In this document: piece by piece, positions 1 to 32,000 of the stretch
Layout: every line of letters starts with the position of its first letter
Position numbering within the stretch: position 1 is the first letter of the stretch
DNA from: Candidatus Nanopusillus sp.
Lineage (GTDB): Archaea > Nanobdellota > Nanobdellia > Nanobdellales > Nanobdellaceae
DNA: 32,000 nucleotides
NCBI GenBank assembly: GCA_046533775.1
Contig: JAWDOO010000002.1
Coordinates: forward strand, 71,127 to 103,126
Direction: 5' to 3'
Notes under the pieces: model-generated
Databases searched by the model: none
Told to the model about the DNA's origin: nothing
What the model saw: the letters and a program-made list of their open reading frames with translations, nothing else
Made by a program: the position numbers and the translations under genes

Positions 1-598
1 TTTCTTTTGGAGAAAGATCCACGTATGCAAATCCTTTTTCAATTAATTCTTTTATATATTTATAATATATATCTAATCTTTCAGATTGTATATAAAATTC
101 ATCTACCTTATCATTTATTAACCATTCAACATCCTCTTTTATCGATTCATATACATCTGGATCTGGCTTTTTAACCTTTGGATCTGTATCTTCAATCCTT
201 AATATAAATTTTCCTTTATACATTTTTGCATATTCATAATTCAATATAATTGCTCTTGCATGACCTATATGTAAATATCCTGAAGGATTTGGAGCAAATC
301 TTGTCTTAACTTTACCTTCTATTGCATTCTTTAATTCTGGTAATCCTTTTCTTTCCTCTTTTTTCTTTTCTTCTAATAGCTCTGGATATTCTTTTAACAA
401 TATATTATAAGCTTCTTCTCTGGATATATTAGCCAAATTATTTATTTCTTCTTTAACTTTTGGAATTATTTCCTTTATGTTTTTCTTTAAATCAGGATTT
501 TCATATACTATTTTTGATACAACAGAATTTAAATTTACATTTCCATACTTATATTTATTATATAATACCCATTTTTTTATTAATTTATTTATATCCAT
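1..598 (-). CDS. gltX: Glutamyl-tRNA synthetase, N-terminal part (gene continues past the left edge)
   Basis: Truncated, so absent from the ORF track. Reverse-strand translation from ATG 598-596 reads [10 protein letters not shown]...[61 protein letters not shown] and stays open to position 1. It has the class-I HIGH signature and the RIEDTD block of archaeal/eukaryal-type GluRS. Confidence 0.8.
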
Positions 599-599
599 C

Positions 600-803
600 T
601 TATAATACTCTTATTGCCCACTTACCCTCTTTTAAATTTAATTTTTTAGAAAATTCAGAATTTTCTTGATTTACAATTATAATAAATCCAGAATAATCTT
701 CAGATAAATCTGTAGAACCACAATATGGACATCTTTCTACATCTTTATCAATTATTGCCTTACAATTTCTACATACTTTTCTTTTTGATTTTCTATACGC
801 CAT
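600..803 (-). CDS. spt4: Transcription elongation factor Spt4 / RNA polymerase subunit E''
   Basis: 67 aa with two Cys pairs (CRNC ... CPYC) forming a zinc ribbon. It lies immediately downstream of rpoE', the conserved archaeal arrangement. Confidence 0.8.
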
Positions 804-1348
804 TATTTACCAGATTTTTTCTTTTGTTCAAGCCATTCCAATTTTCCCAATCCTGGTTGTTTCATTGTCATTGCAATTCTTACATTAGATACACCTTTAT
901 AACTTACTGTAACTATTCTTGCTTTTACTATATCATTTACTTTCAATACTTTTCTACTATTCTTTCCAATTAAAGCTTCTCTTCCAGAAACTGATACCTC
1001 ATCATCCATTATTTGAGAAATATGAACCAATGCATCTATAGGTCCTATATTTATAAATGCTCCAAATTCTGTTATAGATGATACAAATCCATATGTTAGT
1101 TCAGAAATAATTGGAAAATATGAAATTGCAGTAAATTTTACCTTATAATATACTCCTCCATCTTCAAAAACCATTATACCTTCAGATATTTCGTCTATGG
1201 ATTTTATTGTTACAATTATACCATATTCTTTTCCACCCATTCCAACATAATTATTTAATAATATTTTTTCTATCATTTCATTTACATTATCTGTTATTTC
1301 ATTTGGTGACACTCTTACCACATCATATATTTGAACTTCATAAAACAT
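803..1348 (-). CDS. rpoE: DNA-directed RNA polymerase subunit E' (Rpo7)
   Basis: 181 aa. The N-terminal Rpo7 region is followed by an S1-like OB domain (GFVSSITEFGAFINIGPIDALVHISQI). It is followed by spt4. Confidence 0.85.
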   Translation of the reverse strand: MFYEVQIYDVVRVSPNEITDNVNEMIEKILLNNYVGMGGKEYGIIVTIKSIDEISEGIMVFEDGGVYYKVKFTAISYFPIISELTYGFVSSITEFGAFINIGPIDALVHISQIMDDEVSVSGREALIGKNSRKVLKVNDIVKARIVTVSYKGVSNVRIAMTMKQPGLGKLEWLEQKKKSGK

Positions 1349-1360
1349 TATTAGAATGAT

Positions 1361-1380
1361 TTTATAAATTTTTATAAATC
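1361..1380. promoter_or_regulatory. Tandem palindromic TATA-like boxes (TTTATAAATT TTTATAAATC) in the divergent rpoE'/primase intergenic region
   Basis: This is a 10-bp unit repeated twice within the 68-bp spacer. The second box is centred about 26 nt from the rpoE' ATG (1348), which fits a leaderless archaeal promoter. The AT-rich background makes this weak. Confidence 0.3.
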
Positions 1381-1416
1381 TTTGTAATTTTTATTTTTTT
1401 GCAATAAAAAAATATT

Positions 1417-2808
1417 ATGGGTATAATGTTAAATAATTTAATTAAGTTCTATCAAAATAATAAAGAAATTTTAGAAGATATGGTAAAAATTTCACAGAAT
1501 AGAGAAGTTGGATATTTATTATCAAATAATAATTTTGGACATAGACCATCAAAAATAGAGACAGAAGATGATATAATAAATTATATTAAAAAAGGTGCTA
1601 TTTCATTTCATATATCAATTGAGAGATGGATTGATCTAAATATTTTGAGTGAAAAAGTTTCAAAAAAAGATTTGAATGAATATAGATTGGGATGGGATTT
1701 CATAATAGATATAGATGCAAAATCTTTGGATCTATCAAAGGTTACTGCAAGAGTTATTTTTGATTATTTAAAAGAAAAAAATATTAATCCAATATATATT
1801 AAATATTCTGGGGGAAAAGGTTTTCATATAGCAATTCCTTGGGAAATATTTCCAGAAACAATAAATATATATAAAAAAGATAATTTTGTAGAAGAAGAGA
1901 CAAGGAAATTATTCCCAGATCTTGCAAGGATATTGGCATTATATATATCAAAAGAAATAGAAGAGAAATTAAAGAAAATAATATTATTAAAATTTAGTGA
2001 AGATGAATTGAAAAAATATGGTATAAATGATATAGAAAGATTTAATCCATATGATATAATTGAAATAGATACAATATTAATATCATCAAGACATTTAATT
2101 AGATGTTTATATTCAATAAATGAGAAAACAGGAAATTTATCTATACCAATAAAGGAAAATTATATAGAAAAATTAAATCCTGAAGATTCTAATATAAATA
2201 ATTATTCATATGAAGGTATACCATATTTAACTGAAGATTTAGAAAGAAAAGAATCTAAAGAATTAAAAAAGCTAATTAACGATTCATTATTATGGAAAAT
2301 AAAAAATGAATTTGAAGTAATAAAATTTAGCAGATTGGCAGAAAATTATAAAAATCAGGAAGAAATTGAAGAAGCAAAGAAGGATGTAGAAGAAATAAAG
2401 AAAAGAAAGATAGAAATAAATGAAGATTTATTCCCTCCATGTATAAAAAATATATTAAATAATAAAGAAATGGATGATGGAAGGAAAAGATCCTTATTTA
2501 TATTAATAAATTTCTTTGCAAATATTGGATGGAATTGGGATAAAATTGAAAAATATATAAAAGAATGGAATGAAAGTTTACAGGATCCTTTAAAAGATAG
2601 ATATATAGAATATCAATTAGAATGGCATAAGAAATTATATAAAAATAATAAAAAATATTTAACCCCAAATTGCAATAATGAAATATATTATAAGGATATT
2701 GGAATATGTACTCCAGATAATATTTGCTCATTAATTAAAAATCCTTTATCATATCCAATTAAAAAAATTAAAAGTACAAAATCTTCTCAGGATTCTCAAA
2801 ATAATTAA
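1417..2808 (+). CDS. Single-chain archaeo-eukaryotic DNA primase (PriS catalytic domain fused to a PriL-CTD-like Fe-S domain)
   Basis: The N-terminal half has AEP motifs: WDFIIDIDAK (DxD) and YSGGKGFHIAIPW (SGxxGxH). The C-terminal ~130 aa has FPPCIKNIL plus PNC, GIC and NIC, giving four Cys arranged as in the PriL C-terminal 4Fe-4S domain. Confidence 0.8.
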   Translation: MGIMLNNLIKFYQNNKEILEDMVKISQNREVGYLLSNNNFGHRPSKIETEDDIINYIKKGAISFHISIERWIDLNILSEKVSKKDLNEYRLGWDFIIDIDAKSLDLSKVTARVIFDYLKEKNINPIYIKYSGGKGFHIAIPWEIFPETINIYKKDNFVEEETRKLFPDLARILALYISKEIEEKLKKIILLKFSEDELKKYGINDIERFNPYDIIEIDTILISSRHLIRCLYSINEKTGNLSIPIKENYIEKLNPEDSNINNYSYEGIPYLTEDLERKESKELKKLINDSLLWKIKNEFEVIKFSRLAENYKNQEEIEEAKKDVEEIKKRKIEINEDLFPPCIKNILNNKEMDDGRKRSLFILINFFANIGWNWDKIEKYIKEWNESLQDPLKDRYIEYQLEWHKKLYKNNKKYLTPNCNNEIYYKDIGICTPDNICSLIKNPLSYPIKKIKSTKSSQDSQNN

Positions 2809-3154
2809 TATAAAACTTTATTTCATCAATATGCTTTCTTAAATCTTCAACCTCTCTTACTCTAAAATATTTAAAGAATCTTTTCCTTTCAATATCATTT
2901 ATAATTATTCCATCAGATTCTAGTAAATTTCTTACATATTTATATAAAATTTTTCCCTTATTATCATTATCTGTTAATATAATTGCTTCTCTATAATTTA
3001 AAAATATCCCATCATCCTTTCTTAATTCATATATTGTATATACATTATTAAATCCAAATTCTCTTAATACTTCCTTATCCTTTCTACCCTCCACAACTAT
3101 AATTGAATCCTTTTTCTCCCTTAACCTATGTAAAAAAGATATTATCCTATACAT
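2768..3154 (-). CDS. Small stand-alone Toprim domain protein
   Basis: 128 aa with IIVVEGRKDKEVL (the conserved Toprim Glu) and ILTDNDNKGK (DxD). It is convergent with the primase gene and overlaps its 3' end by 41 bp. Confidence 0.7.
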   Translation of the reverse strand: MYRIISFLHRLREKKDSIIVVEGRKDKEVLREFGFNNVYTIYELRKDDGIFLNYREAIILTDNDNKGKILYKYVRNLLESDGIIINDIERKRFFKYFRVREVEDLRKHIDEIKFYINYFENPEKILYF

Positions 3155-3198
3155 TATAAAAAGTTTAACTTTTAATTATTAAAGTTTTTTTATTTATT

Positions 3199-3684
3199 AT
3201 GCCACCAAAGGAAAGGATTGTTGATGGTAAAATATTCTCATATACTGGATTAATTGACTTTCAAAAATTCTATAAATCAATGAAAGAATTTTGGGATAAT
3301 AAAGGATTTGACTTCTTTGAAAATAAACATGAAGAAAAAGTAAAAGATGATGGATCTAGATCTATAAATTTAGAATGGCATACGGAAAAGAAAATAACAG
3401 ATTACGTAACATATAGCTATGATATAAGTATTTCAATAGATACATTAAAATTATTAGATAATATGAAACAGTATGCAGAAAATCTAAATATAAAAATAAA
3501 TGGAGATTTAATAACTGATTATCAAAAATATTTTGGAGACAAACCATTCAATATATTTCTTAGAGGATTATTTGAAAAGTATTTATATGATAGCGAATTA
3601 AAGGATCATAAGAAAAATGTTGGAAAAATTGCAGATGATTTTCTAAATTTAGCAAAAGATTTTACAGCATCATTTAAATTATGA
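3199..3684 (+). CDS. Hypothetical protein (161 aa), first of a coupled pair
   Basis: Long ORF with the local codon bias. Its stop overlaps the next start (ATGA at 3681-3684). I recognise no motif. Confidence 0.6.
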   Translation: MPPKERIVDGKIFSYTGLIDFQKFYKSMKEFWDNKGFDFFENKHEEKVKDDGSRSINLEWHTEKKITDYVTYSYDISISIDTLKLLDNMKQYAENLNIKINGDLITDYQKYFGDKPFNIFLRGLFEKYLYDSELKDHKKNVGKIADDFLNLAKDFTASFKL

Positions 3685-4223
3685 CCTGGGAAACAATATA
3701 TAAAACAAGAGTAAGATCAAAAATAAAATTTATTCCACAGGATTTTTATGAGAAATTTAAAAAATTCCTTGAAAGCGATAAATGGGAAGGAATATTTAAA
3801 AAAGATAGATATGAAAAATATTATTTTCATAGATTAACTCCAGAAGGTTTATTATTTATAGAAGCTAAATGGGAGGGTTATAAAAATTATTGGAAAGAAG
3901 AACCAAAGATTGATTGGAAAATTGAATTAACAATTATTATTAATGCTTATAATATAAATACATCTGTTGGTGATTTAGATATAAGTATAGAAAGTTCACA
4001 TAATATAGAAGAATTTAAAGATTTTGATATAAGTAAAGCTAGTGGAACCGAAAAAATATTATTGCATCTTGGATTTTCAAAAGTATTAAGTTCTTTAAAA
4101 TCTAATCTAGAAAAAGTTAGAGGAAAAAAGAAATTAATAGATATGTCTGGAAGGGATTTATATAATGATTCTGAAAAGATAAAAAATTTTGTACTAGATT
4201 ATTTCAAATTATATAAATATTAA
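3681..4223 (+). CDS. Hypothetical protein (180 aa), second of a coupled pair and possibly a distant paralogue of the first
   Basis: Translationally coupled to 3199-3684. It shares a similar pattern: F/Y..FK.F...(W/F) helix, an EW/KW...K block, alternating I.I.I strands and a C-terminal DF/DYF helix. Confidence 0.6.
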   Translation: MTWETIYKTRVRSKIKFIPQDFYEKFKKFLESDKWEGIFKKDRYEKYYFHRLTPEGLLFIEAKWEGYKNYWKEEPKIDWKIELTIIINAYNINTSVGDLDISIESSHNIEEFKDFDISKASGTEKILLHLGFSKVLSSLKSNLEKVRGKKKLIDMSGRDLYNDSEKIKNFVLDYFKLYKY

Positions 4224-4597
4224 ATATTAAAAATTTCAATGTTTAATTCTTTTGCCTTATTTATTATTTGTTCTCTTTTTCTTTTTCCAACATTAGAAGC
4301 AATTATTGCACATTCTTTTTCTTTATCTATTTTTTCCAATTCCTCTATATTATGTACTAATACAGGTTTCTTACCATTTGGTAATAGTCCTTTTACTTCT
4401 CTAGGAGAACCATATCCAACCTCTACCATAGAAACCCTACTTTTCAATTTCCTTCTTATCTTATTATGTATGCCTCTTGGTCTTCTCCAAGATTCTTTTT
4501 TATTTCTTAATTTTATTACTTTCCACCATTGAAATCTAAGATAATCTGGTTTTTTCCTCTTAATTATTTTTCTTAATTTTAATAATTTATTCATCAT
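4220..4597 (-). CDS. rpl32e: 50S ribosomal protein L32e
   Basis: WRRPRGIHNKIRRKLKSR and the overall L32e pattern. It overlaps the L6 stop by 4 bp. Confidence 0.9.
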   Translation of the reverse strand: MMNKLLKLRKIIKRKKPDYLRFQWWKVIKLRNKKESWRRPRGIHNKIRRKLKSRVSMVEVGYGSPREVKGLLPNGKKPVLVHNIEELEKIDKEKECAIIASNVGKRKREQIINKAKELNIEIFNI

Positions 4598-5127
4598 GGT
4601 TTTTGGATAATATAAATTCCATCTTGGAACTTTCTTAAATCTTTTTCCTTTGGTTTTACTGAATTTTCTATTGATCCTGCTAAATTTCCTAATAATTCTA
4701 TATCATGTCCCTCTAATGTAATCTCATTTTCATTTAATGTAGCTTTTACTCCTTTAGGTATTTCTATTTCTTTTATATCTCTTCCACCCATGTAATTTTC
4801 AATTATTAATTTATTATTTTGTAATTTTAATTTTAATGGAAAGTGTATTGAAATACCCTTTAATTTATATACAAAACCTTTTGTTACACCTTCAATATCG
4901 TTTTTTATATGCGCAATCATTGTATTCATATCTCTAATTATTTTCTTTGATGGAAAATATGCTTTAAATATTATCTTATTTTCTTTTATTTCAATAATAA
5001 TATTTCTATTGTTTATATTTCTATATTTTTCTCCTTTAGGTCCCTTTATATATATTTTTCCATCTTCTATTGATATATTTACACCATTTGGTATTTCTAC
5101 ATAATCTATCATAATTGGAAGTCTCAT
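4594..5127 (-). CDS. rpl6: 50S ribosomal protein L6
   Basis: 177 aa with the two-repeat L6 pattern (VEIPNGVNISIEDGKIYIKGPKG ... IEIPKGVKATLNENEITLEG). Confidence 0.9.
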   Translation of the reverse strand: MRLPIMIDYVEIPNGVNISIEDGKIYIKGPKGEKYRNINNRNIIIEIKENKIIFKAYFPSKKIIRDMNTMIAHIKNDIEGVTKGFVYKLKGISIHFPLKLKLQNNKLIIENYMGGRDIKEIEIPKGVKATLNENEITLEGHDIELLGNLAGSIENSVKPKEKDLRKFQDGIYIIQKP

Positions 5128-5158
5128 CTTATCTTTATATTATAAAAAATATTAAAAA

Positions 5159-5689
5159 TTATTCTTTTACAATATTTACACCAAAATTGTTTTTTAAATA
5201 TTCTATAACTTCCTCTTTTGTAGTTCTATGTCTTTCAGGTATTTTTGACCTCTTAATTCTTCTATACATTACTCTATATCCAGGTCTCCTAACGGTTACT
5301 ATAACATCCATACCATATATGCCAATTGATGGATCATATTTCATACCTGGTATCCATACATATTCTTTTATTCCAAATCCAAAGTTTCCATATTTATCAA
5401 ATTGTGATTCTTTTAATGTATTATTTACTGCTTTTAACAACCATCTCAATGTTTCTTCAGCTTTTTTACCTCTTATTGTTAATTTGACTCCAATTTCCAA
5501 TCCTGGTCTAATTCCCCATGCTTGTACCCTTTTCTTTGCCTTTGTTCTAACAGGTTTGAGATCTGGAAACATCTTTTTTAATAATTTTTCCGCCTTTTCT
5601 AAAGGTTCACCAGGTTTACCCACCCCAATATTTATTGTTACTTTATCAATAATAATTCTCCTCATTATATTATTTTTATTTGAATTCAT
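5159..5689 (-). CDS. rpl5: 50S ribosomal protein L5
   Basis: 176 aa with IDKVTINIGVG ... FGFGIKEYV ... GMDVIVTV, as in archaeal uL5. Confidence 0.9.
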   Translation of the reverse strand: MNSNKNNIMRRIIIDKVTINIGVGKPGEPLEKAEKLLKKMFPDLKPVRTKAKKRVQAWGIRPGLEIGVKLTIRGKKAEETLRWLLKAVNNTLKESQFDKYGNFGFGIKEYVWIPGMKYDPSIGIYGMDVIVTVRRPGYRVMYRRIKRSKIPERHRTTKEEVIEYLKNNFGVNIVKE

Positions 5690-6417
5690 CTTACAGTAAT
5701 TAAAGGTTTATCTTCGCCTATTACAACCGAATAATCAAATATTGTTTCTTCTTTTTTGTTATTATCTATATTTATATATTCTATAAATCTTGTATGTCCA
5801 AATGGTTTTCTAAATATTTTTATATTTTCTAATTTTCCAATTGTACTTACTTTTGCTCCATAGAATATGTATATTAAATTTCCCTTATTCATTTTTATTA
5901 TCTTTTCTATCTTATTTTCTTTTGTATTAAATAGTATACTATCTCCTGTTTTTATATCTTTATCATCAATTATAAAATTCCTTCCATCAATTCCAGTAAC
6001 CTGTATTTTCCCCCCATTAACAAGATTTTTCCTCACAATTTTTATTATTTTCAAATCCTTTTCTTGTTCTGGAATTTCAACCAATTTTAATTTTAAATTA
6101 TTAGACATAACAACCCTATAATTTTTATTTAAATCTTTAATTGATATAACATCAAATAATCCAACATTATATCCCAAATCTTTTATCTTCTTATTATTTA
6201 CCAAAACTTTTTCATTTTTTAATAGGTATTTTGCTTCCTTCTTATTTTTTACAATATTCAAATAATCCCTTAACCATAATAATATTGGCATACCATATTC
6301 AAACTTATATCCATTTGTTTCTGGTCTAATAATCCAATAATATTTCTTTCTACTTATTGGCCATGTTTTTGGTATTGTAATATTTCTTAAATGCCTTTTA
6401 TTGGAAACATGAGCCAT
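5686..6417 (-). CDS. rps4e: 30S ribosomal protein S4e
   Basis: 243 aa with N-terminal HLRNITIPKTWPISRKK, an S4-like segment and a KOW segment. It sits in the canonical position between L24 and L5. Confidence 0.9.
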   Translation of the reverse strand: MAHVSNKRHLRNITIPKTWPISRKKYYWIIRPETNGYKFEYGMPILLWLRDYLNIVKNKKEAKYLLKNEKVLVNNKKIKDLGYNVGLFDVISIKDLNKNYRVVMSNNLKLKLVEIPEQEKDLKIIKIVRKNLVNGGKIQVTGIDGRNFIIDDKDIKTGDSILFNTKENKIEKIIKMNKGNLIYIFYGAKVSTIGKLENIKIFRKPFGHTRFIEYINIDNNKKEETIFDYSVVIGEDKPLITVR

Positions 6418-6454
6418 TTTATTATTTTTTAATAACTATTTTTAAAATATTTTC

Positions 6455-6979
6455 TTATTTAAATTTTTTATTTAATTCAATTACTTTTGCCAATTCATCT
6501 TCTTTTACTGAGAAATTATTTATCAATTGATTTATTAATTCTTCTATTTTATTTTCTTCAATATTTTTTGTCTTCATTTTTCTTTTTATAATTTCTATTC
6601 TTTTCTTATCCTTTAAATTCAACCTTAATATCAATAATTTTGAACTATGAATAGGTCTATAAACTTCTCTATTTGCCTTATTCGTAAATTTAGCATTATC
6701 TATATATACTTTATATCTTTTTCTATCTATATAGATTACAAATCCTTCAGTATTTCTATATTTACCTCTTAAAATTTTAACATAATCTCCAACCCTTAAA
6801 GGTAAAGAATTTATTTTAATTAAATTTTTTATATCTTTTGATAACATTGAAGAAATTATTTTACCTCTAATATGTAAAGGTGCATTTATTATATATTTTC
6901 TCTGTTTTCTAGAACTTTTAGAAGATTTCCATGACGAGCTCCAATCTTTATAATCAATATTTTTTATTTTTAGAACCAT
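6455..6979 (-). CDS. rpl24: 50S ribosomal protein L24 (uL24) with N- and C-terminal extensions
   Basis: SRKQRKYIINAPLHIRGK and the KOW motif GDYVKILRGKYRNTEGFV. At 174 aa it is longer than usual archaeal L24. Confidence 0.85.
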   Translation of the reverse strand: MVLKIKNIDYKDWSSSWKSSKSSRKQRKYIINAPLHIRGKIISSMLSKDIKNLIKINSLPLRVGDYVKILRGKYRNTEGFVIYIDRKRYKVYIDNAKFTNKANREVYRPIHSSKLLILRLNLKDKKRIEIIKRKMKTKNIEENKIEELINQLINNFSVKEDELAKVIELNKKFK

Positions 6980-6980
6980 T

Positions 6981-7385
6981 TTATATAACTATACTTGCAA
7001 TTTTTCCAATTTCTGGCCATCTTTCAACAACCTCTCTTGCTACTGGTCCTCTAATAATTGTACCTGCTGGTGTTCCTGTTTTTTCATCTTTTATAATTAC
7101 ACAAGCATTATCCTCAAACCTTATTCTTGTACCATCCTTTCTTCTATATTCTTTTCTTTGTCTAATTATAACAGCTTTCATAACCTTTCCAACTAATGAT
7201 AAATCCCCGTCTATTATTGATACAGAAACCATATCAGCAACTCCTGCTTTAGCATATCTTCTCTTTACACCTTTATATCCAACCACAGAAATCACCTTTG
7301 CTAATTTTGCCTTTGAATTATCTGCAACCTTTAAAATCGTACCAACAGTAATTCCCCTAGTTACTTTTGCACTAATTGGTTTCAT
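6981..7385 (-). CDS. rpl14: 50S ribosomal protein L14 (uL14)
   Basis: 134 aa with LKVADNSKAKLAKVISV ... AVIIRQRKEYRRKDGTRIRFEDNACVII. Confidence 0.9.
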   Translation of the reverse strand: MKPISAKVTRGITVGTILKVADNSKAKLAKVISVVGYKGVKRRYAKAGVADMVSVSIIDGDLSLVGKVMKAVIIRQRKEYRRKDGTRIRFEDNACVIIKDEKTGTPAGTIIRGPVAREVVERWPEIGKIASIVI

Positions 7386-7717
7386 TTTTTACTAATTACA
7401 ACAAAATTTATTGTTTTTGATATTGGCCTTGTCTCTCCAATAATAACTTCATCCCCTTCTTTTATATCTAAACATTTTGGAACATGAGCTTTAATTTTTG
7501 ATCTTTTTATCATATATCTTTCATATTTTGGAATATAATAATATCTATAAAATGTTATTAAAGCAATTCTTCTCCTAATTCTCTCAACTTTTCCTTCAAA
7601 TAATAATCCTCTAATTCTTATTTCTCCATGCCATGGACACTTTTTATCATCACAAACTTTTTCAGGTGGATTTATACCTTCAATTCCAATATCCTTAGCA
7701 TAAGTCTTTTGTACCAT
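7382..7717 (-). CDS. rps17: 30S ribosomal protein S17 (uS17)
   Basis: 111 aa with KCPWHGEIRIRGLLFEGKV ... HVPKCLDIKEGDEVIIGETRPISKT. Confidence 0.9.
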   Translation of the reverse strand: MVQKTYAKDIGIEGINPPEKVCDDKKCPWHGEIRIRGLLFEGKVERIRRRIALITFYRYYYIPKYERYMIKRSKIKAHVPKCLDIKEGDEVIIGETRPISKTINFVVISKK

Positions 7718-7759
7718 TTTATGATTAAATTATAAATAGATTTAAAAATAATATTTCTA

Positions 7760-7817
7760 GAAAGATGATGATGGATCAACGATCTGAATAGTGATGATTG
7801 ATGGGCAAACTGAAAAT
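7760..7817 (+). ncRNA. C/D-box sRNA (2'-O-methylation guide)
   Basis: Read directly from the sequence: C box AUGAUGA 7765-7771, 12-nt guide uggaucaacgau 7772-7783 and D' CUGA 7784-7787. Then a 3-nt loop, C' GUGAUGA 7791-7797, 12-nt guide uugaugggcaaa 7798-7809 and D CUGA 7810-7813. A TTATAAAT box lies about 26 nt upstream of about 7760. Confidence 0.8.
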
Positions 7818-8750
7818 TTATAAAATTTTTAATAATATTTCTAATCCTTTTTCAATATAATCTTCGTTTATTTTATCAATAGTATCTGCTTCTGAATGAT
7901 AGAATTTTATCCAATCATTAGTAGATTCCGATATCTGTATAGATTTTTCATATAAATATTCTGACATTATTGGAAATGCTTCTTTAATATAATCTTTTGT
8001 TAATGTTGGCTTTGAATGTCCAAACATATCATATACAATAATCTTTTTGCTTTTTTCTAATATTTCTTTATATTCATATTCAAAAACTCTATAACCATAT
8101 CCCCAATAATATGGTCTATCATATGATAATTCTTCACAACCTGAAAATACTATTAGATTTTCTTTAATATTTATTTTATTATTTATTATTCCATATAATA
8201 AAGTTGCTGTTCCTGAAGAATTATCCAAAGCCCCATTAAATATTGTATCAAAATGTGTAAAAATTATATTTTTTGGATTTTCTATATTTCCAACTAATAT
8301 ATTTTCATTTTTTATTAACTTTCTTTTTACATTAACATAGACCTTTATTTCTTCTGAATTTATAACCTTAATTAAATCTGATTTTTTTATATTTATTACT
8401 GGAAAATCATAGAAAATTACCCCAGAAAATGCATCATAATACTGATTATAATTTATATGAGGTATATTTATTTCTTGATTTATATTTTGACTTGAATATA
8501 TATTTTTCTCTTCAAAATATCCGGAAACAAAAGAATTTGGCTTTCCAATTATTTTTTCTCCATTATCTAAAATTATATATGATCCTTCATCAAAAGGTAT
8601 AGAAACATAAAAATATTGATCAAAAAAATCTATTCCAACTTTCTCTAAATTTTCTTTTATGTATTTAGATGTATTATTTAGAGATTCTTCATTATTCCTT
8701 GGAGAAAACTTTTCCAAATCTTTAATTATATCTATTATTTTATATTCCAT
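7818..8750 (-). CDS. M28-family metallopeptidase-like protein
   Basis: 310 aa with FTHFDTIFNGALDNSSGTATLL (the H.D...DNxSG zinc-ligand block) and FSGCEELSY (the EE block), typical of the M28 aminopeptidase fold. I saw no signal peptide. Confidence 0.6.
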   Translation of the reverse strand: MEYKIIDIIKDLEKFSPRNNEESLNNTSKYIKENLEKVGIDFFDQYFYVSIPFDEGSYIILDNGEKIIGKPNSFVSGYFEEKNIYSSQNINQEINIPHINYNQYYDAFSGVIFYDFPVINIKKSDLIKVINSEEIKVYVNVKRKLIKNENILVGNIENPKNIIFTHFDTIFNGALDNSSGTATLLYGIINNKINIKENLIVFSGCEELSYDRPYYWGYGYRVFEYEYKEILEKSKKIIVYDMFGHSKPTLTKDYIKEAFPIMSEYLYEKSIQISESTNDWIKFYHSEADTIDKINEDYIEKGLEILLKIL

Positions 8751-9789
8751 ATATATTTCTTATAGCATCTATAATCTTCTTAATTTCATCTTTACCTATA
8801 AATTCTACATAACTATCTTCACTAATTATTTTTCTCTCTATTAGTTTTTTCTCATCTACTTCTAATAGTAGTATATCATAACCTGTTCCCTCCTTTGCTT
8901 TTCTATAGAATTCTCTTATCTTTTGATCTACTGATGATTTTCCAGGATCTTCTTCTAGTAATATATATCCACTTCCAGAATATAATGCTAAGGCTATATA
9001 TGAGTTCATTTTCTCTTCTTTTTTATATTTTTCATTTTCTTCTTTATAAATATGACTTCCATCATATATTCTAAACCTTAATTCTTTTTCTTTATATTTG
9101 AAAGTTAATTCATATCCAGATATATCAAATTCATCTCTATTTACTAACTTTATTTTATCTTTAAATTTATCTATTTTATAATTATCAATTCCAAAAATAT
9201 ATCTAGATACTTCAACTATATAATATAATGTTGTTAATCCCCAAAAGTCTAATATATTTACTCTACCATCTTTTACTTTTCCTTCATTTATTAAATAATT
9301 CAGAGATACTTTCATATATTTTAATTGTGTTTCTTCTATCATTTTACTTATTTTATTAACATCTAAATATATATCGCCTATTCTACCATTATATTCTCTT
9401 AATTCTCTCATTGATTTAACTGCTGCTATAGGGTATTGCGATTTACTATATAATATTTGAGGTCTAACAAATATTCTCTTTTCAATATTACTCCAAGAAA
9501 ATTTATCATCTCCCCACTGTAGGATATCTAAAATTACATCTTTTACTTTATCTCCAAATTCATCCTTTATCTCTTTAGTATCTACTATCTTTTTAATATA
9601 TAATAATGCTAATATTGTTTCTATATTGTATGGTGCTATTTGCCTTGCAAACATAAACTTTAAATCCTTTTTCTTTCCGTCTTCACCTAATTTTTGTAAA
9701 ATCTCGTCTAAACTTATCTTCTCATATCCATAAAACTCCATTCCGTCCCCCCTCAGAATGGTACGAGTCCATGGTAATATAATTTTCAT
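8740..9789 (-). CDS. Hypothetical protein (349 aa; the start may be Met17 at 9741)
   Basis: Long ORF with no recognised motif that overlaps the peptidase gene by 11 bp. The first 16 codons cover an unusually GC-rich stretch (gaggggggacgg) lying just 5' of the second ATG. Confidence 0.6.
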   Translation of the reverse strand: MKIILPWTRTILRGDGMEFYGYEKISLDEILQKLGEDGKKKDLKFMFARQIAPYNIETILALLYIKKIVDTKEIKDEFGDKVKDVILDILQWGDDKFSWSNIEKRIFVRPQILYSKSQYPIAAVKSMRELREYNGRIGDIYLDVNKISKMIEETQLKYMKVSLNYLINEGKVKDGRVNILDFWGLTTLYYIVEVSRYIFGIDNYKIDKFKDKIKLVNRDEFDISGYELTFKYKEKELRFRIYDGSHIYKEENEKYKKEEKMNSYIALALYSGSGYILLEEDPGKSSVDQKIREFYRKAKEGTGYDILLLEVDEKKLIERKIISEDSYVEFIGKDEIKKIIDAIRNIYGI

Positions 9790-9808
9790 AAAAATTTTTA
9801 AAAATTTT

Positions 9809-9922
9809 GTCGGGCGGCTTCCGTGCTTTCCCGGCCATTGCCAGTACTCACACGGACGTGGGCCGGCTTAACTTCCGTGTTCGAAATGGGTACGGGTGTT
9901 TCCCGGCCACTTTGGCCGCCCT
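9809..9922 (-). rRNA. rrf: 5S ribosomal RNA
   Basis: GC-rich island in AT-rich DNA. The reverse strand reads AGGGCGGCCAAAGUGGCCGGGAAACACCCGUACCCAUUUCGAACACGGAAGUUAAGCC...GAGUACUGG...GCCGCCCGAC. It has the conserved CGAACACGGAAGUUAAGC and AGUACUGG blocks, and helix I pairs GGGCGGC with GCCGCCC. Confidence 0.9.
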
Positions 9923-9948
9923 AAAATTATCTTTAAAATAAATGTTTT

Positions 9949-10266
9949 TTAAACCTTTCTTATTATAAACCTCTTTACTCTATTACAATATAAACATTTA
10001 TATATAATTCTACCCTTTCTTATCCTTATTTGTAATGTTTTTCCAACGATCCATGGGGTATAACATTTTTTACAAAATTTATTCCTCAATTCTTTGGGTA
10101 ATTTTATTCTTGCCTTATTTTTTATCTTCCATAATATAAATATATATCTCCTAGCTAGATCAATGTTATCTATATTTTCTATAGCTAATTTATACAATTC
10201 AAAAATTCTTCTTTTTGCTATATTTTTATAGGTTGTATTGTATTTCCTTTTCTTCATTCTTATCAA
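9949..10266 (-). CDS. rnp4: RNase P protein component 4 (Rpp21/Rpr2 family)
   Basis: 105 aa. A basic N-terminal helical region (ARRYIFILWKIKNKARIKLPKELRNKF) is followed by the zinc ribbon CKKC...(17)...CLYC. Confidence 0.7.
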   Translation of the reverse strand: MIRMKKRKYNTTYKNIAKRRIFELYKLAIENIDNIDLARRYIFILWKIKNKARIKLPKELRNKFCKKCYTPWIVGKTLQIRIRKGRIIYKCLYCNRVKRFIIRKV

Positions 10267-10576
10267 GATTTTTTACATAAAATATAATATTATCTCCCAA
10301 ATGATGATTTATCTTTGGTATTAAAACTTCAATAGTTTCTTTCCTATATTTATCTATAGATATTATTATTGGAGAAATTAAATTATAACGCATTCTAAAT
10401 TTTAATGCTTCATATTGATCTTCTATATTTATATATTTAGTTCCTATTTCAAATCTTCTAACATAGGGAGAATGATTTTTAATTATAATTAAAACCTTCT
10501 TTTCATAAATTATATTATTTACATCAAAAGATGTTTTTATTTCTACATTCCATACATCTTTTAATTCTTCGCTCAT
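10226..10576 (-). CDS. Hypothetical protein (116 aa)
   Basis: ORF in an operon-like run between pth2 and rnp4, overlapping both neighbours. I recognise no motif. Confidence 0.5.
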   Translation of the reverse strand: MSEELKDVWNVEIKTSFDVNNIIYEKKVLIIIKNHSPYVRRFEIGTKYINIEDQYEALKFRMRYNLISPIIISIDKYRKETIEVLIPKINHHLGDNIIFYVKNLDKNEEKEIQYNL

Positions 10577-10926
10577 AATAGTTTTAATGAACCAGTTACT
10601 TTATTAATCTTTTCTTCAATATCTGGGCCAATACCTATACAAGTAATGGTCCCTGGCTCTAACTGTGTTAATCCGGCATCTTTTATTAAAACAGTATTTA
10701 AATTTAATGATATAGATTGATTATATATACTCATTAATTCATCTAAACTTTTTACATATAAAACAATTTTCTTTGCACCTTCTTCTCTCCATTTTTTTAC
10801 TATATCTTTATCCTTTTCTAATTGATTTAAAACAGCTTCAACGGCAGCATGAGCTACTTGAGCACATAATTTTCCCTTTCCAATATCTAAATCCTTTCTT
10901 ACTACAATTACTAATTTATATACCAT
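10573..10926 (-). CDS. pth2: Peptidyl-tRNA hydrolase, archaeal type (Pth2)
   Basis: 117 aa with KLVIVVRKDLDIGKGKLCAQVAHAAVEA ... IKDAGLTQLEPGTITCIGIGP, a full-length Pth2 pattern. Confidence 0.9.
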   Translation of the reverse strand: MVYKLVIVVRKDLDIGKGKLCAQVAHAAVEAVLNQLEKDKDIVKKWREEGAKKIVLYVKSLDELMSIYNQSISLNLNTVLIKDAGLTQLEPGTITCIGIGPDIEEKINKVTGSLKLL

Positions 10927-11278
10927 CCAATTCCTTTAATTTTTCCAATAATAATTTATATCTATAATTATCTATCTTTTCATTTATATATTCTTCATTT
11001 AATTTTTTGCTTATTTCACTTATCTTTTTATTTATCTCATCTAATAAATTATATATATTTTTTATATCATTTGAAATATTATTATACTTATCTTCTAACA
11101 AATTTAATCTATCTTCTATTTTCTTATTTTCTACTTTACTATTTTCAATTTCAGATTTTAATTTATCTATATCTTCTTTTATACTATCCAAATATTTTTT
11201 AAAACCAAATAGAACTTCATTATATTTTTCAAATTCTAGTAAATTGTTAATTATTTTATCATAATCTATATCACTCAT
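10916..11278 (-). CDS. Coiled-coil hypothetical protein (120 aa)
   Basis: Heptad-rich K/E/N/I sequence throughout. It is first in the minus-strand run ending at rnp4. No beta-hairpin of the prefoldin type was seen. Confidence 0.5.
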   Translation of the reverse strand: MSDIDYDKIINNLLEFEKYNEVLFGFKKYLDSIKEDIDKLKSEIENSKVENKKIEDRLNLLEDKYNNISNDIKNIYNLLDEINKKISEISKKLNEEYINEKIDNYRYKLLLEKLKELDGI

Positions 11279-11300
11279 ATAATTTAATATTTTTTAAGTA

Positions 11301-11834
11301 TTGATAAAAATTATGATAATTAGACTCCATCAAGCATTATCATCATTTATAACCTATATTATATTTTTCTATATATTTAATTTTGACAAGTTATCTTCAA
11401 TAATTATATCAATAATTGTTGGACTTATTTGTGTAATACCTGATTATGATTTTAAAATTTATAACTGGGCAAATAAACAATATAAAAATATAAATAAATC
11501 AAAAATTTTAAAATATCTATTATATCCATACTATCTATTTATTTTATTTTTATTAAAATTATTTAAACATAGAGGATTTACTCATTCAATATTCCCAGTA
11601 ATAATATTTTTCCTTTTAGGATTATTTATAATGAAAATATTTTATTTATTTTCTTTAGCATTTTTATTACATATTATTGAAGATTCATTAACAGTTTCTG
11701 GAATTACTCCATTATATCCATTATCAAACTATAAATTTGTTATACCAATTTTAAATAATAGAAAAAATAGAAAATTACAAGAATATCTATCTTATATAAT
11801 TTATATTATGTTTTTTGCAATAATTTTGTTATGA
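11301..11834 (+). CDS. Membrane-bound metal-dependent hydrolase, YdjM/DUF457-like
   Basis: Multi-TM protein with the HRGFTHS motif and a later HIIEDS motif characteristic of the YdjM family. The track start at 11301 is TTG; the first ATG is at 11313. Confidence 0.6.
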   Translation: MIKIMIIRLHQALSSFITYIIFFYIFNFDKLSSIIISIIVGLICVIPDYDFKIYNWANKQYKNINKSKILKYLLYPYYLFILFLLKLFKHRGFTHSIFPVIIFFLLGLFIMKIFYLFSLAFLLHIIEDSLTVSGITPLYPLSNYKFVIPILNNRKNRKLQEYLSYIIYIMFFAIILL

Positions 11835-12361
11835 GGATATTTATAGCAATAGATTTACCAGAAAGAATAAAAGATGAAATAGAGAAAATTAGAAAAGGTT
11901 TAAGGGGTATATATGGAAAACCTGTTGAAAAAGAAAATTTTCATATAACATTAAAATTCATTGGAGATGTTCAACCAAATATATTTGAAAAAATAAAGGA
12001 AGAATTAAATAATGTAAAATATAATAAATTTAGTATAAAAATTGGTAATATTGGAACTTTTGGAGATAGAGTAGTTTGGATAGGTGTATATGAGGGATAT
12101 GAAAATATAATTAATTTACATAATTTAATAGATGAACAATTATATAAAATAAAAATTGATAAAGATTATAATTTTTCCCCACATATTACATTATATAGAA
12201 TAAAAGAAATATTAAATAAAAAAGAATTTAAAGAATCAATTGAAAAATTATCTAAATATATATCTGATGATATTTTAATAGATAGATTTTATATAAAACA
12301 AAGTATATTAAGACCTGAAGGTCCATTATATATAAATATGGCAGAATACAAATTATTATAA
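11831..12361 (+). CDS. thpR: RNA 2',3'-cyclic phosphodiesterase / 2'-5' RNA ligase (2H phosphoesterase, LigT/ThpR)
   Basis: 176 aa with two HxT motifs at the right spacing (FHITLKF and PHITLYR) and an N-terminal RIFIAIDLP. Confidence 0.85.
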   Translation: MRIFIAIDLPERIKDEIEKIRKGLRGIYGKPVEKENFHITLKFIGDVQPNIFEKIKEELNNVKYNKFSIKIGNIGTFGDRVVWIGVYEGYENIINLHNLIDEQLYKIKIDKDYNFSPHITLYRIKEILNKKEFKESIEKLSKYISDDILIDRFYIKQSILRPEGPLYINMAEYKLL

Positions 12362-12386
12362 ATATTATTGATAATCTATTTTTATA

Positions 12387-12584
12387 ATGGCTTCAAACTT
12401 ATTACCAGAAATTAAAGCAAGGAAATTTGATAGGATATTTATATGCAGAAAATGTGGAGCTAGGATTAGAGCAAATCCTGATAAAGTAAGGGCTGGTCTT
12501 GTTAGATGCAGAAAATGCAAATCAACAGCACTAAGACCAAAGAAATCAGAAATTACATTAGTAGCAGGAAAAACTACTAAATAA
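12387..12584 (+). CDS. rpl40e: 50S ribosomal protein L40e
   Basis: 65 aa with ICRKCGARIRANPDKVRAGLVRCRKCKSTALRPKK, a zinc-ribbon L40e pattern. Confidence 0.85.
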   Translation: MASNLLPEIKARKFDRIFICRKCGARIRANPDKVRAGLVRCRKCKSTALRPKKSEITLVAGKTTK

Positions 12585-13688
12585 ATGAGTTATAATTTAT
12601 ATATATCAAATAGTAGTGCTCTTAGCATATTAATAACTTTTTTAGTTATTAATATAATATTTATATTTTTAAAAATTTTTAAAAAAGAAAACACAGATTA
12701 TAAATTTATTTATGGAATGTTCAGGACAAAAAAATTAATAGAAATAATGAAAAAAATCTCTAATACAAAATTTTCAAAATTTTTATCAATATCATCATTA
12801 ATTTTGGGTCCTATATTAATAACTTTAGCAGTTTTCTTCTTATTTTTTGGAATTTTAACAAAAACCCCAACATATGCCCCAGCATTGCCTGGTATATCAT
12901 ATGGTCCTATAACATTGCCTGTAATACAAACAATAATTTCAATCTTTATAGCAGCTTTTATACATGAATTTGCTCATGGTATTTTAGTATATAAAAATAA
13001 TCTAGATTTAAAATCTTGGGGATTCTTTTATTTAGGACCTTTAATAGGTGCCTTTGTAGAACCAGATGAGAAAGAAATTGAAAAATTAAATAAAAAAGAA
13101 CAAATAAAGATATATAGCGCTGGTGCTGCTATAAATATAATTGCTGGATTAATTTTTTTATTTTTATTTTTATTTTCTTTATATATAATTTCTATATTTA
13201 ATCTAGTAACACCATATGTAAAAATATTATACACCCTACCAAATACATATGCATATAATGTTATCCCAAATAATACAATTTTATATTCTATTAATGGAAA
13301 TCAAATATTATACTTAAATCAAATTGAAGGGATTTTAAATAATACCAAACCTGGAGAATATATTTTATTAAATACAAGTGCTGGATTATTTAATATTGAA
13401 CTAACTAATAAAGATGGCAAACCATTTATAGGAATTGTAGTTGAACAAGAATATAATTATAAAATTCCTGGAATTGATTTTATTGAATCATTATTATTCT
13501 GGTTATTTGTAATAAATGTTGGACTTGGTATAGGTAATATGATACCAATATATCCTTTAGATGGGGGTAAAACTATGAAATCTATATTGGAAATATTTTT
13601 AGATAAAAAAGAGTCCAGAATAATTTCTTTATCTTTATCAATAATATTATTAGCCCTAATATTATATAATATATCGTTTATTCTCTAG
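12585..13688 (+). CDS. Site-2 protease family (M50) membrane metalloprotease with an inserted PDZ-like region
   Basis: HEFAHG (HExxH) in a TM helix, NMIPIYPLDGG (NxxPxxxLDG) in a later TM, and a soluble segment between them. Confidence 0.85.
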   Translation: MSYNLYISNSSALSILITFLVINIIFIFLKIFKKENTDYKFIYGMFRTKKLIEIMKKISNTKFSKFLSISSLILGPILITLAVFFLFFGILTKTPTYAPALPGISYGPITLPVIQTIISIFIAAFIHEFAHGILVYKNNLDLKSWGFFYLGPLIGAFVEPDEKEIEKLNKKEQIKIYSAGAAINIIAGLIFLFLFLFSLYIISIFNLVTPYVKILYTLPNTYAYNVIPNNTILYSINGNQILYLNQIEGILNNTKPGEYILLNTSAGLFNIELTNKDGKPFIGIVVEQEYNYKIPGIDFIESLLFWLFVINVGLGIGNMIPIYPLDGGKTMKSILEIFLDKKESRIISLSLSIILLALILYNISFIL

Positions 13689-14250
13689 AAACTTTTCTCA
13701 TAAATATTTTATCTGTTAATAAATTATATATATCTCCAACATAATCTACTTTTCTTCTTATATCATAATTTTTAAATTCCATATACAACATATTTTTATA
13801 TATTTCATATATAATTTCCCTAGCTTTTTCTGCAAACTCTAAATTATTCTTTAACATTTCTTCTATTGATTTTCTATATAATTCTCCAACAAAATCCATC
13901 AATCCCATAACATATGAATACTCATCAACATTTAATTCATCATTCTTTGGTATTCTATTATTTAATATAAAATTATAGAATATTTTTGCTTCCGCATATT
14001 CCTGATAATTTATTAAAGCATTATTATATAATCTTGGTTCTTCTCTCACAATTTTATCTATTTCTTCTTTATATTTATCCATTTCAACCATGTATTCATT
14101 TGCAGATTTTATATCACCTCTTATTACTGAATATATTATTGATTTTGATGTTCTATTTAATTTTACTCCCAATTCAACTATTTTATCTTTTTTATTTTCA
14201 AATTCTTTAAATTTTTCTTTTAGATTTTCTATATATTCCTTTTCTATCAT
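13678..14250 (-). CDS. Translin-family protein (predicted nucleic-acid binding)
   Basis: 190 aa, all helical. The YSYVMGLMDFVGELYRKSIE block resembles the translin GL.D..GEL.R core, and the length and architecture match archaeal translin-like proteins. Confidence 0.55.
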   Translation of the reverse strand: MIEKEYIENLKEKFKEFENKKDKIVELGVKLNRTSKSIIYSVIRGDIKSANEYMVEMDKYKEEIDKIVREEPRLYNNALINYQEYAEAKIFYNFILNNRIPKNDELNVDEYSYVMGLMDFVGELYRKSIEEMLKNNLEFAEKAREIIYEIYKNMLYMEFKNYDIRRKVDYVGDIYNLLTDKIFMRKVSRE

Positions 14251-14254
14251 TCTT

Positions 14255-15376
14255 TTATTTTGAAAATAAATGTTTTATATACATTGTAGCAAAGGAACCC
14301 TTATCTAAGATAAAAGAAATTATAATAGTATTATTATTTATATTATATTCTAGATTTTTTATTTCTGAAAGAATATTTCTTTCTGTTGATAATAATGTTA
14401 AAGATGGCTTATCTTCAAATTTTAATTCTTCATAATTTATTCCTTCTTCTTTTAATATATCTCTATATATATTATTATCTTTTATATCATATCCAACCAA
14501 TGGGAATTTTATATCTTTTAATTTTTCAATTTCTTTTTTATCCTTAATTATATAAAATTTCCCAATTTTTGTTTCTATAAAATATTCTTCTCCATAATTA
14601 TTTTTTATATAATTAGATAATAATTTATTCCATAAATATGATTGATATGAGTGAACAAACATCTTTAATAATCTCTTTGGTATATATTTTAATGCTCTTT
14701 TATAATTTTCTTCTCTTGATAAATAATTTAATAATGATCTTTCAATATCTAAATAATTTGGAAATATTTTTAATGCCTCCCTAAATTTACCCCAATTTTC
14801 ATATAAGAATTTTCTTGCCCTTATTGCATCTTTATTTTTTTCATTTTCATAATCCGTTAAAAATAATTTTATTGCATTCTCATAATCTCTCTTAATTATA
14901 TATTTCCCAATTATATAATTATTTCCTCTATTTCCAAATCTTTGATCATCAAAATAATTAAAATAATATCTATCAAATATTTCTATATTTTTATTAAATA
15001 TGTTAATTTCTTCATTGCTCAATTCTCTTATAGTTATTCTAAAATAGTTATATTTTATATCAGAAATCTTTAATGGTTCATCATAAGATCCAACATATTT
15101 TAAATATATATTCCCAAAATTATATTCATCTTTAAACTCATTAAAATTTCTTATTGCAATATATTGCTCTGATAATGTATTTTTATCTTTTTCTCCTGCA
15201 AAATATATTTTTCTTTTTGAAATATGTAACTTTCTTGCAATTATTTTAATTGCATTTATTGTATTTATATTTCTTTTCCTCATTAAAAAATATCTAAATG
15301 TTTCTCCCTCTTTCTTTTTATCTAAATCAATTATTTCTTTAACAATAAAATCTTCTGGTTTTTCTTTTATTTTCAT
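14255..15376 (-). CDS. truD: tRNA pseudouridine synthase TruD/Pus7 family
   Basis: N-terminal KPEDFIVKEI, FAGEKDKNTLSEQYIAI (catalytic Asp block) and NYFDDQRFG. Confidence 0.85.
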   Translation of the reverse strand: MKIKEKPEDFIVKEIIDLDKKKEGETFRYFLMRKRNINTINAIKIIARKLHISKRKIYFAGEKDKNTLSEQYIAIRNFNEFKDEYNFGNIYLKYVGSYDEPLKISDIKYNYFRITIRELSNEEINIFNKNIEIFDRYYFNYFDDQRFGNRGNNYIIGKYIIKRDYENAIKLFLTDYENEKNKDAIRARKFLYENWGKFREALKIFPNYLDIERSLLNYLSREENYKRALKYIPKRLLKMFVHSYQSYLWNKLLSNYIKNNYGEEYFIETKIGKFYIIKDKKEIEKLKDIKFPLVGYDIKDNNIYRDILKEEGINYEELKFEDKPSLTLLSTERNILSEIKNLEYNINNNTIIISFILDKGSFATMYIKHLFSK

Positions 15377-16528
15377 TTATATTCTAAATTCCCATTCCCA
15401 CATTTCCTTTGCTAACTTTCCATCATACATAAACTTATCAATATTAATATTCTTTTTTCTTTCTTGTATATTACTTAAAAATTCCCATATTTTTTTAGCA
15501 GTATATTCTTTCAATTCTCCTGTTGTTAATTCTCCCATTATATATTTCTCTCTTATTTCTTTTAATTTATAGTCATCTTCTTCAAATAATACGGATAACC
15601 AGAAATATGAAACATCAATATCTGGATTTCCTCCATATTTTCTATGTTCTTCTAATGTACTTCTACCACCAGAAAATGCATATTTAAATATTTTATATTT
15701 TATCGTATCATAATCGTCATCAATAAATATAGCAGATTTTGGATCTGAAGCACTCATTTTTGTATATGGACCCTGCAATCCCCATACAAATTTTGATAAA
15801 ATTGTAGAAGCTTTATAATATCCAAATTTTTCTGCAATATCTCTTTGTAATCTAAAATATGGATCTTGATCAATTCCACAAGGAATTAAAGGGATATTTC
15901 TTTCAAAGAATGTTGGAACAATTTGCAATGCAATATAAAATGGTAAACCAATTGTTGAATTATCATCAAATCCAAAAACAGATTTTGCAGTATTTAGATT
16001 TATTTCTCTTGCAATATAAATTGCAGCTTTATACATGTTTTTTATATATTCAGAATCTATAAATATGAATGTTTTATCCGGATCAAATCCAAGAGAAGCT
16101 ATTGTTTTTGCATCTTCCAATGCATATTCTCTTATTTCTTCATAATTATCTGCCTTTTTTTCCCAATATTTTTCTTCATCTGGTATTTGTATATATACAT
16201 TTACATTAAACTTTTCTTGAAACCATTTAGTTAGTAAAAATGGAATTAGATGACCAATATGCATTTTACTTTTAGAAGGTGCTCTTCCAGTATATAAGAA
16301 AAATCTTTTTCCTTCATTATATTTATTTAATAATATATCAAAATCTCTATGTGCATAGAAAAATTTTCTCCTTAACAAAACATGTAAATCTCCTGTTATA
16401 TATTTTAAATTATTTAATATAACATCATCAATTTCTTTTACACCAAAGAATTTTATTAATTTTTCATAATCTTTTTCTTCCTTTACATTTGCATCATATA
16501 TATTTATAATATCTTTATATTCATTCAT
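15377..16528 (-). CDS. trpS: Tryptophanyl-tRNA synthetase (archaeal/eukaryal type)
   Basis: 383 aa with YTGRAPSKSKMHIGHLIPF (HIGH), QIPDEEKYW and KMSASDP (KMSKS variant). Confidence 0.85.
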   Translation of the reverse strand: MNEYKDIINIYDANVKEEKDYEKLIKFFGVKEIDDVILNNLKYITGDLHVLLRRKFFYAHRDFDILLNKYNEGKRFFLYTGRAPSKSKMHIGHLIPFLLTKWFQEKFNVNVYIQIPDEEKYWEKKADNYEEIREYALEDAKTIASLGFDPDKTFIFIDSEYIKNMYKAAIYIAREINLNTAKSVFGFDDNSTIGLPFYIALQIVPTFFERNIPLIPCGIDQDPYFRLQRDIAEKFGYYKASTILSKFVWGLQGPYTKMSASDPKSAIFIDDDYDTIKYKIFKYAFSGGRSTLEEHRKYGGNPDIDVSYFWLSVLFEEDDYKLKEIREKYIMGELTTGELKEYTAKKIWEFLSNIQERKKNINIDKFMYDGKLAKEMWEWEFRI

Positions 16529-16560
16529 TTATCAAATATCAAAATTAATTATATAAATAT

Positions 16561-16644
16561 GCCGCGGTGCCCGAGCGGACAAAGGGGTATGGCTCGAGAC
16601 CATATCCCCGAAAGGGGGCGTGGGTTCAAATCCCACCCGCGGCG
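16561..16644 (+). tRNA. tRNA-Ser (anticodon CGA), type II with long variable arm, no encoded CCA, no intron
   Basis: Hand-folded: acceptor GCCGCGG/CCGCGGC, anticodon stem UAUGG/CCAUA with loop CUCGAGA, variable stem CCCC-GAAA-GGGG, and T arm GUGGG-UUCAAAU-CCCAC. Confidence 0.9.
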
Positions 16645-16674
16645 TTTATAAAAATTTAAATTCAAAAATATGAA

Positions 16675-17274
16675 ATGAATGAAAATTTATTAGAATTCTT
16701 AAATAGTTTAAATATTTATTCAAAGATTACATATATATCAAGTATTTTGGGTTTTTCATCATATTTATTATTTATAATTCTCTCTTTTTTCTCTACATAT
16801 AATACTACTATGAGTCCATTTACATTAATATTTAGTCCATCTCTATCCTTATCCATATTATATATTTTCCTTAATTTAATTAATCTAGGGACAATTTTAA
16901 TTATATTAATTATTATTTCTATTATTTCATATTTTATATCTATAGAATACTTAAAGAAGATATTTAGGATAATTGAAAAAATAATAAATAAAGAATATTA
17001 TCCAAATAATTTGTTTTCAATGATATATATAGGAATACTAATATCTATTTTTATTACATATCCTGGTTTAATAATTATTGGTATATCAAATTATTTAATA
17101 TTAAAGAAATTATATAATGTTGTTGTTCATTTAAATAATCAAAATATAAATAAATATTTTAAAATATCTATAATGGGGTCTATATTTCCATTATTATTAA
17201 TATTATCATTTATTGGATTTTATTATATTAATAGAGAATTAAGTAAATATAATTTAAATAGTAATTCTTTTTAA
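16675..17274 (+). CDS. Hypothetical multi-pass membrane protein (199 aa)
   Basis: Several 20-aa hydrophobic segments and no recognisable motif. Confidence 0.5.
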   Translation: MNENLLEFLNSLNIYSKITYISSILGFSSYLLFIILSFFSTYNTTMSPFTLIFSPSLSLSILYIFLNLINLGTILIILIIISIISYFISIEYLKKIFRIIEKIINKEYYPNNLFSMIYIGILISIFITYPGLIIIGISNYLILKKLYNVVVHLNNQNINKYFKISIMGSIFPLLLILSFIGFYYINRELSKYNLNSNSF

Positions 17275-17793
17275 TTCTTCTTCTATTTCTTTTAATTTTT
17301 CTCCCAAATTATATATAGAATCTCTTCCCTTTACAGTTATTAAATTTCTATCTACTACATAATCTGCATTTGTTACTAATTTTACTCCAAAATCTGGAAA
17401 AAATTTTAAATATTGCGGATATTCATCATAATTATATGTTATTGTTCTTCCAGCCAATAAACCAGATTTTAAAAAAGCTATTTGGGATAGAGAAGATAAT
17501 ATAACTGTCCTATATGAATTTATAAATCTTGTAAATATTGCTTGAGATTCTACACTTAAAAATTCTTTGTATCCTTCATCAGAAATATATATTAACCTAT
17601 CAAAATGGTTTTCTTTCATTAAAAATATTTCATGTATATCAAAATCTGGTAATACTTTACTTTTATATTTTCCTATTCCAATTTTTCTATTTTTTATAGC
17701 AATATATGTTCTACCATCCAATATATCTAAAAAGTTAAAAAGATCGTCTTCATCAAATCCTTTGCTTGATAATATTATTAAATTCATTTTCAT
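17254..17793 (-). CDS. DJ-1/PfpI-fold protein lacking the nucleophile Cys
   Basis: 179 aa, alignable by eye along its length to PfpI: MNLIILSSKGFDEDDL, then TVILSSLSQIAFLKSGLLAGRTIT against the PfpI block ASICHGPQILISAGVLRGRKGT, then YVVDRNLITVKG. The Cys-His pair is replaced by Ser-Leu. Confidence 0.55.
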   Translation of the reverse strand: MKMNLIILSSKGFDEDDLFNFLDILDGRTYIAIKNRKIGIGKYKSKVLPDFDIHEIFLMKENHFDRLIYISDEGYKEFLSVESQAIFTRFINSYRTVILSSLSQIAFLKSGLLAGRTITYNYDEYPQYLKFFPDFGVKLVTNADYVVDRNLITVKGRDSIYNLGEKLKEIEEELKRITI

Positions 17794-17857
17794 TAGATAT
17801 ATAAGTATCTTCTAATATATTAAAATTTTTATTTTCCAACATCTTTTAAATTGATAT

Positions 17858-19540
17858 ATGCAAAACATAAAAATTGATGATTTAAGGAATGAAAATATTG
17901 AGGATAATAAACATAAAATATTAGAAATAAAACTTATATTAGATAATCCAAATATAAAAATGGAACAAATATATTTTTGGCTTGTAGATTTTATTAGAGA
18001 TAGTTTAAAAATGGATATTAATAAATTATCAGATGATTTTACATCATCTGTTGCATCTTCATTTTTTGGAGAGATGGGTCAAAGATTATCAAATGTATTA
18101 AATAATGCAAGATCATTGGCAGAATTAATTAATGCATTGACAAGAACAATTATTTCTATTTTAAATGAATATAAACAGCTTTATTCAATATATGTTTTAT
18201 ACGAAAATTTATTATCAAAAAATAAAGAAGAAGCTATTGCAAGTTATACAGAATTAAAAGATAGATGGTTATCTTATGTTGATTCTACAAGGGGTGCAGG
18301 TGCTTTAAGGAATTTACAAACATCAAGGTTTCCAAGTATTGTAGATCTATTTTTTCTAGCAGAGCTAAAATCTGAATTAGAAAAACTTAAGAATAAAAAA
18401 TTAATAGGAGAAGAATTATATAATGAATTATTTAATAATCAAGAAAATACTGTTCCAAGAGATTTAAATGAATTATTTAATAATGGGATAATAAATAGAA
18501 GAATATATAATTTATTAAATAGTAGATTAATAGATTTTTATAGTTGGCTTGAAAATAATAAAAAAGTTTTATATGATAGAATAATTTTATTAAAATCTTA
18601 TTTAAAACATGAATTAAGCTCATTATTATATTATGTTGAATTTGCAAAACCATATTTTAAATTTGCAAGAAAATTATTACAAAGTCCTGATCAACCTGTA
18701 GATGTTGTAAATGCATTTGAAACAGCAATTATAAATATTTCATTAATAGCAAATCAAAATGAGATAAAAGTAAAAGAATATAACGAAAAAGAAGGAAAAG
18801 AAATAGAAAAGTCTTATATACCATTATATGAAATTGATATGAAAGCAAGAGCAATACCCACTGTAGTTGGAAGAACAGATTCATATACAAGAATGTATTC
18901 TTTCTTAGGAAGGATTGATATAGTACTTAGAGCATATTTAGTTGAAAAAGAAGAATATGATTCAATAATAATAAATCAGGAAAGTGAAGATTTAACATAT
19001 ATAACTGGATTAACAGATGATTATATAAAAAGTATGTCTGATTTAATTTTAGAAACATTTTTATATGATATAATAAAAAGTGATGAAAATTTATTAAAAA
19101 TAGTTGCTGAAAAATCTAATGTAAAACCAGAAGAAATAAAAAATGACCCTTATAAAATAAGATGGACAAGGGAACTTTTAGAAGAATTAGAAAAAGATGA
19201 AAAAATAAAAAGAGCATTATCAAGTATTACATGGATAAAAAAATATCTTGAAAGTGAAAAAAAAGAGAAAAAAGAAGATAAAAAGGAGGAAAAGAAAGAA
19301 GAAAAAAAAGAATCAAGTATTTCATTAATATTCCCAAATTTAGGAAATATTATAATATGGTTACTTAAATTTATATCAACTTTTGGCAAAGATATCACAA
19401 GTATTGAAAAAAATATAAAAAAGAAAAATATTGAAGAGGAAAAAAAATCAATAATTGATGAAACAAAAGAAAAGACAATAGATACTGCATGGAAAATATA
19501 TATGACATTTAAAAAGACATTCGGTATGTTAAATTATTAA
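17858..19540 (+). CDS. Large orphan protein (560 aa), mostly helical, with a K/E run and a C-proximal hydrophobic segment
   Basis: Uninterrupted 1.7-kb ORF with no motif I recognise. ESEKKEKKEDKKEEKKEEKKE is followed by SSISLIFPNLGNIIIWLLKFISTFG and then another charged helix. The next gene starts 24 bp downstream on the same strand. Confidence 0.65.
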   Translation: MQNIKIDDLRNENIEDNKHKILEIKLILDNPNIKMEQIYFWLVDFIRDSLKMDINKLSDDFTSSVASSFFGEMGQRLSNVLNNARSLAELINALTRTIISILNEYKQLYSIYVLYENLLSKNKEEAIASYTELKDRWLSYVDSTRGAGALRNLQTSRFPSIVDLFFLAELKSELEKLKNKKLIGEELYNELFNNQENTVPRDLNELFNNGIINRRIYNLLNSRLIDFYSWLENNKKVLYDRIILLKSYLKHELSSLLYYVEFAKPYFKFARKLLQSPDQPVDVVNAFETAIINISLIANQNEIKVKEYNEKEGKEIEKSYIPLYEIDMKARAIPTVVGRTDSYTRMYSFLGRIDIVLRAYLVEKEEYDSIIINQESEDLTYITGLTDDYIKSMSDLILETFLYDIIKSDENLLKIVAEKSNVKPEEIKNDPYKIRWTRELLEELEKDEKIKRALSSITWIKKYLESEKKEKKEDKKEEKKEEKKESSISLIFPNLGNIIIWLLKFISTFGKDITSIEKNIKKKNIEEEKKSIIDETKEKTIDTAWKIYMTFKKTFGMLNY

Positions 19541-19564
19541 ATTCAGAAATATCATTATATATAA

Positions 19565-21619
19565 ATGGATAATGAAGATAAAAAATATCCAAAAGAATTA
19601 TATAATAGAAGGATATCTACTAGCACAAGTCCTCAAAACGTAAATCAATTACAAGAATATTTATCAAAAATATCTGCTGGATATCCTGGAGTAGAAATAC
19701 AAACATTTAATTTTTCCGGACAATGGTCAAGAATACCAAGGCAAATATTTGAAGAAATTGCAAGAAATGCTAAGATAAATAATGTAGAAGTTACAATTCA
19801 TGCTCCTGAACAAGATTTTCAATTACCTGCGACAGATCAAAAATTGAATATAGAAGAAAATAATATAAAACAAATGGCCTATAAAGCATCAGTAATATTG
19901 GAGAGTGCAGAGATAATGTCAAAAATTTATGGAGAACCAATTAAAGTAAACATGCATGCCGGGGATGTTGCGCTAACAGAATGGGATGAAGATTTTGAAA
20001 GGAGATTAAAAGATGAATTATTAAAGAATGAAGAATTTAGAAAATCTTTTGCAGAAAAATTATATAGATTGGGATATATAACGTCAGAACAATATGGTAT
20101 ATTAACTAGTAAAAATATTGATAGAGAAACATTGGAAAAGAATGTACCATCATGGGCTTTTGCAAAACAGGAAGCCGCATATATTCATTTAAATGGAAAT
20201 TACGAATATATGGGATCTGTTATGCCTGGAAGATATTTATCTGGTGCTGTAGAAAGGGCAAGAAAACTTAATGTTGTTGATGAAATTTATAAAGAAAATG
20301 AAAAAGTTTGGATGAATATATTTAATGATATTGATAAGGATTTTAATGCAATAAAAAGATTATTAAATAACAATTACTTAATAACCTATTTTGGATATAG
20401 TACTGTAGATCAGGAAAAAATAGGAGAATTTTTATACGATCTAAAAAGATATAGATCATTTTTAGAAAAAGTAAAAGAATATATTGATACAATAGAGGAT
20501 AATATAAATGATATTGCAGATGAAAATTTAAGAAATGCCGCAAAAAATAGGATATCACAATATAAACAATATCTTGAAGAAAACTTGAAGAATATAGAAA
20601 ATTATGAATATGAAATATCAAAATTTGCAAAAGAAGTTGTACAAAACAATAATAGTCCTACATATAGAGACTATTTTAGGGATAAAATGTTTGATTTTAT
20701 AAATAATATAAGTTCATCTATAACAAACACAGATCATTTATTGTCCCAACTAAAAAATACGGTATTTTCAGAATTTCCAATCCCAATTGTAAAACCATAT
20801 CAAGAAGTTGCAACAAAAACAGCTCCAGAAGTAATAGCTGAAGGAGTTAGAATGCTAATTGAAAGGGAAATAAGTAGAAATCCAAATGAATGGTATAAGG
20901 ATTTTGATAAATATTTAAGTTATATAAATATTGAAGAATCATATCCTGGAGCACCCGCTACAAGACCAGATATATGGAAGAAATTATTAAATAATATAAG
21001 GGAAGAAGTAAAAAAAGTAATAGAAGAATATATGGAAAAATATCCTCAATTAAAAGATGAAATTGAGAAAAAATATGGTAGTGTAGATAATTTTGTTAAA
21101 GAAAGAATAGGAGCTACATTAGATGTTGGACATATAAAAATGTTTGAAAAATATGGATATAAGAAAGAAGATATATTAAAATGGGTTGAGGAAATTAAAC
21201 CAGAAATTAGGCATTTACATGTCCATGAATCACAAGCTGGAGAAGATACACATTTAGCATTAGGAATGGGATGGGATGACATTATTGCATCAGAATTAGA
21301 AAAACTTAGAGATATATTGGAGAATAAAAAAGTAACAATTGTACATGAGCCTGGTGGATATTATGCTAATAAATTTAATACAATGTATGGAAATGAATAT
21401 TATAATTTATTAGCAGGTGCTGGACCTTATAATATATATGGAAATATTATAAACCAATTTAATACAATGTTACCATATGGAGGAACACAAGTTATTCCAG
21501 AATATGTTCAATATACAAGATATTCTCCATATTCTATTTCAATATTCTCACAATTACCAATAGATCTTGGAGGAACAAGTAAAAGACAAGAAACATTTTC
21601 TGGAGAAAAAGCTGATTAA
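19565..21619 (+). CDS. Endonuclease IV / xylose-isomerase-like TIM-barrel protein with a ~300-aa internal helical insertion and a Y/N/G-rich tail
   Basis: Candidate ligand series in order: TIHAP (H79), NMHAG (H131), NIEESYPG (E457), LDVGH (D520, H523), HLHVHE (H550/552), GEDTH (D561, H563) and VHEPGG (E595). Residues ~140-450 are coiled-coil-like. Confidence 0.6.
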   Translation: MDNEDKKYPKELYNRRISTSTSPQNVNQLQEYLSKISAGYPGVEIQTFNFSGQWSRIPRQIFEEIARNAKINNVEVTIHAPEQDFQLPATDQKLNIEENNIKQMAYKASVILESAEIMSKIYGEPIKVNMHAGDVALTEWDEDFERRLKDELLKNEEFRKSFAEKLYRLGYITSEQYGILTSKNIDRETLEKNVPSWAFAKQEAAYIHLNGNYEYMGSVMPGRYLSGAVERARKLNVVDEIYKENEKVWMNIFNDIDKDFNAIKRLLNNNYLITYFGYSTVDQEKIGEFLYDLKRYRSFLEKVKEYIDTIEDNINDIADENLRNAAKNRISQYKQYLEENLKNIENYEYEISKFAKEVVQNNNSPTYRDYFRDKMFDFINNISSSITNTDHLLSQLKNTVFSEFPIPIVKPYQEVATKTAPEVIAEGVRMLIEREISRNPNEWYKDFDKYLSYINIEESYPGAPATRPDIWKKLLNNIREEVKKVIEEYMEKYPQLKDEIEKKYGSVDNFVKERIGATLDVGHIKMFEKYGYKKEDILKWVEEIKPEIRHLHVHESQAGEDTHLALGMGWDDIIASELEKLRDILENKKVTIVHEPGGYYANKFNTMYGNEYYNLLAGAGPYNIYGNIINQFNTMLPYGGTQVIPEYVQYTRYSPYSISIFSQLPIDLGGTSKRQETFSGEKAD

Positions 21620-21651
21620 TAATTTAAAAATGTTTTTAATTAGTTTTATTT

Positions 21652-23007
21652 ATGAACATAATAGATAAAATAATCTCATACTTACCAACTGTTGAAGAAC
21701 CAAAAAAATTATTATCTTTAAGAGAAAAAGTATATAATACATTACTAGTAGTTGCATTATATACTGTTTTAGCATCAATACCTTTATTTGGAATATCTCC
21801 AGAAGTTTCTGCAAGATTAGAACAATTTTTATGGTTATTTGGATCAAATTTAGGAACCTTAGCAAGTGTTGGAATTGCTCCAGTAGTTGTTGCTGGAATT
21901 TTTATGCAATTATTGGTTGGTCTTGGAATAATAAATATTGATATAAATACTGATGAAGGAAAAACAAAATTTGACAATTATGCAAGATTTATTGCATTAA
22001 TATTTATTATAATAGAAAGTATAATTTTAATTGTAAGTGGAAATATATCACCAAATATATTTTTAGGAATAGATCCAATAATTTTATATATTATTTTATT
22101 TTTACAATTATTTATTGGAGGACTTATTATATTATTATTAGATGATTTTTCATATAAATATGGAATTACATCTGGAATAAATATTATTATTTTAACTACA
22201 ATAAGTATTGCATTAGCTTTAAGATTATTCAATCCACTTTCTCCCCCATCTAGTTCACCAAGTCTATTTGCACAACCAACAGGTTATATACCAGAAGGAA
22301 TTTTATATCTATCACAGGGGAATATTAATTTGGGTCTTGCATTTTTATTTGCTGCAATGATTACAATTGGAATATTAATATTTGCAGTATATTTACAATC
22401 ACTAAAAATAGAAGTTCCATTATTATATTTAAATATTAATGGAGAAATTGTTAAATATCCAATACAATTATTATATACTTCTGTAATTCCTGCAATATTT
22501 ATTTATGCATTAATAATTGAATTACAATCTTTATTTGGTTTTAATCCAAATAATCCAATTGTTCAACTATTATCTCCACCAAATTTAATAATAAATATTG
22601 GACAGTTTGGAATTGATTATTTATATGTACCATTCAATATATTTCATATAATATTTTATTTTCTATTATTTACAATTGGCGGAATGTTTATATCTAAATT
22701 CTGGATATATTCTACAGGTTTAGATCCGAAAAATTTGGCAAATTATTTAACAAGCAATCCAAATTCTCCATTATATACAAGAGATCCAAGAATTGTAGAA
22801 GATATGTTAAGAAAATATATAGATCCCATAGGATATTTATCTGGATTTTTAATGGGACTACTAGCATCTTTGGGGGATATATTAAGTTCTGCAGTATCTG
22901 GGGTAAGCATATTATTATTAATAGTAATAGCTGGGCAGATATATAATGATTTGAAGAAAGTAGATGCATTATATTTAATACCATTAATTGGAAAATATCT
23001 AAAATGA
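21652..23007 (+). CDS. secY: Preprotein translocase subunit SecY
   Basis: 451 aa with 10 TM-like segments. The N-terminal LPTVEEPKKLLSLREKVYNTLLVVALYTVLASIPLFGI is typical of archaeal SecY/Sec61alpha. Confidence 0.9.
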   Translation: MNIIDKIISYLPTVEEPKKLLSLREKVYNTLLVVALYTVLASIPLFGISPEVSARLEQFLWLFGSNLGTLASVGIAPVVVAGIFMQLLVGLGIINIDINTDEGKTKFDNYARFIALIFIIIESIILIVSGNISPNIFLGIDPIILYIILFLQLFIGGLIILLLDDFSYKYGITSGINIIILTTISIALALRLFNPLSPPSSSPSLFAQPTGYIPEGILYLSQGNINLGLAFLFAAMITIGILIFAVYLQSLKIEVPLLYLNINGEIVKYPIQLLYTSVIPAIFIYALIIELQSLFGFNPNNPIVQLLSPPNLIINIGQFGIDYLYVPFNIFHIIFYFLLFTIGGMFISKFWIYSTGLDPKNLANYLTSNPNSPLYTRDPRIVEDMLRKYIDPIGYLSGFLMGLLASLGDILSSAVSGVSILLLIVIAGQIYNDLKKVDALYLIPLIGKYLK

Positions 23008-23627
23008 TAGATTTAATATTCTTCTATGTACTACTTTTAGTTATATTAGTAAATATAGTAATAAAAATAATTGAAAGAAAGACTGGAATAAGGGAACATC
23101 AGAAGAAATTACAAGAAATACAGAAAAAGTATATTGAAAGCTTTAAATCTGGAAAACTAGAAGAATTAAATAATATTATGGATGAATTTACAAAAATATA
23201 TTCAAAGATAATGAAACATACAATGATTGTTACCATATTTGGAATTATTATATTAATTTTTATTATTTTTGGATTTCAATCCGGATTTTATATTACAAAT
23301 ATAAATAATGCAACAAATATATTGATAACAAATCCAATATTATATAATCAAGATTTTGCTATATATTATAATAATAGTTTTCTAGGTTTTTATCATGCAA
23401 ATTACAATATAATAAATTTAAATGGAACATATGAAACAAAATTATTATCTGTAAATGTTATAACAAATACATTACCATTTAAATTACCAATAATAAATAT
23501 AAATTGGCTAAGTCCCTTACTTCTATATATAATATTATATATTTTAGTCCAGATTTCTTTATTAATATTTAATATTATTTACTCAAGATTTATAAAAAAA
23601 TCTAAAATAGATAATAAAAATGGCTAA
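23004..23627 (+). CDS. DUF106 / EMC3-YidC-like membrane insertase homologue with an Asn-rich inserted loop
   Basis: TM1, then a coiled coil (REHQKKLQEIQKKYIESFK...), then TM2 ... PFKLPIININWLSPLLLYIIL (TM3). It occupies the conserved archaeal position downstream of secY and upstream of rpl34e. Confidence 0.55.
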   Translation: MIDLIFFYVLLLVILVNIVIKIIERKTGIREHQKKLQEIQKKYIESFKSGKLEELNNIMDEFTKIYSKIMKHTMIVTIFGIIILIFIIFGFQSGFYITNINNATNILITNPILYNQDFAIYYNNSFLGFYHANYNIINLNGTYETKLLSVNVITNTLPFKLPIININWLSPLLLYIILYILVQISLLIFNIIYSRFIKKSKIDNKNG

Positions 23628-23889
23628 GACATATTTAATTAGAAAAACGCCATCTGGTAGAATATCTATAATTGTAAAATTAAAGAAAGGAAATATACCA
23701 AGATGCGCAATATGTGGAAGAAAATTGCAGGGATTACCATCATTGCATCCTTCAAAATATAGAAAATTAAATCTATCACAAAAAAGGGTTAGCAGAAAGT
23801 ATGGCGGGTATTTATGTCATAAATGCTTAGAAAATTTATTAAAGGAGAAGGTAAGAGAAAAAATAAAAATATTAAATTATAATCAATAA
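23620..23889 (+). CDS. rpl34e: 50S ribosomal protein L34e
   Basis: 89 aa with RKTPSGRISIIVKLKKGNIPRCAICGRKLQG ... RKYGGYLCHKC. Confidence 0.85.
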   Translation: MAKTYLIRKTPSGRISIIVKLKKGNIPRCAICGRKLQGLPSLHPSKYRKLNLSQKRVSRKYGGYLCHKCLENLLKEKVREKIKILNYNQ

Positions 23890-23891
23890 AG

Positions 23892-24257
23892 ATGTTACTA
23901 GACATCGGTAGAGTATGTATAAAATTAAAGGGAAGAGAAGCTGGAAGATATTGTGTAGTAATTGATGTAATTGATAATAATTTTGTATTAGTAGATGGAG
24001 ATATAAAAAGAAGAAGAGTAAATATAAAACATTTAGAACCTACAGATAAAGTATTAAACATAAATAAAGGAATAAAAACCGAAGATTTAATAAAAGAAAT
24101 GCTAAAAAATAAAATACCAGTATCGTACTGGAAATTAAAAAGAGAAAATTTATTAACAAGTGAAATAATAGAACTATATAAACAAAACTTTGGAGAAAAA
24201 TGGGAAGAAATTGCTAAATCTATTGGATCTCCAGGAAAAGGAAAATTGATAATATAG
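23892..24257 (+). CDS. rpl14e: 50S ribosomal protein L14e with a C-terminal extension
   Basis: IGRVCIKLKGREAGRYCVVIDVIDNNFVLVDGD..KRRRVNIKHLEPT (KOW). At 121 aa it is longer than usual. Confidence 0.8.
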   Translation: MLLDIGRVCIKLKGREAGRYCVVIDVIDNNFVLVDGDIKRRRVNIKHLEPTDKVLNINKGIKTEDLIKEMLKNKIPVSYWKLKRENLLTSEIIELYKQNFGEKWEEIAKSIGSPGKGKLII

Positions 24258-24329
24258 ATTTTTTATAATCTTTATAAATCATATTTGATAAGCATTGGCT
24301 TATATTTCCCGAGCTATATATTATGGTAC

Positions 24330-24497
24330 ATGGAAAGCAAGATGCTATCGAGCATATTTATAATTATAGGTACACTAGTAGAACTATATTTATTATGGAA
24401 TCCATCTTTTTTTAGCAATGAATATGTAAAATTTGCGGCTGGGAGTATTGTTGTTTTAGATGTACTTTCACTTTTGGAAATTTTATTGACTATATAA
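24330..24497 (+). CDS. Possible small two-TM membrane protein (55 aa from the first ATG)
   Basis: The ORF sits in an otherwise empty 264-bp gap. The track start at 24285 is TTG. It has two hydrophobic segments and no other support. Confidence 0.25.
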   Translation: MESKMLSSIFIIIGTLVELYLLWNPSFFSNEYVKFAAGSIVVLDVLSLLEILLTI

Positions 24498-24521
24498 TTT
24501 TTTTGATAATTTTATATTTTA

Positions 24522-24593
24522 GGGCCCGTAGTCTAGTGGTAGGATTCTGGCCTCGCTAGCCAGAGGTCCCGGGTTCAAATCCCGGCGGGTCCA
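24522..24593 (+). tRNA. tRNA-Ala (anticodon CGC), no encoded CCA, no intron
   Basis: Hand-folded: acceptor GGGCCCG/CGGGUCC including the G3:U70 alanine identity pair, anticodon stem CUGGC/GCCAG with loop CUCGCUA, and T arm CCGGG-UUCAAAU-CCCGG. Confidence 0.9.
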
Positions 24594-24625
24594 GATAATT
24601 ATATTAAAAATGTTAATATATTCTT

Positions 24626-25059
24626 CTATAAAATAAGCCTTCGGGTTTGTTTTGAAATCTCTGATTTAATAAATTTATACAAATATTCCGACAACATATC
24701 TTTTTCTTTTCCTTTTTCTATGCATTGACCTTTATTATAATCTTTTATAACTGATAATACGTAACCTACTGCAAGCATTCGAATTAGTTCCCTCTGTTCT
24801 GCTGGCATGTACTCAATTTCATTTAATATAGATTCTTCTAATAGGTAACTTGAAAGCTTTCCAGTAAATGGATGATATATTCCCAATTTTTCTCCTACTT
24901 TATCCATTATTTCTAACTCAGGAAGACTTGTATGGCAATATTCTTCGTATGTCTTATTAAAGGCAATTATGTATGCTATAATATTCGGTATTTTATATGA
25001 TACTCTCGTGTGTTATTGGATACTTCATTTTTTAATCTTTCATCTAAGTTGTCACTCAT
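24626..25059 (-). pseudogene. Decayed copy of the orphan gene at 25198-25728 (frameshift and internal deletion; a 93-aa C-terminal ORF survives)
   Basis: ATG at 25059 gives MSDNLDERLKNEVSNNTREYHIKYRIL then a stop at 24976-24978. Another frame continues ...KIPNIIAYIIAFNKTYEEYCHTSLPELEIMDKVGEKLGI... into ORF 24626-24907. Both pieces align to the intact neighbour (MSDNLDKRLEK..., NIPTIIGLIASS..., CLEKGKEKDL against CIEKGKEKDM). Confidence 0.65.
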
Positions 25060-25197
25060 TAATAATAATATAGAAAATATCCTTAAAATAAATAATTAAT
25101 GAAAATATACAAAAGTAGAAACCAAGATATATAGTTTTTAAGAACTTTATTGTACACTATTTATAAAATAATTTAATATTCTTCTTTTAAAAATACT

Positions 25198-25728
25198 TTA
25201 AAGTTTATAAGCTCTTATCTTATAAAATAAATTTTCCTTATAATCTTCCCAAGGTCTTATCTCCGGTTTAATATAATTAACTAGAGTTTCTACTATTAAG
25301 TCTTTTTCTTTACCTTTTTCTAGACATTCTTTGTTATTTTTAACTAAAACGACGTAAGTAGCTATAAGTCCATCGAAATCCATTAAACTATATTTATGGT
25401 CTCCTGATAAATATTCGGGTTTTTCAAGTTGTTCAACTATATATTTTGTGCTTTTATCATCTAACAAATAATGTGAAAGATCTTCAGTAATTCCTAATTT
25501 TTTACCTACTTCATTTAGTATTTCTTTAAAATCTTTAGAAGAGAGTTTTGTATTACATAATTTTTCATACCATTTAACAGAAGATGCTATAAGTCCTATA
25601 ATTGTTGGTATATTATATTCTTCTACATATCTTCTTTCATTATCTTTCCATTCTTTGACAACTACCATACCGTTATCTGACTGCTCATTAGATGTCTTTT
25701 CCAATCTTTTATCTAAGTTATCACTCAT
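25198..25728 (-). CDS. Orphan protein (177 aa from Met17 of the track ORF), intact member of the tandem pair
   Basis: The start was chosen at MSDNLDKRLEK because the sequence across this ATG, and a looser AT-rich stretch upstream, are shared with the neighbouring copy. I recognise no motif. Confidence 0.6.
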   Translation of the reverse strand: MSDNLDKRLEKTSNEQSDNGMVVVKEWKDNERRYVEEYNIPTIIGLIASSVKWYEKLCNTKLSSKDFKEILNEVGKKLGITEDLSHYLLDDKSTKYIVEQLEKPEYLSGDHKYSLMDFDGLIATYVVLVKNNKECLEKGKEKDLIVETLVNYIKPEIRPWEDYKENLFYKIRAYKL

Positions 25729-25851
25729 AAATGATAATATGAAAGAAATATTTAAAAAATTATAATTAAAGGTCAATCATTTAAATAAATTAAAAAAACA
25801 TTAAAATGAAATTTAATTAATTTTAAATAATCGTTAATAAAATAATTTTAT

Positions 25852-26265
25852 ATGAATATATATCAAAAAGAAATAAAAATAGAAACAAAAGGTCCATATG
25901 ATTTTATAGATATAACAGATAAAGTTAATGAAATATTAAAAGAATCTAGAATAAAAAATGGGATATTATCATTATTTTCTTTACATAATACTGCATGCAT
26001 AATAATACAAGAAAATGATAAAACGATATTTAAAGATATTGAAGAATTTTTTGATAGAATATTACCGTTAAATATAAAATATCATCATAATTATGAAGGA
26101 AATATTAATGCAACTGCGCATATAAAAACAAATTTATTATCACAATCTTTATGTATACCAATAAAAGATGGAAAACTTTTATTAGGAACATGGCAAAGAA
26201 TAATATTTTTAGAATTATTTGAATCAAGAGAAAGAAAGGTATTTTTAACAGTAATTGGAGAATAA
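25852..26265 (+). CDS. YjbQ/UPF0047 family protein (secondary thiamine-phosphate synthase-like)
   Basis: 137 aa with FIDITDKV, LHNTACIIIQENDK, YHHNYEGNINATAHIKTNLL and LGTWQRIIFLELFESRERKV, a full-length family pattern. Confidence 0.8.
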   Translation: MNIYQKEIKIETKGPYDFIDITDKVNEILKESRIKNGILSLFSLHNTACIIIQENDKTIFKDIEEFFDRILPLNIKYHHNYEGNINATAHIKTNLLSQSLCIPIKDGKLLLGTWQRIIFLELFESRERKVFLTVIGE

Positions 26266-26401
26266 GAATTAAATAATATATAAATTTTTCATATTTTTTC
26301 TTTCATTATGACCATATTAACTATCTCATCCAAACTACCAATTTTTTCGTAATTATAATTTTAACAGAAATATAAATAAAAATATCATTATATTATTTTC
26401 T

Positions 26402-27106
26402 ATGACCGAAAAACTTTTCTGGCAAGATCAATATTTAAAGGAATTTGAAGGAAAAGTTATTGAAATTAGAGGAAGAGAAGTTATTTTAGATAGAACCGTA
26501 TTTTATGCTAGAAGTGGAGGTCAACCAGGAGATACTGGGGAAATAAATGGAATAAAAGTAATAGATACATATTATGACGATGAAGGGAACATTGTACATT
26601 TATTAGAAAAAGAACCAAATTTTAAAGTCGGTGATATTGTTAAAGGAAAAATAGATTGGGAGAGAAGATATAAATTAATGAGATTGCATACAGCTTTGCA
26701 TATATTATCTGCAGTATTAAATAATATGTTTGGTAATGTAAAAATTACTGGTAGCCAAATATATGAAGATAAAGCAAGAATAGATTTTAATTTAGATAAA
26801 TTAGATGATGAATTAGTAAAAAAGATTGAAGAAAAAGCAAATGAGATTGTTAATAAAGATTTACCAGTATATGCAAAATTTATAAATAAAGAAGAACTTG
26901 AAAAGATGCCTCAATTAAAAAGATTAATGGATGAAAAAAGATATGAAAAATATGATGTTTTAAGAGTAGTTGGTATTGGAGATATTGATATACAATTAGA
27001 TGGCGGAACACATGTAAAATCTACAAAAGAAGTGGGAAAAATAAAAATTATTGGAAGAGAAAATAAAGGTAGAAACAATAAAAGATTAATTATTACTGTT
27101 GAATAA
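26402..27106 (+). CDS. alaX: Alanyl-tRNA editing protein AlaX-like (Thr/Ala-tRNA synthetase second additional domain)
   Basis: FWQDQYLKEFEGKVIEI...LDRTVFYARSGGQPGDTG (N-terminal barrel), HTALHIL (HxxxH), and LDGGTHVKSTKEVG (normally CxxxH; here Asp replaces Cys). Confidence 0.8.
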   Translation: MTEKLFWQDQYLKEFEGKVIEIRGREVILDRTVFYARSGGQPGDTGEINGIKVIDTYYDDEGNIVHLLEKEPNFKVGDIVKGKIDWERRYKLMRLHTALHILSAVLNNMFGNVKITGSQIYEDKARIDFNLDKLDDELVKKIEEKANEIVNKDLPVYAKFINKEELEKMPQLKRLMDEKRYEKYDVLRVVGIGDIDIQLDGGTHVKSTKEVGKIKIIGRENKGRNNKRLIITVE

Positions 27107-27199
27107 AAATTTTTAATATTATAATCTTATTAGATTTTTAATTATTAGATATTTTATTTTAATATCTTGTTATATTATTATCAAAAAAGAAAAATTATT

Positions 27200-27772
27200 C
27201 TATTGTATTGGTTGTTTTAGTTCATAAGGTTTCCATCCCATTTCTTTTCTAAAATTATTTATTAATTCTATTGATTTCATTTTTTCTTCTTTAGGCATAT
27301 CTCTTTTTCTTAATACTCCCATAAATAATGCATATAATCTAGCATTAACTGTTTTCGGAGATAAACCATATTTCATATCTTCTCTTAATTCTTCCAATAT
27401 TTCTTTTACTTCTTCTGAGTTATTCAATCCTTTATTTCCTATATCTTTAACTTTCTTTCCTAAATATAAATGACCCTTATCAACTACCAAAACTTTTCCA
27501 TCACTAAATGTTATTCTTCCCTTAAATATTCTATCATAAAATTGCCATGATTCTAAAACATCAGGTTCCAATACTCTTAATCTGTTAAATATAAATCTTC
27601 TAATTTCGTCAGTAGATATTTTTCCAAATCCTTCCGTTTTTATCCAATCTTTTAATTCTTTTACAATTTGTTTTGCAACTTCTTCAGATGCACCTGCATT
27701 AATTAATGAATTATATACTTTATCCTCTAAAAATTCTTCCTCTTCACCAGATCTTTTTATTACTTTTACCAT
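27200..27772 (-). CDS. ATP-cone domain protein with an uncharacterised C-terminal domain
   Basis: The N-terminus VIKRSGEEEEFLEDKVYNSLINAGASEEVAKQIVKEL...ISTDEIRRFI matches the ATP-cone pattern. The remaining ~100 aa have no motif I recognise. Confidence 0.6.
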   Translation of the reverse strand: MVKVIKRSGEEEEFLEDKVYNSLINAGASEEVAKQIVKELKDWIKTEGFGKISTDEIRRFIFNRLRVLEPDVLESWQFYDRIFKGRITFSDGKVLVVDKGHLYLGKKVKDIGNKGLNNSEEVKEILEELREDMKYGLSPKTVNARLYALFMGVLRKRDMPKEEKMKSIELINNFRKEMGWKPYELKQPIQ

Positions 27773-27810
27773 AAATTTTTATTCTAAATTGATATTAATA
27801 AAATGATATC

Positions 27811-27844
27811 GTATACAAAAATTTATATACATATTTTTGTATAC
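27811..27844. promoter_or_regulatory. Perfect 12-bp inverted repeat bracketing a TATA box; probable vapBC operator/promoter
   Basis: GTATACAAAAAT (27811-27822), then the 10-nt spacer ttatatacat containing TTTATATA (27822-27829), then ATTTTTGTATAC (27833-27844). The TATA centre is about 27 nt from the vapB ATG (27853). Confidence 0.55.
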
Positions 27845-27852
27845 AATATATC

Positions 27853-28083
27853 ATGGGTAAGACAGATGTAATAAGTGTAAGGATAGATAAAAATTTAAAG
27901 GAAAAAGCAAAAGAGTTAGGAATAAATATAAAAGAAGTTGTAGAAAAAGCTTTAAAAGAAGAAATAGCAAAAAGAAAAGCAGAAAAAATAAAAAAATTAG
28001 CTGAAAAATTAAGTGAATTAATGAAAGATGTTACTCCAGAAGAATTCACAAGATTAGTTAAAGAAACAAGATATGAAAGATAA
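27853..28083 (+). CDS. vapB: VapB-type antitoxin (ribbon-helix-helix/CopG-like)
   Basis: 76 aa with an N-terminal beta-strand plus helix (DVISVRIDKNLKEKAKELGINIKEVVEKAL) and a charged tail. It overlaps the downstream PIN gene by 11 bp. Confidence 0.75.
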   Translation: MGKTDVISVRIDKNLKEKAKELGINIKEVVEKALKEEIAKRKAEKIKKLAEKLSELMKDVTPEEFTRLVKETRYER

Positions 28084-28507
28084 TGCTTTTTTATTTGATG
28101 CTTCTGCATTATATAAATTTCTAACTGTTTATAAAAATTATACTAACAAAATAGATTATAATTATATATATAATATTTATATACTAGATCTTACTTTTTA
28201 TGAGATTGGAAATACTATTTGGAAGGATTATTATATATTTAAGAGAATTAACAATCCTATAGAAACTTCTGAAACTATTTATGAAATATTAAAAGAATTT
28301 AATGTAATTGAAAATTTATCTTTATCTTTTACCGAAATAATTAAAATTGCAATAGAAAAAAATTTAACATATTATGATGCATCCTATGTATATGCCTCAA
28401 AAATTTTTGGATTAATTTTGGTATCTGAAGATAAAGATTTAATAGAAAAAGGTAATGCAATTTCAGTAAAGGAATTTATAGAAAAATATTTAAAAAATAA
28501 TAATTAA
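28073..28507 (+). CDS. vapC: PIN-domain ribonuclease toxin VapC
   Basis: 144 aa with acidic residues at PIN positions: FLFDASAL, FYEIGN, YYDASYVY and VSEDKDL. Confidence 0.8.
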   Translation: MKDNAFLFDASALYKFLTVYKNYTNKIDYNYIYNIYILDLTFYEIGNTIWKDYYIFKRINNPIETSETIYEILKEFNVIENLSLSFTEIIKIAIEKNLTYYDASYVYASKIFGLILVSEDKDLIEKGNAISVKEFIEKYLKNNN

Positions 28508-28537
28508 ATTTAAAACATTATAAAATAAGTTATTTAA

Positions 28538-29587
28538 ATGGGTTTAGCAGAAATAAGGGAACTAATAAAACCTGTAATAAAGGAGGTTGACTTTTCATAT
28601 TTATCTGGAAAAGTTGTTGCATTGGATGCATTTAATGCTTTATATCAGTTCTTAGCTGCGATAAGACAACCTGATGGAACACCTTTAAAAGATTCAAAAG
28701 GAAGAATTACTTCACATTTATCAGGTTTATTTTATAGGACAAAGAATTTGATTGAATATGGGATAAAAGTAATTTATGTATTTGATGGTAAACATCCAGA
28801 ATTTAAGAAAAAGGAACAAGAATTAAGAGAAGAACAGAGAAAAAAGATGGAAGAAAAATATAAAAAAGCAATTGAAATGGGTATAAAAGGAGATTTAAAA
28901 AAATATGCAGAATTTACATCAAAATTAGAATTTAATATGGTAGATGAATCAAAAGAATTATTAGAAGCAATGGGAATTCCATATGTACAAGCACCTTCTG
29001 AAGGAGAAGCACAGGCTGCATATTTAGTTAAAAAGGGAATTGCAGATTATGTTGGATCACAAGATTATGATTCATTATTGTTTGGAGGATTAAGAGTTGC
29101 AAGAAATTTAACAATAAGTGGGAAAAGAAGAGTAAAAGGAGTAGAAGTTGATATAAATCCAGAAATTGCTGAATTAAATGATATATTAAATTATTTAAAA
29201 TTAGATTATAAAAAATTAATATGGTTTGCTTTAATTGTTGGAACAGATTATAATCCTGATGGAATTCCTGGAATTGGAGTAAAAACTGCATACGAACTTG
29301 TAAAAAATAATAATGATCCTGAAAAATTGTTTAAATATGTTGGATGGGAGAAATATTATAAAGAAATTTCATGGAAAGAACTTGAAGAATTCTTTGAAGA
29401 TCCACCAGTAATTGAAATAAATAAAGAAGACATAAAATTTGGAGAAGTTAATGAAGAAAAAATAAGAAAAATATTGATTGATGAACATGATTTTTCAGAG
29501 GATAGAGTAAATAAAGCTATTGAAGAATTAAAGAATGCATATAAGAAAGGTAGTCAAAAAAATATATTATCTTTTTTTGGAAAATAG
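28538..29587 (+). CDS. fen: Flap endonuclease 1 (FEN1)
   Basis: 349 aa with ALDAFNALYQFL, ITSHLSGLFYRT, VIYVFDGKHPEFK, YVQAPSEGEAQAAYL and GTDYNPDGIPGIGVKTA. The C-terminal PIP box is QKNILSFF. Confidence 0.95.
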   Translation: MGLAEIRELIKPVIKEVDFSYLSGKVVALDAFNALYQFLAAIRQPDGTPLKDSKGRITSHLSGLFYRTKNLIEYGIKVIYVFDGKHPEFKKKEQELREEQRKKMEEKYKKAIEMGIKGDLKKYAEFTSKLEFNMVDESKELLEAMGIPYVQAPSEGEAQAAYLVKKGIADYVGSQDYDSLLFGGLRVARNLTISGKRRVKGVEVDINPEIAELNDILNYLKLDYKKLIWFALIVGTDYNPDGIPGIGVKTAYELVKNNNDPEKLFKYVGWEKYYKEISWKELEEFFEDPPVIEINKEDIKFGEVNEEKIRKILIDEHDFSEDRVNKAIEELKNAYKKGSQKNILSFFGK

Positions 29588-29638
29588 TCAGGATGGGTAA
29601 AATTCATCATCTTTCAGTATAATTTTTTCATCATACAT
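29584..29638 (-). ncRNA. C/D-box sRNA in the 43-bp gap between convergent fen and the phosphorylase gene; its C box contains the phosphorylase stop codon
   Basis: Read on the minus strand: C AUGAUGA 29634-29628, 10-nt guide aaaaauuaua, D' CUGA 29617-29614 and loop aag. Then C' AUGAUGA 29610-29604, 12-nt guide auuuuacccauc 29603-29592 and D CUGA 29591-29588. Confidence 0.75.
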
Positions 29639-31232
29639 ATGCTTTACTAATATATTCTTCAAAACATCTATAAGTATTAAATATTGGACCTATTGTTCTT
29701 ATTGCATTTAATGATACATCTATATATTTATCATAATTATTTCTATATATATTTAATACATAATCTAACTTATTATAGAAATCTTCTACATCTTTATCAT
29801 CAGTATTTTTATTTATATCATAATTATTTTCTCCAAAGAACCATCCATTATAATCATCAATTATTATTTCTAAAGGTGATCCATCCCTTGAAAATAATGT
29901 AGGAGTACCATTTAATGCTGCTCTCATCCAAGAAGTACCTGAAGCTTCAAATGGTGGTCTTGGAATATGTAAAAATATATCTGAACCTGCTAAAATTGTC
30001 CTTTCTTGTTCATATCCTCTATTTAATATTAATCCAATTGGTGTATTTAATGTTGACATAATATCTAAAATCCATCTTATTGTATTTTTTACAAATTCAT
30101 CTTTTGGATGAAATGAACCAGATAATAAAAATTGTATTTTATATTTTTTATCTAATTCTTCAAATCTTTCCAATCTCCATAATAACATATGAAACCTTTT
30201 ATATTCAGTTAATCTTCTTTTTACAGAAATTATTATCCTGTCTTCTCTAAATTCTTTGTTTGAATATGAATTTACATTAATATAATCTATTAAATCTTTT
30301 CTTACAATATTTTTTACTTTTATAAATTCTTTTCTATTTATAGATTGAGCATATGCAAATTTTCCAGGTTCATTTCTCCATCCATTTAAGTATGTATCAT
30401 ATAAATATTCAATCTTTTTATTTATCCATCTTAAATGATATACTCCATTTGTCACATAATCTAACTTTTTATTATATACGCTTTCAGTAACTATTTTATG
30501 TTTATACGATACTGCATTTACAAATCCAGATAATTCAAATAATATTTTTGTTAATGATAATCTATTTGGAGATATATTTCTTATTTCTCCAGGAATATCA
30601 TAATACTTTTCTACTAAATTATAATCGAATGAATCATGACCTGCAATAATTGAATGTGTAGTAAATACAACCTTTTCTTTTACCTTATTTATATCCCTAT
30701 ATCTTTTATATAATTCTATTGCTAAAAAACCACCATGTGATTCATTTAAATGATATTTATCAATTTCTATTCCATAATTTTCAAAGAATTCCAATGCACC
30801 CAATCCTAATAATAAATCTTTTAATAATTTTTCTTCCTCATTTTCTTCATAATATAATCTTCCAGTTAATTTCCTTATATCTGGATCATTCTCTTGTAAA
30901 TCTGTATCAAATAAAAATAATTTTGAATGAGATAATGGATATTGCCATACTTTAAAATATATTCTTTTATCTTTCAAATCTATATGGAATTTATCTTCTA
31001 TTTCTAAAAAATATTCCAATGGATCATAATTTTCTTCTTCATATATTATTTCTTTATTTTTTATTTCATATTTTCCATATCCATTTTTATTTACAAATGT
31101 TACACCATATATTGGATATTTTAAATCATTTGATGAATAAAATAAATCTCCAGCCAAAATTCCCAATCCTCCAGCATATGTTGGTAATTTATCAATTGCA
31201 AATTCTTGAGATATAAAAGCAACTTTCTTCAT
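29631..31232 (-). CDS. Alpha-glucan (glycogen) phosphorylase homologue, short archaeal GT35 form, with Arg at the PLP-lysine position
   Basis: ISQEFAIDKLPTYAGGLGILAGD, VFTTHSIIAGHDSF, NGVYHLRW and PPFEASGTSWMRAALNG. The family block is EASGTSxMK and the codon here is AGA. Confidence 0.75.
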   Translation of the reverse strand: MKKVAFISQEFAIDKLPTYAGGLGILAGDLFYSSNDLKYPIYGVTFVNKNGYGKYEIKNKEIIYEEENYDPLEYFLEIEDKFHIDLKDKRIYFKVWQYPLSHSKLFLFDTDLQENDPDIRKLTGRLYYEENEEEKLLKDLLLGLGALEFFENYGIEIDKYHLNESHGGFLAIELYKRYRDINKVKEKVVFTTHSIIAGHDSFDYNLVEKYYDIPGEIRNISPNRLSLTKILFELSGFVNAVSYKHKIVTESVYNKKLDYVTNGVYHLRWINKKIEYLYDTYLNGWRNEPGKFAYAQSINRKEFIKVKNIVRKDLIDYINVNSYSNKEFREDRIIISVKRRLTEYKRFHMLLWRLERFEELDKKYKIQFLLSGSFHPKDEFVKNTIRWILDIMSTLNTPIGLILNRGYEQERTILAGSDIFLHIPRPPFEASGTSWMRAALNGTPTLFSRDGSPLEIIIDDYNGWFFGENNYDINKNTDDKDVEDFYNKLDYVLNIYRNNYDKYIDVSLNAIRTIGPIFNTYRCFEEYISKAYV

Positions 31233-31292
31233 ATTCTTTATAATCTCATGGAACTTTATATTTATTTAATAACTACTTTGTTATGAAGAATA

Positions 31293-32000
31293 TTATAAAA
31301 TTTTCCAAATATCAAATTTTTCTTCAAAAAACTTTTCTAAATCGTTTATATTTACCCTTATTTGTTCTTTTGTATCCCTAAATCTTATTGTAACTGTATT
31401 ATCTTTTAATGTTTGATCATCTACTGTAATACAATAATATGTTCCAATTTCATCCTGTCTTTTATATCTTACACCAATCCTCCCAGAATCATCATAATAT
31501 GCATCAAATTTCTTTCTTAATTTATTATATATTTCTTTAGCTACTTTTACCATATTTTCATTATTTTCTAATAATGGAAATATTGCAATTTGAATTGGAG
31601 ATAAATAATCTGGTAATTTTAATATTGTTCCATCATAATTAATTAATAATAATGAAAATATATTTCTATCAACTCCAAAAGATAATTCTAATTCAACTGG
31701 AATAAATTTTGATCCATTTGGTCTAGTTAATATAAATCTTCTATCTTTTGATAATATAAAATGATTCCATAGATCATATCCAACATATATTTCATCTCCA
31801 ATAAATAAATTCTCAACATCCTTTCTTATTTCTTCATTAACTTTATTAATTATATCTCTATTAAATTTTAATACTCTAAAATGAATTCCTCCAACTTCTG
31901 TCCATCCAATTTCATCTAAATATATTTCTATATCAAAATGATACATATTATAGAAAGATTTTTCATTATCTGCTAATTGATAAAATCTTATCCTTTCCTT
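31293..32000 (-). CDS. glyS: Glycyl-tRNA synthetase (archaeal/eukaryal type), C-terminal part; gene continues past the right edge
   Basis: Anticodon-binding domain IAIFPLL...YYDDSGRIGVRYKRQDEIGTYYCITVDDQTLKDNTVTIRFRDTKEQIRV. The frame stays open upstream of the track Met (…KERIRFYQLADNEKSFYNMYHFDIE) to position 32000. Confidence 0.85.
   Translation of the reverse strand, partial: KERIRFYQLADNEKSFYNMYHFDIEIYLDEIGWTEVGGIHFRVLKFNRDIINKVNEEIRKDVENLFIGDEIYVGYDLWNHFILSKDRRFILTRPNGSKFIPVELELSFGVDRNIFSLLLINYDGTILKLPDYLSPIQIAIFPLLENNENMVKVAKEIYNKLRKKFDAYYDDSGRIGVRYKRQDEIGTYYCITVDDQTLKDNTVTIRFRDTKEQIRVNINDLEKFFEEKFDIWKIL

Follow-up and report, generated by a model that had tools for sequence, protein, structure and literature searches.

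Two long genes lie side by side on the same strand in this part of a Candidatus Nanopusillus genome, and the locus raises the question of what they encode and whether they belong together. The window, meaning the whole 32,000-nt stretch of DNA analysed, devotes 11.8% of its length to these two ORFs. Gene A (17858..19540, + strand) starts with ATG, encodes 560 aa and is 100% identical to NCBI RXQ68_01340, and gene B (19565..21619, + strand), also with an ATG start, encodes a 684-aa xylose-isomerase-like (AP_endonuc_2) TIM-barrel metalloenzyme carrying an insert and a tail. The positions in the first-pass annotation were borne out, including the 24-nt gap between the genes (19541..19564, + strand). 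At about 23% GC approximately 9% of random codons are stops, and arithmetic from this frequency gives a chance below 1e-23 that 560 or 684 codons would run without a stop. For this reason, and since full-length homologs of similar size exist for both, A and B are not chance ORFs but real genes of the Candidatus Nanopusillus genome. The pair shares 59% and 47% identity with its Nanobdella orthologs, so that both genes are under constraint, in agreement with the earlier proposal of a function under selection.

Upstream of A lies a divergent DJ-1/PfpI-like gene (17254..17793, − strand, 179 aa). The intergenic region between the two (17794..17857) is 64 nt long and AT-rich, with TATA-like runs seen by inspection about 22-35 nt ahead of the A start codon, and presumably holds the A-B promoter. 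A sigma-70 scan gave 59 sites against 57 expected, a bacterial-type model being uninformative for an archaeon. The 24-nt spacer is too short to hold a TATA/BRE of its own for B at about -26, and it is therefore plausible that A and B would be co-transcribed as a single transcript. In other Nanopusillaceae 22-31 nt separate the two genes, and at loci L005 and L010 only 1 nt does. Proteomics of N. acidilobi, covering only about a third of the proteins, detected neither ortholog, and in the Nanobdella transcriptome 735 of 736 CDSs are reported as expressed. No earlier description of the A-B pair was found in the searchable literature.

The DJ-1/PfpI-like protein is 70% identical to its Nanobdella ortholog, and its gene keeps its place beside the pair in Nanopusillaceae and also lies nearby in one Woesearchaeote. 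The copy in the window gave no Pfam match at E <0.01, and the N. acidilobi ortholog Nps_02995 is listed as 'putative intracellular protease/amidase', arCOG00769 (Wurch et al.).

Conservation of the A-B linkage

Whether the two genes are neighbours in related genomes too, a point raised by the first-pass annotation, was examined in 80 retrieved A loci. In 57 of them B lay downstream of A in the same orientation, in 10 there was no room for it, and in 13 it was missing within about 5 kb of A. Of the 70 informative loci (species-level, with enough flanking sequence), 57 thus have the same-strand A-then-B arrangement, and the linkage is conserved. The A-then-B order is kept from Nanopusillaceae to Woese- and Pacearchaeota at only 24-30% identity of A and with different flanking genes, and B is the neighbour of A most often kept (62/85 loci), followed by a nucleotidyltransferase (44) and GluRS (32). 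Tight adjacency is not obligatory, since in addition to the 13 loci without B there are six others in which 2-4 kb of unrelated genes (ABC transporters, U32 peptidase) lie between the two. B directly adjoins A in Nanopusillaceae and in loci L005 and L051, and in 45 loci it is found 530-1757 nt from A, across one same-strand ORF here called X. The product of X is about 200 aa long and disordered and ends in '[LDN]PF plus basic', similar to the tail motifs of A, and X is missing in Nanopusillaceae. A nucleotidyltransferase of the Pol-beta superfamily, generic MntA/KNTase-like and absent from the window, follows B in 41 loci. Of the two-component module that had been proposed, the linkage stands and the restriction to two components does not, as most Woese/Pacearchaeota carry X between A and B and the nucleotidyltransferase after B. 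The A-B pair is read here as the reduced form of this larger cluster, A - X - B - nucleotidyltransferase.

The adjacency might alternatively be inherited synteny without functional coupling, B being a stand-alone enzyme of the sugar-phosphate isomerase/epimerase type and A an unrelated structural protein. This we consider unlikely. It would account for the 13 loci without B and for the six with intervening genes, and also for the mirror-tree signal, which is no stronger than with control neighbours (r(A,B) = 0.84, compared with 0.83 and 0.81 for A and B, respectively, against the neighbouring nucleotidyltransferase). However, the A-then-B order outlives the replacement of flanking genes at the low identity given above, no other neighbour of A is kept as often as B, and the metal site described below exceeds what a sugar isomerase needs.

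The predicted metal site of gene B

B is a member of PF01261, the xylose-isomerase-like superfamily (E = 8.9e-9, 35.8 bits against a gathering cut-off of 31.1). Its AlphaFold2 model, built from a shallow alignment of 16 close sequences (pLDDT 75.6, pTM 0.78), has eight barrel strands. Those of the N-terminal half-barrel (residues 15-140, beta1-beta4; 19607..19984, + strand) are 18-20, 42-46, 75-79 and 127-131, with the putative ligands H79 and H131, and those of the C-terminal half-barrel (residues 406-606, beta5-beta8; 20780..21382, + strand) are 453-457, 515-520, 548-554 and 591-595, with E457, D520, H523, H552, D561, H563 and E595. The model and the alignments place an insert of about 265 residues (141-405; 19985..20779, + strand) in the beta4-alpha4 loop, so that the first description of B as an insertion-bearing metal-site TIM barrel holds. 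The insert is modelled as a beta-hairpin together with short helices and four long ones (237-266, 283-314, 320-360 and 365-403), and is present with varying length in 20/20 aligned homologs. Of its residues, N245 and W249 do not vary in a MAFFT alignment of 20 sequences, the pattern being less clear in one of 62, and no relationship between the insert and A was found. The beta4-alpha4 loop of a TIM barrel lies on the catalytic face, and the insert should therefore cap or extend the substrate site. The C-terminal tail (residues 607-684; 21383..21616, + strand) holds the near-invariant motif F661-x3-P665-x2-L668-G669-G670, each named residue being kept in 52-54 of 54 homologs (≥96%), and a conserved terminal 'FSG' motif, although the tail is predicted to be disordered (pLDDT <50).

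The putative ligand positions are conserved across the aligned homologs. H79 and H131 are His in 59/59, E457, D520, H552 and E595 are kept in 54/54 to 56/56 and H523 in 55/56. Positions 561 and 563, in a beta7-alpha7 loop of low model confidence, show a correlated swap between D..H (29 sequences) and H..E (23), always with two ligand-type residues. The nine residues are placed at the C-terminal ends of strands beta3 to beta8. The three-zinc ligands of endonuclease IV (Nfo, COG0648, arCOG01894), which we take to be H69, H109, E145, D179, H182, H216, D229, H231 and E261, were found at the named positions in the E. coli Nfo sequence, and hhalign places H131 of B on Nfo H109 ('NFHPGS'). Judged by motif and strand position, B keeps ligand-type residues at all nine three-metal positions of endonuclease IV, whereas no statistically supported alignment was obtained between the B barrel and canonical Nfo.

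With the sugar-phosphate isomerases/epimerases (COG1082; L-ribulose and D-psicose 3-epimerases, DgpC) B shares the barrel fold and a core Glu-Asp-His-Glu metal site, and L-ribulose 3-epimerase and DgpC are among its partial Foldseek matches. Sugar isomerases and epimerases of the xylose-isomerase fold bind one metal and lack the extra beta3/beta4 His residues and the Asp/His pair after beta7. The sugar-phosphate enzymes also differ from B in having no helical insert, tail or partner. The fold matches speak for a stand-alone isomerase, as does the naming of B orthologs by JGI and arCOG (sugar phosphate isomerase/epimerase or AP endonuclease family; Nps_03005 of N. acidilobi is an 'AP endonuclease family enzyme', arCOG01895, in Wurch et al.), but the extra ligands H79, H131, H523 and 561/563, at least 96% conserved, are not needed by one-metal isomerases.

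The closest solved relative of B is MJ1311 of M. jannaschii (PDB 3WQO, 'uncharacterized protein'), the only TIM-barrel match of the B-family profile among PDB sequences, aligning to the C-terminal half-barrel with E = 2.7e-10. The two have the 'D-x-G-H' and 'H-x-H-x-x-D-N ... D-x-H-L-x-x-G-x-G' ligand motifs in common, whereas MJ1311 is only 293 aa long, lacks both the beta4-alpha4 insert and the conserved disordered tail, and has no known A-like partner. It was listed as a predicted EndoIV homolog of M. jannaschii by Kiyonari et al. 2009 (PMC2770678). This listing, the nine EndoIV-type positions, the coverage of both B and Nfo by PF01261, the name 'AP endonuclease' given by NCBI to the Nanobdella ortholog and the partial structural matches to the Thermus and Staphylococcus EndoIV enzymes (Foldseek probability 0.94-0.96) would suit a DNA-repair AP endonuclease or 3'-diesterase of EndoIV type, with A as a DNA-binding or clamp-like accessory and the nucleotidyltransferase of the 41 Woese/Pace loci as repair partner. 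We hold this to be slightly more doubtful than uncoupled synteny. B has no Nfo model match in NCBIfam, could not be aligned significantly with E. coli Nfo, has over twice its length, is acidic (pI 5.2), and would carry its 265-aa insert, as judged from barrel topology, on the face where EndoIV binds DNA; the nucleotidyltransferase, moreover, is generic and absent from the window. Among its 656 proteins the close relative N. acidilobi has a canonical Endonuclease IV, Nps_01285 (arCOG01894), detected by proteomics, and a set of glycosylases. A role of B as the housekeeping AP endonuclease is ruled out by this separate enzyme.

Gene A and its tail

A search with A found 127 homologs, and the family comprises 903 clusters at 50% identity. 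Its relatives occur in 492 species-level genomes, every one labelled Nanoarchaeota, Woesearchaeota, Pacearchaeota or plain 'archaeon'. The designation of the genes as lineage-specific therefore fits A, which is confined to one phylum yet widespread there, and does not fit B with its very large PF01261 superfamily. The product of A had been described as belonging to no nameable family, and indeed no characterised family was matched in Pfam, NCBIfam, PDB sequences, PADLOC or PHROGs. It had also been described as almost entirely helical, which the AlphaFold2 model (pLDDT 87.9, pTM 0.75) contradicts with 60% helix, 16% strand and beta-strands of up to 24 residues. Foldseek gave no match at E <0.001 against PDB and BFVD (predicted viral) structures (TM ≤0.25). 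The nearest matches, EmrA, TolC-like channels and the BAR-PH of APPL1, have only a general likeness to A, very long helices beside long beta-strands, which at E ≥0.03, TM ≤0.25 and rmsd >15 Å is not meaningful. A signal peptide and a membrane segment are both missing from A. A is thus without known relatives outside its own family, has a predicted new fold of elongated alpha/beta type and, carrying no catalytic signature, is probably not an enzyme. The folded core (residues 1-464 by DSSP and pLDDT of the model; 17858..19249, + strand) is predicted to hold an N-terminal beta-hairpin, long helices (68-117, 123-148, 214-273 and 364-408) and long beta-strands (290-363). Invariant among 79 homologs are Y39, K56, W137, D142, W230, Y248, L249, P265, Y266, L273 and G351.

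The core is followed by the K/E-rich run ESEKKEKKEDKKEEKKEEKKE (residues 465-485; 19250..19312, + strand), present as annotated at first but about 5 nt from the position then estimated, and by the hydrophobic segment SSISLIFPNLGNIIIWLLKFISTFG (residues 486-510; 19313..19387, + strand), likewise present but 25 residues long rather than 23. Residues 469-497 have pLDDT <50 and form a disordered linker in the model. K/E runs of at least 6 residues occur in 73/79 family members. The hydrophobic segment is the Nanopusillus-expanded form of a motif of 6-7 residues, 'NPFxALF', that elsewhere in the family lies within the charged linker and is found in 44/79 members against 0.14 expected in shuffles. 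The C-terminal helix (residues 513-554; 19394..19519, + strand; pLDDT 90-96) has an end of 'YxxYKKxHGM' type, WKIYMTFKKTFGM, found in 60/79 members, with K552 and K553 nearly invariant.

The K/E run and the segment behind it had been taken for a membrane hairpin or amphipathic anchor, and A and B would then be a membrane-anchored or host-contact module. The segment in the window does reach a Kyte-Doolittle 19-residue maximum of 1.75, the pair adjoins SecY and a YidC-like gene in Nanopusillaceae, and LspA and a small divergent ORF whose N-terminus looks amphipathic are frequent near A in Woese/Pace genomes. A TM-like maximum (>1.6) is reached in only 9/79 members, however, so that the family has no conserved TM segment, the stretch falls in the low-confidence linker, the SecY adjacency is confined to Nanopusillaceae, and Nps_03000 and Nps_03005, the N. 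acidilobi orthologs of A and B, are listed without TMD or signal peptide (Wurch et al.). The anchor was not borne out, and a membrane module is improbable.

A candidate enzyme-scaffold complex

The best Foldseek match of B is TglH of the TglHI holoenzyme (8hi7_B, probability 0.97, E = 0.029), over only about 187 columns and at TM 0.13-0.26. The MNIO systems TglH-TglI and MbnB-MbnC resemble A-B in having a multi-metal TIM-barrel enzyme, from the structural superfamily to which B also belongs, and an adjacent gene for a non-catalytic partner. MNIO enzymes need this partner protein, act on short peptides and require oxygen, and most Woese/Pacearchaeota are anaerobic. That B is such a multinuclear iron oxidase modifying a protein or peptide, with A binding the substrate and with X, small, disordered and carrying conserved short motifs, or the '...ELGG...' tail of B as that substrate, is nevertheless slightly less probable even than a membrane module, since the Pfam family of B is PF01261 rather than DUF692, A shows no relationship to TglI, MbnC or any known partner family, Nanopusillaceae have no X, an oxygen-dependent reaction is unlikely in mostly anaerobic lineages, and TglH is matched no better than EndoIV.

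We favour, tentatively and with somewhat less than even confidence, the reading of A and B as a complex of enzyme (B) and scaffold (A). The pair would be the Nanopusillaceae form of a cluster conserved across Nanobdellota (formerly Nanoarchaeota: Nanopusillaceae, Woesearchaeales, Pacearchaeales). B would be the catalytic part. The ligand-type residues kept at the nine EndoIV three-metal positions point away from a one-metal sugar isomerase and towards a hydrolase with several metal ions, most likely of the phosphodiesterase type, and to this hydrolase chemistry we give slightly under an even chance. A, with its tail of K/E run, short hydrophobic 'NPFxAL'-type motif and putatively amphipathic terminal helix, and X where present, may bind B through short motifs, the B insert or the near-invariant disordered C-terminal peptide of B; the chances that A and B physically form a complex appear evenly balanced. 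With no signal peptide and no conserved TM segment, the products are probably cytoplasmic. In such a soluble enzyme-scaffold complex of the Nanobdellota, A would position or gate B on a polymeric substrate, for which nucleic-acid ends, salvage substrates or a phosphorylated sugar polymer are the candidates.

Linkage of genes A and B across genomes

Gene A (17858..19540 (+), 560 aa) and gene B (19565..21619 (+), 684 aa) stand where the first-pass annotation had put them, separated by 24 nt and together making up 11.8% of the window, which has a G+C content of about 23%. By our own arithmetic the chance of open frames as long as A or B is <1e-23, stops being about 9% of random codons at this composition, and both are real genes, judged by a length beyond chance and by homologs at full length. 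A and B are 100% identical to NCBI RXQ68_01340 and RXQ68_01345, respectively, of a Candidatus Nanopusillus genome, and the lineage assigned is Nanobdellota, Nanoarchaeales, Nanopusillaceae. Antisense ORFs of 78-95 aa inside A and B, at 19150-19398 (-), 20343-20630 (-) and 21046-21282 (-), were rejected as shadow ORFs; the first of these mirrors the K/E run of A and reads as FFSSFF repeats. A sigma-70 promoter and terminator scan gave matches at chance level, and such models do not apply to archaea; from the 24-nt spacer a single transcript of A and B is plausible.

Family A comprises 903 clusters at 50% identity in an exhaustive profile search, and an A relative was present in 492 genomes when one genome per GTDB species was scanned. 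Members among the full-length matches listed are nearly all of 450-560 aa and have a single architecture. Identity to A is 67% in YN1, 59% in Nanobdella aerobiophila, about 40% in a deeper Nanopusillaceae group and 24-31% in Woese- and Pacearchaeota. All 80 loci listed bear the label Nanoarchaeota, Woese- or Pacearchaeota, or just 'archaeon', and the contig of one A homolog filed as 'Patescibacteria group bacterium' (P0120) is probably mis-binned.

The linkage of A and B proposed in the first-pass annotation was upheld by the gene-neighbourhood check. A B homolog lies downstream on the same strand in 57 of the 80 loci and is absent in 13, the other 10 ending too near A to judge, so that the arrangement is found in 57 of the 70 informative, species-level loci and is operon-like despite changing flanks. 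B directly adjoins A, at a distance of 1-31 nt, in Nanopusillaceae and in the two woesearchaeotal loci L005 and L051, lies 530-1757 nt downstream in 45 loci, and is separated from A by unrelated genes, including ABC transporters and a U32 peptidase, in six. The flanks are TrpRS, a DJ-1/PfpI-like gene and SecY in Nanopusillaceae and GluRS, LspA and a small coiled-coil ORF in Woese- and Pacearchaeota, and the neighbour of A most often kept is B (62/85 loci), followed by a nucleotidyltransferase (44) and GluRS (32). It is very likely that A and B are functionally linked. Synteny of the two without functional coupling is unlikely, being set against an order that persists while the flanks are replaced; on its side may be counted that the mirror-tree correlation of A with B (r = 0.84) is not above that of nucleotidyltransferase controls (0.83, 0.81). 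A possible fusion in P0194 was discarded, its N-terminal extension having no Pfam match and probably being a gene-calling artefact.

In most woese- and pacearchaeal loci a single same-strand ORF of 165-245 aa for a disordered protein of about 200 aa, here called X, lies between A and B (L028:7445-8083, and likewise L014, L017, L061, L063 and others). X has a K/E-rich N-terminus, and the protein is of low complexity and so poorly conserved that jackhmmer groups just 13 copies. A central '[AS]P[VSA]LE.[IM]A'-like motif is found in 9 of 46 copies (0.02 expected), the C-terminus is basic and aromatic, often preceded by '[LDN]PF', and X has no Pfam match. Directly after B and on the same strand, a Pol-beta-superfamily nucleotidyltransferase of about 287 aa (PF01909/PF18765, MntA/KNTase-like) is present in 41 loci (L046:10192-11055 and 40 others). 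The window encodes neither X nor the nucleotidyltransferase, and its two-gene arrangement is therefore a reduced Nanopusillaceae form; the term two-component module fits this form only, since Woese- and Pacearchaeota mostly add both genes. 'Minimal NTase fused to HEPN' genes (Nps_01570/01575) occur elsewhere in the genome of N. acidilobi. The N-terminus of B (residues 1-12, nt 19565-19600) reads '(E/D/K)KKYP(K/Q/N)EL' in the window, YN1, Nanobdella and L006, and from a weak likeness to the '..KKYEPKLP' C-termini of some X proteins (L063 and L072, for example) this Nanopusillaceae 'KKYP' start could be what is left of an X gene since lost.

A 179-aa DJ-1/PfpI-like gene (17254-17793 (-)) is divergent from A, keeps its position in Nanopusillaceae and is 70% identical in Nanobdella; the window copy has no Pfam match at E <0.01, and a DJ-1/PfpI-like gene also lies near the cluster in one Woesearchaeote (L005). 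The window copy converges with the gene of a 199-aa multi-pass membrane protein (16675-17274 (+)), the 3' ends overlapping by 21 nt. Where the intergenic region diverges ahead of A, GC and AT skew go from negative (before ~17.8 kb) to positive, and this change (window ~17000-18000) follows the switch of coding strand. Downstream, SecY (21652-23007) is followed with a 4-nt overlap by a YidC/Oxa1-like 207-aa gene (23004-23627), and the order is the same in Nanobdella and N. acidilobi. In Woese- and Pacearchaeota an ORF of about 126 aa is divergent from A (L049:5306-5686 (-) and 25 other loci), with an amphipathic-looking N-terminus (consensus MGLFGKFKKK), a Ser-rich linker, a C-terminal coiled coil and no family match, and a bacterial-type LspA (PF01252, E = 1e-24), an unusual gene for archaea, is found near A in 19 loci (for instance L016:4926-5315 (-)).

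Between the window and Nanobdella, A and B are 59% and 47% identical, compared with 75% for SecY, 82% for TrpRS, 69% for TruD and 58% for YidC; A and B are thus constrained yet evolve faster than the core machinery. The N. acidilobi shotgun proteome, with coverage of about one third of the predicted proteins, contained neither ortholog. The Nanobdella transcriptome study reports 735 of 736 CDSs as expressed (bioRxiv 10.1101/2023.10.27.564410).

Protein B and its metal-site barrel

B scores 35.8 bits (E = 8.9e-9) against PF01261, above the Pfam gathering score of 31.1, and precomputed annotations give the same match for almost every B homolog. Nps_03005, the N. acidilobi ortholog of B, goes under the name 'AP endonuclease family enzyme' (arCOG01895). 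The AF2 model (pLDDT 75.6, pTM 0.78) rests on a shallow alignment, a homology search with the B-family alignment again giving Nanopusillaceae alone as close relatives filled its candidate list. The eight strands of the model follow barrel order (18-20, 42-46, 75-79, 127-131, 453-457, 515-520, 548-554 and 591-595). Between strands 4 and 5 stands an insert of about 265 residues, built of a hairpin, short helices and four long ones (30-41 residues), and the tail is disordered from residue 607. With the ligands described below, the PF01261 match and the modelled barrel bear out the earlier description of B as a metal-site TIM barrel with an insertion. The insert is unrelated to A.

The core Glu-Asp-His-Glu ligands of beta5-beta8 are E457, D520, H552 and E595, invariant in 54-56 homologs; H79 and H131 are also invariant (54-59 homologs), H523 is His in 55 of 56, and positions 561/563 read D..H in 29 sequences and H..E in 23. 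The ligand residues lie at the ends of strands 3-8, and ligand-type residues occupy all nine positions equivalent to those of E. coli Nfo, the equivalence being by motif and strand position as Nfo gives no significant alignment. We take the three-metal ligands of Nfo to be H69, H109, E145, D179, H182, H216, D229, H231 and E261, and its sequence carries these nine residues at these positions. The correlated 561/563 swap keeps two ligands and so argues for a real third metal site in B; one-metal sugar isomerases are not known to need such a site.

The annotation of B and its putatively EndoIV-like metal scaffold suggest a role in DNA repair, as an AP endonuclease aided by an accessory factor. 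The sole barrel match of the B-family profile among PDB sequences is MJ1311 (3WQO, uncharacterised; E = 2.7e-10), given as a predicted EndoIV homolog of M. jannaschii (Kiyonari et al. 2009, PMC2770678). Foldseek returned only partial barrel matches to B, namely TglH, DgpC, L-ribulose 3-epimerase, EndoIV and the ASFV AP endonuclease, and NCBIfam gave sub-threshold CbiR and FrlC matches and no Nfo model. Alignment of B with E. coli Nfo was not significant by hhalign or by a barrel-only HMM with hmmsearch. N. acidilobi has, beside Nps_03005, a separate canonical Endonuclease IV, Nps_01285 (arCOG01894), that was detected in the proteome. On these three grounds, no significant Nfo alignment, no Nfo model match and a separate EndoIV in N. 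acidilobi, B was rejected as a member of the EndoIV family and as the housekeeping AP endonuclease. With the canonical enzyme also present, ordinary AP-site repair is an unlikely task for B, and the repair explanation as a whole is decidedly improbable.

The motif F661-x3-P665-x2-L668-G669-G670 in the tail is at least 96% conserved, like the catalytic residues, though predicted to be disordered, a pattern typical of a peptide folding onto a partner. B illustrates the remodelling of a common metal-barrel enzyme by a large insert and a putative docking tail.

Protein A

Neither protein had been assigned to a nameable family in the first-pass annotation; B falls in the known PF01261 superfamily, and for A the statement stood. 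A has no match in Pfam, alone or with all 79 aligned members, or in NCBIfam, and none among PDB sequences even by profile; no arCOG is given for its N. acidilobi ortholog Nps_03000 (Wurch et al.). Weak HTH_DeoR and Sta1 matches at residues 177-217 were rejected, being below cut-off and not recurring across the family. A is a family without known relatives among the libraries searched. In its confident AF2 model (pLDDT 87.9, pTM 0.75) a beta-hairpin at the N-terminus is accompanied by four helices, 50, 26, 60 and 45 residues long, and by strands of up to 24 residues, and with 60% helix and 16% strand the protein is not almost entirely helical as had been described. Foldseek searches of PDB and BFVD gave nothing meaningful (best E 0.03, TM <=0.25), and the confidently predicted fold is without a counterpart among the solved and viral structures searched. 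Many aromatic and charged residues are invariant across the family, but a recognisable catalytic motif is lacking.

In its tail A carries a K/E run in 73 of 79 members (nt 19250-19312 in the window, slightly upstream of the ~19255-19317 first reported), a short 'NPFxAL' motif in 44 of 79 (0.14 expected), a basic linker throughout the family and a terminal 'YxxYKKxHGM' helix in 60 of 79. The hydrophobic segment, earlier given as 23 residues, was counted as 25. It had been read as a possible membrane hairpin or amphipathic anchor, and a membrane or host-contact module accordingly proposed. A hydrophobic part of membrane-helix-like length is indeed present in Nanopusillus, and only there; the 19-residue Kyte-Doolittle maximum is >1.6 in only 9 of 79 members, the region is modelled at pLDDT <50, and Wurch et al. 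list neither a TMD nor a signal peptide for Nps_03000. The anchor is consequently not a conserved feature, and a membrane or host-contact module is very improbable.

Proposed function and significance

Anti-phage defence and a phage or viral origin of the pair were rejected, as PADLOC gave nothing for A and only sub-threshold coiled-coil LeoBC/LeoB matches (13-18 bits) for B, PHROGs nothing meaningful for either, and IMG/VR viral contigs no relative of A. That B is an MNIO-like peptide-modifying enzyme with a partner is scarcely credible: its fold match to TglH is partial, the DUF692 signature (MNIO: MbnB, TglH) has no match in B, and A, in the place of a DUF2063-type partner, is without a Pfam match in all 79 members.

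The best-supported reading as a whole, adopted tentatively and at somewhat less than an even chance, is a soluble B hydrolase complex with A and X as docking partners. A and B, with X where present, would form a soluble complex in which B would act as a multi-metal hydrolase, probably a phosphodiesterase, with the helical insert capping its catalytic face. A, and X where present, would be non-catalytic, docking via short motifs, the insert or the tail of B, and would position the enzyme or act as its gate. Both A and the insert are restricted to the phylum, which would fit the insert as a docking platform. Possible substrates of B are nucleic-acid ends, perhaps in salvage, or a phospho-sugar polymer; as context only, nucleotide scavenging has been suggested as a theme among the Pacearchaeota (Castelle et al. 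2021, PMC8204110). A more far-reaching and doubtful version is that A, X and B are an unrecognised Nanobdellota-specific machine, a multi-metal phosphodiesterase with a coiled-coil insert as its cap, which a scaffold of new fold and a disordered adaptor would hold, gate or target via short docking motifs, and that it might process host-derived polymers. If true, this machine might process host nucleic acids for salvage in organisms unable to make nucleotides.

No description of A, B or their cluster was found in the literature searched, and public annotations of their homologs are 'hypothetical' or misleading. JGI names include 'ribosomal protein L24E' for A homologs and 'gas vesicle protein' and 'glutaredoxin 2' for B homologs (P0003, P0124, P0171, P0120), names that seem to be artefacts caused by low-complexity sequence rich in K/E. 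DPANN genomes commonly contain conserved hypothetical proteins. We regard B as a new form of a known enzyme superfamily and the module as an enzyme plus accessory subunit, though there is a real chance of something more unusual.

Nanobdellota and other DPANN genomes are tiny and keep little beyond information processing, and a 3.7-kb pair kept across hundreds of species therefore likely serves something indispensable. The pair is robust, phylum-wide and testable and has a new predicted fold; it is open to testing in the cultivated Nanobdella aerobiophila, and the A/B family could serve as a marker of the phylum. Identifying the substrate could bring to light a lineage-specific step in the upkeep or nutrition of these host-dependent archaea.

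What the first reader, a model, noticed from the sequence alone, without database searches (positions are those of the whole stretch)
19565..21619. Complete endonuclease-IV-type nine-ligand metal site split by a ~300-residue helical insertion in a 684-aa orphan protein
Seen in sequence: the protein carries TIHAP (H79), NMHAG (H131), NIEESYPG (E457), LDVGH (D520, H523), HLHVHE (H550/H552), GEDTH (D561, H563) and VHEPGG (E595). Established knowledge: E. coli endonuclease IV (AP endonuclease family 2 / xylose-isomerase-like TIM barrel) binds three metals through H69, H109, E145, D179, H182, H216, D229, H231 and E261. The order here is identical (H,H,E,D,H,H,D,H,E). Local spacings agree as well: D-x2-H, H to D about 11-13, D-x-H, H to E about 30. 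The exception is that H131 and E457 are 326 residues apart instead of about 36. The intervening block (about nt 19980-20915) is K/E/N-rich and heptad-like with no barrel features, and an ~85-aa Y/N/G-rich tail follows the barrel. A TIM-barrel nuclease or isomerase carrying a domain-sized coiled-coil insert between two strands is not an architecture I know for this family.
Basis: partly seen in the sequence, partly recalled or inferred. Interest (0 to 1): 0.75.

Follow-up and report, generated by a model that had tools for sequence, protein, structure and literature searches.

The report
Split endonuclease-IV-like barrel of Nanoarchaeota

Summary
ORF 19565-21619 (+) encodes a 684-aa protein with every listed motif at the stated position. 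A family profile with the insert removed aligns along the whole barrel of endonuclease IV (Nfo) at E 3.5e-5 (reversed control 0.09). All nine residues fall in the nine Nfo ligand columns; the H216 equivalent is H552, not H550.

The protein is not an orphan. The organism is a Candidatus Nanopusillus. An exhaustive search found 296 cluster representatives, nearly all 590-710 aa. A genome scan found at least 512 species-level genomes, all of the 80 loci returned being Nanoarchaeota-type (Nanopusillaceae, Nanoclepta, Woese-/Pacearchaeota) or unclassified "archaeon". The H131-to-E457 gap is always 223-355 residues.

Six ligands are 100% conserved. The third-site ligands co-vary as a unit. AlphaFold places the insert in the loop between strand 4 and helix 4, on the catalytic face, as a hairpin plus long-helix bundle. 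The C-terminal tail is as conserved as the barrel.

The gene is paired with an upstream ~510-560-aa protein that matched no known family or structure. It is not a canonical Nfo: no nfo model hit, and Nfo's DNA-intercalating residues are absent.

Verdict: a new, uncharacterised clade of the AP-endonuclease-2 superfamily, most likely a three-metal phosphodiesterase. Substrate unknown.

The parts
19565..21619 (+). Whole gene: 684-aa split-barrel protein (identical to NCBI MAG protein RXQ68_01345, Candidatus Nanopusillus sp.)
19610..19987 (+). N-terminal half-barrel, residues 16-141 (strands beta1-beta4), carrying H79 (nt 19799-19801) and H131 (nt 19955-19957), the equivalents of the Nfo metal-1 ligands H69 and H109
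   Evidence: AF2 strands 18-20, 42-46, 75-79 and 127-131. Pfam PF01261 profile positions 6-62. hhalign of the N-half alone against Nfo gives E 0.005. H79 and H131 are 143/143 conserved.
19988..20272 (+). Insert subdomain 1, residues 142-236: short helices plus a beta-hairpin (202-219). It is partly a Nanopusillaceae-specific elaboration.
   Evidence: AF2. Occupancy analysis: 147-159, 183-192 and 215-228 are mostly absent in distant members. Conservation is low, 0.72 bits.
20273..20776 (+). Insert subdomain 2, residues 237-404: four long helices (237-267, 283-314, 320-361, 365-403) predicted as a bundle. It contains the only near-invariant insert residues, N245 and W249.
   Evidence: AF2 pLDDT is mostly above 90. 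Foldseek matches helical bundles (8w6f_A, target TM-score 0.67). N245 and W249 are 97% conserved. It is present family-wide.
20777..21412 (+). C-terminal half-barrel, residues 405-616 (alpha4 to alpha8). It carries E457 (nt 20933-20935), D520 (21122-21124), H523 (21131-21133), H552 (21218-21220), D561 (21245-21247), H563 (21251-21253) and E595 (21347-21349).
   Evidence: AF2. Pfam profile positions 145-206. hhalign column mapping. Conservation and covariation.
21413..21616 (+). C-terminal tail, residues 617-684: Y/G/N-rich and not confidently modelled by AF2, but as conserved as the barrel. Motif: P645...F661-x2-L-P-x2-L-G-G...F-S/T-G.
   Evidence: pLDDT below 50. Conservation is 2.13 bits per column for 641-684, and P645, F661, P665 and G669 are at least 95% conserved.
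17858..19540 (+). Conserved upstream partner gene ('fam2'), 560 aa, 24 nt upstream on the same strand. No known family. It is elongated, with long beta-hairpins and long helices.
   Evidence: A homologue lies upstream on the same strand in 49 of 68 loci with enough flank. It is adjacent in cultured Nanobdella and in strain YN1 by locus tags. There is no Pfam or PDB sequence hit. AF2 pLDDT is 85.9. There is no structural match in PDB or BFVD.

Best explanation
The gene encodes a metal-dependent phosphodiesterase from a previously undescribed, Nanoarchaeota-wide clade of the xylose-isomerase-like / AP-endonuclease-2 TIM-barrel superfamily. Its (beta/alpha)8 barrel keeps the complete endonuclease-IV-type three-metal centre. 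By analogy with Nfo, H79, H131 and E457 form metal site 1. E457, D520, H552 and E595 form site 2. H523, D561 and H563 form site 3. I therefore infer the Nfo chemistry: a metal-activated water attacks a phosphodiester held across the metal cluster. A roughly 230-290-residue module (beta-hairpin plus long-helix bundle) is inserted in the loop between strand 4 and helix 4. That loop lies on the catalytic face of the barrel, where Nfo's DNA-recognition loops sit. Nfo's DNA-wedging residues are missing. I therefore infer that substrate recognition has passed to the insert (invariant N245 and W249), to family-specific loop residues, and possibly to the conserved C-terminal tail. My committed guess for the substrate is a nucleic-acid phosphodiester or a blocked 3' end (incision or end-cleaning), recognised in a non-Nfo manner. 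The enzyme probably works with the conserved upstream protein fam2. Shown here: family membership, ligand columns, conservation and covariation, insert position, taxonomic spread and gene pairing. Inferred, not shown: metal content, hydrolytic activity, substrate, and physical interaction with fam2.
For: PF01261 scores above its gathering score in the window protein, in 6/6 insert-excised members and in 4/4 distant members. Profile-profile alignment to Nfo gives E 3.5e-5 over 247 columns, against 0.09 for the reversed control. Each half aligns co-linearly on its own. All nine ligands fall in the nine Nfo columns. In 143 representatives, H79, H131, E457, D520, H552 and E595 are 100% conserved and H523 is 98% conserved. 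The site-3 pair co-varies as (D,H) 102, (H,E) 29 and (H,D) 4. The three members with H523 changed to R are exactly those that lose the ligand at 561, which is the behaviour expected of one metal site as in Nfo. H79 and H131 have no counterpart among the E-D-H-E ligands of the sugar epimerases (established knowledge: D-tagatose 3-epimerase uses E152, D185, H211 and E246). The AF2 model (pLDDT 78.5, pTM 0.79) shows eight strand-helix units, with the insert between strand 127-131 and helix 412-438. The best barrel matches in Foldseek are clan members, including endonuclease IV 1xp3 at probability 0.99. The family occurs in at least 512 species genomes with very small gene sets, which argues for a maintained function. 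The superfamily has a precedent for phosphodiesterases beyond Nfo (CbiR, PMC7733943).
Against: No activity, metal or structural data exist. The nfo-specific NCBIfam model is not hit by any of 40 members, and my own Nfo HMM gives no hit. The weak NCBIfam hits go to FrlC-type epimerase (26/40), CbiR (9/40) and hydroxypyruvate isomerase (7/40), all far below their cutoffs. Nfo R37 and Y72 align to G52 and E82. Foldseek E-values are weak (at best 0.08), and the top hit is an epimerase. I had no model coordinates, so I could not check the geometry of the nine residues or where the insert sits relative to the site. The neighbouring genes give no pathway clue: fam2 has no known fold and the other neighbours are housekeeping genes. 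N. equitans has a conventional, abundant Nfo (PMC3149612), so the phylum does not obviously need a replacement.
Confidence: 0.5

Rival explanations
1. It is a three-metal phosphodiesterase acting on a substrate other than nucleic acid. Candidates are a cofactor, a nucleotide-sugar, or a phospholipid head group scavenged from the host. The insert would form a cap or binding pocket for a small or amphipathic ligand, and fam2 would act as a carrier or membrane-associated partner.
For: The catalytic-site evidence is the same as for the best explanation. CbiR shows that this superfamily includes a phosphodiesterase for a non-DNA substrate, and CbiR is the only phosphodiesterase model weakly hit (9/40 members). 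Nfo's DNA-wedging residues are absent. A large insert over the catalytic face is hard to reconcile with docking of duplex DNA. Nanoarchaeota depend on host-derived metabolites (general knowledge). fam2's very weak Foldseek hits include lipid-binding folds (JHBP, START, Ups1), at probability 0.25 or less.
Against: No cobamide, lipid or nucleotide-sugar genes are linked to it. The CbiR score of 23 bits is far below the cutoff of 105. The fam2 matches are statistically meaningless. No signal peptide or transmembrane segment was noticed by eye in the barrel protein; this was not tested with a predictor.
Confidence: 0.25
2. It is a sugar or sugar-phosphate isomerase/epimerase, as JGI's automatic annotation says. 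It would use the core E-D-H-E metal site, and the additional His and Asp residues would serve substrate binding or a structural metal.
For: JGI names several members 'sugar phosphate isomerase/epimerase'. NCBIfam's best weak hits are fructoselysine 3-epimerase (26/40, best E 1e-9) and hydroxypyruvate isomerase. The top Foldseek hit is D-tagatose 3-epimerase 2ou4. A glycogen-synthase/phosphorylase-like gene lies in the same window at 29631-31232.
Against: All those hits are far below the curated cutoffs and cover only the generic H-x-x-D...P-G-x-G region. H79 and H131 are 100% invariant, and H523/D561/H563 co-vary as a unit. That reproduces Nfo's metal sites 1 and 3, which the epimerases lack. 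No sugar-catabolic genes are linked.
Confidence: 0.12
3. It is the lineage's ordinary base-excision-repair AP endonuclease, a true functional Nfo. The insert would be a neutral or stabilising decoration.
For: It has the nine-ligand site. Nanobdella's record names it 'AP endonuclease'. No conventional nfo was found in the 0.85 Mb of Nanoarchaeota DNA examined, though that covers only the flanks of this gene.
Against: R37, Y72 and the other Nfo recognition features are not conserved. The nfo HMMs give no hit. The insert has been kept for the whole history of the phylum, has two invariant residues and sits on the DNA-binding face, so it is not neutral. N. equitans keeps a conventional Nfo. The 'AP endonuclease' name is most likely automatic annotation from the Pfam domain (my inference; not checked).
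Confidence: 0.1
4. It is a catalytically irrelevant scaffold: a structural or cytoskeletal protein that retains a relic barrel.
For: It has long helices, a tail that AF2 does not model, and an elongated partner protein.
Against: Relic sites do not keep six ligands at 100% and swap D/H for H/E in a compensatory way across 143 lineages.
Confidence: 0.03

Closest known systems
Endonuclease IV (Nfo / Apn1; COG0648, TIGR00587; PDB 1QTW, 1XP3)
   Same: It has the same (beta/alpha)8 barrel superfamily. All nine ligands of the trinuclear metal site occupy the same alignment columns in the same order. The local motifs are shared (HAP after strand 3, IEN at strand 5, D-x-x-H at strand 6, H-x-x-D then D-x-H...G-x-G after strand 7). 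The third-site residues behave as one unit.
   Different: It is 684 aa against about 285 aa. It carries an insert of about 260 residues in the beta4-alpha4 loop and a conserved tail of about 70 residues. The DNA-intercalating R37 and Y72 are replaced by G52 and E82. It does not hit nfo-specific HMMs. The relationship is detectable only by profile-profile comparison (E 3.5e-5). It is restricted to Nanoarchaeota and paired with an unknown partner gene.
CbiR, cobamide-remodelling phosphodiesterase (NF041277; Mok et al. 2020, PMC7733943)
   Same: It belongs to the same superfamily and is a metal-dependent phosphodiesterase. CbiR shows that the superfamily's chemistry is used on non-DNA phosphodiesters. 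There is a weak HMM similarity over residues 476-584 (23 bits).
   Different: The score is far below the cutoff of 105 bits. CbiR is about 250 aa with no insert. It is linked to cobamide genes, and no such linkage exists here.
Ketose 3-epimerases / sugar-phosphate isomerases (D-tagatose 3-epimerase 2OU4, FrlC, UlaE, hydroxypyruvate isomerase; COG1082)
   Same: It shares the barrel and the core E-D-H-E metal site. These give the best weak NCBIfam and Foldseek matches.
   Different: Those enzymes use one metal and lack the H69/H109-type and D229/H231-type ligands that are invariant or co-varying here. They have no insert and no conserved tail.

Membership tests
Xylose-isomerase-like TIM barrel / AP endonuclease 2 superfamily (Pfam PF01261) | Score at or above Pfam's gathering threshold (31.1 bits) | tested here: met
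   35.8 bits for the full protein, 38.2 bits with the insert excised and 6/6 members matching, and 33.9-44 bits in four distant members.
Xylose-isomerase-like TIM barrel / AP endonuclease 2 superfamily (Pfam PF01261) | (beta/alpha)8 barrel fold | tested here: inconclusive
Xylose-isomerase-like TIM barrel / AP endonuclease 2 superfamily (Pfam PF01261) | Core E-D-H-E metal ligands on strands 5, 6, 7 and 8 | tested here: met
   E457, D520, H552 and E595 are each conserved in 143/143 representatives.
Endonuclease IV (Nfo/Apn1) | Nine ligands of the trinuclear site (H69, H109, E145, D179, H182, H216, D229, H231, E261) in the corresponding columns | tested here: met
   The hhalign mapping gives nine of nine. 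102/143 representatives carry the strict set and 139/143 do so when D/E/H alternates are allowed at 561/563.
Endonuclease IV (Nfo/Apn1) | Recognition by the family-specific HMM (NCBIfam TIGR00587 nfo, or an Nfo HMM) | tested here: not met
   No nfo hit at E<=10 for the window protein or at E<=0.01 for 40 members. An HMM built from 11 Nfo sequences finds nothing in the window at E<=10 or in the 80 loci at E<=1.
Endonuclease IV (Nfo/Apn1) | DNA-wedging and flipping residues (E. coli R37, Y72 and L73 on the recognition loops) | tested here: not met
   R37 aligns to G52 and Y72 aligns to E82. L73 was not mapped. The loop after HAP has its own conserved motif instead (G89, E98, R101).
Endonuclease IV (Nfo/Apn1) | AP-endonuclease / 3'-diesterase activity with three bound Zn/Mn ions | not testable with these tools
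   This requires a recombinant enzyme assay and metal analysis.
Sugar-phosphate isomerase/epimerase (FrlC, UlaE, Hyi; COG1082) | Score at or above the curated NCBIfam cutoffs | tested here: not met
   PRK09856 scores 15.3 bits against a cutoff of 305 for the window protein. The best E among 40 members is 1e-9, which is still partial.
CbiR cobamide-remodelling phosphodiesterase | Score at or above 105 bits and linkage to cobamide biosynthesis genes | tested here: not met
   The score is 23.4 bits. The neighbours are fam2, SecY, aaRS genes, ribosomal proteins and similar.

The most novel reading that the evidence does not exclude
The split barrel and its invariant upstream partner fam2 (plus, in Woese-/Pacearchaeota, a small disordered acidic protein and a Pol-beta-type nucleotidyltransferase) form a Nanoarchaeota-specific two- to four-component machine. 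It would be built around an Nfo-type three-metal phosphodiesterase whose specificity has been redirected, by the catalytic-face helical domain and the conserved tail, to a substrate tied to the obligate symbiotic lifestyle. An example would be processing of host-derived nucleic acids, nucleotides or phospholipids. This would be a new enzyme function and a new protein fold (fam2) defining a whole phylum.
Probability: 0.2. Interest if true: 0.8.

Novelty: new variant of a known kind. Interest (0 to 1): 0.6.

Why it matters
Nanoarchaeota have some of the smallest cellular genomes known, so a 600-700-aa protein kept in at least 512 species is unlikely to be dispensable. Yet it is labelled only 'hypothetical', 'sugar phosphate isomerase/epimerase' or 'AP endonuclease' by automatic annotation. 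It shows that the endonuclease-IV three-metal centre has been reused in a very different architecture, with a domain inserted on the catalytic face. That makes it a natural test of how TIM-barrel enzymes change substrate while keeping their chemistry. Cultured hosts exist (Nanobdella aerobiophila, Nanopusillus acidilobi, strain YN1), so the prediction can be tested directly. Together with the partner fam2, which matched no known family or structure, it is a candidate signature system of the phylum.

Tried and rejected
1. A direct sequence search of the PDB found no barrel hit, either with the protein or with a 6-sequence insert-excised profile.
2. hhalign against a single E. coli Nfo sequence failed in both global and local modes. 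It worked only once an 11-sequence Nfo profile had been assembled from plasmid-borne genes.
4. The idea that the insert is a paralogue of fam2 was rejected: hhalign probability 0.1%.
5. A known anti-phage defence system was rejected: the two barrel proteins scanned (window protein and P0080), fam2 and one small ORF have no meaningful PADLOC hits. The NTase fam1 hits only generic NTase models. The locus is also a stable housekeeping neighbourhood.
6. fam2 gave nothing significant in Pfam, PDB sequence profile, Foldseek PDB or Foldseek BFVD.
7. Net charge and pI by region were uninformative. E. coli Nfo is itself acidic.
8. Literature searches on Nanoarchaeota endonuclease IV, DPANN TIM barrels and the locus tags found no description of this family.
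9. Whether N. equitans has this family could not be settled. It is absent from the 80 best loci, and the supplement text held is truncated.
Full report
**Observation.** The ORF at 19565-21619 (+) encodes 684 aa. The window has about 23% G+C. The protein is identical to a hypothetical protein of a Candidatus Nanopusillus sp. MAG. Pfam PF01261 (AP_endonuc_2, 'xylose isomerase-like TIM barrel') scores 35.8 bits against a gathering score of 31.1, in two stretches.

**Not an orphan.**
- The word-indexed search returned 64 proteins, all Nanopusillaceae where a source names the organism. They include Nanopusillus acidilobi Nps_03005, strain YN1 YN1_2300 and Nanobdella aerobiophila ('AP endonuclease', 47% identity). 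The full-length entries (a few are fragments) keep the insert and tail.
- The exhaustive HMM search of 1.84 billion cluster representatives found 296 proteins at E<=1e-3 and 183 at E<=1e-10. Almost all are 590-710 aa and match in two stretches, the N-half and C-half of the barrel.
The 80 best loci are labelled Nanopusillus, Nanobsidianus, Nanoclepta, Nanopusillaceae, Woesearchaeota, Pacearchaeota, Nanoarchaeota/Nanoarchaeia or simply 'archaeon'.
- In 143 full-length representatives the H131-to-E457 distance is 223-355 residues, median 267. The split is the family's constant architecture.

**Ligand-column test.**
- Direct PDB sequence searches and hhalign against a single Nfo sequence gave nothing.
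- I fetched E. coli nfo and ten diverse plasmid-borne 'deoxyribonuclease IV' genes and built a profile from them.
- I aligned that profile to the 143-member family profile with the columns for residues 142-404 removed. The result was probability 72% and E 3.5e-5 over 247 columns, covering query residues 16-607 and Nfo residues 3-274.
- The reversed Nfo profile gives E 0.09. The N-half and C-half each align co-linearly on their own, at E 0.005 and 8e-4.
- Parsing the alignment gives H79=H69, H131=H109, E457=E145, D520=D179, H523=H182, H552=H216, D561=D229, H563=H231 and E595=E261.
- Coarse mapping of both proteins onto PF01261 coordinates agrees.

**Conservation and covariation.**
- H79, H131, E457, D520, H552 and E595 are conserved in 143/143 representatives, and H523 in 140/143.
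- Positions 561/563 are (D,H) in 102, (H,E) in 29, (H,D) in 4, (D,E) in 3 and (E,H) in 1.
- Whenever 561 is His, 563 is a carboxylate. The three proteins with H523 changed to Arg are exactly the three with a non-ligand at 561 alongside Glu at 563 (a fourth representative has Pro at 561 but keeps H523 and H563).
- So H523, D561 and H563 are gained, swapped or lost together, as expected if they form one metal site like Nfo's third zinc site (H182/D229/H231; assignment from established knowledge, Hosfield et al. 1999).
- H79 and H131 have no counterpart in the single-metal E-D-H-E site of the ketose epimerases (established knowledge).

**Anatomy.**
- The AlphaFold2 model was built from a 33-sequence alignment (pLDDT 78.5, pTM 0.79). 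It has strands at 18-20, 42-46, 75-79, 127-131, 453-457, 515-520, 548-553 and 591-594, alternating with helices.
- The insert lies between strand 4 (ending at H131) and helix alpha4 (412-438). That is a beta-to-alpha loop, so it is on the catalytic face of the barrel.
- The insert comprises short helices and a hairpin (142-236) and four long helices (237-403) with pLDDT mostly above 90.
- In Foldseek the long-helix part matches compact helical bundles (8w6f_A, target TM-score 0.67). The barrel matches D-tagatose 3-epimerase, B. anthracis and S. aureus endonuclease IV, ASFV AP endonuclease and UlaE, but all at E>=0.08.
- Sequence conservation is 2.1 bits per column in both barrel halves and only 0.7-0.9 in the insert, apart from N245 and W249 at 97%. 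It is 2.1 bits in the last 44 residues of the tail, whose motif is P645, F661, L664-P665, L668-G669-G670, although AF2 cannot model the tail.
- Several short insert segments are specific to Nanopusillaceae.

**Why it is not a canonical Nfo.**
- No member hits NCBIfam's nfo model. The weak sub-threshold hits are FrlC-type epimerase (26/40), CbiR (9/40) and hydroxypyruvate isomerase (7/40).
- An HMM of my 11 Nfo sequences finds nothing in the window or in the 80 loci.
- Nfo's R37 and Y72 align to G52 and E82.
- N. equitans has a conventional 293-aa endonuclease IV that is abundant in its proteome (PMC3149612).
- CbiR shows that this superfamily also contains a non-DNA phosphodiesterase (PMC7733943).

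**Genomic context.**
- In the window the gene lies 24 nt downstream of a 560-aa ORF (17858-19540) and 32 nt upstream of secY.
- Across the 80 loci, a homologue of the 560-aa ORF ('fam2') is upstream on the same strand in 49 of the 68 loci with at least 1.5 kb of flank. It is directly adjacent in Nanopusillaceae and Nanoclepta. In 32 other loci it is separated by one small (158-297 aa), charged, poorly conserved ORF.
- A Pol-beta-type nucleotidyltransferase of about 286 aa ('fam1', PF01909) is immediately downstream in 48 of 75 loci. It is absent from this window and from the Nanopusillaceae loci.
- Other recurrent neighbours are housekeeping genes: PEP synthase, GluRS, L10e, L35Ae, signal peptidase II and a GTPase.
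- Gene order in cultured Nanobdella is the same as here.
- fam2 has no Pfam or PDB sequence match and all its 120 listed homologues are 'hypothetical'. It gives a confident AF2 model (pLDDT 85.9) with very long beta-hairpins and helices, but has no significant structural neighbour in the PDB or BFVD. It is unrelated to the insert. No PADLOC defence model fits.

**Interpretation.** The most economical reading is a three-metal phosphodiesterase with Nfo-type chemistry, in a separate, phylum-wide clade. Substrate recognition has been rebuilt around a catalytic-face helical domain and a conserved tail, and the enzyme probably works with fam2. I favour a nucleic-acid substrate recognised in a non-Nfo way (0.5). 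The rivals are:
- a non-nucleic-acid phosphodiester (0.25);
- a sugar isomerase/epimerase (0.12);
- a plain functional Nfo (0.1);
- an inert scaffold (0.03).

**Novelty and score.** No paper found describes the family. It is a new variant of a known kind: a known superfamily and a known metal centre in an undescribed architecture, with a new taxonomic distribution and gene partnership. Interest is 0.6. A specialist would find the conserved catalytic-face insertion, the phylum-wide retention in minimal genomes and the pairing with a protein of no recognisable fold notable. The prediction is directly testable in cultured strains, but the function remains inferred.

Noticed in passing
window 17858-19540 (+): A 560-aa protein ('fam2') is the conserved upstream partner of the split barrel across Nanoarchaeota. 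Its AF2 model is confident (pLDDT 86), with very long beta-hairpins and helices. It has no Pfam, PDB or BFVD match, so it may be a new fold. It has a K/E low-complexity linker (about 470-512) before a C-terminal helix.
   Followed up: yes
loci L012-L080, between the fam2 and barrel genes (e.g. L036:5381-5935): Outside Nanopusillaceae, a small (158-297 aa), charged, low-complexity, poorly conserved ORF sits between fam2 and the barrel gene in 32 loci, always on the same strand. Some copies end in an 'RRYPWE' motif.
   Followed up: partly
loci L014-L080, immediately downstream of the barrel gene (e.g. L069:7947-8807): A Pol-beta-type nucleotidyltransferase of about 286 aa (PF01909) follows the barrel gene in 48 of 75 loci in Woese-/Pacearchaeota. 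It is absent from this window. Nanobdella instead has a separate HEPN + minimal-NTase pair about 3 kb downstream (L092:11264-11964).
   Followed up: partly
window 1417-2808 (+): A single 463-aa ORF carries both the small-subunit and large-subunit DNA primase domains (PF01896 + PF04104), so it is a fused PriS-PriL primase.
   Followed up: no
window 26402-27106 (+): A 234-aa ORF contains only the C-terminal end of alanyl-tRNA synthetase (tRNA-synt_2c positions 473-552 plus tRNA_SAD). This looks like a split AlaRS gene fragment.
   Followed up: no
window 31293-31946 (-): A 217-aa ORF has only an HGTP_anticodon domain. It may be a stand-alone or split class II aaRS anticodon-binding module.
   Followed up: no
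window 9809-9923 (-): A 5S rRNA gene (Rfam 79.5 bits) stands alone, with no other rRNA gene in the 32-kb window. tRNA-Ser(CGA) lies at 16560-16645 and tRNA-Ala(CGC) at 24522-24593.
   Followed up: no
window 13678-14250 (-) and 28538-29587 (+): A Translin-family protein (PF01997) and a FEN1/XPG flap endonuclease are encoded in the same window. Neither is adjacent to the barrel gene.
   Followed up: no
(cluster members P0214, P0285): A partial barrel homologue is labelled 'Aquificaceae bacterium' and a fam2 homologue is labelled 'Patescibacteria group bacterium'. Both probably come from mis-binned Nanoarchaeota contigs.
   Followed up: no
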